From NCBI GenBank assembly GCA_013115125.1, contig JABANN010000030.1, positions 62,001 to 118,592 of the forward strand: 56,592 nt of DNA. Direction: 5' to 3'. This DNA comes from Perkinsus olseni. Lineage: Eukaryota. The position numbers and the translations under genes were made by a program. The notes beneath the pieces were generated by a model. That model made no database searches. It had not been told where the DNA came from and saw only the letters and a list, made by a program, of their open reading frames with translations. The stretch's first letter is position 1. Every line of letters begins with the position of its first letter. Positions 1-56,592 of this stretch are shown here, piece by piece.

Positions 1-1456
1 CGCTAGAGTTCATGAGCTTGCCCGTGGAAGTCTGTGCCTACATACCCCTCGACAAGCTCGCCGTTATCGCTGATATAGATGATGAGGCTGACGCAGACAG
101 CAACAGCAGCAGTTGTGATGACGTGCCAGGAGGTAGGGGGCGCACACCAGCCGGGCTTGGGCTCGTTCGGGCAAGCCTGATCGATGTAGGTGAATCGAAT
201 CCACTGAGCTGCTCCAACGCGCCCTCTCCATCGCTGGCCGAGGATGGTAAGTTGCCTACGGAGCAGCCATACGACAACACCAACACCATCACTCTACGAG
301 AACGGAATTGGGTGCGTCATTTCAGTCCGGGGTGAGACTTTACCGGCCAGCGAGTCTTTTGCTGAGTGTTGCACTTCAGATTCAACAATCACATCGAGGC
401 GTTGAACCACAGGACCTTGCCGCCGATTCCGAAGTCAGTCAAGGGGCCCGCTGCAGCTTCTCTAGTCCAGGACAACCCCGGCCGAGCTGTCAGCCCTGAG
501 AGGTATCGCAGCTCCTCGGATTAGTGGGACCTCCCAGGTCTTATGAACCTCAGGCGTTTACGGCAAATGCAATCAACTACCAGCAAGAGCAGCAGCAGTT
601 TCGAGCTCGTCTGCACCGTAGAATTCACGGACGCTACCACTGGTAGAGTCTCCATCCCGTCTCGTGGTAGAAGAGGCTTCCCTGCATCTCCCAGGTAACG
701 AGATAAACGCCCGGAAGTCGTGGCCGTTGTCGGAAGTCACTTGGCTGCCGGCGGGGACGGAGGGCTCACTGTGCTGGGCGCAGATTGTGAAGAGGATCGG
801 TGACGATGGTTCTTATGATGTTGATGTGAGTGGCCTCTGCCTGGTGCGTCCTTGCATTCCCCTTGTCCCCCAGGTCAGCAACCTCGACGCCCTCACCGAC
901 GACGCCTACGCTCTTGTAGAGGCTAACCGAGTGGAGTCGGCCAATGACTTTACCGTAAGTGCTATGTTCAGATTCACACTAGCTATGGCAGTCTTCGTTC
1001 CCCTCTCCAGGTTTGCGGGGAATCGCCTGACTCTACCGGTTGTGATGACTCGGAGGGACCGACGACAGGCACACGGCACAGGCGAGCAGCGTATGCCCAG
1101 TAGGTCTCTCTGGCGGTCCGACGCATCTCGGTGTCAGGCAGTGTCGAAGTCACACCCTCTCCGACTGGGGCATCAAGTTCAACAGCAGCAGCGAGTCCTC
1201 AGAGAGCACAGTTGTTCCCTCCGGGGGAACCAAGTAAAGATCGACTGTGCCTCGGACGTTTGCTCATGGTTGGAGGTTCAGGTCCAGTGCTGGTGATGAT
1301 CACGACATCGAGAATCCCCGAGACAAGGGCGCCACCCCCCATGACGTGTCCGCATCGAGTCCAAGCCACGAGAAGAAGAAGCGCAGGAGTGTCTCTCCGC
1401 GATGGCGCAGTCGATGGCGGAAACTGAGATCGAGACTAGTGGACAGCTTGGTGTAG
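1..1456 (+). CDS. Inward-rectifier K+ channel-like protein, C-terminal part (5' end outside the window, multi-exon)
   Basis: Motifs LEFMSLPVEV, FELVCTVEFTDATTG, RKSW and YDVDVSNLD match the downstream Kir paralog. Introns were read at 643-694, 826-873 and 955-1010, among others. The last exon ends at TAG 1456. Confidence 0.8.
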
Positions 1457-1964
1457 CTGCCACGGTTCTGTCCACAACAGCAACAACGACAGCGGCGGCG
1501 GCGGCATATTACGGCCATTTGGCCTGCCCCCGATCGTTAATAAACCTCTACTAGCTTGTCATGAACAATCGATATTAGCTATTTGCAGTTTACTGAACCC
1601 ATTTGTTAATTACTTTTTCCTTACATACACAGTCACTGTGGACAGACGGTGCCGATGGTATCTTTCCAGTCCGTCGGTTACCTGTGTTTCCCTCGTCATT
1701 TTCTCCACCCTATTGGGTCTCGACTTTGAATTTCTTCCGCGCAATTCTGGGTTGTTGGTTTGGTCAATCAGTCAGTACGGTCGGGGGAAGGCACCCCTGA
1801 TAGTCCAGCCGTCGCGGAGTTTCCGATTATCGAAAGCTCGCTTCGTGTAATCAACGACGTTGTAACGCTCCGCCGTGCCCAAGGCCAACGCTGACTGTAG
1901 AGGCTTCTGTACCCCAGCGCGATAGTTTTTCTTCCAACAAGGTAACCGCTTAGTGCGGCACAAG

Positions 1965-4138
1965 ATGCAGTCCACTCGACCCGACGTCCCAAGACTACGG
2001 CTCACCACACCAGAGCCTCAGCAGGTTTACGACACTTCACTACCGCTGCCGGCAGACGACAATGAATTTGACGACCGAGGCAAAGTTTCAGGGGCGGACA
2101 GACCCGTCCAGCCAACCCGTCTCGAGCCTACAAATGAGCGCTATAGGTAAGCGAGGTAAACCATGGCCGCCAATAATACGCTGTACTGATCCCTCAGGAG
2201 GCGTTCGTCAGCCTCTCGTCGCTCAGCTGGGGGAGCAGGGTCTTCCTCTTCACACAGACTATCGATGATACTCAGCCCTGCTGATCTGGGAGCATTCGTA
2301 GAAGCAGTCAATGAGACACGTAAGGCATCAGCAGTATACGCGATTGCCGCATATTGAGACCGTAGACAGGTTAGCTCATTACGTTACTAACATAGCGTTC
2401 CCTCATACACTAATTGCGAGCTAGTGGTTCATAACCATATTTTGTGTTCGATAATGATTATCACTATAGTTTGGTCTTTGGCAGGTAGGAGAAGCACCAT
2501 CGCGAGGAAGACCTATAATGAGTAAGTGGCCATACAGTAGCTGCTGCTCTTGCTGACTAGCCTCAGCAGTCCGCTTCAGATTGTTTTCCTCGGCTACGGG
2601 CAAGTCCATCGTGTCAAAGCGAGGCGTGTATAACGTCGACTTGCGGCTATCAGCGGCAGCCAGGCTTTGGCTCACTTGGAAGTTCGATCTCTTCCCGACG
2701 CTCATCCGAATGTCGTGGCAGAAGCTTTGGTTTTGTGAGTTCACCTCATCCGTAGGGGTTGCCTTGTTCGACCCTCCCTGCTGGTCATCAGATTGCTTCT
2801 GCTGCTACATGCTGCTCATTGGTGTCTTCGCGACGGCCCTGTCCCTGAGCGACCCGACCATGGCCTGCGTCGATGAAGCACATGGCTGGTTCGATGCCTT
2901 CTTCTTCACCGTTGAGGTATGTCCTGATGCCTCTCTGCTTCTCACCGCCCTCTCCTCAGACTATGTTCACCATCGGCTACGGTGCCATGCATCCCGTGTG
3001 CTTCTCCACACACTCTTGGGTTACCGTCATGGCCATCTCCGGGGTCATGTGCCACACTGGCCTAACTGGCGTAGTCTTTGCCAAGTTCACCCTAGGCAAC
3101 CGTCATGAACTCTCCTGCGCCTTCTCCACTGTACTCTACGCCATCCCATGCGTCGAGTATCATCATTACCATCATCATAGTCATTATAATCTTCATAACC
3201 ATCGACTCCCGGATCCCTTCCTCAGCGAAGATTCTAGCATCAGTGATCGCTCCTTGCGGCACCAGGGAGGACCTCGAAGTGAATCCTCCTACAGTGTATC
3301 GAGTGCCTCGGTCTCTCTACCGGACGAGGAGAGCACGGTCCAGCTGTGCTTCCGGCTGGTTAACGTTTTCCATCGCCATTTTTTCGGCGTGAATATCCGT
3401 TGTTTTCTGGTTGAGCATCACCCATGCAAGACTGATGGTTGGGTATGTCCGAGCGTCGAGGAGATCAGCGACATATCGACCTCTATTCCACTAGAGTTCA
3501 TGAGTCTCCCTGTTGAGGTCACCGTGACTGTGCCCTACAGGCGGGTCGATAAGAGGATGGGCACTTCACGGCGGGAGAGGAGGAAGGTGAAGCCCGGGAG
3601 GCTGACGAAACGGAAGGAACGACAAGGACCGCATCAAGCGGCACGGCAGCACTTCGACTTGAGGGAATCCGAGCTGCTCACTGAGGACCACCCCGAGGGA
3701 GACTCGACAGAGTTCGAGCTAGTCTGCACGATCGAGTTCACGGATGCTACCACCGGCCGGGTGATCGGTGTTAGGAAAAGCTGGAACTTGCACAAGGTGA
3801 TCTGGATGCCCGAAGGCACTGAGAGGATAAACTGGCGCAACATAGTGCACAGACAAGGGGACAGTGGATGCTACGACGTGGACGTCAATTGTCTGGATAA
3901 AGTTTACTTCCACGAGAAACAGTCCAACAGCGCGGCGCCAGCAGCAGAGGTCGCCGATGACGGGTCGGTCACTCGCGTACGGGTTAATGAAGACCGTGCC
4001 ATGCGGAATGGGAGTCTGCTGGGGCCCATCATGAGGGCCTTCCCGTCGCTGTCGGCCTCGAGGACCAACTCTGGGATATCAGCGGAGGACGCCACTCGGC
4101 CGCTCCTCGAGCGGCTCAACGCGGGGGAGCATGGATAG
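1965..4138 (+). CDS. Inward-rectifier potassium channel (Kir family), multi-exon
   Basis: The spliced product contains SIVSKRGVYNV, the pore helix and filter AFFFTVE/TMFTIGYG, the M2 helix ending VVFAKF, and a cytoplasmic beta domain. Introns were read at 2147-2197, 2320-2484, 2522-2579 and two further sites. Confidence 0.9.
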
Positions 4139-4597
4139 CATCGTTCGTCCATGTATCATTCACGCTAGCCACTCCCACTGACATGAGCAATGAAGCACCT
4201 ATCGTTCGGATGTTACGGAACAGCGACGGTGTTGTGTTGGTAGGTGGCTCTCCCAGGGTCCCCTCCAGGCAGTTGCAATGCCTTCTCACGGCTTACTGAT
4301 GGTCGATCGCTCATCGGGCGATGATTCAAACGAGCAAATCACGACGGGTGACCTCTTGAAGAAGAATACCGTGGCCGCAACTACAAGGAGACCGTTCACG
4401 ATCCTCTCTGCTGGTAACTAGCTCAGCGCGCGGCGAAAAGTATCAGTCAACTATTGATCAGAAAGTCTCGGTGGAGGACAACGGCGCAGCAGGCGGGTGA
4501 GTGGAGGTACGAGAAAAAGTGGCAAGGAAAACGAGGAACCTCGACAGGCGTCGAGGGCCCAAAGGACGCCGATCACGAGAGGGAGGTCAGCCACTAG

Positions 4598-6033
4598 TCA
4601 ACGCGTGTTCAATTCACAGAGTGATTCAGTCGTGTCCCGAAGGTCGACAACTTCAAGGGCGGAGTGCCTCTCCTGGATGGAGAATTTGAGGGAACGTGAG
4701 CTCAACAAGAGTAGTCTCCCCACCGAGTAGAGCATCAGCTCAGGTCCGAGATACTCCGTTGGGGAGTGCCGGAGGACCTCCTCGACTCTCCCACTACGCC
4801 CACTGCCGTAGCAGTTTTGGATGATCTTTACTTCCGACACGTCGCCAAGCTTCAATAGATTATCTACTCATCCCCGCGGCCTCGTGTTGGTTGAGGGGGT
4901 GGCCGCCACTTAACAACTTTTTGCCGTTGGAAAGCAAGGTGGCCCCTCGTTACTATACAAACCCAACACTCTCCGGGTAACAGAAACGTGACGCCATGAG
5001 CAGTCAGAGCTGCAGCTGGGGTAATCATCCGATACGTCGAATCCGTCGGTTCACCCGGTTTCCGTAGAACCTTGCAAAGAGCGCCTCTAACCAGCGATCG
5101 GACGAATGGCGGCGACGTACCGTGCAGCGCTTGTGTTGACAACACACTGCTGGAAACGAAGGCCAAGCCGCCAGAAGAGATCGCGGCCAATATCCTCGTC
5201 GTGGAGTTTCAGCTTGTTGAACCTGTCGAGGATCTGGAGCAAGCGGTTGTCACAGAAGAGACACTCTACGTGTCCTTGATCATAGTGATATCGGATTTGG
5301 AGAGGGAGTCCAGCCGATCGAGGTAAAAGTTGACCCAGATTTTGTGGTAATTGAGATCCGAGTATCCAAGATGACCGAGGGACCTGCTGACCATTGTTGA
5401 TAGGGAATACACCGACCAGCCTGCTACCAGGCTACATCGACAAGATACCTGTTTATGCTCACTATCTGCTGTATACTACGAGAGTACACGGTTTTGCATA
5501 ACCAAATAGCGACCCAAGAACAGTCAAGGTACCTGGAGAAAATCTCGGCTGGAGGGTTTAGGGGCATTCACTTGTCCTTCCGCCGATTCCGACCGCAACG
5601 GACGAGATGCTCCATCGTGGGTGCTAGATACTCTGCCGCCCTGTCTCTCAGTGGAACTCCCACCTCGTTGCCTGGTGTAAGCAAATACCGCAACCGATCC
5701 ATCTGACCGGGCAATATGTTAAAGTGACTACTGAGCATGCGGCTTACAATGGCGGCTACAACTACTTCCACGTCGGAGTTCTTCAGAAAAGTTGCCCTCG
5801 ATATCGAAGATGCCAGAAACGATACATCTCGCGGAGACATCACCGACAGTATTCTTCGCACGGCCCGCTCATCCGCTCTGCAGAAGCCATTGACGACCTG
5901 ATGCAATCCTCCTTCGAATGCTGGCACGCAATCAGCATCGCTGTTCGACAAGTACTATGCCGTTCAGTGCTCGGTAGTCCGCTTCTTTATCCCACCACTC
6001 GGTCGTGCCAGTGTTCAGTCTAAGCTGTTTCAT
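4598..6033 (-). CDS. Hypothetical multi-exon protein, probably helical
   Basis: ORF segments 5568-5951, 4864-5190 and 4598-4855 lie in series with plausible short introns. The candidate ATG is at 6033. No family was recognised and the boundaries are approximate. Confidence 0.45.
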
Positions 6034-6092
6034 AAAGCTCAGTCCAAAAGATGCTTCCACCAAGCTATATCTGGCAAAGCAAAAGGAAAGGG

Positions 6093-6097
6093 AAAAA
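6093..6097 (-). terminator. Pol III oligo-T terminator of tRNA-Arg
   Basis: TTTTT lies immediately 3' of the discriminator base on the minus strand. Confidence 0.85.
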
Positions 6098-6170
6098 CGA
6101 TCTCGGTGGGACTCGAACCCACAATCTTTGGTTCCGAAGACCAACGCCTTATCCATTAGGCCACGAGACC
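6098..6170 (-). tRNA. tRNA-Arg (anticodon TCG)
   Basis: The sequence GGTCTCGTGGCCTAATGGATAAGGCGTTGGTCTTCGGAACCAAAGATTGTGGGTTCGAGTCCCACCGAGATCG folds as a full cloverleaf. The anticodon arm is TTGGT-CTTCGGA-ACCAA. Confidence 0.97.
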
Positions 6171-6207
6171 ACGCAGAAAAAGCTAAAACTACATCGCCGG
6201 TCGCCGG

Positions 6208-7849
6208 TTACTTCCGATCGCCATCCCGTTCAAGATGTGAGCAAGCCTCAGGATCGACATCAACCCCTCGATTATGCAGCATGTCCTGGATCCAGGCACG
6301 GCAAAACGTGTCATGCCGCTTATCCATCTTCTGATATCTGAAGGGCAGCCCTCTGTGCTGCGAAACCAAACTCCATCATCGTCTTCTTCTCACATTTTTG
6401 CGAGCCTCATGAAGTCAGCGGGGGTGAAGATATCCATACCCTCATGAATCACTCGACCGGCATACTTGATGATCTCTCGGGGATACATACTTCCCTGATG
6501 AGACAGATGACTGCAGCAGATGCGTGACGGAGTGGATGAGTGGATCGCACATCCCTTCCTGCGACTGCGGAAAGCTGAGCGTGTCGCCGGTATCAGAGTT
6601 TCCTCCGCTTTCAAGGATTCGGAGGTCTCGTGTGGCTCACCTCAACGAAGGCCTCGAGCACTTCAAGAAGCTCATCTCGACTTACGTCCGCCATTTCGTC
6701 GCAGACACGTTGAGCAATCTCTTCGTAAAGATCTTGGCCTGCATACTGAAGCGAGACGAACACGTCATGACTCCCCGCAAAATCTCGCTGAAACCCGAAA
6801 ACGCAACCAGCACATGGGGGCACACTCTTCAGTGGAACGCACCCATCTCAGCACCTTCGACTCACCTGCTGCAATCCGAGGGCGCTTATCAGAGGAGCAA
6901 TACCCGACAGCTCCATCGTCCACATTGTATCCTGCGCAGACGCACAGGCTTCCAGTCTCCGCGCTAGAGGAATATGGCTGAAAACCAAATCACGTCCAGG
7001 ACAGCGACCGAGCTTCTTCGCTGTAATGTGGTATCCGAATAAGCCAGCCGCCTACACTCGCCCGATATGAGCCAGAGCTAAGCCCATCTCTGACGCCTGC
7101 TTGACATCCATGCTCCCAAAGGCAGTGAATCTATGCCGAGCTGTACAGTCCGGAAGCGCAAGCACTTTCGTCCAGAATGAGTTCTGAAAATAGAGCCGTC
7201 GCTGCCACCGATGGCGCCACCCAGAGGGTATAGTAGCGCCCTTTGCTCGGAAGCGTCAGTCCCCGAATGCGGGAGTGGAATGCCAAGCGTTGTCCGAGGT
7301 CCTACCAATGTGACCTCTCCCTCTTCACATATGGCCTTGAAGAGCTCAGTGGCGATCTCGGGCGGCAAGAAATGCTCATTATCGTTCAGCCACGTCCACT
7401 TCGCGCATAGGAGCCCGCAGAACTCGCGCCATTTCTCATCTACAAGTCCAAAGGAATGTAGAGAACAACACAGTCGGTCGGCCCCTCCCATATCACGGAG
7501 CATCGGTCTCAGCGATTAAGCATTGGGACAGCAGATCACAGCCAGGGTCCGCCCGCGTGGTTCCGTCCCATTTGTAACGATCCAACCTCCTCAAAGGTCC
7601 TGCTCGGTAACCCTCACTACCTTTCTCCTCGCTGCCACAGCCGAACACTCCGTACATTGTCACGGCCTTCCTCGTGGCCTCGACGAAGTCACCTCCACTG
7701 GAGAGGATCGCTAGGGGGTCTTGTGAGCTCAGAGGGCCACTGGCCTCCTGATCCGATGTCGCTGAAGACGCCATCCATCGTTGACTTCTGTTAATCCGCA
7801 GGAATGCCGCCGCCCTCCCAGAAGCTGGACGTAAGTGGAAAGCAAGCAT
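6208..7849 (-). CDS. Probable mitochondrial helical-repeat protein, multi-exon
   Basis: The N-terminus is presequence-like (MLAFHLRPASGRAAAFLRINRSQRWMASS). Amphipathic helical segments fall in ORFs 7078-7503, 6611-6823 and 6390-6614. The final exon ends ...DGDRK-TAA at 6208. Confidence 0.55.
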
Positions 7850-7964
7850 AGCCAAACAAGCAAGCGACTCAAAGCAAGTTTATCAAGGCTACTGAATAGC
7901 ACAACAGCCACGCCGAAAGAAACAATGATTCGAAACACGCAGTTATTATTCACAAGTGTAAGTA

Positions 7965-9064
7965 TCACCAGTCATCGTCATATCGGCGACGCCGCCATCC
8001 TCGTCCGAAGGCATAGGCTGCCACCCCGACTACCACTACTACAGCTGCACCGACCTTCATCGGGCCGACCTTGTAGCAGTAGTAGGAGGCTGACTGTACT
8101 ACGCGGTGCAAGCAGTAGTAGAACTCATGGGGGAAGACACATTGAAGGCCGTAGATGCCGACGAACGTCCTGTAGGGAGAGAACAAGTATCCCGAGGACT
8201 TTGAACGATCCTGACTACCTAGTGATTGGGAGTATCTTCCACCGCCGTATGACGGGGATATCGTATTTTACTGCTTCTAGCATCGGCAACACCTGCACGG
8301 AACGGGCGTGGCAGGATAATCAGCTGTGAGTAATTTTGAGCAGGTGTGGCAACATCCTTACCGCACAGGAGGCGAAGGCAAGGCCGTCAAACCTCGATGC
8401 GAATGGAAGCGATCGATAGAATGCTTGGAGGTCGTCGGGATCCTGGCTAGCCAGAAATGAGGAGGATATATACGGTCGTAGATTGGGACGACCTGAAGGC
8501 CACCCCACGGAGGTCTTTACTGAATCGCGAACTTTACGCCGGACCAGGTCTCGCCCGAACTACTAGGGTTAGCCGCTCAATAAGTTCATCGATGGAGATG
8601 TCGAGGCCGGAAGATTCACCGCCACCTCCTAGCGCTGTGCCCTTGATACTACCCATGAGATCAGCCACGCCGGGGACGAAGGTCTTGGCTGTGAAGTTCC
8701 AAGCATCCCATCTGTAAGGATCCCTCATTGAAGTCACTTGATGGGATATCTTCTGAGCATGTGCACTGGCACTGCCCATCCACTCACTCACTGTGTTCAC
8801 CAGGCCACCCTGCCCCCTCGACCTCTCTCCGAGACTGCCCTCGAAGAACGGATCCGAGGAGTCATAAAACATCAACAAGCTATTCATGGCATGGCCAGCA
8901 TAATGGACAGCAGCACCCTGTACTCCACCCCACTTAGCAGTTTCTGGCCAAGTTGTTCTACAGGCGCGTGTACAGAGCGGAAGCTCTGGCGAGTAAGTGG
9001 TCCTAGAGAGCACATCTTGGCCGATGACGGAGCACTGATCCTTCGCGGCAAACGACAGGATCAT
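7965..9064 (-). CDS. Hypothetical multi-exon protein
   Basis: A 176-aa ORF (8534-9064) ends at a GT donor and continues in 8320-8508. The 3' end is uncertain. Confidence 0.4.
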
Positions 9065-9659
9065 CTTTCAAAACTTGCGCCGCCTCGACGTTTCTTAACG
9101 CCTTCGAGGTGCTTCGATACACCAGTGGCGTTGTGATTCACAACGCGGAGTAATGTTAACAACTTGTGAAGGAGACCTCAGCGAGGAGCTCGTAGCCGTG
9201 TGACACGGCCCGTGTCTAGTGGTTCGTGGAGAGGTGTAGACCAGGCCGTCTTCGGACAAGACCGTTGCCGCAGCCTTGGGAGGGGCTACAGATTATTTCC
9301 ACAACCCTGGGTTGTAAAAGAAGTATTGAAGCCTGTGGCATCACCATTGTCAACGAGGTTTGTAACAGGCAGGTCGGTCGGTAGCACAGGAGCGTCTCAG
9401 CCCGCTTCGAGCTATTGGGACGGTGTCAGATCTGCCGATGGGGTCAGACTTCCCCACCATTAGGGGCCACGTCCTGGCTGCCCTGCACTGGCGCTGCAAC
9501 CGTTGTGAGAAGGTAGCAGGCCATGGAAGCAGGGTGCATCGGGCTGTGAGTTGCCGTCGGCAATCTCATCGTGCGCTGCAGCACTAGGGCGCTCTGGGGG
9601 GATTCTGTGTGTCGTTTCACAGCGGAACCGGACCCTACCGGTTCCGGCGTGAATTCTGA

Positions 9660-11325
9660 GGGTGATGGGGTGTACGTCAATAGTCCATTGCCAAGGGTTC
9701 GTTGAACCGGCGACTCTTTGCCCATTACTCCTCCTTCTCGTCTCAGCGTTTCCTGAGTGCTGCGGCATCAGCCAAATAGAAGAGGATGCATCAACACGCC
9801 ATCACCATGTGATGCTTACCATGTTGAAGAAGGAGTGGTATCGTAGTTTGGCGAAACGTGCGCTGCTTTTAATCCCATGGTCAGAGCATACAATCCGGAC
9901 GGTGTGCCTAGGCTTGCCGGTCCTACAGTCGCAGCCCTCCTGTCCACAAGTCTCCTCGCCTCGTCCGATCCGCTACACTTCCGCGTCCATCCAGGACATG
10001 AGCCTACACCTTAGTCTGCTTACTCGCACCTCCACTAGGAGGGAGTGCCTTCCAGCCGATGACGTCATCGCTACGCTACATCTACCACGGGTACTGTGTA
10101 CGCCGGTACTTTTCAGTTTGTCTCTCCAATGTCCGCCGGACGGATCTGCGAGGCATCTCTCACAGACCGGCAACAGGTGGCGTCTGTGAGCCCCGTGACT
10201 GATGGACCGGCGGAGTTGAACAGGAAGCTGGAGCTCCGTCGCCGAGTAGTGGAGAATACTGGTGAGGTTTGGGAGACTGTAGCGTCCCTATCGAAGGCTG
10301 ATGCTGGGCAGAGGTACTATTGGGCCTCGAGGGAGACTCGGTTCTGCTATTGACAATAGCCGCGTGTAGGGGCTGGCAGCGTGTGGTTATGGCGGGGGAA
10401 GTAACATCTCGACGGTCCAGCGAGAAACCCTTGAGATGGTCCACCTCTGCATCCTCTACGGAAGTTGGCCTCAGCAGCGACACACCGGCGGGCTCATCAC
10501 CAGTTGCGGCAAGAACTCCCACCCCGCTGAAGAAAAGTGGGGCGGCTGACCCTCCGACAGCCGTGTGGAAGAGCGCATATCCGCTCAGAAAGGCCGTTGT
10601 TGACGCCGTCCACCAGCGGACAGAGCTTACTGGGTGCACCTCGGTCCGACGATGGAGGCCCTTCAGCTCCGTGTGGTGTGGAGCCTGAGAGGACCCCATG
10701 CATTGCCGACGGCGGAAGCAGAGGGCCACAGGGCCATCCCCTCCATGTAGATGCAGAAGTCCCAGAGGAACACAGGGAACTCGGTGTGACGGGAACAGCG
10801 CATGGCTTCATAGTGGGATATTATGGTCCCTCGTGCGCGGGCCGCTTTTCCTTCGAAAGCTTCTCGCTTCTTTCAGTAACCCCACGACTGCTGGTGTTCG
10901 AGAGCATCCCGAGTGAGTCTAGCACCCAGACTTCATCGTTCGGGATCCCTACTGAGCGACTCGCCGTGGCTGTCAGCATGTGCACTCCTCGGTCCGCACG
11001 TGTGGTCCAAGATACTCTTGCGCACTACGAAGATTTGACCCAGGGAATCGAGTCCCCTCGTCTCCAAGTGGTCTGTCTCCGCCAGGAGGTGGCCAGGCTG
11101 AGACAGCTCCTCGAGGAGAGTGAGAGGCACTGCCGAGTCTTGGCGGAGCGTAGTGATGGATTCTGGGAGGAAGAGGTGTATGATATAATAAATAAGATTC
11201 ACACCACCAGCCACGGCATGCAGCAGGAAGATGGCCACCACCACCACCAGTATCATCATGGCCAGAGGAACGGATTGCCTGGCAGGCTATGGCGGTGGCT
11301 GTCGTGCTCCCGACTCCTCCGCTAG
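9660..11325 (+). CDS. Hypothetical multi-exon protein with a WW-like motif and a C-terminal coiled coil
   Basis: One exon encodes EVWETVASLSKADAGQRYYW (WW-like). The last exon has the coiled coil LRQEVARLRQLLEESERH and stops at 11325. The start is uncertain. Confidence 0.4.
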
Positions 11326-11562
11326 ACGGTCCTCCCTGCCGTCTAGGCTCCTCGTATTCAGCGATTGTTTGTCCGTCTGTTCGGAACGCTTGTGATGGTT
11401 GCGTGGGTTTGGTTTATCGATTCATGATCTGTTTATAGCCGCCTGCGCGGTAGAGTGTATAATTCTAATTAAGGCCACGGACGAGTGTGTCTCAGCAGTC
11501 CAGTTCACCATATTGTTGCGTTGATGACGGTCTATCAGCCTGCCAGTCTCCGTTGTCCGGAC

Positions 11563-12235
11563 ATGTCCGCTTCCACTGCGAATCGGCGAACTCCTGGTGA
11601 TTTCCTCAGAGAGGTAAACCATCGTCCAGTTACGCTCACGCTACACGCTGCTTACCACCATGCCTCTCTTACTGCTACCCTGCGCTGCCCTACGCGCGGG
11701 GCTTTTTCGAGCGTCTCATTGTCACCCTCCGCTGTTGAGAGGTTTTTCTTTGACGCAGTCCGGGGTGCTGTAGCTCCTGCCCTCGGGCCATTTTCTTCTC
11801 TCTCTCTTCCTATAGGCCTGGTCCTGTCTGGGGCGTGTTAGATCATCATCGTCGTCATCATCATGGCTCCATGCTTCCCTCAGGTGCGTGGCTGTGGCGT
11901 ACGAGTAAGGCTGAACAACGGCACCGACTACACCGGCCGTCTACTGGCCCTCGACGGTTTCATGAACTTAGCGATGGACGATGCTACCGAGTTCCCTGAT
12001 GGTACCCAGTACCCTACGTCCACATCGATGATTGCTGTTCTACTTCTCTCTTCATCAGGTGTGAACAGTGGCTCAGAAGGTCGTCGCTACGGCCAAGCCG
12101 TCATCCGCGGGAATAATGGTGAGCGCCTCTAATCGCCGCGGATATCACCATCATCGTAGCGCCTCAGTCCTGTACATCAGTATGGTCGAGCGGAGGCAAG
12201 ACGAGGCAGCAGAGGCTGCTACGGAGGAGTCGTGA
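11563..12235 (+). CDS. LSM6: U6 snRNA-associated Sm-like protein LSm6 (4 exons)
   Basis: The spliced sequence RTPGDFLRE/VRGCGVRVRLNNGTDYTGRLLALDGFMNLAM...YGQAVIRGNN/VLYIS carries the Sm1 and Sm2 motifs and the TPxDFL N-terminus typical of LSm6. Confidence 0.85.
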
Positions 12236-12401
12236 GAAGCAACATCGAATTACTACAGTTTCGACCTTCCCTGCTGGTGATTCTATGATGACTGTTGGGT
12301 TGGTCAATCAGCGGACTGCGGGGGGCAGATGGTTTCTGTCGTCCGTCATGACCGATAGCAGCATCTGGCATCATCACCTTCTACGACAGGATAGGCCCGC
12401 G

Positions 12402-14314
12402 ATGAGTCGCCGAGAACTACAGCAGAAGTACATTCATCATCGTACTGGACAGCTAGCCATCTCAAGCCTCTTGTACCGCCACCGGCCCTATGCGACGCCC
12501 AGGACCAACGGCAGGCCACGCTACGGTGTCTCTGGAAGCGAGGCACGAGTATTATCAGGCTTAACGACTCGGTGTGAAAACTCCCGTCTCTCTCAGAAAA
12601 GACCTCCAGCGATTCGATTCAGTCAGCAGGCTGAGGAAGTGCGGCTGCCCATCCAGTCGAAGGGGGACCCCATCCCAGATCATGCGAGGCCCCCAATGAA
12701 GGTAGGAGCTCTCGAGTGCTGCTAAGTGGGGTTCTTTCTATGGAGTGACAGCTCGCCTCGTCAATGGTCTGTTGTCACAGGAAGGGGTCGGCAGCACTGC
12801 TTACCGAGAGCTCAAGCACAAGTTGGACGCTCTCTTCGAGGCACTCGAGCGGAAGCCTTGTCCAGCATGGTACGCACGACTATACTCTGTTATGTGATGA
12901 TGCTGCCCTTCAGGGAGCAGCGAACGACCTTAATGCTCGATGCCAGCCCGGAAGCGGCGAGGCAGTCGAGACGGGAAAGGCGAGCTCGACTGAAGTCTCT
13001 CGCTACCCAGCGCATGGTGGACGTCCAGGCCAACGGAGGCGAGCTGGACGGCTGGGCGCCGACTGAACACCTCAGCAGCGTCCGCAAACTATCCGAAGAC
13101 ACCCTTTACAATCTCATGTGATGTTACGTGTGCTCATCATGCAACTGTGGTGTCGGGTTAGTATCACCAATGGAGGCTGGAGACGGGCAGTTAACGGAGA
13201 TCTGCCCCGATGGTGCCGTCTGATGGCCCTCCACCACGGAGCTTGCCTGAGCGCAGGGGTCCGTGTGGTCGTGCTGCTAACGCTTTCTACGAGGGGCTCC
13301 TGATGCCGGTGGCAGACCGCATCGACGGAAGCTTCAATCGTGTTAATGGTGACCTGGCCGGCCTTGCTGGCAGGGTCGACGGGTAGGCAGGCCGCCAGCG
13401 TACGGCTCGACGGTCCTCGGCCCGGCGACCAGGTACCTGGACGCCGTTGAGAAGCAGTTGGACCCGAATTTCAAGTATCATGAGGCGGCGGCCAAGGCAG
13501 CCTCAGCATCCAATCTGGAAGGCACACTTGAACGCTGGTGGGAACGTGCTGTTGTCCTCGGAGTTGATGTTGGCCTTAGGCGACCACGTAGGGGTAGCAG
13601 GGCGGAGGGGATGGGAGTAGGGTGTGGGGTAGGGCTACAGAGAGGAGCCATGGCCCCTCAGTCGCATGCTCTGTGTTATGATATCGAAAGGAGCAGTCGT
13701 CGTGGAGCATCAGACCGTGATAGAAGGGGAGCGTCTGCTTCCAGGTAGGGGTTCCTCAAAAGCGGATGGATAGAGGCCCCGCCAGGCACAGTCGGCGGAG
13801 GGGCGCCAGGATGCCCGAATCGGAGCAGCGCAGGTCGAGACTGGCATCAGCTGGAGGGACGTTGATGATGGTAATAAGTTGTAGCTCGTCGCGCACGGCA
13901 GACCTCCACAAGTCCCACCCTGTTGTTGTGCTGTACCTCTTTCCAGGCGTTCCACAACGCTTGGGTGTCTGTTATCACGCCAGTGAGGGTGATGCGGGAC
14001 AGGTGAAGGGACTGCATCATCAGGGGCGATGGGCTCGGTGGATGTCTGGAAGGTGCTCCCCTCGAGCCATCCATGACACAATCCTTGGCGGAGTCCGAGA
14101 CCGTCACATCCTTCAACGACCTTCACTTATGGTCATCAGAGTGTCCAGGGTGAGCGGACGCCCATCGCTCTCTTTCGGATGCTCCCGTCGTAGCGCGTCG
14201 TCGGAGCCCTCGCTCAAGAAGGTCCATTCAACCTTATCGGACTCTACCATCACGTCCGAACCTGCAGGGAAGGCAACTCGGCTGCGCCATTGTCGATTCG
14301 CGGCGAAATTGTGA
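12402..14314 (+). CDS. Hypothetical multi-exon protein (one or more genes)
   Basis: Short coding-like segments are separated by GT-AG or GC-AG introns, for example EQRTTLMLDASPEAARQSRRERRARLKSL and QLDPNFKYHEAAAKAAS. The structure is unresolved. Confidence 0.35.
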
Positions 14315-14358
14315 AGTAGGCGAGGAGTGGTATCGTTACGGTCTATATTGGAGCTTCA

Positions 14359-15160
14359 ATGATATCAGACATCCTCAGCTGGTTCGCCTCATTGGATCCC
14401 TTCCGCAGGTTCATACCCCCTCCGAGCACTCTGAGAGTATCTAGTAGTCTCCGCAGTCTGTTGTCTGCGGGCACGGGAGGCTTGGCAAAGCCTCGGGCTG
14501 ACGACAGTGATGAAGGTGACCTTTTTTTTGCTGTTCCGACTTCGGATCATCACGGATTTGAGGAGAAACGGCGAGTCACGGTTCATTCCCTTTTATGTGC
14601 GGCCTTGCCGAAGCCCCACCCCTTCGAATCTGGATCATCCACTACTCACTCCCCTCCCACAATTCTCTCACCCCGCTACACTGCCAATCTTCGCTCAGAT
14701 ACGGAGGGTGAGGAGGGCGGTAGCTCGACGGCCCGCTCCAGGTGGATAGCCAATGCTGAGGATATTGACCGAGAGGTGGTAGTGTTACCGCCATGCAAGC
14801 GGTCATGGTCTAATCAGTTGGACCGCCGCATGGAGACCCTGGCCACCCAGGACTCCATGTCAACGAGACGGACGAGTTTCGGATTTTCGGCGGCGGGTAG
14901 GGCTGCTGCTGTTGCCATCTGTCCTCGGGCAGCCTATGAGTTCCTCTTGGTTAGTACCAACGATAGCGCCCGATGTTGTACAACGCTCGAGGAGGGGCGG
15001 TTCGACTGGCGGCAGGTCTAGAGGGAAGGATGTGGCTAGCCCTGACGGAGAGAGCAGCGGCTTGGAAGATGACATTGGAGTGCGACCGGGGCATCGGAGG
15101 AAGAGGCTAGCGAAAGAGGAAAGAAAGATGAAGAAACAGCGGAAGGGCAGATCATGGTGA
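14359..15160 (+). CDS. Hypothetical protein with a basic C-terminus
   Basis: A 220-aa ORF starts at ATG 14359 and probably splices into the frame ending EERKMKKQRKGRSW at 15160. Confidence 0.4.
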
Positions 15161-15393
15161 GATAGTCGGAGCCACCGGCTGGCAGTGTCCCTGCTCAGCC
15201 ACCCTGCAGGCGTGCCGAGACACGACGGCCAATTCACTGAGGGCAGAGTCCCACAGAGATTCCGCATCTGACGGAAGAGCCCTCCCATGCTGACTGACTG
15301 CTGGCACCTATTGACTCTCTATACAGTGTCCTCGCGTTGAGCCTGTTGGGTATCTAGCTGTAGGAAACCGTTAAGCGTGTTCGCCCTATTCTC

Positions 15394-16641
15394 ATGACCT
15401 GCGACCCGCTGAGCCATCTTCATGGAGCGGCAGGCCATCAAGGCCATGTTGCCCTGATGACCGCCTTCACATCAACAGGAGATGCCCATCGTTCCGGGCC
15501 CTTAACTACAGCTTTTGGGTGAGGGATATACTCTGCACATCTTCCCATCCGCATAGCTTGATCGAGAATGCCGTCGCCCTGTTGGTCTGTAGGATAAAAC
15601 GGATTTACTTCGCGGCCAACAATAAGGATTGGAAGCTGGACTGCAACAGTGGGGATCAACAGGACTGCATCAGTGAATGCCAAAGGGAGTTCAAAGTCTG
15701 CCCAACTGTAGCTGTCATCTCTCCGATATTACTTGTCCTTCAGGGCGATGCTCTAGCGACACACGAATGCATAGCCTCTGTACAGAGGGCTTACTCGATG
15801 TAAGGAGCAGTGCCTGAGCCCTTCTGAGATGCCGTTGCAAGCAGTGAGCGCCTTGCGGCTCTGTAGGATGCCCGGAGGGGGTGGACAGATCCCGACGTGT
15901 TTTCCAGTGACTAGTCGGGCGTTCGTCCAGGGCAAGGGATGGACGCGTCTAAGCGGTAGATTGGACACTACAGTGCGGCTGCCTAGGGCCGTCCTCAGAT
16001 ATCGACGTTGGGGACTGTCTCCTCACGAGCACCAGCTCGTCGTGTGAACCTCACTTCGAGCCAGTTGTAGGGTGGCTTCACTACGAAGCTCCCTCTGCTA
16101 AGGTCCGCCACCTTCAACCTTTGATACTCCCTTCCGCACTGTCTTTGACATCAGAGGCGACATCGGTTCCTCCGGCTGAGCACACCCTGCTTGGGAGACG
16201 TCGCCGACCTCTATTTATCTGCCGAGCACCTTGTTCTCACCAATCGAGGCTATGTCCCCGCCAATCAGGTGTCATGCAATGACACCTCAGTTTTCAAGTG
16301 GGAACTTGTCGCTTGTTGTCATCGCCTGCACCCTCCTCCCGTCGGTCAGACTATCAGCTCTGGACCATCAACTACGGAGACATAGAGTCCAGTCCGTCCA
16401 GACGGTGGAGCTCGTCGAGTCTGGCCTAGCTTGTCCCCTCCTTCCGAGTGGTAACGTCATCATCGAGGGAGTACTGTGCAGCTGCTACTCTCCCCCTCGG
16501 GGTATGAGCATGTCCCATGCCACAATTCATGCCCTGGCCGCGCCCCTGCGCAACGGCATCATTCCACTACCCCCTAAGGCTAAGGGTGGGGCCTTTGTAT
16601 ACTACGAGTCCCTTGCAAGTGTTGTTAGACTCTTCACATGA
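15394..16641 (+). CDS. Hedgehog-type Hog-domain protein (Hint plus sterol-recognition-like region), multi-exon
   Basis: The Hint domain starts CFPVTSRAFVQGKGWTRLS/DIDVGD with Cys at 15898. It continues FEPVVGWLH, the B-block LYLSAEHLV and the end GLACPLLPSGNVIIEGVLCSCY, followed by the SRR-like HATIHALAAPLR. The start codon is uncertain. Confidence 0.85.
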
Positions 16642-17977
16642 CAGTGCCTCGAGTGTTGTCGCCAGTTGGCCGATTGAGTTAGTAAGGGAGTAGGGGTAGA
16701 AAGTCGACTAATACACATGCCGCGCTCCATACGTTGCCTGCCGGAACACACGAACACGGCTGAATGGAAAACCGGCAGCCCTGACTGGTCTACATCACTT
16801 CAGACTCGTTTTTCATGACCCAGAACTTGCAAGATCTCAGAAGCAACGTTCGAGAGCATGCTTGACGAGTCAGTCGACAGTGGCACGTCCTCTCGCTCGT
16901 GTACAACACGGTGTCGTTCCCTCGTCTCATTTTGTATCGGAGCCTCGAGCCTGTTCTATGGGAGCCATTTTATGCCTGGATTGGTAACACTGTGTCGAAA
17001 GCGCCCTGCTTGAACTGCGCCTTTGGCTGCGAGGCTGCGCGCGTTAGTTACTACAGTATTTCAATTCGCAGTCTATAGGGGTTCAGCCAGGTGCTCTAAC
17101 TGCCGGAGTGACGAGCACGGAATGCAAAGGTACTCTCCCTCGAGATATCGAGGGGTGTCTGGAAGTGTTGAGTACATCTGTCGGTCTCATCACACTCTCG
17201 GGTGAAAGTATGCGCTCGACAGAAGAGCCGACAATAGTGCCCCGTATGAGTCATGACATGCTCTCAGTAGCAATATAGCAAACCACCGCAATGTAGCAAA
17301 TCGGTATTGAACAGCCGCCAGCTCCGAAGGCGTAGGCCATGACGCTAACTGAGGTTGCTTTACATGGACAGTCAAGTTGTAGCATGCTCTATTGTGATGA
17401 TGCTTTAGTGATACTCGGGCAAGCCCTGAACTGACTGCCGGACCTTTCGTATACCACGAGTCCCTGGCCATCGGCGTGGACTTCACGTAGTCAGTGCTTT
17501 GTTTTTGTATCGCGACTCGGGCGAGTGAGCAAGTAACTTCGTAGGGATAACGTGTGTCGGTTACTACTGCCATCCGTTGCCTCCTTCGAGATACTTGAAA
17601 CGCAGAAGAAAGTCACTCCCGGGAATAGTGTCAGCGCGTACTCTTCAACAACAAGTTCAAATAAAATTGTGCTTTAAACGGTGATAAAATGGCTCTAATG
17701 CTACGAAAATAATATCATGACTCATGAAGGGGTACTATTAAAGGCTCTTCTGACGAGCTCATACTATCAGATGGGGTGGGGGGCTGCTCGGGGCTGTTGG
17801 GGCTTCTGCACACGAGGCCCATTCGCGGACCCAATGATGCCACGTAGAGAGTCTGAAAAGGACCGTGAAGTCAACACGACCAGCTGCTGCCGCGGTTCAT
17901 CGTACCAGGCTCAATCACAACGAGACGAGCACCATCTATGGAGTATTGCACGATGAGGCACATGCTATTTGAAAATA

Positions 17978-19815
17978 TCAGTACTGGCTTACATCCAGTC
18001 TCTCCCTTGCCCAGCCGTCATTGCCAAAGGTGTAGTTCCAAAGCACTACACGTATGCGAGACACAGCAACCCAGTCAAATGACTGCCGAGGGAGCAGACC
18101 GTCCACAACACAGGGCTCGTGGCGCAGCATCCTCTCAATGAAGGTATCGACCCACGTCGGCATGGGGGCGCCTCGCATGAGGCCTAGAGGTACGAACCAG
18201 AGGCGCCAATCTAGTCTGGGCATGTGGCCGATCGGAAGGAAGTAGGGCGGGTTGGTGGGGTCCACCGGTTTGTGTTTGAAGACTATCTCACGCCATGGAC
18301 CCCCGGGGGAGACCTCGGCCTCGAAGTTGAGCTCCATTCGGAATGTCGTCATCCGGGCAAACAAGCCATATCCGCTACCAACAGCCATGGGACGCAGGTA
18401 GTGGCCTACTGAGGATGCCCAGTGGCAGGCTGGGTGAAGCGGGTCCAGCGTGTAAAGCAAAGGCTGCGTGACTCCGAGACCAACGACCAGGCCATAGCAT
18501 ATGGCAATGATATCGGAGAGTCGGTATGGATCATCCCGACGAGTCCCACCGAGGGGCACTGTGAGTGCTAGTGCGCACGTGAGGTAGTTGAAGAAGCCGT
18601 AGTTGCCGGTGAAGGCGATTAGTATCATCAGCAGAACAATCCACCAGACGCCTACTGCCCCGAGCGGATAGGGCAGGAGAAGGAGCCATGGAACCGGGAA
18701 GACCTGCACGAACAGGGTGAACCACACCATCAGACGACTCAGCCTGGGAGTCAGGCGACGATTCAAGTGATAGCCGATGATGGTAGGCAGAGGCTGGGTC
18801 CAGAAGTGGTAGTCCATGGCGGTCAGAGAGGACCACTTCGGACACCCTGAGAGCACCTTGCAGAGACCAGAGGACAGTACCAACTTGAAAAGCAACATTC
18901 TCAGGCTCCACATAGCACCGAGGCGAAGAGGCGGGACGGAAAGGGCGCATCCCAGAGCGCTGCACTCGAGGAGCAGCTGATCCCACTGGAGGTTTAGGAA
19001 GGTGCCGCAGCTCCGTTTGAGGACCCAGTAGGCAAACCAACAGATCGCCAGGGATAGACTGGACAAGGGAAAGGGTAGGAAGATTCCGGCGAGGGCGGAA
19101 CAGAGACCGATGTCACACAGCATCACCAGCCGAGTAGTGAAGATATCCTAACACAATCCAAATGATATCAACACCGCCGCAAGGCTCCGAACGACGCCCC
19201 TTGGAGACGTACGACGAGACGCACATGGTCACGTTTCCTTTCTAGGGCAGGAGGCCACTTTTCCCCACGCATCCATGCATGAGTAATGATCTCGGCGCGA
19301 ATCATCGTCTCCGATACTCGAGGAAGCTCAAGCCCACGGGATAGGAGGTTCTGACAACAGCATGGCCGTGCAAGGTTGGCACTTGAACAGCAGCTGTGAG
19401 GTCACCCTCATCTCCTGGATGCGGTTCCCGGCCGGTATTATGCCCGAGGTGCCGCACAGGCCTGGAAGTTGCCAGCGGAGGGAGAGGAACGCCAGAATGC
19501 ACATGACATGAATGCTCTGAGAGGAGCGATGCTGAATACTAAGCAGAAACAACCAAGTGGCTGTCCAGAGAGGACCGCAAGCACCATGGTTACGGAGACT
19601 ATAGGGCCTTCCCGTACTACCACGCGAGTCCTCTCCGCTACGACGTAGGCTTCGTAGACGCCCATGCGATAGACGGACTCATACAGCATTGTGCAGGTGG
19701 TCAGGAGAAGGATTGCGGTCACGCAGGCAGCTCCCAGAGTAGATCTCCCGACGGCTGGGGACAGGCGCTGCTGCAAGCCTTGAAGCAGCCAATGCGGCCC
19801 ACCGGCCACGGACAT
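17978..19815 (-). CDS. Lipase maturation factor family ER membrane protein
   Basis: LMF motifs FLNLQWDQLLLE, LLFKLVLSSGLCK, AMDYHFWTQPLP, TGNYGFFNYLT, GYGLFARMT and HMPRLDWRLWF are present. The N-terminal exons include SGIIPA. Confidence 0.92.
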
Positions 19816-19899
19816 GTTGAGCGCCCCTTGTACGGGACTTTAAATTCTGGGAAGGTGGTGTTGATATTTCGGGACGCGGTGGAAGTAATCCAGCACAAT

Positions 19900-20500
19900 T
19901 ATGCATGACTAACACGACAGTCAACAACCTCGAAAAGCATGGAGAATTCAATTCGGGGCACTGAACCACGCCACTGGCAGATCAGGGGCGTGAAGGAGCA
20001 AGTTGCTGAGGCCTGCACACCACCGAGAACGACAAAGTCTTGCTTCTCGGATAATGCCCTCCGAATGGACTTCGAAGCATGCAGAAGAGCATTACTCCAG
20101 TGGGCTGTCTGCATCCTCTGGCATTGTACGTGGGCGCTTCGGCCCTCCTCCCTCCAAGTGGTTGTTAGTTGCTCAAAAGACGCACTCTCCCTGTCGTGCT
20201 TCTAGCACGACAGGTCACGCCCTGATGGGTAGTTCTACCGGGTACTTGAGGACCAAAATACATACCGAACGCTGAGCTTGACCGAACAGCGCGAGCCTCT
20301 CAAGTGCTATCTTCAACTGGCTCCACCCAGCGAGCAAACTATGATTGGGAGAATCTACGGCTGTCGACTAGTAGCCAATGACCACTGACTGCCTATCTCC
20401 AGATTCAGATGAGCATTGCGGTCTTTTCAATTTATCCACAGTAGAAGGAGAGGTCTGCTCTCTCGCTTCTCCGCCCTGTATAACATCACCAAGCATTAGG
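19900..20500 (+). mobile_element. Possible decayed hAT-type transposase remnant
   Basis: Fragments in different frames occur in hAT motif order: FSDNA, LQVVV, LTEQREPLKCYL, DWENL, VEGE. There are stops and frameshifts, and no terminal inverted repeats were found. Confidence 0.3.
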
Positions 20501-21206
20501 CTTGTCGAGACGACAGTGTGACCGTGTAATCGTGTTGCTGGCCTGAACCGTCAACAGCACCGTGGTTGTGGTATTGATAAAGGAACGTCAGCTGGACTAG
20601 AGTCCTCCGATGGGCTATCGATCTTCATACATGTATTAGATGCCATCTCCGACTCAGAGGCTCTGAGTTCGTCCGGTGTTCTCACCAGGGCACCTACCCG
20701 CAGCCAAATGTAATTGCGCTATGCATGCAGACCGCTGACGAGTTCGGACACTCGGATGATCCGAGTCGGATCGCTCCTCGGCTGCTGCCTTGGAAAAAAA
20801 TCAATTTGACATTTTTGCGGTCGACCCTCCTCCGAAACGGTCGTGTCAAATCTTGCAAGCCTTGCAAAATCGTAACTCGCGACGCACCTCGCGTGCGGCA
20901 TGTGGCGTGCGATGGCTCAATTTTGTTCTCGGCGAGAACACAGTCCCTTCCGGCGGACAAACTGGTTCGTCACAGGCATATCCAAAACAGAAGTCGCCGC
21001 AGCAGTAGGCTGGCGGGTGATTCGGGGAACTTCGACGATGCTCGCTGGCCTCGGTCGGAAAATGCTCCGTCCGTCGTTAAACCAATCACCCAGGCTGGAA
21101 GCTTCCGGGCGGCAAAGTACGGAAAATGACGCCCCGCGAGTGTCCCGGAATAAGCTACCCTCCTCGCGAGGAGTCGATCTGGTCAGTTTAACTTGGTTTT
21201 TTGCCG

Positions 21207-22330
21207 ATGCCTCCGAAAAAGGCTCCGGCCAAAAAGGACGCCGGAGGCGACGAGAAGGACTATGATCTGGAGAACTTCATGTTGCAGAAGCGTCTAGAGG
21301 TCATCCAGCATCGGATTCAACTCAAAGAGGAAGTCATTGTAATGACTGGGCCCATCCAATATCAGTGGCATGGGATGGTGTTGTAGGCAGAGTGCCAAGG
21401 GAAGCTGGAAGAGCAGCGCAAGCGGAGAGGTAACACGCCGGCGGGTCGAACGCTTGTCCTTGCCCTCCTGGGGGCCGTACTCGATGCGCTCTCACTAGCT
21501 TCTCTTCACAATACTCACTTCCTTTGCTGCTACGATCCGCCGCTTACATCTTGGGAGATTGTTCGATCGTTGCTCTGTTTATTTTGTTCACCTGCGCGGT
21601 TGTTCTGAAGTACAACTGTACATGACAAGTTGTGTTGTTCTCCCCTCCAGCCGACTTGGAAACTCAAAGCAAGCAGGAGTTGGAACGACGACGAGAAGTG
21701 GTGGCTGAGATGACCCGACAGTACAATGAGATGCAGAATAGTTTCTCTGATCGCATTGAGGACTTGAAGGCACAAGTGAAAAAGGCGCAGGAGGACATTG
21801 GTACTGCAAATCGCCGCCGTGCCGTACCAACTTTTTCTCCGCAGTTGAGGTGGAGAACACCAAGGAGGCGACACGGAAAGAAAAAGAAGACGAGATTGCT
21901 AAGAAAGTACTGAGTGCTGGCAGCTGTACTCTGAACATGGTGGCACACCGAAAGGGTGTGCTATCTGAATATCCCCACGAGACTGATGTGTTAGGATGTG
22001 ACCATCAGGCAGCTCACACATAAAATGGAGGCCATGGCTTTCGAATTTGCCGACATGCTCAAGGAAGTTCTGGATAAGATGAGCCAGCGTATCGAAGTGA
22101 CCCATTCTGGTAGAGAGGAAGATGCTCATTCGTTCGAGCGACGTTTGCTGCCCTGCGTACCGGTGGTCTCTATGATTATGGACCGGGCTGCTCTTTCAGG
22201 ATGGTCTCGATCCGACCGGATGGACGGCGACGACTCGGCAGCTCCTTTCATGAAACAGCCACTCATTAGCAGCTTACAGGAGTTTGAATTGGTGCCCCAT
22301 GGGGACCTTCCACCCGAGCAGGCAGGTTGA
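21207..22330 (+). CDS. Coiled-coil protein similar to CCDC153/DRC12 (dynein regulatory complex), multi-exon
   Basis: The N-terminus is MPPKKAPAKK. Internal segments EMTRQYNEMQNSF and KMEAMAFEFADMLKEVLDKMSQRI resemble this family. Confidence 0.65.
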
Positions 22331-22691
22331 TTAGGGCCCAGGCTACACCGCCATGATGTTCATGAATGATGAGCCAGTGGTTACCTACTGAACGAACAGT
22401 ACCGAGTTCTGATCATCAATTAGCAGTTTTGGACGGGCAAGATGAACCACACGAGGCGCGGAGCGAGGAGAGGGATGGTAGCTGAAAATATGGAGTACGC
22501 CACTTCCTGATTTTGTCCGAAAACGCCGTTCACGAAGGCTCGTCGTAGGTTACGCAGGCGCTGTCTGATGTTACGGCTGGTCAACGCGACAGCTCTACTG
22601 TGAACTAAACATCCTGGGACCGAGAAACGATTATATTCAGCATACAAGACAAGAACACGATAGGGCAAGTATACGCCTGCCAGTGGAACCG

Positions 22692-25093
22692 TCATTCACT
22701 AGAATTGACTCGACCTTCCTGCCACTCCTCATCGATCAGTTTCAGATCAGCCGAGACGGGCCTGAAAAAGTTCATAACGTGGAAGAGGCTGTAGTTAGCT
22801 TACACTAAGTGTGGAGTGTACACCATTGTAGTTAACGTAGCCAGACCCGCACAGATGGCACACGCTACGCACATGAGCTTCCTACTACGTAGCAACCAGA
22901 ATAATCCGAGACCAATGGTGGCGCCTAACTTGGCGGCTGCTCCTGCAAACCCGTGCATGGTACCTGAAGGTGATGGTACACGGGTCAGATGGATATTCCC
23001 GCAGAATTTGAGCGTTCTGCGGTAAGTACAGTATAGAATCCATACCGTACTTCCCGCAGATCAGTCCATACTATGGACGAGCGATTATCATTCCCAGACG
23101 ACTACTCTGGAAGTAATTTCTTCGACCCGTACAGTGATACTACCGACTTCAGCCCTCATTATGGCCCCGCCGCACTATCAGCCCTGCCCAGGTGGTACCT
23201 CGGACCGGCGTAGGCCAGGACTCCAGTGGTATGAGGTATGTAGTGATGTTGGGCCCGAAGTTGAAGAAGCGGAAGAATGCGTTGAACAGTAGACAGTCGG
23301 CAACACGATCGGTAACAGCGCTCTCTGGTGTGTCAACAGACCACAGCGACAGGGCCAAACCGAAGAAGCAAAATGATAGCACCTAATATGAGCCAGGTAG
23401 ATCCGAGAGAGCTGCTCTTCCGCGTACCACAAATCCCATTAATTGCATCAACTTTGGAGGCACCATGTTAGCGGCCTTGATACCGAGCAAGTATCCTACT
23501 AGAGATATTCCCACGACCATTAGGCTCAGCAGGTTATCCTGGAACATGGCCGGCGGGTCGTTACCAAGGGCGCTGGGTACTGTCATGCTCTCATTGTCCC
23601 CAACCTACGAATACGCTCGGGTGTGGTACGAGGAAGGAGTCGAAGCTCACTGATATCAAGCCTAGCACTCCGTCACAATAGAAAGTGATGTCGAAGAGGA
23701 GCCACGGGACTGCACAGCCGGCAAGGCGCTCGGGATACTCCATTCCTGTTTTCCAACAGGACTTCACGTGCGACGTAATTAGAGGCAGGGAGAGTCTGAC
23801 GGGACGGTGGAAGGGACGGTCACTTGGCGACTGTGGCAAGTGTTAGAGTTGTACCTCCTAGGAGTCCGCATTCCCATGAAGAGGTTGAGGTCAGCTCTAT
23901 ACTCGTAGTAGAAAGTACTATCATTCAGCCATAATAAAGCGGCTACGACTAGCAAAATTGCTGCCAATGATGGTATGCAGAAAAGTATCATGAGGAGGGC
24001 CTGGGAATTGAACTCGGCTGGGCCCTTGGTCTGCGCACCGAAAACCGCTAGTAATGCCACCACCAAGGCCCCTCCGAGGAGCTGTGCAACACCTTGCGCG
24101 CACATGTACCTGAGGTTGATGCATGAGCAACGGAAGACAGTCCCTCGCCTCGCCGTACTTGGCCGTGTCGACGTGACGTTCGACGGCGGGACTCGATTCG
24201 ACGAGCATAGACCCGCAGATGGGGTACAGCAAGGTGCTGCTTACCCCAAGCAGCAAGCTCAAGATCAACCATACTACCTGACCAAGCTCATGGTATCCGG
24301 GCAGCACTCCGTTGGGGTGCAACTTTACTAGCATTAACCGAGAGGACGGCGAATTCCAAAGAGTGACTATCTCAGTGAGCCGTCAATCGCTAGTATGATG
24401 GTAATGGTCCCCCCACCTGCAGTATAACCTGATGGAAGGCCCCTGTGGGTGATGCTCCACTGAAATGGTCGGCCGCCAGAATAGCAGCATTGACGAGTAA
24501 GGTGACAATCATGATGCCGAGGGACCTGAAGGCTTGGCGTGATGTCGGATTGCAGCCCACGAGTCGAAGCCGAGGTTACCTACCCGATAAAAGAGATCCT
24601 TCTGCCGTAGATGTCGCATGCTAGTCCACCGACAAGGCAGCCGATACACTGCCCGAAGACAAGCAGGAACTGAGAAGGATGACTATTGACTGTTACAATT
24701 ATGGTACGATGTACACACGTGAGCTTTCTACTCTCGATGCCTTCACCGAGCGTATCGCCCTATACCATTCCAGTAGCTAGCGGACAGTACTACGCCCCCT
24801 GCGGAAGTACGAGAGCATCGTACTTGATATAAAGTGCTGGTCACGACCTCCGACTTGTGCCCTCCAAAGACTGCTGGGTATGATAATGACTGCACAGCGG
24901 TAGATATGGCACTGGAGGCCACTAAGGAGGTCACGAAGAAGCCGCAAAAGGCGAATATCCGACTGGTGGAGTCTCTAGGGCTGATCTTAGGGCGCCTCTC
25001 CCGCCTAGAATGGTCCTCGATGGGCTCGGATGATTCTTTGGCAGTCTGACAGGGGACGAGGAGGGGAGTTGTTGACGCTGCCTGTGCTGGCAT
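22692..25093 (-). CDS. MFS transporter of the Pho84/PHT1 inorganic phosphate:H+ symporter type, multi-exon
   Basis: Motifs WLLFDITFY, FFNFGPNITTYLIPLESWPTPVRGT and MHGFAGAAAKLGA occur among many hydrophobic helices. ATG is at 25093 and TGA at 22692. Confidence 0.85.
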
Positions 25094-25179
25094 GAGAAAA
25101 ACTAACTGTTGCCACGAGAAAGCGTGTCGCTCCTCAAAGAGCCTTCTAATGTGGAACAGGTACGCAGCATAGTGCGCTC

Positions 25180-25216
25180 AAAGATCCCCGGTTCGAATCC
25201 CAGGACCATCATTTTT
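25180..25216 (+). pseudogene. tRNA 3'-half relic: isolated Pol III B-box followed by a T5 run
   Basis: AAAGATCCCCGGTTCGAATCCCAGGACCATCA-TTTTT has the B-box at the correct tRNA spacing from the T-run. The T-stem is imperfect and no 5' half is recognisable. Confidence 0.55.
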
Positions 25217-25301
25217 ACGCATTAGCTTCCTCAACTTGTGTGTACTCGTCCGGCCCCTTTACGCTCTATTTTGAGTGTCTTCTTCTTTTGGAGATTATCC
25301 C

Positions 25302-28300
25302 ATGCCTCAAAAGGTGGCGAAATCTCAGGATAAACCACCGGAAAAGGCGGGTGTGGAGCAGTGGACTCCATTTGACCATCCCCATTACGTACAATTTAAC
25401 GCCCCTGTCGACGCCTGGGGTGCTCGTCTACTCAACGACAGCGTTAAACCTCATGTTGATTCCTTCAACCTATTCGTAATAACGGGGTGGGCCATAGGGG
25501 GAGCGGGAATGGGAATTTAGCGCAGACCTCGGGATAGGGAAGCGTCGCCGAGACGGTTCAGGTGGAAAGAATCCTACTGTCCTTCTCAGACCAACGAGAT
25601 CCTCGGGCTCATGCCTGATGACATCTCCCCGGCCGAGATGACATGGCATGACGGTACGACCGTCCGCTGCTGGCTGTCGGACCTGGCCCTACACCAACCC
25701 ATTCGTGGGGAGGACGTCCTCGACCCTCGCCTCCTACCCACGCACTGTCGCCAAGCTCATATTACGTATTCCGGCGAGCTTTCGGGGACGGTTAATGTAT
25801 CGCTCGGCACTGGCGAGCCACCGGTCCAGATGGCCCGGGTACCGCTGGGGTTGGTCCCCATTATGGTCCGCTCCGAGGCGTGTCACCTGCACGGGATGCC
25901 GCCCTCGAAGATGGTCCAGTGCGGAGAGGATCCCGACGAGAGGGGCGGCTACTTCATCGTCAACGGTAACGAGAAGGTCGTACGTCTGCTGATTATGCCC
26001 AAGAGCAACTTCCCTGTTGCTCTCTACCGGCCTAGCTTCTCTAATAGAGGTACTATGGGCTGGTATCAAGTACACTGTGGACGGTGGACCTCCACCCTAC
26101 GATTGAGTGTTCAGCATGCTCCTCTTAGGGCCTCTGTACTCGGCCTATGCAGTCCAGATGCGATCCATGAGGCCCGACCTCACCACCCAGACGGTCACTA
26201 TGCACTACAGGAAGGATGGAACGTGTTGGGTGGGTGCTTCTCTGTAGGAAATGTACTTGAAGGATTATCTTCGCTCAGGTGAGGTTCACTTACCTCAAGA
26301 ATGAGTATCTCATCCCTCTCATGCTGCTGCTCAAGTGCCTCGCCCCTGACGAGCTCAACTCCGAGAGAAGCCTCTTCGAGGTAGTACCGGCTGTTCCCCT
26401 CGCTGTGCTAATGACGTTCTTTGTCAGCTCCTCTGCGATGGCCTCATGGCTGATACGTTCGTTGCCGAGCGTGTTACGTGTATGCTGGAGCAAATGAGAA
26501 CGCATCCTGAGCTCAAGCACGTCCACTCCCGGGAGGACGCTCTCTACTACCTGGGCTCCAAGTTCGAGGTGGTCTTCCGAGAGAAACGTGGAGCTGGGGT
26601 AAGCAGGAGGATGATTCGTTGTAGGGGCTTTACGGCTTCTATCAGGTCTCGCTGGATGGTATCGCTCTTGAGGTCGATGACTCTGCTATGAGTCCGGTCG
26701 AGAAGTCGGTATCAGTGGCCCGGCGTCTGTTGGATTCTCTCGTGCTCGTCCACTGTCCCAAGGGTGCTGAAGGCGGCAAGGCTAAGGTACTAGTGAGGAT
26801 AATTTCGTGGCGCGCGACAGGATATTTCGCCATCAGGTTGACTGCCTGGTGCTTATCTTCCGTAAGCTGATGGCTCTGGTTCGTGGAGATATTGCCCCGG
26901 ATAATGCCGATGCTATGGACGTCCAGGAGCTCCTACTTCCTGGTCAACTCTTCGGGGCCCTCCTCAAGGAGGTCCTCCAATCCTCTCTACTGAGACTTGA
27001 AGGAGCCTTAGCGAAGAAGTCTCGACAGGCGCAGGTCGGCAAGGGCCGCGCCCCCACCGTCCTCTCCGCTGAGCTGATTCGGAACACCTTCATGGGTGTC
27101 TGCGATGTCACCAAGCGAATGGAAAGCTTCCTGGCCACCGGCAACCTCACTTCAAGGAGTGGCCTCGACTTGCAGCAGACCACCGGTTTCACGGTGGTTG
27201 CTGATAAGCTCAACGCCTACCGTTACCTGTCCCACTTCAGAGCAGTGCACAGAGGCTCCTTCTTCCAGGAGATGAAGACAACTTCGGTGCGTAAGTTGCT
27301 GCCTGAAACCTGGGGATTCCTCTGCCCTGTGCACACTCCCGATGGTACGCCTTGCGGTCTGTTGAACCATCTCGCGGCCCCCTGCCAACCTGTGGTTAGA
27401 GTAGCCTCTCCGGAAGGTGTGATCCCGGGCCTCGAAGCGGAGCTGGCCTCTCTGGGCGTACAGTTGGTTCGTAGCAGCAAGACTTCTACGGCTAACTACG
27501 GTGCTGGAGAGAACGCTTATGTCACTCTGGACGGTCGCGTGCTCGGCAAGGTGGCCAGGAGCCGCCTGGAGCCCGTTGCGGAAGAGCTAAGGAGGCTCAA
27601 GATTGACAAGAATTGTCCCGGCATACCCGCTGATCTTGAGATAGTGGCCTGCCAGATTCCGGCGTCCTTCGAGGGTCTGTGGCTCTTCACTGGTCCCTGC
27701 CGAATGGTGCGCCCAGTTCGCGATCTCAAGACTGGCAACGAGGAGCTGGTGGGCCCGATGGAGCAAGTCTTCCTTAAAATTGCCGCTACACGAGAGGACT
27801 TGGAGGCTTCTAAGAATAAGTCTGATATCCCTGAGAATATCCCCATCAAGTACACCCATATAGAGTTGAGCCCGATTTCGATGCTCTCGGTCATTGCCGG
27901 CCTCACCCCCTTCTCCAACCACAATCAGAGTCCCCGTAACATGTACCAATGCCAGATGCTTAAGCAGACTATGGCGATACCCTACTTGAACCATCCCTAT
28001 CGGACTGATAATAAGGTACGAAGGAGAACTCCTATGATGGGTAGTGCATCGTGTGATTCTTCTTAGGTCTACAAGATCACCTATCCCCAGTTCCCGATGG
28101 TCCGCACAACCGTCCTTAGCGAGGCCAACTTCGATGTCAAACCAGCAGGGACCAACGCTATCGTGGCAGTCATCGCTCACTCTGGTTTCGATATGGAGGA
28201 TGCCCTTATCATCTCCAAGGGCAGTTACGACAGAGGCTTCAAGCATGGCTCTGTGTACAAGACCAAGGTTATCAACTGTCCCCCTAAGGGCACCGTGGGC

Positions 28301-29806
28301 TCTCGTCTTACGCAGTTCCGTGCTGACAATCACAGCGTGAAGGGTGAGAAGGTCGTGAAGGATCTCGATTATGATGGTATACCGTACATCGGCCAGCAAG
28401 TGCGTGAGGGTGATCCAATCTGTCGTGTGCTCAACAAGGGCACGGGAGAGGCGAAGTTAGAGAAGTACAAGGAAGGAGAGGTCGCCTGGGTAGAGCAAGT
28501 GAACATGATTGGCGGTGGTGGATGGTGGGGTGGTGGAGCTGGCGCTAGGAATCCTGGCGGCATCAAGGATGGCTCAGAGAGGATGTCCATCAAGCTCAGG
28601 CTTCCAAGGTACGAGTGATGAACTTGGTTTCGGGTCGCGCTTTCTGGACTTACCCCGTCATTCAGAAATCCTGTCGTTGGTGATAAGTTCTCATCCCGAC
28701 ATGGTCAGAAGGGTGTTATGGCTATCCTTTGGCCGCAAGCTGATATGCCCTTCAGTGGTGAGGCCTTCCGCCTGTGAACGGCGAGCCAGCTCTACGGTGC
28801 GTCCCCTTTCAGGCACTTCTGGTATCTCCCCTGATATCATGTTCAATCCTCACGGAATGCCCAGTCGAATGACCATCGGTAGGGTGGCTTACAGTAGTTG
28901 CTGTGCTCTCGCCAAGGTCCTCATCAGGTATGCTTATCGAGTTCATGGCCGGCAAGGCTGCTGCTCTGACGGGTATGCCTGTGGTCAACGCCAACAGCTT
29001 CCGTCAGTACCGCGGTAAGGGGCTACTTGATACTGAGCACAACAACGAGAAGGACCCCTATGCCCCTGGCGACACTACGGCCCACGAGTACTTCGGAGAG
29101 ACACTGAAGAAGTAGTCATACCGGAGACGAGGGAAGCTTCATGCATGTGTTTTGGCAAGGTTCGGTTATGAGTATCTTGGAGCTGAGGAGCTGTACTCTG
29201 GTATGCATGGAGTGCCGTTGAAGACGCATATCTACATGGGAGTGGTGTATTATCAGCGACTGAGGCATATGGTAAAAGATTGGTAAATGAGCTGGTCCGT
29301 GGTCATCTCTGTACGTTAGGTTCTCGATAAGTTCCAGGTCCGTGCTACGGGTCCGATCGATCCCCTTACTCGACAGCCGGTGAAGGGTCGTAAGAAGCAC
29401 GGTGGTGTTCGTTTCGGAGAGATGGAACGTGATTCCCTGATCTCCCATGGAACATCAGCTCTTCTTGCTGACCGTCTACTCAAATGCTCTGATGCCTGCG
29501 AGGACTGGGTGTGCCCCGAGTGCGGATCGATACTATCCTATGCTCACTCACCAGAAACTGTGAAGCGCTATAGCGGCAGAGAAGCAGCTGCACAGGCACC
29601 CATATGCCGAGCATGCTCAACGGAGAGGGTGAGTTATCGAGAAGGGATCTCGGTGCTTGTGTGCGTCTGGTTGTTGGAATTTCTATTTTCAGGGAATCGA
29701 AGTGCGCTGCGCTGCCGTTACCCTCCCCTACGTATTCCGGTACATGTCCGCCGAGTTTGCCAGTATGAACATCCGCTTGAGGCTTCGGGTGCAGGAAGAC
29801 TACTAA
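25302..29806 (+). CDS. RPA2: DNA-directed RNA polymerase I second-largest subunit, many introns
   Basis: Motifs include [20 protein letters not shown], the Pol I-type [20 protein letters not shown]...[65 protein letters not shown] and the terminal LPYVFRY...MNI. Confidence 0.96.
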
Positions 29807-30281
29807 GAGCCTTTCGATGTGCAGCATTAGCCAAATTCGCTGCCATCAGTACCATACAACGGAACAGTACGTCCGTTATGCGTACTGAAACGTCGAGTCA
29901 CGATATTCCCATTATTTTCATCACTGAAACTCGCCTAATGGCATCACGATTCCTGCTACGTTTTACCAATGTCTCCATCAGAATCTGTCGTTACTTTGAT
30001 GAGACGTCTGGTTTCGGTGAGCATTCCCGAAGTGTCTTGCGTTGGTGTGTCAGTGAAGGTGGGCGATGACTCGACTATACGTCCGAGTCCCACGGTTTGT
30101 ACGTGTTGCTGACGAGTGGCGACGATGACGGGTACTGAGACTCAGTAACTGAGTTGTTATATAATGCCGAATCGAGAAATACCGCTCTACTCGATCTGAA
30201 TGGGCTCAATCGAACAGTGCAAGACGAGCCACAATGCTGAAGCACGAGAAGGGTCTAACCACCTCTAACGTCAAAGAATGA

Positions 30282-30354
30282 TTCCGATGCGAGGACTCGA
30301 ACCCCGGTCGCGTGGGTGAGAGCCACGAATCCTAACCAGCTAGACTACATCGGA
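30282..30354 (-). tRNA. tRNA-Glu (anticodon CTC)
   Basis: The sequence TCCGATGTAGTCTAGCTGGTTAGGATTCGTGGCTCTCACCCACGCGACCGGGGTTCGAGTCCTCGCATCGGAA folds as a cloverleaf. The anticodon arm is CGTGG-CTCTCAC-CCACG. Confidence 0.97.
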
Positions 30355-30593
30355 AGCTGAGTGTCAGGCCATTGTCCAACAGACACCCATCTAACTCAAG
30401 ACAACGTAGAGGAAATAACGATTCACTTTAGCCTATGATGACTAGCGCACACGGAGCAGCTTCCCAGAGCAGGCCATATCAACCGAAACCACATTAGATG
30501 ACGAGGAAGCTATTCTCGGCCAAGTCTGACCCCCTGAGTAACGCGGACGTCTCCATTGCGCAGGTCGCTGTTGCGCGATCGGAAATCTCCTCT

Positions 30594-32081
30594 TCACGAA
30601 CTCGACGACGAACTAGACCCCGAGATCATCTCAACGTATCTTCTCGCCAGAAGCCTTTTGATCAGGGCTTTCCAAGCGAGCTTCGCTAAGTGCTCCTCCT
30701 TAGAATGTTCAGCTGCTTTCCTACTACAACTCTCTTCCTCCATAGCATTCCTCAGTGCGCTGGCATGAGATATCGCGACAACCTGAAAAAAGAGATGATC
30801 GCTCAATAGAAGAGCGAAGACGCTATAAGAGAGCTGCAGAGTGAAGACGGTTCATATGACCCTAACCGATAGTACCACTCCGCCGATCTGAGGCCTCTGC
30901 GCCATCCAGCCAACATGAGCCGGTGCCCAATGCTCGATCCCTTGCTCCTTGCACTTCCGAATAAGCCTCCGCAAGTTCTCGCCTTCAACACATTCCGAGC
31001 CTTCGGGAGGTTGTCGTCCGTCCGTCAGATCAACAAACCCGAATCTGTTAACTGGAATCTCGCCGTCAACTCCAACTGACTTATGCGGAGCTTCGACGGT
31101 TTGATCTTCCGAGTACAACCTAACGGTTTTCCCCTTGATACTGAGAACTCGCCGGCACTCGCACGACTCCGATGTCAAGACCAATCCTCGCCGTTCCCAC
31201 TGCGATTCTGACCTCAATCGCAGAACGTCTTTCCGCAGGTAGATGGGGTCTCGGCCCGAAAATACTCCCACGGGTCGCGCAGTGTCGACTAGGCTGTCGA
31301 ACCTCGTGAGCTGAGACTCCAGTATGTACGTGCCGCTGTTCTTAAACCCTTCCACACTCTTCGGAAGCTTCCCATCATCCTGTCCAGGTGGAATCCGTAG
31401 CCAGCTCAGTACCTTCAGCCGCCTAGAACTCCCGTACTTGGCGCTCGCATCAAAGAAGTCCCCGGCTTTCTTCTTTCCCACAACGACCCCTAGAGACCGC
31501 GACTTGCTAGGCGGAAACCCTACGGCCTGCCCCTTGTCAATCTCGAGCCATGGCATTGGGTACCCGGTGGCCGCCATAAAGATGGTGGCGTCCTCCTGGA
31601 GTACGGCTGAAGTTGCAGCGAGAGCCCCAACGTACGTCGACACGCCCATCTCGCTGAGGGCAAGCTCATCAGCTATTGACTCTGGCCCAGGCAAGGGGTC
31701 AAGGGTCAAATCGAGCGTAGACGGGTCCGACACCAGCCAGTAAGGGGGCCAAGGAGCCATCATAGGCGCATCATCGCAGGTGACGCCCAGGTCACACATT
31801 CGACCGGCGGCTGCTTTTTTTATAGACTCGGATTCAAAGCACAATCGAGCAAGGTTCTCGAGAGAGTTGAACCATACCATCACTTCCTTCCGAGAGACTG
31901 GCCGGCTGATCTTCCTTCTCTTCCGCGCTCGCGGACGCTCCACCTCCTCAACCTTACGTGGTTCTGCCGGCGTGGTAGACGCAGAGGCCATGTCGTCATC
32001 AAACGGCGAGGCCCAGTCGACGTCATCGTACTCCGATCCATCGGAGCTGCAATCCTCAGACGCGGATGAAGGCTCTTTCAT
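30594..32081 (-). CDS. XPC: Rad4/XPC-like DNA damage recognition protein (2 exons)
   Basis: Motifs resembling the BHD1-3 domains are present: YILESQL, PIYLRKDVLRLRSESQW, IPVNRFGFVDL, WAPAHVGW, PQIGGVV. The terminal exon contains AWKALIKRLL. Confidence 0.8.
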
Positions 32082-32210
32082 AGAGCGCAAAGATATACCA
32101 CTGAAATGAGCCCCCCCCCCGTGCTGCCAGAGTCCCGCACTGCCGTGAGACAGTCGAGTGAAGGTTCACGCTTCATTGACACTGCAACATCAACTCAAGA
32201 CGAGCCCAGG

Positions 32211-33853
32211 TTACGATGAATTGGCCTGAGGTTCAGCCCGAAACGGAGACTCCAGAAACTTGCTGGTTGCATGCTGATAATTGGTGGGCCTCAGCACGGA
32301 AGATTTGGACTCGCCTGTCGATCTTCCGATTGGAAGCATGACTATATCGATCCAGTAGGGCAGAGCGAATGCCTCCGTCACGATGTGGTAAGGGGGCGAG
32401 ACACTACCGTTGCTCCCATGGAGGGAACCCCTCAGAGTCTCCAGGCAACCCACGTGATCCCGCGTCGAGGCTATTTGGGCGAACGAGGATGACTGAAAAA
32501 AGAAAGTCAAGGAAATGCCCAGCCCGGAGAACCCACCGAAGCTTGAAGATCGGCTAACCTGACGCCATTAAGTACTCCACGGACAGCTTTGAGCTCCTCC
32601 AATGTAGGGTCCGATACCGGCCACATCCCGAGCATGCCGGTGATAATTTGATACTTGCACGCCTCGCTCAGATCGTCGGTGAAGGCCCTCCTCGCCAACA
32701 CCAGCACAACCGCGCGGAACAGCTGAGTAGACCTCGATAGAGCAGCTGACAGCATCAGCATTGTGAGCGCTGCGACAGATATGTTGATTCGGGAGTGCAG
32801 CCAGTGAGACGAGGAGGTCGGCGGAAGGAGCTCGAGCTTGGCAGCTGCGAGATAGACCTTGGCGATGTTGTCAGGCTCCTTGCCGTCCTTCAGGGTCTCC
32901 GACAACAGCCGCGACATAACCAGCCGAACCTTGTCGTCAGCCGGGTGCAATAGCGCTTTGGCAATGGCGTTCGCGATTAAAGCTGCCCAGTCGGGACGGA
33001 TGCGCCCCGCCGATCCTCCAGAGGAAAGTAATGTGGAGACTGTGCCAGTCAAGCGAGGCATCACATGCGATAGTCCCGGGGCTTCTATGGAGCCCTTCGA
33101 CCGCACAAATGCTGCCATGATCATGGCCAAGTCCCTCAGAGAGAGGTGGCTGAGATACACGTCGCGCGCCACGAAATTGCAGACCTCTTCAAACGCTCGT
33201 TGCCACGTTCTCTTATCGCTGTTGGAACCGAAAACCTCGAGCAAATTATACATCTCGCCGGGCTTCAAGTTGGAAAGAATATCTCCAACGCCGTCAGTTT
33301 CGGCTAAGCAGCCGGCAGCAAAATCGACGTACTCCTCCACGGCCCTACGATGGAGCTTTCCCTTCGCTACCCAGAGGGACTGCGTGAGTAGCGGAGGGAA
33401 CTGACCGTATACAGAGGGACCCTGGTCGATCTGCCAGCTCAGTAACTCCTCCAAAAACGCATCAGAGTACACCCCGAATGATACTACCGCCCCAGACATG
33501 TCCAATGCACTGAGGTCGAGATATCGGCGGTCCCTGAGTAGGTCGAAAGCCGCTTCCATGGTCGGCCTTGGTATCGCTCTCTTCTGAGCTGTAGTGAGCC
33601 CCGTAAAACACATGAGGATATCTCTAGCTGGCCGGCTTCTCGCGCTCTCACTTCTGACTAACCGGTCCAATTTGGCAGCACCTAGTGGTCCGGCAGCGGC
33701 CGTGGCGAACGGCCTCCGAGCGGGAGAGCAGGACTGTTGCATTCCCGGAAGGAGGGACTGTGAAAGGGAGAGCCGACCGATGAAGCCGCAGAAGCAAGAT
33801 AGACACTCGAGCAGCCTCCCTGAACTCAACACGGGTAAGTAGGAGTCGATCAC
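32211..33853 (-). CDS. Probable organellar helical-repeat / RAP-like protein
   Basis: A 448-aa helical ORF has a presequence-like segment (RRPFATAAA). The final exon contains TEAFALPYWIDIV, resembling a RAP-like nuclease-fold end. The start is uncertain. Confidence 0.55.
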
Positions 33854-34025
33854 ATTGGTTCAAAAGTCACGACCTAGGCACCGGAAGATCCCCCATAAGC
33901 GGGCATTGGTCCAGTGCTTAGTCTTTAGTATTTCGAGCAAGTTTTACACGAAGAGCATTCGGCGTAACCTTCAAACTCATAATATAAACCATAGAGGAAC
34001 GGCGAGATGATGTTAGAGAGCAAGC

Positions 34026-35029
34026 CTACGGTCTAGTCTCGGAGCCGGCAACAAACGGGTTGCCCTTCACTTCATCCGTCCCCTGCTCCCATGGCTGCTT
34101 CTTTCCCGATCCAAATACCGGTGACTCAGGGCGTCTGGGTAGAGGCGGCGTGTATGACACTTGACCATTCCGGCTTGGAACCGGACTCTCCGATCGGCCC
34201 GCCGGTAGCCGAGCCTCCCCAGCTGAATGAGAAAGCCACATCACTCAAACGATATCGGCGCGATTCACCCATTACCTGCATCACGGGCAGCGGCTGGTTG
34301 TTGTCTTGCAGAGCCGTCCTCCAAGGCCTCCTCATTCACGAGGGGTCTCTGCATAGAGGCAGGACCGGCATGGCGATACTCTTCCTCACTGGTGTGATTA
34401 TTATTGCGGAGATGTTGCATGTTGCTACCGGTGAAGAAGCCAAGTGATTGTATCAAGTAGAGTACAGCAATGACGAAGCCGAGCTGAGACAGAGAAAGAC
34501 TGGCGAGAGGAAGAGGCGGAGAGCCGCTTACTATGCCGAGCCACATTGCTATGGACTCGAAGGTCGCCGAGTACCTATGCCCTCCGATGATATACCCACC
34601 GATGATCACATACCTGAGGTTACGACGAAAAGTCCCGCCGCGGCCCCACCACACGCCGAGCACTTACAGGCAAAGTCTGAGGCAGTCGTGCTTGAACTGC
34701 TGCCACGCTGTCAGCCCTTCACGATTCTTGAATGTACGCAGTGTCCTGAGGGAGGAAGAGCGTGCGATCTCAACCCCTTCGAGTAGCCCGAGGACTCACT
34801 CGTAGGTGCTGTAGGCTCCCAAGGCCAGTAGAAGCATCCCCTCACAGACGTTGTGAATCTTCACTAGGATGTCAGCATCCTTAGGGGCCGTCTCCTTCCC
34901 CGTTTTCGGGTATACTAGGTAAATGCCGAGGACGGTGACCCCTACCCAAAAGACCACTGCGAGGACACGGGACGTCAGGCTGAGCTTAGCCATTGCCCCC
35001 TCTCTCGAAGACTCGTGCGTTGATGGCAT
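34026..35029 (-). CDS. Hypothetical multi-pass membrane protein, multi-exon
   Basis: About four hydrophobic segments lie across ORFs 34796-35047 and 34265-34663, followed by a Pro/Ser-rich tail ending at 34026. Confidence 0.55.
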
Positions 35030-35244
35030 GTTAGTATTGGAAATCACTACATGATCGGTTGAATGCGGAGACCCCCCCCCTCTACTAGTGGACTCAACTG
35101 ACGCAAGACCCGGGCGGACGCGGGAGAATCACGCTCGATCAAACAATGAAGATTGGTTCGCACGAGTAAATTTTCCACTCAGCAGCGTAAATAGTTACAT
35201 AAAAATGATCACATTTTCTGGGGTGTGTTCACCGGGCGATGGAG

Positions 35245-38200
35245 TCACAGCTCATCGTCGGCACGCCGGTGCCTGGCATCAACGCTAGCACTCTCCTCCT
35301 CCTCCTCCTCCTCCTCCTCCTCCTCGAGTACCCCGATGGGTTCGAAGCCCATGTCTCCCACGAGGCTGGCAGTGTGGACCTGCTTGAACGTCTCAGTGGC
35401 GTCCTTACCGCAGCCCTCCTCGATGGCCGACGACCCTCCGGGATGCTCGCTAGAGTAGTCGCTGAAGTCGTACACCGAACCGTACAGGGCGATCCAGCAG
35501 TCGCTCGGGGAGTTGTGCCCAGCAAGCTCTACTAAGCCGACACTCTTTCTCGTAGGCGCACGCTGCTCAGGCTGCCGAGGCTGGTCAACATCAATGTGCC
35601 CTTCAACAGGCAATCGGTCACCAATCCTCTTCCCAAAAACGGCACACTCAAGCAAGGAGTTGCCACCGAGTCGGTTCCGTCCATGAACGCCGCCAGCGAC
35701 CTCCCCGGCAGCCCAGAGGCCATCGATTACATTACTCGCAGTGTCGAGAACGTGCCCATCGGTGTCGATGCTGATGCCGCCCATGGTGTAGTGAATCACT
35801 GGGGTGACTTTTCCGACGAAGTAGCGACCATTGGAGGATGCCGGCGCAGACTCCTTCCAGGCATCGCCGCCGACAAACTTCACTGCGCCACGAAAATCAA
35901 CTTCCTGCAGGAGACCCCTAGAGCTGTACATCGTGATGTGCCTCTTGGCCGGGCCATCAATTGCGTCGTACGGTAGGAGGATGCTGAAGGCCCTCGATGC
36001 GCCACCCGTCTCATCCGCCCTCTCTAGCATCTTGGCCGTGACGTACTTCCGCGTACCAAGCTCGTCACAGAAGCGCTGACCATTTTGGTCTAGCAGCACC
36101 CCACCGACGCCCCTAAGGATCTCAGCAGCAAGGACTTTGGTACGTGCACCAGGGTCCTTGGGGTCGATGAACCCCGTGGGGTGAAGCTGAACCTGGTCCA
36201 TGTCCCTCAGACCAGCATCGGCATCGCGTACCGCTATTTTTATGCCATCACCAGTAGTGTGGGGTCCGAGAGTAGTGGGGAAGTCCAGTAAGTCAGGCCT
36301 ATACTCAGCCATCAGGGAGCCGCTCGACACATCAAAACCGAAGCCACCGGTAGCCAACACCACCGAGTTACTCAGGACCTCGATCGTCTCCTCGTTGTCG
36401 CCGATGGTATATCGCACGCCTTCGACAGTCTTATGCTCCGTCGAATGGTCGACTATCAGCCCAACCAACTGAGCGTTGTTAATAACATCAATATTAGGCA
36501 TTTTGTGAGCAACCTTCGAGCCAGCAGCAGTGAGCTCCGCACCGATGATACCTCCTTGTGGTCGTACTGTTCGCGGCCTAGAATGGCCTCCCAGCTTTAC
36601 CGGAGCGGACAGAGGCACACCGAACCGTTGCTCGACCCAGCGAACGGTATCGCGGGAATCATTCACCAGTACGTTGGCCAGTTCGGGATGCTCACAAGGT
36701 CCAAGGCCACTCTCACAACTGCGTACGGTGTCACTGAGGAAGGAGTCGTAGCACTCCTCTGTGGCGTCCATCCTCATATTGATCCCACTCGAGGCCTTCG
36801 CACTATTGCCACCTAGATGCTTGGACTTGTCCAAGAGCAGAACCCGGGCACCACGATCAGCTGAGGCGATTGCCGCACTCATGCCAGCGAGGCCGCCACC
36901 CACGACCACAACGTCGTAACTCCGTCGCGTATCCTTGGCAGTGCGCGGCTTCGACTTTAGATACCGCAGCGCATGACGACCAAACGCCTCGGCTGGGAAG
37001 CTCGCAGCCAAAGAAAGTACAGCTTCATCCTTATCGACTATGGCGTCCACGAGAAGGTCCTCGTCAGCCTGACTGAGAGGGAGCTCAGCGACGTACGACA
37101 GAGCTAGCTCCATGACCGACGCCCCCGAGTTGCTGAAGGCTGCCGCTGGGCGCGCCACACGAGCCACCAGCTTTCGCTGATCCTCGAGGTAAAGATTTGT
37201 GAGCCTGCCCACCTCCATCAGACCGTGGGAGAATTTGTGAACTGTGTTCACTAAGGCAACTATCTCATCCCGGGAGAGGGCCGAGGGCAAGAGGGACACA
37301 TCGGGAGTGAGGAGAATCTTCAAGGTCGTACCCAGCCCTAGCAGAGTAACCTTCGAATGCAGCCGGCACCGACGGCAGCGGACGCAGTTGGTCAAGGCGG
37401 TGATATTCTGGAAGACAGACTTGAACTGCTCCGCCAGCTGGCGCCTATCTGCCCGGTCCGCCGGGAAGAGACTATCCTCGTCGAAGCCCTGGAAAACAGG
37501 GGAGCAGAGCTTCATCTCGGAGGCGTCCAACAGATGCTTCATCAGCTTCTGTGTATTCTCGTCATTTGCCGGTTCGCCAGTCGAGTACTCCCAATTGTAC
37601 AGGACAGGTTTGGCCTTATGCAGGGCCCTCAAGGTCACCAGATACGCAAAGTTGAGATTCTTCAGCCAATCGGGATGCTTGCCGACCGTGGCCATGAACT
37701 TCTCATTATTCGGCTTCCACGCAACCTCGCCCTTCTTGGGTGGATAATAGTTAGCCAAGACCTGTATTGTGGTTGATTCGTGCATCCCCGAGAGAAGCCT
37801 CTGCAGGACACGCTCTTCATAGCAGTACCCACCAGTACCCAATCCTCGCCCTATACTCACACAGTTTTCGGCGTCAATGGCCTCCCATATGTGAGAGCCA
37901 TTGTAGCCAGTATTATGCTCAGGGTTCAACAGAAGATTCACGTAGTCGAGCTTGTCACTCGCCCGAGGAGGGCGACATATGTCGAACCAAAAATCAGGTT
38001 TGATGCTGCCATCATCAGCATCATCCAAGTCGTCGTCGAACTCGCCCTCGATCACGCTTGACTCAGAGTCGGTGATGAAAGGGTTCACCTCGTTGCCAAT
38101 CGGTTCTATGCTGCAGAGGGAGGCACCACCGCCCGCGGGACTCGACGAAGAGCCAAAACCAAAAGCGGCTGCCGCGCCGCCTGGAGGGGAGGACCCGCAC

Positions 38201-38517
38201 GTCACTTCGTCCTTGTTTTTATCACCCCAAGTGAAGGCACAGTCCTCGTCCATAGCAACTCGGACCAACCGGAAGTAGGTGGTGTTTGCCAGCTCCTCGA
38301 GAATAGAGTGTAGCTGCGCGGAGTTAGCTCGCTGTACTGCCTCGACCTCGCACTTTGTACCATCAACTTGACCTTTGACCAGTGAGACTGGCCGACCCGA
38401 AGGGGTATCCAAAACATCAGCTCCAAAAACAACACCGACGAGGAGCATCATCACCATTGCCATAAGAGACCGTTCGGCGAGGGGTACGCAGGACCCTCTG
38501 CCAGACGCTGTTGCCAT
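35245..38517 (-). CDS. Fusion protein: ERO1 oxidoreductin, soluble FAD-dependent fumarate reductase (Osm1/flavocytochrome c type) and cytochrome b5, with signal peptide and C-terminal DDEL
   Basis: This is one 1090-aa ORF. Signal peptide: MVMMLLVGVVFG. ERO1: TYFRLVRV, LLNPEHNTGY, RLLSGMH, NCVRCRRCRL, LSRDEIVALVN. Reductase: GGGLAG, GGNSAKASSGIN, GGHSRPRT, QLHPTG, AEILRG, HYTMGG, NRLGGNSLLEC. b5: HNSPSDCWIALYGSVYD..HPGG..GKDAT..H. The chain ends RADDEL. Confidence 0.95.
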   Translation of the reverse strand: MATASGRGSCVPLAERSLMAMVMMLLVGVVFGADVLDTPSGRPVSLVKGQVDGTKCEVEAVQRANSAQLHSILEELANTTYFRLVRVAMDEDCAFTWGDKNKDEVTCGSSPPGGAAAAFGFGSSSSPAGGGASLCSIEPIGNEVNPFITDSESSVIEGEFDDDLDDADDGSIKPDFWFDICRPPRASDKLDYVNLLLNPEHNTGYNGSHIWEAIDAENCVSIGRGLGTGGYCYEERVLQRLLSGMHESTTIQVLANYYPPKKGEVAWKPNNEKFMATVGKHPDWLKNLNFAYLVTLRALHKAKPVLYNWEYSTGEPANDENTQKLMKHLLDASEMKLCSPVFQGFDEDSLFPADRADRRQLAEQFKSVFQNITALTNCVRCRRCRLHSKVTLLGLGTTLKILLTPDVSLLPSALSRDEIVALVNTVHKFSHGLMEVGRLTNLYLEDQRKLVARVARPAAAFSNSGASVMELALSYVAELPLSQADEDLLVDAIVDKDEAVLSLAASFPAEAFGRHALRYLKSKPRTAKDTRRSYDVVVVGGGLAGMSAAIASADRGARVLLLDKSKHLGGNSAKASSGINMRMDATEECYDSFLSDTVRSCESGLGPCEHPELANVLVNDSRDTVRWVEQRFGVPLSAPVKLGGHSRPRTVRPQGGIIGAELTAAGSKVAHKMPNIDVINNAQLVGLIVDHSTEHKTVEGVRYTIGDNEETIEVLSNSVVLATGGFGFDVSSGSLMAEYRPDLLDFPTTLGPHTTGDGIKIAVRDADAGLRDMDQVQLHPTGFIDPKDPGARTKVLAAEILRGVGGVLLDQNGQRFCDELGTRKYVTAKMLERADETGGASRAFSILLPYDAIDGPAKRHITMYSSRGLLQEVDFRGAVKFVGGDAWKESAPASSNGRYFVGKVTPVIHYTMGGISIDTDGHVLDTASNVIDGLWAAGEVAGGVHGRNRLGGNSLLECAVFGKRIGDRLPVEGHIDVDQPRQPEQRAPTRKSVGLVELAGHNSPSDCWIALYGSVYDFSDYSSEHPGGSSAIEEGCGKDATETFKQVHTASLVGDMGFEPIGVLEEEEEEEEEEESASVDARHRRADDEL
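35293..35325. repeat. (CTC)n microsatellite encoding the poly-Glu tail of the ERO1 fusion
   Basis: About 11 tandem GAG codons on the minus strand. Confidence 0.9.
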
Positions 38518-38770
38518 CTTGCTAATCTAATCCAAAATAATGTTCCTGAGTAAATCGCCCAGACGTGTCACTTCCAGCCGACACAGACCGCGAGTTGGCG
38601 GCTCTGCTTCCACCGCAGAAAATGGAGACAGCACATTGTGTCCGACCTTCCCCAAACGACGGCGACAAAACACTCATCCCTCAACACAAGAAACTCCACC
38701 CATTGTTTTCACGAAACGGTTGTTGATACTACATCGACTACGGACGGTCTAGTTTGGTATATAGCTTTGA

Positions 38771-40090
38771 TCAGTCTCTCTTAAGCCTTCGCACTGTCTC
38801 TCGGACGACCTTCACTGCAAGGGGAGCTGCCAAAAACACGCTGGTAGCTATAGCGACACCAGTGTTGTCGCCGGGCACCGAGAACTCCAGCGGAATGGTG
38901 AAGGCGGCACCACCACGAGTAAAGCGGAACTTCAATATCGCCGAATCGAAGTTGGGCCACCGCAGCATCAGTGACCACTGGACCAGCGTTGGGAAGGCTC
39001 CGTCAAGCTCTTCCCAGTCACTCAAGCTCTCTGCACCATTCAACTGTTGTGAGCACTTCAGCTCAATTCCGGCACCGGCTGCCAGAGACATAGTGGGCCC
39101 GCAGGAGACCTCGAAGCCACCACTGAAGGGTAGCACCGTCTTGGCCTCGAAGGCGATGTTTCCTTCACCCTCGATTGAGAAGTTGTACTTCATAGTACAG
39201 CGGTCCCACGCCTTCATCCTGGCAAGATCCTCGTCGCTGCCGACCTCGGGATTAGTCTTCTCGATCTCGAATGCCGCGTGATTGCCATGACCAACAGCCA
39301 GAGTGACGCTGCCCGCCCAATCCTTGAAGAGCTGGAGCCCCCACGTCATCGCAGCGCCCACGCCACCCACTTGCGTCCAGGACACCGTCTGTCTCAGAGT
39401 CGAGTGTTGACCAACTTGTCGAGTAACCACAGCTTCTAACGCGGGTGGCCACCATTGCCCCGCTACAGTATCAACCATCACCCGGCTTTGCATGTACGGG
39501 CTCCATCCAGTCTGCCAAAAATATGTCATCTTGCCGACGCCGCCACCATTGGCTTGGACGTGGCTTGCAGTGACTACCGTGAAGTTGTGTCTTCCCGCGG
39601 TTATCCCCATCCCGTGAGTGAAGCTTGTATAACCCCATTGCGGGACCTCCTGCCAATTCCTGAATTTCAGGCCGGTGGTCATCTCCCCTTGTAGCTGGAA
39701 CATCCTCTGCACCTTCATCTCCTCATTGCCACGAACCATCGCTCTCACTCGTCGCTCTAGGTTTGCCAGTGTCTCGTCCTGCTTCACGACTATACCATCG
39801 GCCAGACTGATGCCATCAAGACCGTACTTGTCATAAAAGGACCTCATAGTGGGGTTGGACAGAACCCGGTAAGCATAGTTGATTCGCCTGAACGCTTCGG
39901 GATCTCCTCCTTGCGAAGCTCGCTTGTCGGGATGATGCAGTTTGCTCTGATCTAAGTAGCCCTGACGAATGGCGTCTGAGTCGCTGTCTCGAGCGACATG
40001 AAGTAAGTCATAGAGGTCCATATCCTGCGGGATGGACGACTCCCCCGTGCTGCCGGTACTGTCCCCATTTGCGTACTGAGAAGGTGGCAT
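38771..40090 (-). CDS. J-domain protein similar to DNAJC11
   Basis: The N-terminal J domain has DLYDLL, HHPDK and YRVLSNPTMRSFYDKYG. It is followed by a long amphipathic beta-strand region ending FTRGGAAFTIPL and a hydrophobic helix. Confidence 0.75.
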   Translation of the reverse strand: MPPSQYANGDSTGSTGESSIPQDMDLYDLLHVARDSDSDAIRQGYLDQSKLHHPDKRASQGGDPEAFRRINYAYRVLSNPTMRSFYDKYGLDGISLADGIVVKQDETLANLERRVRAMVRGNEEMKVQRMFQLQGEMTTGLKFRNWQEVPQWGYTSFTHGMGITAGRHNFTVVTASHVQANGGGVGKMTYFWQTGWSPYMQSRVMVDTVAGQWWPPALEAVVTRQVGQHSTLRQTVSWTQVGGVGAAMTWGLQLFKDWAGSVTLAVGHGNHAAFEIEKTNPEVGSDEDLARMKAWDRCTMKYNFSIEGEGNIAFEAKTVLPFSGGFEVSCGPTMSLAAGAGIELKCSQQLNGAESLSDWEELDGAFPTLVQWSLMLRWPNFDSAILKFRFTRGGAAFTIPLEFSVPGDNTGVAIATSVFLAAPLAVKVVRETVRRLKRD

Positions 40091-40175
40091 TGCAGTGATG
40101 AGAACGCTTTAGTAATAGGCCAGTCGGGGGTAGCTTAGATGGTACAAGAGTAAAAAAACCTGCGAAGTCGACTTG

Positions 40176-40224
40176 AAAAATGCAACCGACCGGAATCGAA
40201 CTCGAGACCTTCCGGTTGTCGGAA
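40176..40224 (-). pseudogene. tRNA 3'-half relic with B-box and T5 run
   Basis: The minus strand reads TTCCGACAACCGGA-AGGTC-TCGAG-TTCGATT-CCGGT-CGGTTGC-A-TTTTT. The variable loop, T-loop and terminator are at tRNA spacing. The anticodon loop has collapsed and there is no D-arm. Confidence 0.55.
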
Positions 40225-40230
40225 ACACGT

Positions 40231-43045
40231 TTATTTCACAAACATAGACTGAAGCTGATCCCCACCTCGACATGGCTCATTATCAACATGCCGAGCCTCC
40301 ACACGCCCAGCCGCCGCTCGGAACTTCTCCCTCAATTTCTCAGTCACGTCCTCACCAGTTTCAACTGCTCCCGGCTCACGCAAAAAGCGCACGCCCCCAC
40401 CCACAAAGAAGGGTACCACTCCCCGCCCTTCTAGTACCGTTTCCTGGAAGACTAATAGGTCAATCGGGATGCCGCACAGGCCAGAGTCCACTCTCCGCGC
40501 TATGGTCATCGACCGGTCCGATCGTCGGCCGCTTTCAGAAATCTCGCTGTAAGAGAAAGCCTCCACGAGTCCATCGGAAGCTACTGGGACCTCAGGACCA
40601 TCCCCGCCTACCCGCTTCTGTAGGACCAATCGAGACTTATCCCCTACTCGGAGTCGCTGCCGCTGTCTCACAGACGTTACGAGGGATTCTTTGAAAGGCA
40701 GGCATTCGTCTGTACTAACCACCCTCTTGAGGGTAGAGTATACCTCAGTTCGACACCCGCTGCTGGACTTTAGTGAGAAGGACGACGACTCACTCGCACT
40801 GTAGCACTCGGACACATTATCCAACACCTCCACGACCCGTAGGGGCAACTGAATCGTGTCTCGCGCCTCGAAATTGCTACGAAGGGCCGTCCTCGCCATC
40901 GCTGTCAGTAAGGGAAGGGACGCTGGTAGATCGGTACCCGCAGGGAGACCTTCTAGCCGGGACACTAAGGCCTCCAGACCAGCAGAAATGAGGATACACA
41001 AGCTTTGGCGCGGACTCTCAGTCTCTCCCTGCGGGGCTATATCATCCGAAGCACCAACGACAACGGTAGTCGGGTCAAGATACTCCCACAACGTCACGAG
41101 GAGCTGGGCCATCCCTTCTGCTGACAGTGCGTCCCATTGAAAGGCTCCACCAGGTCCAAGCAAGATCCCCAGGGGGTCAATTTCGATATCAAGATTACTG
41201 CACGCATGCACAAGCAATGCTCTGGTCGCCTCCGACAGACTCTCCGGTGAGGCCAACTCCAAGCGCTCCGGACACAGGCTTTTGAGCCTAAGACGAGCCA
41301 CCGAGTCGTATATGCCCGCCCACAGTGCCCACTCTCTCGGACTCCCGGAAGGAACCATGGCCGTCTTCTCACTACCCCTCACTCGGTATAGCACAGCCAC
41401 CGCAGAGTCAACCCGACCTATTCTAGCACAGACGCCAAGAGCCACGGCCAGGGACGCTAGGTCACCCGGACTGGCTGCCTTCAGCAAAGCATTCGTCCAG
41501 TCGAAGGACCCAGGAGTACTGCTGGCGGCTACGACATCCGAAGAGTCACTCGGCTGGCCAATGGCAACCTCAGAAATGCCTTGTGTGAAGTAGAAGGAAA
41601 GGTAGTGAAGATACCTCAACAACGTGGCTTGATCTGCCGCGGTCGGCAGGACTCCGGATATCTCCAGGCTAAGCGCATCTCTCGCTTGGGGTCGACCTAC
41701 ACAAAGACAATGAGACACCACGGTATGCGGTGTGCGACCAAAGCAGCCCACAGCCCCTCGTTACCTGTATGCATTGCCTCCAGCAAGGCCATCACACTAT
41801 GCCTGTTCACAGCCTCCTCGCCTCTCACCGCCAACTGATTTCGTAACCATGGCCGGAAGCCGCTCGGGAAGAGGGGGCCATGACCGGACCGGGTTGCATC
41901 TCTCCAGACTTCTACCAGGGCCATTACGTCGTCCGAGCCAACGTCTAGTTTTGAGAAAAGTATGGTACGACCCACAAGGGCTTGGATGGCACTTATTACA
42001 GTGGTATCCTGGAGGTCGGCTCGACGAAGGAAAATCGGAAGAATCTTGAAGGTATCTTGAGGTCGCAAACTCGCATGTAGAGTAAGAGATATCCTCTGCG
42101 CACAGTTGATGATGAACTTGTCACTAAGCCACCCCAGGCACTCCATGGAGCCCAACAACTGCGCGACATTCTGCCCCGACACTTCCGGCCAATGACAGGA
42201 CAACCGCCACTCCACTATCTTATCCAAGCCCTCAGGCAAGCTCCTAGACGGGTCAGCAGAGACGTAGTCGGCTAGGAAGGATACTATTTGCACTAGAGGC
42301 AGGGGCCCGAACCTACGCCCTTCGTCACTGGTGTCTGCCACAGCGTCCATAACAACATTCGTGAACTGCCGAGACTCCAGCCCAAGAATCTTGGCTGCCT
42401 CGCACACATAACCTATGCTTGCCCCATCCGTCGTTGGCCCGATGGCCTCCGCGACCGACTGCACAGCGCGAGAGATATCCTTCAAAACTGCCGGTCGATA
42501 GCGTACCGGAATGTGAGCGTTCCAATCGACTCCTACACGACTGACCGCCAGGCCACACGCTCCTGCCGCTGTCCTCAACCAATGAGGGTCATCGCGCTCA
42601 TGCCACACTATCTTCATCAGGACAGCTCGGCACAGAGGGGCCACCGTGACCAGATCCGGACCCCGGGGGCCTCGACATCTCGCTATGTGCAGGAGTAGGT
42701 TGTGAGCCCCGCTGGCAGGAAGCCTGCGAAGCCTTCTCATGGCTTTGTTCACCAAGGCCGGCCAAAGGGCAAATCTATGAATCGCGTTCGGGGGTGATTT
42801 GTGGAGAGTCAATGTGTCCCTCGGAGGGATGGCCAGGGCCGCGTGACGGAAGGCCGAGACGAGATCCTGAGCGACTGAGTAGATAATAGAGGAAACTCAG
42901 CCAGTATGATGATCCACACCTGGTTCTTCCTGGCAGTGGACGCACATACTCTGGCGTCTTTGCCCACCACTCTACTGATCTTCGTGCGCGCTCTCGTCAC
43001 AACGGCAACTGCCCGGCATCGCGAAGTACCCATAAAAAGTGCCAA
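40231..43045 (-). CDS. Large probable organellar helical-repeat / RAP-like protein, multi-exon
   Basis: ORFs 41697-42812 and 40231-41751 are joined by a GTAACG...GTGTAG intron at about 41698-41764. The first exon is Arg-rich and presequence-like. The C-terminal region contains CGIPIDLLV. Confidence 0.6.
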
Positions 43046-43330
43046 TCAACTTGTCATGAGCCAGAATCGGCCTCGGCGGCCAGACCACGCCGTTATACCC
43101 TCTGCAACGCAAGCCATACCAATATTCGAAGAAAACGAATATGTCATGAAGCCAAGTCTTAGCGATCGACGGAGATACCCCAGCCGCGGTATGCACTTGA
43201 CGACAGTGGTAGTGAAGCGCTCACGAGGGGATTCCAGCGTCGTTGACTGCCACGGACTCGACTATTTGCTCTATGATACTGATACTAACATCACCCGCTG
43301 CTGATACTCAAAAAATGATCACCGCTTGAA

Positions 43331-43861
43331 CTACTCTTCTTCCTCTTCTGTCGCCGCCGCCGGTGGTGGACTGGCTGTGGCCTTCGGCCTGTAGTACACC
43401 TTAGCCGGCAAGTTGCCAAGCATCCTCTGACGGTCCGTCTCGACCCATCTCCAGCTCAAACCATGCCCAGCGATACGACCGCATATAGCACCAAGATACG
43501 CACAGAAGGGCAGCACGATGAGCTTGCTCTGGTAGTTGTATCTCCTCAAGCTCCACCAAGGCAGACTAACCCCTAGTAGTAGGCCAGGCAGCAGACCGTT
43601 CTGGGCGATGACTCTGCGACGGACACTTTCCTGTCTTCTGCGGCACACGTCAATGGCCGGGTCGCTGGCCGAGGGGTCGAACTTACGCCTGAGGATGTTG
43701 TACATGTCGTGCTTGTCCAGCTTAGAGTAGCGCCAGTGGAAGATCGGAAACATGAGGGCAAGGCCAGTCTTTTCGAGGGTACGAACGCGTCTCTTGGCGA
43801 TTTTATTCTTCTCCTCGATGATGGTGATATCCGAGGGGACGACGAGGAGGCTGCTGCTCAT
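43331..43861 (-). CDS. Intronless hypothetical protein (176 aa) with two probable transmembrane segments
   Basis: A clean ATG-to-TAG ORF with protein-like composition. The hydrophobic segments are GLLPGLLLGVSLPWW and LIVLPFCAYLGAICG. Confidence 0.75.
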   Translation of the reverse strand: MSSSLLVVPSDITIIEEKNKIAKRRVRTLEKTGLALMFPIFHWRYSKLDKHDMYNILRRKFDPSASDPAIDVCRRRQESVRRRVIAQNGLLPGLLLGVSLPWWSLRRYNYQSKLIVLPFCAYLGAICGRIAGHGLSWRWVETDRQRMLGNLPAKVYYRPKATASPPPAAATEEEEE

Positions 43862-44258
43862 GCTAGGGTGGATACTAGTGGTAAATGAACCACAAGAATT
43901 TCAACGCTGAACCAAAGGACAACCCATCAAGCCCAATCGCGCAGCCTTGCACTCACGAGAGTGCGCGATTAGCCTCAGACAAGACGATGAGAGCCCAGGA
44001 CTGCAAGATAGAATGGCGGGGACACTCCTGGTGACACGATGGTGCCCATGATATCGCATTAATGGGAGTAGGCGCCGACTTTTGGCTGTCACACTTCTTC
44101 CGTCGGAACGAAAAAATGGGAAAGTCAAGCACTCGAAGCGCATCTTGAAGATCTCAGGCGATCTTGCTATTCCTTCACGGCTTCCCTCCCTGGTGTCTCG
44201 TTTCACTCGGTGTGTCTCCCGCTGCCCTTTTCTTCCAGTTGCCCCGCCTCTCTGTACT

Positions 44259-45815
44259 ATGCTCGTGACCACCTCAAAGATACGCTCTCTTCTCTCACTA
44301 GCTTTGCTAACTCGGACAGCCTTGAGCAGCATTGACCCCAACCTCGGTTACTGTCCAGTTCGTCCCGGCGAGCTCCTCTCTGGTACATATCGTACTGCGG
44401 GTCGCATGGGTGGTGGTGGTGGTGGTGGTGGTGGCAATGAGCTGTCCTTGCATGTGGAGACGTCAGGGGATGCTCAATTCGCCAAGCTCAGTACCGTTGT
44501 TGGTTCCACCCGTCGCGAGATGTCCCAGGCACTTCCCTTGAATTGGTTGTTCTTCTCTGAAAACCTCAATACGTATTTTGGGACTGTCTTGGGGCAGGTT
44601 GCCCTTCACGGATGTTTCGGCTTCGTTCTTCAAGGCATGGACAGGTTTCGATTGGTATTGGAAGCGCAGAACAAGTTCGGATTCAAACTCCAGAATATCG
44701 TCTTTTGCGTCACCGACAAAGGGTTGGTGTCTCTGGAACAAGAAAGGGACACGGCACTCTTCACGAAAGCCTGTCCTATGCGGGAGTTGAAGGAGCCTGG
44801 CGGAGTACAAGGTGGTACGATGCCTGTGGCTACCGGGCCTGGCGGAGTACAAGGTGGTACGATGCCTGTGGCTACCGGGCCTGGCGGAGTACAAGGTGGC
44901 ACGATGCCTGTGGCTACCGGGCCTGGCGGATTACCAGCTGGTATGATGCCTGTGGTTACCGGGCCTGGCGGAGTACCAGCTGGTATGATGCCTGTGGTTA
45001 CCGGGCCTGGCGGAGTACAAGGTGGCACGATGCCTGTGGCTACCGGGCCTGGCGGAGTACAAGGTGTCACGATGCCTGTGGCTACCGGATCTGGCGGAGT
45101 ACAAGGTGGCACGATGCATGTGGCTACCGGGCCTGGCGGAGTACAAGGTCGCACGATGCCTGTGGCTACCGGGCCTGGCGGAGCACGAGGTGGCACGATG
45201 CCCGTGGCTACTGAGCTCAATAGGAGCAAGAGAGCCTTAGAAGCAACTAGGAGATCACCAGCCGAAGCAGCCGGTCAGGACGGCATCACTAGGTCAGCTG
45301 GATCCCTGAAGCGACAAGCCCCGATGCCAGTAGCATCAGCACCGCCGCCGACTAAGGTTGCTAACGTTGAGTCATTCGTCCCGGACGGAGCATTCATGGC
45401 TGAGCAGCCCGATGCTACTAAATGGACAGCTATCAGTCTCAACATCCGCACTGACTTTGCGACTGCGGAGAGGCTAGGTGAATTGACGCTCTATCCTGTT
45501 GCCGATGAGCGCATCATCTTCCCCACCGTTCGACTAGTACAAACACAGTTTTTGGGCTTGTCGTGTCTCATGTTCAAAGAAGCCGTTGGAGGCCCGGATC
45601 TTCAGCAGCTATTCATAACGCAGTTTTATCGGGTCGTCAAAATTATGGATTGTTTGAAGGCCTACACAAATTCAATGCGCGTTTGTGGAACGGGAGCGGA
45701 GGGCTATGTTACTCTGGGTTTCAGCGGGGTATGGGGTGTTCGAGGAGCTACGGGCACCACAGAGAGAGGGCCTCCCTCGTCCCGGTTGCTGGGATACTTT
45801 CCAACTAGCCGATAG
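44259..45815 (+). CDS. Lineage-specific secreted protein, paralog A, with an internal 14-aa tandem repeat
   Basis: ATG 44259 begins the signal-like MLVTTSKIRSLLSLALLTRTALS. It shares PVRP.ELLSGTYRT.GRMGGGG..NELSLHVETSGD, TDKGLVS and TKWTAI with the ORF at 46927-48162. Confidence 0.8.
   Translation: MLVTTSKIRSLLSLALLTRTALSSIDPNLGYCPVRPGELLSGTYRTAGRMGGGGGGGGGNELSLHVETSGDAQFAKLSTVVGSTRREMSQALPLNWLFFSENLNTYFGTVLGQVALHGCFGFVLQGMDRFRLVLEAQNKFGFKLQNIVFCVTDKGLVSLEQERDTALFTKACPMRELKEPGGVQGGTMPVATGPGGVQGGTMPVATGPGGVQGGTMPVATGPGGLPAGMMPVVTGPGGVPAGMMPVVTGPGGVQGGTMPVATGPGGVQGVTMPVATGSGGVQGGTMHVATGPGGVQGRTMPVATGPGGARGGTMPVATELNRSKRALEATRRSPAEAAGQDGITRSAGSLKRQAPMPVASAPPPTKVANVESFVPDGAFMAEQPDATKWTAISLNIRTDFATAERLGELTLYPVADERIIFPTVRLVQTQFLGLSCLMFKEAVGGPDLQQLFITQFYRVVKIMDCLKAYTNSMRVCGTGAEGYVTLGFSGVWGVRGATGTTERGPPSSRLLGYFPTSR
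44796..45215 (+). repeat. Coding minisatellite, 10 copies of 42 bp (consensus peptide PGGVQGGTMPVATG)
   Basis: The unit cctggcggagtacaaggtgg(t/c)acgatgcctgtggctaccggg is repeated 10 times. Copies 4 and 5 are a variant (PAGMMPVVTG). Confidence 0.97.
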
Positions 45816-47013
45816 TTCCTGTTAAGAACGACCGAACGTTGAGGTAATCCCTACTAAACTGATTTGCAGCCGAGCTTGTGAGGCTCGTAGAAGGTTTCCT
45901 CATTACGTACATGGGGGTAGAGTATGACCATGTTCTGCTACCTCCATGTTTATCAATTGAGCATGTTTGTTGTGGTTGTCGTTCTGTGTCGGACTGCCTC
46001 GAGTTCAGTGTCCATGGCTTGAAGATGTTTCCCTTTCATTTGTGAGATTGTGCATGTTCAATAGGCTGCGTGTCGATTGCCGTGTTGGGGACAGGCCAGT
46101 GTCGGCGGCAGTCAAACAGCAGGAGTGGACGGAGAGCGAGCGGACCGAGTGAACAGTGGATGAGATCGGAGAAGTTCAACGGAGTCTTTGTGAATCACTG
46201 TAATGGGGTTCCATATCAATGCTGGTCTGAGGCAATCGTGGGAGGATGTTGGCGATCGTTTTACTCATGTCTCGTGTAGTTCTTATGACTATGCCTGCGG
46301 TCATGTGCTTCAATGAGACGAGAGGGACCGACCTCTCACACGAGGGTGTCGCTGATCCAATTGAAGTCGCGAGTTAGCTCAAGTGGAGGAAAACTATCTT
46401 CTTCCGTGTTCACGATTCGTGCCAATTGGTACGCGGCCAGTTCTCGATTCGGCACGCTGAGCGCACTTCCGTTCTGGTGTCCTTCGCCACCTTAAGGGGA
46501 TTTCAGTCATCCTGAAGATCAGGTCTGCCCGGGGTCTCCAAGGTGGGTGTAGACGGATTTCGTCCGTGGCCGTCTTGGGAACTGCCCTTCACTTGCTGGA
46601 AATTTTAATGCTGAACTATTCCGACGTCTATGCAGAGCGGGCCATCGCCATGAGGATCGTCTAACAGAGCATCGATTCGGCGATCGATCTATGTTCTCAA
46701 GTACTGCCATTCGAGAATCTTTTAAGCGGAAATACCCCTTGGACAAGCCCGCTAGGGTGCTGATTGGACCGAGTGGGGTGTTGAGCTCTCGCGGAAGCTA
46801 CCATTGCGTGATAAAGGAGGTTGGTTCAGAAACAAGTCGTAAAAGGAGGCTCCTGTAACTTAAGTCTCCCCTGTGGAGTCCTTCCAATGATCAACCATCT
46901 GGATGCCTTGGTGATCTTGGGCAATCTTGGCATTCCTCAACAATTTTCCCGTTCCCGTCTCCCCTCTTGAGCTCACTTGGAGCGCGCGACTCTCCTTGAT
47001 TCCGCGCTTTACT

Positions 47014-48162
47014 TTGACTCTGTCGATAAAACACGTCATCCCCGCTCTCATTCTTCTAGTAAGGGAAGCTACCAGTAGCGCGACTGGGCCCGACGGATAC
47101 GTCCCAGTTCGTCCCAGCGAGCTCCTCTCTGGTACATACCGCACGGTGGGTCGTATGGGTGGTGGTGGGGGTTTCAATGAACTGTCCTTGCATGTCGAGA
47201 CGTCAGGGGATATTCAGCTCGCTAGGCTCAGCGCTACCGTCAACTCTAGTGATGTGGGGCTGACGGCTATGAGTCCGCTACGTCGAAAGGCCCTCACCCA
47301 CCCCAACTCCGGTGAATTGTGGGGAGTTGCCGTTTATGCGTGCTTCGACTTCCTCATGGAGACCGAGATCGATGCATTTCTTCTCAACTTCGAAGCTCGA
47401 ATGGAACTGGGGTTCGCACTCGATGACATCTTCTTCTGCTGGACTGATAAAGGGTTGGTGTCCGTAGAGAAAGACGCGATAACGAAATTCTTTTCGAAAA
47501 TCCACATCATGCCGATTGTCGTGCTGAATGAACCTCAAGGAGAAACAGGAAGCGCTGAGACGGTGATGGCTCATCCTGACGGCAGCGCTGAAAGGCCCGT
47601 GGAAGTAGCGGAGGAACCACAAACCTCAGTAGAAGCGGAGATTACTAGATCAGCTGCTGAGACGCGTAAGAGACGTGCCTCGGCGAGCACTAGTGAACCA
47701 CTGGAGGAGCCACCAACGAAGATTGTCAGTGTTCAACCCTCCGTGCCACTGGATGGCCAATTCAAGGCTATAAAGCTGGACAGAACTAAATGGACGGCTA
47801 TCGATCTTCGCGTCTACACGGACTCATCCACTCCGGGTCGATCGTGCAACTTGACACTCACGTCGGTGACTGGAGATGTTATCCCGTTCCCCACTGCTCA
47901 ACTCCTACCGACTAAGTACGAGCGCGCACCGTGCTTTGTGATGGGGCCTTCGGTAGAGAACAGCTGGAACTTCAACTTACAGGTTGCTCGGGTGCAGTGG
48001 GTCCTCAATTACACAAGCATTCTGCCTAACTCCTTTTGTATCTGTGGAAAACCGGGAGGAGATTTCTCGACGCCCTATCTAATCTGCCAAGGAGTGAAGC
48101 GAAGAGGCGAGCGGAATGGCCTGAAGTACTTGGGAAAACTGCAACATGTGGACATTTCCTGA
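47014..48162 (+). CDS. Lineage-specific secreted protein, paralog B, lacking an ATG at the homologous start
   Basis: The open frame is homologous to paralog A. TTG at 47014 sits where A has ATG. The signal-like segment is IKHVIPALILLVREATSS. Confidence 0.7.
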   Translation: MTLSIKHVIPALILLVREATSSATGPDGYVPVRPSELLSGTYRTVGRMGGGGGFNELSLHVETSGDIQLARLSATVNSSDVGLTAMSPLRRKALTHPNSGELWGVAVYACFDFLMETEIDAFLLNFEARMELGFALDDIFFCWTDKGLVSVEKDAITKFFSKIHIMPIVVLNEPQGETGSAETVMAHPDGSAERPVEVAEEPQTSVEAEITRSAAETRKRRASASTSEPLEEPPTKIVSVQPSVPLDGQFKAIKLDRTKWTAIDLRVYTDSSTPGRSCNLTLTSVTGDVIPFPTAQLLPTKYERAPCFVMGPSVENSWNFNLQVARVQWVLNYTSILPNSFCICGKPGGDFSTPYLICQGVKRRGERNGLKYLGKLQHVDIS

Positions 48163-48870
48163 TTACTTGCCGACGTCGCAAGCGTGCTGTTGGTGTGTTG
48201 AACTGCTACTAGCGGCTCATGAGAGAGCCACTGTAGTGTGATGAACTGTCTTCTGACCTAGCGAGCCACCCTCATCATTCACCCATGTTCAATGTCCTTG
48301 ATTGTGAGTCGTTGTTTAGAGCCTTCGGTTGCCTTGCGTTCAGTGTGAGTTGGAACTGGGCCAGCCGGGAGTCACTTTTGCGCTGATAATGCGTGCTAAG
48401 GTTGGTAGGAGGCGTGATGGTGGCGGACGAACTCAATTGCGGACTGTATTCTTTGTAGCTATCCTCTACTCCATCTCGAAATAAGCCTCTCGGGGACGAT
48501 AATATGGCGAATTCCTAGGAAGAAGCCGTATCATACTTGTCCCTGCATCGATCTCAGGAATCCGTTCCTCCTCGATAATGCTGCTCTTCCCCGTTCTTAC
48601 AGGTTGGATCTCTTTCTTGCCACACAGTTCACCACAGCCCGTTCTTGAATCTGTGCTCCTCGGGGCCGCCTTTTCCGATCGTTGGAGCTCAGGGCAAGCT
48701 CGGAGTTCCCGATCTCTCCTCTTCCCACCTGTCACTTGCCCTGGAGGCACTGATGAGCACAGAGTGATCGCGAACTGCATGCTTGCTATCGTCGAGGGGT
48801 GTGTTGCGTCTAGTTGTGGGAGGGCTGGTCAATGGACCTGAATTGATCGTCTGCTGTTTTACGCTTGTGA

Positions 48871-50490
48871 ATGTCAACATGCTCGATTTGTATGGACCCT
48901 GTGGGGGCAGTTGGTCCCCATGGTGAGGTGCCACAGCTGGTGGCCACTGATTGCAAGCACGTTTACCATGAGCAATGCTTGAGTCAGTGGATGAAGAGGT
49001 ATGATGCCTCTCATTCTTCTACCCCGATTCCGCTCATTGTTTCCAGCATACAGAGCGGCCCAGCCTCGCCGATGGTCAAATGAGAGGAAGTCGCTCCAAT
49101 TTTCGCTCTTTTTCCCCTCCGCTGGACTTCAAGGGAGGGCGTGGGCACTCCTCGAAACTCTCTCGGACAACGCTGACGCTTTTTAGGCGTCCACGGCCGG
49201 TTTCTCAGGTCGCCGACCTGTCCCGAATGTAAGGCAGAGCAGAAGAACAAGCCCGTACGGCTGAAGCCGGAAGTGCAGAGCTTAGAGGACCACCTGCTGC
49301 CGCATGACCCTGACACTGTTGCCAGGCTGCAGGCGGATATTGCTGATATTGAACGGGAGAATGAGAAGCTCGAGGAGCGCGTTGAGGGTGTAGAGTCGGT
49401 AACGGAGAGTCTCACGGAGGAGTGCGAGGCCGCGGAAGGGGAGTTGGAGCGGCTGAGAGCTTCTCTTAGGAGAGCTAAGCGAGAGAAGCAGTCCGCGGAG
49501 GAGAGGATGTACACGGTAGAACAGGAAATGCAGATGAAGCTGGAAGAACTTCGGAGTATACAGGGCGCTGTGCGCGAAGACATGCCTGTGAGGGAGCCTC
49601 GCCCCGAGGTGAAGCGGCTGAGAGATGGTATTGTTAGTAATAGGAATATCGACGTGCTGTTGCGGGCTGTGGAGCAGGAGTGGCACCAACTGTTAGAGTC
49701 CTACCGGCGGCCTGAGGAGGACCTGGAGGTTCTCACCGCTGAACTTAACGCAGTGGAAGAGGAGCTACAGGAGGCCCGGGCGAATTGCCGCAGCCCAGTG
49801 GCGAAGAGGAAGAAGGTGGGGCTAACAGCACACGAGCGTGTCATGAGGAGAGGCCTTGAGAGGCAGCTGACTGGCAGTCGAGAGCAGAGCGTCTTGCAGA
49901 GGATGAGGACGCTGGCAGGGGGAGACGCACGGCAGCAGCAGCCGAAGGAGTCTCAGCCGTCACTCCAGCCGAACCCTGGGGTACTGCAGAGGCATGCTAC
50001 TCGGGTCATGGGGGCGTCGCAGTTGAGCGAAGTGTTGCAGCCAGCAGCAGCGCCTCTGCCGAAGCTGCGGCGAACCGCGACGGAAGAGACGGGAAGCTCA
50101 GAGACCTGCCCCCTCGAGGATCTGCTGGGGAATTTATTGGAGGTGGAAGAGGCCCAACCCTCTGCGCCCGCTAAGGCGAGAGCTGAGCAGAGCGTTAGTG
50201 CACCCAGCGCTGCCAACAATCGACGGAATCACCTCGTCCTGGGTGATTTGGTGGGCCCTGCAGGCTCGAGTTGCAGCTACCTTCCACAAGGGGCTTCCGG
50301 CCCGTCTTCATCCAGTACGGTGACGGGACCAGTAGTGGAGCTCTCGAGCGACTCGGATGTCGGAGAGGCGGCGCCACGCCCAGCCAAGGCGCCCTTGAAA
50401 CGGCGAAGGGTCGGGGGAAGAGCGGGCAGTAGTCAGCAGAGCCAACGACAAATCACTGACTTCTTCAACTCAGCATCCAGTGGAGGATGA
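48871..50490 (+). CDS. RING-H2 finger and coiled-coil protein with a C-terminal PIP box (TRAIP-like architecture)
   Basis: The RING CSIC...CKHVYHEQCLSQW...CPEC is split by an intron and followed by a long coiled coil. The terminal QRQITDFF fits the PIP consensus Qxx(I/L)xxFF. Confidence 0.75.
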
Positions 50491-50746
50491 GGAGGGCAAT
50501 CGAGCATGTTTATTGTATTATTTATTCTTCCTGATAGCGTCTCGTTAGCTGTTTCTAGCGTCCGGCTCCTCACAATCACGGTGGTGGAGAGGGCGGCCCG
50601 CCCTGATCTCTTTCCACCCAGGCGCTCCCGCGCAGGTTCCTCCCCTTGCTGGTGCCTCTGCGACTATATCCTATCCCGCTTTTACAGGGAGGCAAATCGA
50701 CGGCGATCCTAGAACAGAGTTCCCCAGTCTGTTGACTCTCCTTCTA

Positions 50747-53028
50747 ATGGTGAGAGGTAGCTTCCCGAAGCTAACGGCTGCGCAGATAGTGGAGGTGCTC
50801 AAGGAGGACTTCGCCGTGATAGTCCCACCGAAGCTCAAGGTGGGAGCAGTAGCCTTCCTCTGCAGTCACCCCCAACGGGGATGTCTCAGGCGTCTATCCT
50901 AGCCCTACGACCAGAAGACCTCAGCGCCTGCCCTGCGGAGGTCCTACGTGTCACCTTCGACGCCCTGCTTGTCGGTGCCTTGGACCTCACGGAAGAACAG
51001 CTGAAGTACAGGGTTCAAATCGACGCCCGGCTGCTGGTGATGATGGTCATTGTTCAGTGTACCTGCCGAGTTCCTTGGCCAGCGGGCGGCGCATGAGAGC
51101 ACCACTCCATCCATGCTCATGTCTCGGCAAGTTAAGTGGACCTACGTTTACCTTCTTCGAGCTGCAGAGCATGTGGGCAGTACCCCAGCATTCATGGAGG
51201 GCCAGAGTCGACCTTAGATTCGCTCCGTCTGTCCTCCTGTCGCTATCAGCTCTGTCGTCTCACCCTATGAGGATACCAAGCGAACGAGGATGCTTGTGTC
51301 GGCACTTATCAACTACATAAGGTCAGTCCTTCGCCCATCAGTGCCGTTCATTTTGATTTGGGTAGCTTATCCCCACTGCACGCTAGCTATCCTTACGATA
51401 AGATTGCGTCGAATTACAGCTCCTTTTGATGTCGGAACCCGGCGTTTGTGAATCTTGTGGTCGTCTCGGGTAGAATGCCCTCACGCAGAGGCGCGAGAGT
51501 TGAGGGGAGCTCGATGGCTAGGGCGGCTCAGGTATAAGTACATAGTACTGACGCAGCCTAAGATCAGCAGTATAGAGCAGATGAGGGCGGATGAGGAGGA
51601 TATGCTGATAGAAACGCAGGAGAAGGTTGAACGGAGCAGGCGTGCCTTGTTAGATGTAGTAGATAAGGATGCTATTGGACGGAGAGGCTAGGGCTGGTAG
51701 GTTGAGGCTACTCGGGAGAAGCTCAAGCCAGCCTTAACGAAAGTGAAGCACGATAGGGACGTCCTGGATGAGGAACTTCGTAAGGCCTCCAGTTGGGTTG
51801 TAGTAGGGGGAGGGTCGTGTAGGCACCCTGGGGCAGACCAAGGAAGCGTTGACTACGTCTATTGAGGAGCATGAGAGGGTGAAGGCGGAGCTGACTGCGG
51901 AGTCCAGTGAGAGAAGGCAGGTTATTGAAGCGAAGAAGGAGGAGCTGAAGCACGTAAGGGGCTCTCTCAGCGTAGTGGGCATTGGGAACGTCAGGTGACC
52001 AGCTTGGTGGTTGAGAACCCCGAAAAGGTAGTGGAGAAACATAAGAAATCGGAGGAAAGAGAGGCGGCCCTGCGGAGAACGCTGGACGAGAAGCTGGCGT
52101 AGGGGTGGTCCTGCCTGGGCGGCTGCTGGGTTCTTGACCGTGCCTTTGTGATGGTATTGGCATGTAGGAAGCTATCGGCGGTGAGGGAGAGAACAAGCGA
52201 CTGGCGCGAGACGAACGGCAGGTTTGGGGGCTTGATGAAGAAGGCTCGGGGAATTCGGGCGGATAGGGCGAAGATGGAGGAGGTAGGACACGAAGGTCGT
52301 GGGTTCGATCCCTGCCTGCCGTGTTATCGCTGCGTAATTGTCCACAAGCAGACGTTACGGACTCTGGAGGACAGGCGAACTAACGATGCTGATATCTCGG
52401 CAGTGATGAGGGACGCCGGGAAGTTGAAGGAGGAGGCGGCCCATCGAAGTGCGCCGAGAAATTCTCGTCGCGGAAGAGTCGCTTCTCGTCCTGCTCAGTC
52501 GCGAAGCTGAATGCACAGCGGCAGGCATTCTCGGCCAAGGAAGCGGAGCCGAATCCTCAGCACGAGGCGCGCATGAACGAGTGAGCTTATCTAATTACTG
52601 TTTATGCTGAACGGGGGTGGAGATAGTGCGGTTTCAGCCTGCTGTCACGAGTGTCAGAGCGGGAGAAGCGGCTAGCGCGCGAAGCACAGGCCTGGAAGGC
52701 GGAGCTGGGCGAGCTGAATGGCAAGAAGAGAACGGCTGAGGAGCAGAGAAGAATGGCGGAGAAGCGGGCGAAGCATGACAGAGTGTAATTGGGGACAGTG
52801 GCTCTGTTACTGCAATGTCACTACGTGGACAGTACGAAGAGTTCCCTCGGCCAATTCATCTTTGCTCGAACAAATCTGAAAGGCAGTGCGGCAGACCTGG
52901 ACGATACGCTGGCCCAGTTCTCCTCTCATTTCAGTGCGAGGGCGAAGCTTGTGGAATTAGGGAAGAGATTCGTGGCTGAATTCACAGCGGCGCTGCCAGG
53001 GGAGGGTCAGACGGTATCCGCTCAATAG
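50747..53028 (+). CDS. NUF2: NUF2-like kinetochore protein, many introns
   Basis: The N-terminal SFPKLTAAQIVEVL and the internal KRTRMLVSALINY resemble the Nuf2 CH-domain signature. Long coiled-coil exons follow. Confidence 0.7.
52292..52323 (+). pseudogene. tRNA T-arm relic inside a probable NUF2 intron (52283-52351)
   Basis: GA-AGGTC-GTGGG-TTCGATC-CCTGC-CTGCCGT-G has a variable loop, a paired T-stem and a consensus B-box. Confidence 0.45.
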
Positions 53029-53217
53029 TCGGGAGCTTCTTCTCAACATGCATGGGACAATGAATTAGCTGCAAGAAGGATGCAGCATTCAAATAATTTT
53101 CGATCCATAAGTATATCTTGGCTTGTGTTATCAGTGCAAGGAAAAGCGTTCCCATGGGAGCATTGCTGTGCCCTCTTCGACTGCGGCTGACTAGGAATCC
53201 CTCGAAGTGCTTTTCCA

Positions 53218-55530
53218 ATGTTTTGCGTCACGGTGCGAGCTTTTTCGACCGCTGCCGGTAACGTGGCATCACTGGACTCAATCGGGTTCTTGTCGCATAG
53301 CATGAAGAACGCCTTGCGGGCGATGGGATTCGCTGGACTCACTCGCATTCAGGAGAAGTCCTTCGAACCTATTATCAAGTAGGGTCACCTTCCTCGGTGA
53401 TTGGGTCGCTCTCTCTGTTGCGTGGTTCTTCGTCTGTCCGGATAAGTAGAGCTTAGGCGTATGTAGCTGTTTCATTGTGTTCCCTGATTCGAACGCCAGC
53501 TCCAGAATTCAGTTCAGTTTTAATCAAGCTGGTTTAGCTTAGTGGTAGAGGGTCAGTCTTGTAAACTGAAGGTCGGCGGTTCGATCCCGCCATCCGGCTC
53601 CGTCTAATTTGACTCCTTTATGTCAGGGGGCAATCTTTCATTGGTCGGGCCCGGACTGGTACCGGCAAGACCCTTGCATACTTGCTGCCGATAACGGAAC
53701 GGTTGCGAAACGAACGCTTCTCCGGTCCAGGAGCAGCTCTCGTTGTACTTCCATCCAGGGAACTGAGTCGGCAAGTACTGGAGTTTATCTTCTGAGAGCT
53801 GAGCAGTCACCGCCTAGCCTCTCAGGTAGCATCGGTTCTGTTGTCTCTATTACCCCAGGCTACAGTCGTTTTAGCAACTGGAGGACACGGCAATATGAAG
53901 GCTCTCGTGAGAGAGATCGAGAATAGCAACCCCGAGGTCATGAATGACGAATGAGTTCGTAGCGGCTTCTGCTCGACAAGAGATAACAGCTCGCCACCAT
54001 CGTATCATTCCACTGTCAGATTGTTATCGGTACTCCTGGTCGTATAGTGCAGCTGATAACCAACGGAGCGATACCAGTGGGAAAAATACGGATAGTGGTA
54101 CTCGACGAAGCTGACGCTATGCTCAAAGGTGGGCATGGACAGACAGCACCCTGTGGGGGGAAGTCCGTATCAGATGGAACCAAAACGAACGCCCACGTGG
54201 AGTCGCTGTTGGCTCAAGTAAAGCCGTTCTCGCCGCAAACTGTGGTATTCTCGGCCTCGATGTCCGACGCTGTAGTTAGCATGGTAACGGAGACGGGTGG
54301 AACAAACCCAGCTAAGGTGGACCTGGTCGCCAGTGGTTTCAGTAAGACGGGCCGGCGCCCCATGCGTAGCAGCTGTTCATCGTACGACTACGCTCATGGT
54401 GGATCTGAGGTGTCTGATCCCTCTCACGGCGAGCTTCGGACTGCCATTCTGCCTCAGGTTACCGCCAGCCGGCGACGGTCCGATCGACAACTCACAGGAT
54501 GATCCGGCTTCCTGAGCGCGCTAACCTCACTCGGTATCGCGGGCTGTGTCACGTCCTTAGGGGACTCACAGCGGACAGCCAAGCACTCATATTCGCGAAC
54601 ACCACCAAGGAGGCCCTGGCCATCGCCAGGCACCCAGCTGTCGAAGCGCTCGGTGTTAAGCCTTTACATTCGGATATGCCGCAAAGTCAGCGTGACTGGT
54701 TGCTAAACTCCTTCCGCGGTAGACGAATACGTTTCCTGGTCACGACCGATTTGCTCAGCCGTGGAATTGACCTGCCTGGCCTTCAGTACGTCGTCCTCTT
54801 CCGGCCACCCGAAGATCCTACGGGGTATATACACAGAGCTGGGAGAACCGGAAGGGCCGGCGAGGGGGGTGAGGTCATCACCTTGTATGACAAAGGAGAC
54901 TGGCCGATGATGCAAAAAATCATGGAAGCGACTAAGCAGAACTTCGAGAACAGCAGCCTCCCTACTGAAGAGGAGTTAAGATCGCACGCTTACGCGGCTG
55001 TCGCGACTGAAATCTTATCGGTACCGTCCAGCTCCTGGAAGTGTCTCGAAGAAACCGCCAGAGAGTTGGTGGTAGAGGGGAAGGCGAGAGAAGTGCTAGC
55101 AAGAGTCGTGTCGCTGTTGAACACAGATGCTCAGCTGCAGCCGAAAAAGAGTAGAGTCTCCCTGTATTCTGGGGTGCCCGACTTCACAGCCGTCTTGATC
55201 TCTGATTTTGATCATACGCTGTATCCATCGGTGGATGCCCTCAAATCTCGCGTACCGTGTCCGCTTGAGAGAGTGAGGAAAGCCGAGGCGGGCTGGGTTG
55301 CCGATGTCCCGAACGCTAGTGTCGATTACTTGATCAAGTCTGGCGGTGTGGAGGTTAATATTTTGGATCGAGTCCCCAAGACCTTCGACGCGGAGAAGAC
55401 GAAGAAGGCGAAAGGGAGAGGAGTACCGTGGCGGCATGCACGGGAGCTGACGAAATTGAGGGCCGCTAAAGCCCGGCATAAGCGAGAGGCTCGGAGAAGT
55501 GCACAGCGAGAGGGGATGCGGATGTCATGA
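53218..55530 (+). CDS. DEAD-box RNA helicase (DDX21/RH3-like, probably organellar), multi-exon
   Basis: Motifs: Q motif GFAGLTRIQ, motif I ARTGTGKT, PSREL, GTPGR, DEAD, SAS, TDLLSRGIDL and HRAGRTGRAG. The C-terminus is basic. Confidence 0.92.
53528..53599 (+). tRNA. tRNA-Thr (anticodon TGT), within intron 1 of the DEAD-box helicase
   Basis: The sequence is GCTGGTTTAGCTTAGTGGTAGAGGGTCAGTCTTGTAAACTGAAGGTCGGCGGTTCGATCCCGCCATCCGGCT. The anticodon and T stems are perfect. There is one mismatch in the acceptor stem and one in the D stem. Confidence 0.88.
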
Positions 55531-55697
55531 CGTTTCTGTAAGGGGCTTCGCTGGTTGCGTTGCTGTGATTCCGGATCATACCGCTACTCTCCCTAAAACA
55601 GTGCGGCTTGAATCACTGTTCTGACTTATTCGCTAGTCGCCTCACACTTTACATAAGCTGTAGCACGCAAGCACAAGATAGAGTGGTATACCTCTCA

Positions 55698-56592
55698 ATG
55701 GCTGAGTTCAAGCTCCATTATTTCGACGCTCCTGGTGCCGCCGAGCCTATTAGGATTGCTTTTGCCGTGTCAGGTGAGTTTGGTACTTTCTAGTCAGTTC
55801 CTTGCCCCTTGGTTGTAAATACTCGATGTAGCATGAGGTCACGCATACGTCTCAATGTGATTTAATCAGTAGTTGATAAGCAGCGCTCGATGTTCTTTAG
55901 GTATTCCCTTCGACGATTGTCGAATTCCTCTTGCTGAGTTTCCTGCTAAGAAGGCCGAGTTCCCTCTCGGCCAAGTCCCTGTCTTGGAGCTGAAGGATGG
56001 AACCATGATAACTCAGGCATTCGCCATTCTTCGTTACGTCGGATCTGTGAGTCGTCATTGATGTGGTTTCCATTGATCGCATGGTGAAAGCGATTCTTCC
56101 CAGTTGAACCCTTCGGTCGGCCTTTACCCCCAGTCCGACCTGTTGCAACGGCTTCGTATTGACGAGCTCATGGATATGATTAGGGACATCCATGTGAAGA
56201 CAGCTGCTTCCATGAAGATGGACGAGGAGATGAAGATGCAAACTCGCAAGGTGCTCCACTCTTGATGGTGTGCTCCATCGGCTAAGTTGAGCCGTGATTA
56301 TTCGCAGGCTCTCGCTGAAGAAGAAATCCCGTTTGTGTTCAGCAAGGTGAACGAAATGATTGGTGATAAGAAGTTCGCCGCTGGTGATGAGATGACCATT
56401 GCCGATCTGGTAAGTGCGCGGTTTCTCTTGTCCTTGCGGTGCATATGTAGCGTAATTCGGTCATATCGGATGTACCTTTAGGCACTAAACAACATGATGG
56501 AGGTCTTCACCAGCGGCTGTACAGGGTGTTCCAATTCGATATGCAAATCACAAAAATCAGTCTAATTCAGCACATACTACGTGTTTGAGGCT
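55698..56592 (+). CDS. Glutathione S-transferase (sigma-like), multi-exon, 3' end probably outside the window
   Basis: MAEFKLHYFDAPGAAEPIRIAF, FPLGQVPVLE..GTMITQAFAILRYVG and FAAGDEMTIADL are GST N- and C-domain motifs. Confidence 0.93.

What the first reader, a model, noticed from the sequence alone, without database searches (positions are those of the whole stretch)
35245..38517. Single-chain ERO1 - fumarate reductase - cytochrome b5 fusion: candidate oxygen-independent ER disulfide-forming enzyme
Seen in sequence: one stop-free 1090-aa ORF with a signal peptide, an ERO1 domain (CxxCxxC at 37366-37386) and a roughly 90-aa helical linker. These are followed by a complete soluble fumarate reductase flavin domain (about 36920-35610), a cytochrome b5 domain with both heme histidines (about 35540-35340), poly-Glu and a terminal DDEL. 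The reductase retains QLHPTG, AEILRG, ELGTRK, HYTMGG and NRLGGNS, and lacks the covalent-FAD histidine motif. Established: Ero1 oxidises PDI and normally passes electrons from FAD to O2, producing H2O2. In yeast a separate soluble fumarate reductase, Osm1, reoxidises flavin and supports disulfide formation anaerobically. Inference: this protein wires PDI -> Ero1 cysteines/FAD -> possibly b5 heme -> reductase FAD -> fumarate in the ER lumen. That would allow peroxide-free oxidative folding in hypoxia and would imply fumarate/succinate exchange across the ER membrane. I do not know of a characterised protein with this architecture, but novelty was not checked.
Basis: partly seen in the sequence, partly recalled or inferred. 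Interest (0 to 1): 0.95.

Follow-up and report, generated by a model that had tools for sequence, protein, structure and literature searches.

The report
Ero1 fused to fumarate reductase
A Perkinsus-type protist encodes a single protein that joins the ER enzyme that makes protein disulfide bonds to a fumarate-reducing flavoenzyme and a haem domain; diatoms, dinoflagellates and other protists share the design, which probably lets them form disulfides without oxygen or peroxide.

Summary
Window 35245-38517 (-) is one stop-free 1090-codon ORF. It has Pfam ERO1 (residues 68-434), FAD_binding_2 (535-955) and Cyt-b5 (997-1050), an N-terminal hydrophobic signal and a C-terminal DDEL. All six Osm1/Fcc3 catalytic residues, both haem histidines and the Ero1 CxxCxxC are present, and are kept in 119-120 of 120 aligned relatives.

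Two corrections. The "linker" contains a conserved, confidently folded four-helix module (468-522) that marks the fusion. The Ero1 part lacks the canonical CxxxxC shuttle motif.

The fusion is widespread: all 120 listed relatives carry the three domains. Named sources include Perkinsus, dinoflagellates, Amoebophrya, diatoms, bolidophytes, Guillardia, Prasinococcus, Aplanochytrium and Diplonema. The fused forms form one clade in both the ERO1 and FRD-b5 trees. The locus is covered in an RNA library without splice joints.

Best reading (0.6): an oxygen-independent, fumarate-linked ER thiol oxidase, a single-chain version of yeast Ero1+Osm1. Ten literature searches found no description of it. This scan had noted the stand-alone FRD-b5 design on other DNA, not this fusion. 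Function, the role of b5 and any link to hypoxia are untested.

The parts
35245..38517 (-). Whole gene: a single 1090-codon ORF including the stop codon (35245-35247), with no intron
   Evidence: no joints in contigs of three runs
38419..38517 (-). N-terminal signal-peptide-like segment (residues 1-33; hydrophobic core about 19-32). A second possible start lies at M19.
   Evidence: It is the only hydrophobic window of the protein. The P. chesapeaki relative keeps the N-terminal extension. An X2 contig reaches 21 nt upstream of the first ATG.
37216..38316 (-). ERO1 domain (residues 68-434)
   Evidence: Pfam PF04137, E 3.2e-75; human Ero1-alpha 3ahq E 4.9e-39 and yeast Ero1p (3m31, 1rp4) E about 1e-28
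38113..38199 (-). Disordered loop with the conserved cysteine pair C107...C135. It is the presumed outer (shuttle) pair and replaces the canonical CxxxxC.
   Evidence: C107 is kept in 102 of 120 rows and C135 in 116 of 120; loop sequences; pLDDT below 50 for 100-141; CxxxxC counts
37366..37386 (-). Ero1 inner active site CxxCxxC (C378, C381, C384)
   Evidence: each cysteine kept in 119 of 120 rows; aligned with the CVGCFKC of human Ero1-alpha
36952..37116 (-). Fusion-specific four-helix adapter module (residues 468-522)
   Evidence: AF2 helices 468-478, 483-494, 498-506 and 509-522, with pLDDT 87-93 and 92-97 in the shorter model. Its profile hits 149 of 159 ERO1+FRD proteins. It hits only 6 of 120 short FRD proteins, always at their N-terminus. 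No Pfam family and no Atlas hit.
35653..36915 (-). Soluble fumarate reductase flavin and clamp domains (residues 535-955), Osm1/Fcc3 type, with non-covalent FAD
   Evidence: Pfam PF00890; TIGR01813 above its cut-off; Osm1 5glg E 2.9e-75; Foldseek TM 0.82 to 5glg; catalytic residues H779, E799, R802, R823, H909 and R949
35368..35529 (-). Cytochrome b5 domain (residues 997-1050) with axial histidines H1025 and H1048
   Evidence: Pfam PF00173; the best solved match is the haem domain of flavocytochrome b2, 3ks0, E 4.1e-13; the histidines are kept in 120 and 119 of 120 rows
35248..35325 (-). C-terminal tail: an 11-residue poly-Glu run (1065-1075), then SASVDARHRRA, then DDEL (a KDEL-type ER retrieval signal)
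   Evidence: xDEL tails occur in only 3 of 120 family rows, DDEL twice and ADEL once; I take these to be the Perkinsus-group rows but did not list which rows they were

Best explanation
A secreted-pathway, ER-retained, single-chain thiol oxidase that uses fumarate instead of, or besides, O2 as its terminal electron acceptor. Proposed path: reduced PDI passes electrons to the outer cysteine pair (C107/C135) on the flexible loop, then to the inner CxxC (C381/C384), then to the Ero1 FAD. From there they go to the tethered adapter-FRD-b5 unit, most likely through the b5 haem to the reductase FAD. The reductase reduces fumarate to succinate using H779, R823, H909 and R949, with E799 and R802 for proton delivery. 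Shown here: the anatomy, intact catalytic and cofactor residues, ER signals, RNA-library coverage, and conservation of the fusion as one clade across many protists. [quoted passage not shown] Inferred: that the fusion performs this reaction in cis, that the haem bridges the two flavins, and that the ER receives fumarate and exports succinate.
For: (1) One ORF carries ERO1, FAD_binding_2 and Cyt-b5 well above the curated cut-offs. (2) All six residues whose mutation inactivates Osm1 are present and kept in 119 of 120 relatives. Both haem ligands are kept in 119-120 of 120, and the CxxCxxC in 119 of 120. (3) There is an N-terminal signal-like segment and a C-terminal DDEL. (4) All 120 listed relatives of 599-1908 aa carry the three domains, and at least 10 of them come from transcriptome assemblies (MMETSP, EukProt), several flagged as complete ORFs. 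(5) In the ERO1-domain tree (99 rows) all 47 fused rows lie on one side of a branch with SH-aLRT 100, and 29 canonical ERO1 rows lie on the other. In the FRD-b5 tree (81 rows) all 28 fused rows are separated from a clade of 35 genuine stand-alone FRD-b5 proteins with support 99. Both domains therefore tell the same story of one conserved fusion. (6) A conserved helical module is found essentially only in the fused proteins. (7) AF2 models the adapter-FRD-b5 unit as compact (pTM 0.86, mean pLDDT 90.8). (8) The aromatic pocket that Osm1 uses for free flavin (W295, F297) is replaced by small residues (T793, V795; T/S/G/V and T/V/I across the family), as expected if a tethered haem rather than free FAD feeds the reductase. 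(9) Yeast biochemistry: Kim et al. 2018, sections 8, 9 and 11. (10) In an RNA library (X5), contigs at 99% identity or more cover 27 of 30 bins of the locus. Depth is 0 in the upstream intergenic bins, there are no joints, and an X2 contig (35369-37228) runs from b5 through the adapter into the last Ero1 helix.
Against: No enzymology, localisation or genetics exists for any member. The canonical CxxxxC shuttle motif, a hallmark of Ero1, is absent: 2 of 51 usable fused-clade rows have a match, both spurious hits in hydrophobic N-termini, against 15 of 16 usable canonical rows. The PDI hand-off is therefore assumed. Full-length AF2 has pTM of only 0.56, so the position of the Ero1 domain relative to the FRD-b5 unit is undefined. 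No cofactor distances could be measured because no coordinates are given. Only 3 of 120 rows end in xDEL. Only 77 of 121 have an N-terminal hydrophobic window, though many models are N-terminally cut. Carriers are mostly aerobic or photosynthetic plankton. Passages of the Diplonema paper report that its three recognised fumarate reductases are not affected by oxygen and are predicted to be mitochondrial, cytosolic and glycosomal (it is unclear whether the fusion is among them, and supplements were not available). No ER fumarate carrier is known (recalled). Contigs cannot prove a single mRNA in this organism.
Confidence: 0.6

Rival explanations
1. Co-localised but not wired. The Ero1 domain works as an ordinary O2-dependent oxidase. 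The tethered FRD-b5 unit is a general luminal redox sink that reoxidises free flavins or takes electrons from other donors through b5, and the fusion only ensures ER targeting and stoichiometry.
For: Full-length AF2 pTM is 0.56 against 0.86 for the C-terminal unit alone, so no fixed Ero1-FRD geometry is predicted. Stand-alone FRD-b5 proteins of about 580 aa are common in fungi and protists, so the unit can work without Ero1. In yeast, physical Ero1-Osm1 contact was not required for anaerobic thiol oxidation, because free FAD can shuttle (paper section 11).
Against: The Osm1 free-flavin pocket residues W295 and F297 are not kept. The fusion and its special adapter have been kept together in one clade across very distant lineages. 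A signal peptide alone would suffice for co-localisation.
Confidence: 0.15
2. The b5 haem is an exit rather than a bridge. Electrons from either flavin leave through b5 to another acceptor, such as a membrane cytochrome, a metal or a desaturase-type partner. Alternatively, the unit runs as a safety valve or regulator of Ero1 rather than as its main oxidant.
For: The b5 domain's closest solved relative is the haem domain of flavocytochrome b2, in which haem receives electrons from the flavin and passes them on (mechanism recalled). The b5 domain is at the extreme C-terminus on a variable tether (976-992 poorly conserved, pLDDT below 50 for 980-985).
Against: All fumarate-binding and proton-delivery residues are invariant, which would not be needed for a mere haem carrier. 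In the bacterial relatives (Fcc3) haem feeds the reductase FAD (paper sections 7 and 9).
Confidence: 0.1
3. The reductase domain uses another unsaturated acid (urocanate, acrylate or methacrylate type) rather than fumarate.
For: The same fold and Pfam family include urocanate reductase (6t85: E 5.8e-36; TM 0.81) and other enoate reductases.
Against: The best matches by sequence and fold are the two proven fumarate reductases, Osm1 and Fcc3. All six of their substrate and catalytic residues are identical. TIGR01813 is passed.
Confidence: 0.07
4. Artefact: two neighbouring genes merged by assembly or by reading through.
For: None found. The public gene models of two Perkinsus relatives differ in length (1161 and 864 aa), which shows that annotation there is unsettled.
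Against: The frame is continuous, with chance about 8e-20. Contigs from three independent runs are collinear with the window with 0-1 differences and no joints. The same order of domains occurs in 120 of 120 listed relatives, including transcriptome-derived complete ORFs.
Confidence: 0.02

Closest known systems
Yeast Ero1p + Osm1 (two separate proteins; Kim et al. 2018, PMC6242907)
   Same: The same two enzyme families, the same compartment (ER) and the same proposed chemistry: thiol to Ero1 FAD to reductase FAD to fumarate. The reductase domain's best solved match is Osm1 (E 2.9e-75, TM 0.82, 36% identity), with all six catalytic residues identical.
   Different: Here the two are one polypeptide, with a b5 haem domain and a novel helical adapter. 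Osm1 has no haem domain and uses an aromatic pocket for free flavin (W295, F297), which is not kept here. The yeast proteins bind weakly, with Kd about 150-200 uM.
Stand-alone eukaryotic FRD-cytochrome b5 proteins of about 580-660 aa, annotated 'fumarate reductase (NADH)', 'flavocytochrome c' or 'osmotic growth protein' (Basidiomycota, Mucoromycota, Ascomycota, some protists)
   Same: The same FRD-then-b5 order, at 36-40% identity over 97% of the module. Similar Atlas clusters. This scan noted the design before in an Ostreococcus-type alga (e1-564932).
   Different: They have no ERO1 domain and no adapter module: the only 6 of 120 short proteins that hit the adapter profile look like fragments of fused genes. 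They form a separate clade (35 rows, support 99). I found no paper that characterises them (search listing only).
Shewanella flavocytochrome c3 (Fcc3, e.g. 1qjd, 1qo8)
   Same: A single chain combines a haem domain with a soluble, non-covalent-FAD fumarate reductase, and haem feeds FAD. The catalytic residues are shared. E is 2.5e-52 and the target-normalised TM is 0.62-0.68.
   Different: It is a bacterial periplasmic protein with an N-terminal tetrahaem c-type domain rather than a C-terminal b5. It has no thiol-oxidase domain.
Canonical Ero1 (human Ero1-alpha 3ahq; yeast Ero1p 1rp4, 3m31)
   Same: The helical FAD-binding core, the NPE-x-x-TGY-x-G stretch, the CxxCxxC and the partner cysteine for the long-range disulfide align (C93 here with the human cysteine before the shuttle loop). 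Pfam ERO1 covers 352 of 354 profile positions.
   Different: The fused-clade ERO1 domains form a separate clade and lack CxxxxC. They are followed by about 650 extra residues. Canonical Ero1 passes electrons to O2 and makes H2O2 (established knowledge).
Flavocytochrome b2 (yeast L-lactate dehydrogenase, 1fcb, 3ks0)
   Same: It is the closest solved relative of the b5 domain (E 4.1e-13). It is a precedent for a b5-type haem domain tethered to a flavin domain for intramolecular electron transfer.
   Different: The flavin domain (FMN, TIM barrel), substrate and compartment are all different, and the haem domain is N-terminal.
Trypanosomatid NADH-dependent fumarate reductases (ApbE-like - FRD - cytochrome b5 reductase domains)
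   Same: Another protist multi-domain soluble fumarate reductase (recalled; the abstract start of bioRxiv 10.1101/2020.12.30.424822 was seen in the listing).
   Different: Its electrons come from NADH through a b5-reductase-type domain. It has no Ero1 and no b5 haem domain, and it is glycosomal or mitochondrial rather than in the ER.

Membership tests
ERO1 (PF04137; ER oxidoreductin) | Family profile matched above the curated cut-off over its full length | tested here: met
   253.9 bits against a cut-off of 27; profile positions 1-352 of 354
ERO1 (PF04137; ER oxidoreductin) | Inner active-site CxxC next to the FAD, within CxxCxxC | tested here: met
   C378-x2-C381-x2-C384, aligned to the human CVGCFKC; each cysteine kept in 119 of 120 rows
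ERO1 (PF04137; ER oxidoreductin) | Outer shuttle pair CxxxxC on a flexible loop that takes electrons from PDI | tested here: not met
   There is no CxxxxC. In the fused clade 2 of 51 usable rows match, and both are spurious hits in hydrophobic N-termini. Canonical-clade rows match in 15 of 16 usable rows, and named canonical ERO1s in 5 of 5. Instead there are two conserved cysteines 27 residues apart on a disordered loop. This may be a functional equivalent, but that is untested.
ERO1 (PF04137; ER oxidoreductin) | FAD-binding helical core | tested here: inconclusive
   The core is modelled at pLDDT 85-98. The stretch LLLNPEHNTGYNG aligns with the human LLLNPERYTGYKG. W211, H246 and R297 are invariant in 74 sequences. 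Which residues touch FAD is recalled, and no cofactor was modelled.
ERO1 (PF04137; ER oxidoreductin) | ER-luminal location | tested here: inconclusive
   Signal-like N-terminus and DDEL tail and four N-x-S/T sequons. No localisation data.
Soluble fumarate reductase, Osm1/Fcc3 type (TIGR01813, PF00890) | Subfamily profile above the curated cut-off | tested here: met
   TIGR01813 scores 298.6 against 285.45; PF00890 scores 250 bits over profile positions 1-414 of 414
Soluble fumarate reductase, Osm1/Fcc3 type (TIGR01813, PF00890) | Six substrate-binding and proton-delivery residues (Osm1 H281, E301, R304, R326, H435, R477 = Fcc3 H365, E378, R381, R402, H504, R544) | tested here: met
   H779, E799, R802, R823, H909 and R949 by alignment to 5glg (numbering offset checked against the R326A mutant chain 6ku6); each kept in 119 of 120 rows; residue list from paper section 7
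Soluble fumarate reductase, Osm1/Fcc3 type (TIGR01813, PF00890) | Non-covalent FAD (no histidine at the flavinylation site of membrane SdhA/FrdA) | tested here: met
   GGNSAKASSGIN aligns with the Osm1 stretch GGNSIKASSGIN. Osm1 FAD is non-covalent (paper section 7). The position of the SdhA/FrdA histidine is recalled.
Soluble fumarate reductase, Osm1/Fcc3 type (TIGR01813, PF00890) | Fold | tested here: met
   The Foldseek top hit is 5glg, E 1.5e-32, target-normalised TM 0.82, rmsd 3.2 A
Soluble fumarate reductase, Osm1/Fcc3 type (TIGR01813, PF00890) | Osm1-specific second (free) flavin pocket with W295, F297, F362 and Y363 | tested here: not met
   W295 is T793 and F297 is V795 here; the family has T/S/G/V and T/V/I at these positions. 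F362 is M and Y363 is Y, by reading the alignment.
Soluble fumarate reductase, Osm1/Fcc3 type (TIGR01813, PF00890) | Fumarate reductase activity | not testable with these tools
   Needs an enzyme assay
Cytochrome b5 (PF00173) | Profile above the cut-off and two axial histidines (HPGG and the second His) | tested here: met
   64.1 bits against 23.7. H1025 in EHPGG and H1048 align with the ligands of flavocytochrome b2 and b5 chains. They are kept in 120 and 119 of 120 rows.

The most novel reading that the evidence does not exclude
In a large part of eukaryotic diversity (perkinsids, dinoflagellates and syndinians, diatoms and bolidophytes, labyrinthulids, cryptophytes, some prasinophytes, diplonemids), the main or only ER disulfide-generating enzyme is not an oxidase. 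It is a 'fumarate-respiring' Ero1 that arose once by fusing Ero1, a new helical adapter and a pre-existing FRD-b5 module. It makes disulfides without O2 and without H2O2. The b5 haem closes the >20 A flavin-to-flavin gap that puzzled the yeast work. The design ties secretory protein folding to a previously unrecognised fumarate/succinate exchange between the ER and the mitochondrion or cytosol.
Probability: 0.3. Interest if true: 0.9.

Novelty: new variant of a known kind. Interest (0 to 1): 0.78.

Why it matters
Ero1 is textbook-defined as an O2-consuming, H2O2-producing enzyme. How eukaryotes make disulfides without oxygen is an open question, with a single, weakly interacting yeast pair (Ero1 and Osm1) as the only model.

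A conserved natural fusion of exactly these two activities, plus a haem domain that could bridge the two flavins, is independent evolutionary evidence that the pathway is real. It also supplies a tractable one-protein system for testing it.

If the function holds, oxidative protein folding in globally important plankton and in a mollusc parasite would be peroxide-free and coupled to C4-dicarboxylate metabolism. That would imply unknown ER fumarate/succinate transport. It would also give a design template for oxygen-independent disulfide formation in anaerobic protein production.

Tried and rejected
(1) Own-genome search for a second, stand-alone ERO1 was not possible because no genome is held for this window. 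As a substitute, the ERO1 domain was searched against proteins under 599 aa. That gave 37 hits, the best 43% identical, none named Perkinsus. This is only weak evidence that the fusion is the sole Ero1.

(2) Complex prediction of the Ero1 domain (55-445) against adapter-FRD-b5 (466-1062) gave no verdict: ipSAE 0.01 and 0.00, mark 0.34, controls not run, and my alignment was not used. It is not evidence either way.

(3) No model coordinates are provided, so FAD-haem-FAD distances could not be measured.

(4) Raw RNA reads of run X21 gave 0 reads on the locus, which is no test.

(5) The bacterial promoter/terminator scan is irrelevant for a eukaryote and close to shuffled expectation.

(6) The adapter module gave no Pfam family even at E 10 and no Atlas hit.

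(7) Naming canonical-clade ERO1 representatives gave Cyanophora, Galdieria, an amphipod record and an unnamed MMETSP transcript. This was no help on whether fusion carriers also keep a canonical ERO1.

(8) Literature: ten searches found no paper that describes the fusion. For most papers only listings and abstract starts were seen. Subscription journals are not covered and supplements are closed.

(9) The P. tricornutum N-glycoproteome paper reports a 'fumarate reductase flavoprotein B7FVF5' with four N-glycosylation sites (one passage). That would fit an ER-routed orthologue. I could not check what B7FVF5 is, so it remains a lead only.

(10) Earlier scan notes: nothing by sequence or for this genome.

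Full report
**1. The observation**

The minus strand of window 35245-38517 is a single stop-free ORF of 1090 codons. At the window's base composition the chance of such a frame is about 8e-20.

- ERO1, residues 68-434, 253.9 bits, profile positions 1-352 of 354.
- FAD_binding_2, residues 535-955, 250 bits, full profile.
- Cyt-b5, residues 997-1050, 64.1 bits.

NCBIfam's subfamily model for soluble flavocytochrome-c-type fumarate reductases (TIGR01813) is passed, 298.6 against 285.45.

Among solved structures the best matches are:
- yeast Osm1 (5glg, E 3e-74) and Shewanella Fcc3 for the reductase;
- human Ero1-alpha (3ahq) and yeast Ero1p for the N-terminal part;
- the haem domain of flavocytochrome b2 for the C-terminal part.

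The window has 52-58% G+C. Its closest relatives are Perkinsus olseni and P. chesapeaki proteins, 82-95% identical in the alignment, so the organism is a Perkinsus.

**2. Are the parts intact?**

I used the residue list of Kim et al. 2018 (section 7) and the alignment to their Osm1 chain. I checked the numbering offset on the R326A mutant chain.
- The six residues whose mutation inactivates Osm1 correspond to H779, E799, R802, R823, H909 and R949. Each is kept in 119 of 120 aligned family members.
- The haem ligands H1025 (EHPGG) and H1048 are kept in 120 and 119 of 120.
- The three cysteines of CxxCxxC are each kept in 119 of 120.
- The other Ero1 cysteines (C93, C107, C135, C181, C219, C232, C338) are kept in 102-120 of 120.
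- The flavin-site stretch GGNSAKASSGIN matches that of Osm1, whose FAD is non-covalent.
- The only hydrophobic segment lies at the N-terminus, and the protein ends in DDEL.

**3. Two corrections to the anatomy**

(a) AF2 was run with a 74-sequence alignment (mean pLDDT 82.7). It shows that the "linker" has three parts:
- the last long Ero1 helix (416-455);
- a disordered stretch (455-465);
- a compact four-helix module (468-522, pLDDT 87-93).

The module is conserved: mean majority fraction 0.43 with 4% gaps, between two variable tethers at 0.17-0.18. A profile of it hits 149 of 159 proteins that have ERO1 and FRD matches. It hits only 6 of 120 short FRD proteins, each time at their very N-terminus, which suggests fragments of fused genes. 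It also hits 8 "ERO1-only" proteins at their C-terminal end. It has no Pfam family and no Atlas hit. I call it a fusion-specific adapter.

(b) The canonical outer CxxxxC pair of Ero1 is missing. In the canonical ERO1 clade 15 of 16 usable rows have it, and 5 of 5 usable named canonical ERO1s have it. In the fused clade only 2 of 51 usable rows match, and both matches lie in hydrophobic N-termini (13 of 29, 1 of 6 and 19 of 70 rows were unusable). Instead, two conserved cysteines flank a low-complexity, disordered loop. They are 27 residues apart here, and diatoms have two such pairs.

**4. Is it one gene, and is it expressed?**

Contigs from three public runs are collinear with the window at 99% identity or more, with 0-1 differences and no joints, so there is no intron.
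- In run X5, on record as metatranscriptomic RNA, 27 of 30 bins are covered, and depth is zero in the upstream intergenic bins.
- In X2, depth is zero on both flanks of the gene. One contig (35369-37228) runs from b5 through the reductase and adapter into the last Ero1 helix. Another ends 21 nt upstream of the first ATG.
- X1 has one contig across 35348-38800.

Contigs cannot prove a single mRNA, and X21 raw reads gave nothing. Independent support comes from other species. At least 10 of the 120 listed relatives derive from transcriptome assemblies (MMETSP, EukProt), several marked as complete ORFs of the full fusion.

**5. Distribution and origin**

Proteins of 599-1908 aa were searched. All 120 listed hits (of 6391 with E <= 0.001 among 8000 scored candidates) carry PF04137, PF00890 and PF00173. 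Named sources are Perkinsus, Effrenium, Polarella, Amoebophrya, Skeletonema, Thalassiosira, Mediolabrus, Triparma, Bolidomonas, Aplanochytrium, Guillardia, Prasinococcus and Diplonema.

An exhaustive HMMER search with the ERO1 domain against 1.84 billion representatives found 1799 proteins at E <= 0.001 and 324 at E <= 1e-30. Of the best 150, 48 also have the reductase (29 with a detectable b5) and 102 have ERO1 only.

The ERO1-domain tree has 99 rows. Sixty-four of 163 rows were dropped because the ERO1 match spanned under 300 residues, including four named canonical ERO1s.
- It splits with SH-aLRT 100 into 29 ERO1-only rows and 70 rows.
- The 70 rows hold all 47 fused proteins plus 23 "ERO1-only" rows.
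- Many of those 23 sit on very short branches next to fused sisters, or end inside the adapter, and look like truncated models.
- The 29-row clade includes Cyanophora and Galdieria ERO1s.

The FRD-b5 tree has 81 rows: 28 fused rows and 53 of the 107 eligible stand-alone rows.
- All fused rows are separated from a clade of 35 true stand-alone FRD-b5 proteins (fungi, Platyproteum and others) with support 99.
- The 18 "alone" rows among the fused ones include records marked partial (Triparma laevis, Baffinella) that sit beside fused sisters.

Both trees are quick searches rooted at the midpoint, so a single origin is the simplest reading and not a proof. The FRD-b5 module on its own is common and already annotated. 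This scan had noted it before in an Ostreococcus-type alga.

**6. How it most likely works**

What is established for yeast (Kim et al. 2018; abstract and sections 7, 8, 9 and 11 read):
- Ero1 plus Osm1 plus fumarate oxidises thiols without O2.
- Osm1 takes electrons from free reduced flavin through a second, aromatic flavin pocket, or from Ero1 directly.
- The two proteins bind weakly (Kd about 150-200 uM).
- The authors suspected a missing mediator.

The protein here looks like nature's answer to those weaknesses.
- The partners are covalently tethered.
- A b5 haem is attached to the reductase, as the c-haem domain is in bacterial Fcc3.
- The free-flavin pocket aromatics are replaced by small residues (T793 and V795; T/S/G/V and T/V/I in the family).
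- AF2 models adapter-FRD-b5 as one compact unit (pTM 0.86, pLDDT 90.8). The full-length pTM is 0.56. The Ero1 domain is therefore probably mobile on its tether, as haem domains are in flavocytochromes.

I therefore favour this path: PDI, then C107/C135, then C381/C384, then the Ero1 FAD, then the b5 haem, then the FRD FAD, then fumarate. Everything after "Ero1 FAD" is inference. So are the PDI hand-off through a non-canonical cysteine pair and the supply of fumarate to the ER.

**7. Rivals**

The rivals are:
- co-localisation without wiring;
- b5 as an exit to another acceptor;
- another enoate as the substrate;
- a merged gene model.

Each is set out with its evidence in the Rival explanations section. 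The last is effectively excluded.

Carriers are mainly aerobic plankton. Passages of a Diplonema study say that its three recognised fumarate reductases do not respond to oxygen. A peroxide-free rather than strictly anaerobic rationale is at least as plausible.

**8. Novelty**

Ten full-text searches found no paper that describes an Ero1-fumarate reductase fusion.
- No paper holds ERO1, 'fumarate reductase' and 'cytochrome b5' together.
- Kim et al. 2018 does not mention a natural fusion.
- A 2022 Plant Cell paper states that no such alternative system has been identified in Arabidopsis (passage).
- The library covers open-access papers and bioRxiv only, and supplements are closed, so a description elsewhere cannot be excluded.

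The proteins themselves are public, under uninformative names. I rate this a new variant of a known kind: known enzymes and a known two-protein pathway, here hard-wired, with a new adapter, an added haem and an altered Ero1 shuttle.

**9. Verdict**
- Confidence that this is a real, expressed, ER-directed single-chain Ero1-adapter-FRD-b5 protein is above 0.9.
- Confidence that it is a fumarate-linked thiol oxidase is 0.6.
- Interest is 0.78.

Noticed in passing
window 38771-40090 (-): The gene immediately upstream on the same strand encodes a 439-aa protein with an N-terminal DnaJ domain (PF00226, E 7.6e-16). The rest has no Pfam family. No link to the finding is shown.
   Followed up: partly
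window 32507-33742 (-) and 40231-41358 (-): Two further long ORFs on the same strand (411 and 375 aa) have no Pfam family at E <= 0.001.
   Followed up: partly
window 35293-35325: The poly-Glu tract (11 Glu) is a simple repeat at which public contigs break and the read-laying tool skips reads (it reported 35283-35332). The dip in depth there is technical.
   Followed up: yes
relatives P0008, P0012, P0020 and other diatom rows (alignment region of query residues 88-142): Diatom members have a much longer acidic loop (160-236 residues) with two Cys-x(13-16)-Cys pairs instead of one distant pair. The outer cysteine loop of this Ero1 clade is evolutionarily plastic.
   Followed up: partly
protein P0330 (1060 aa): Its ERO1 match lies at the very C-terminus (residues 756-1060), after 755 residues of unknown content. 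It groups inside the fused clade. It could be a different architecture or a chimeric gene model.
   Followed up: no
PMC8678454 (one passage): The Phaeodactylum N-glycoproteome lists 'fumarate reductase flavoprotein B7FVF5' with four N-glycosylation sites. This is unexpected for a cytosolic or mitochondrial enzyme and would fit an ER-routed orthologue of this fusion. The identity of B7FVF5 could not be checked.
   Followed up: partly
proteins P0004 (1161 aa) and P0005 (864 aa): The public gene models of the P. olseni and P. chesapeaki orthologues differ in length from the uninterrupted 1090-codon frame here. This suggests mis-predicted introns or ends in those annotations.
   Followed up: no
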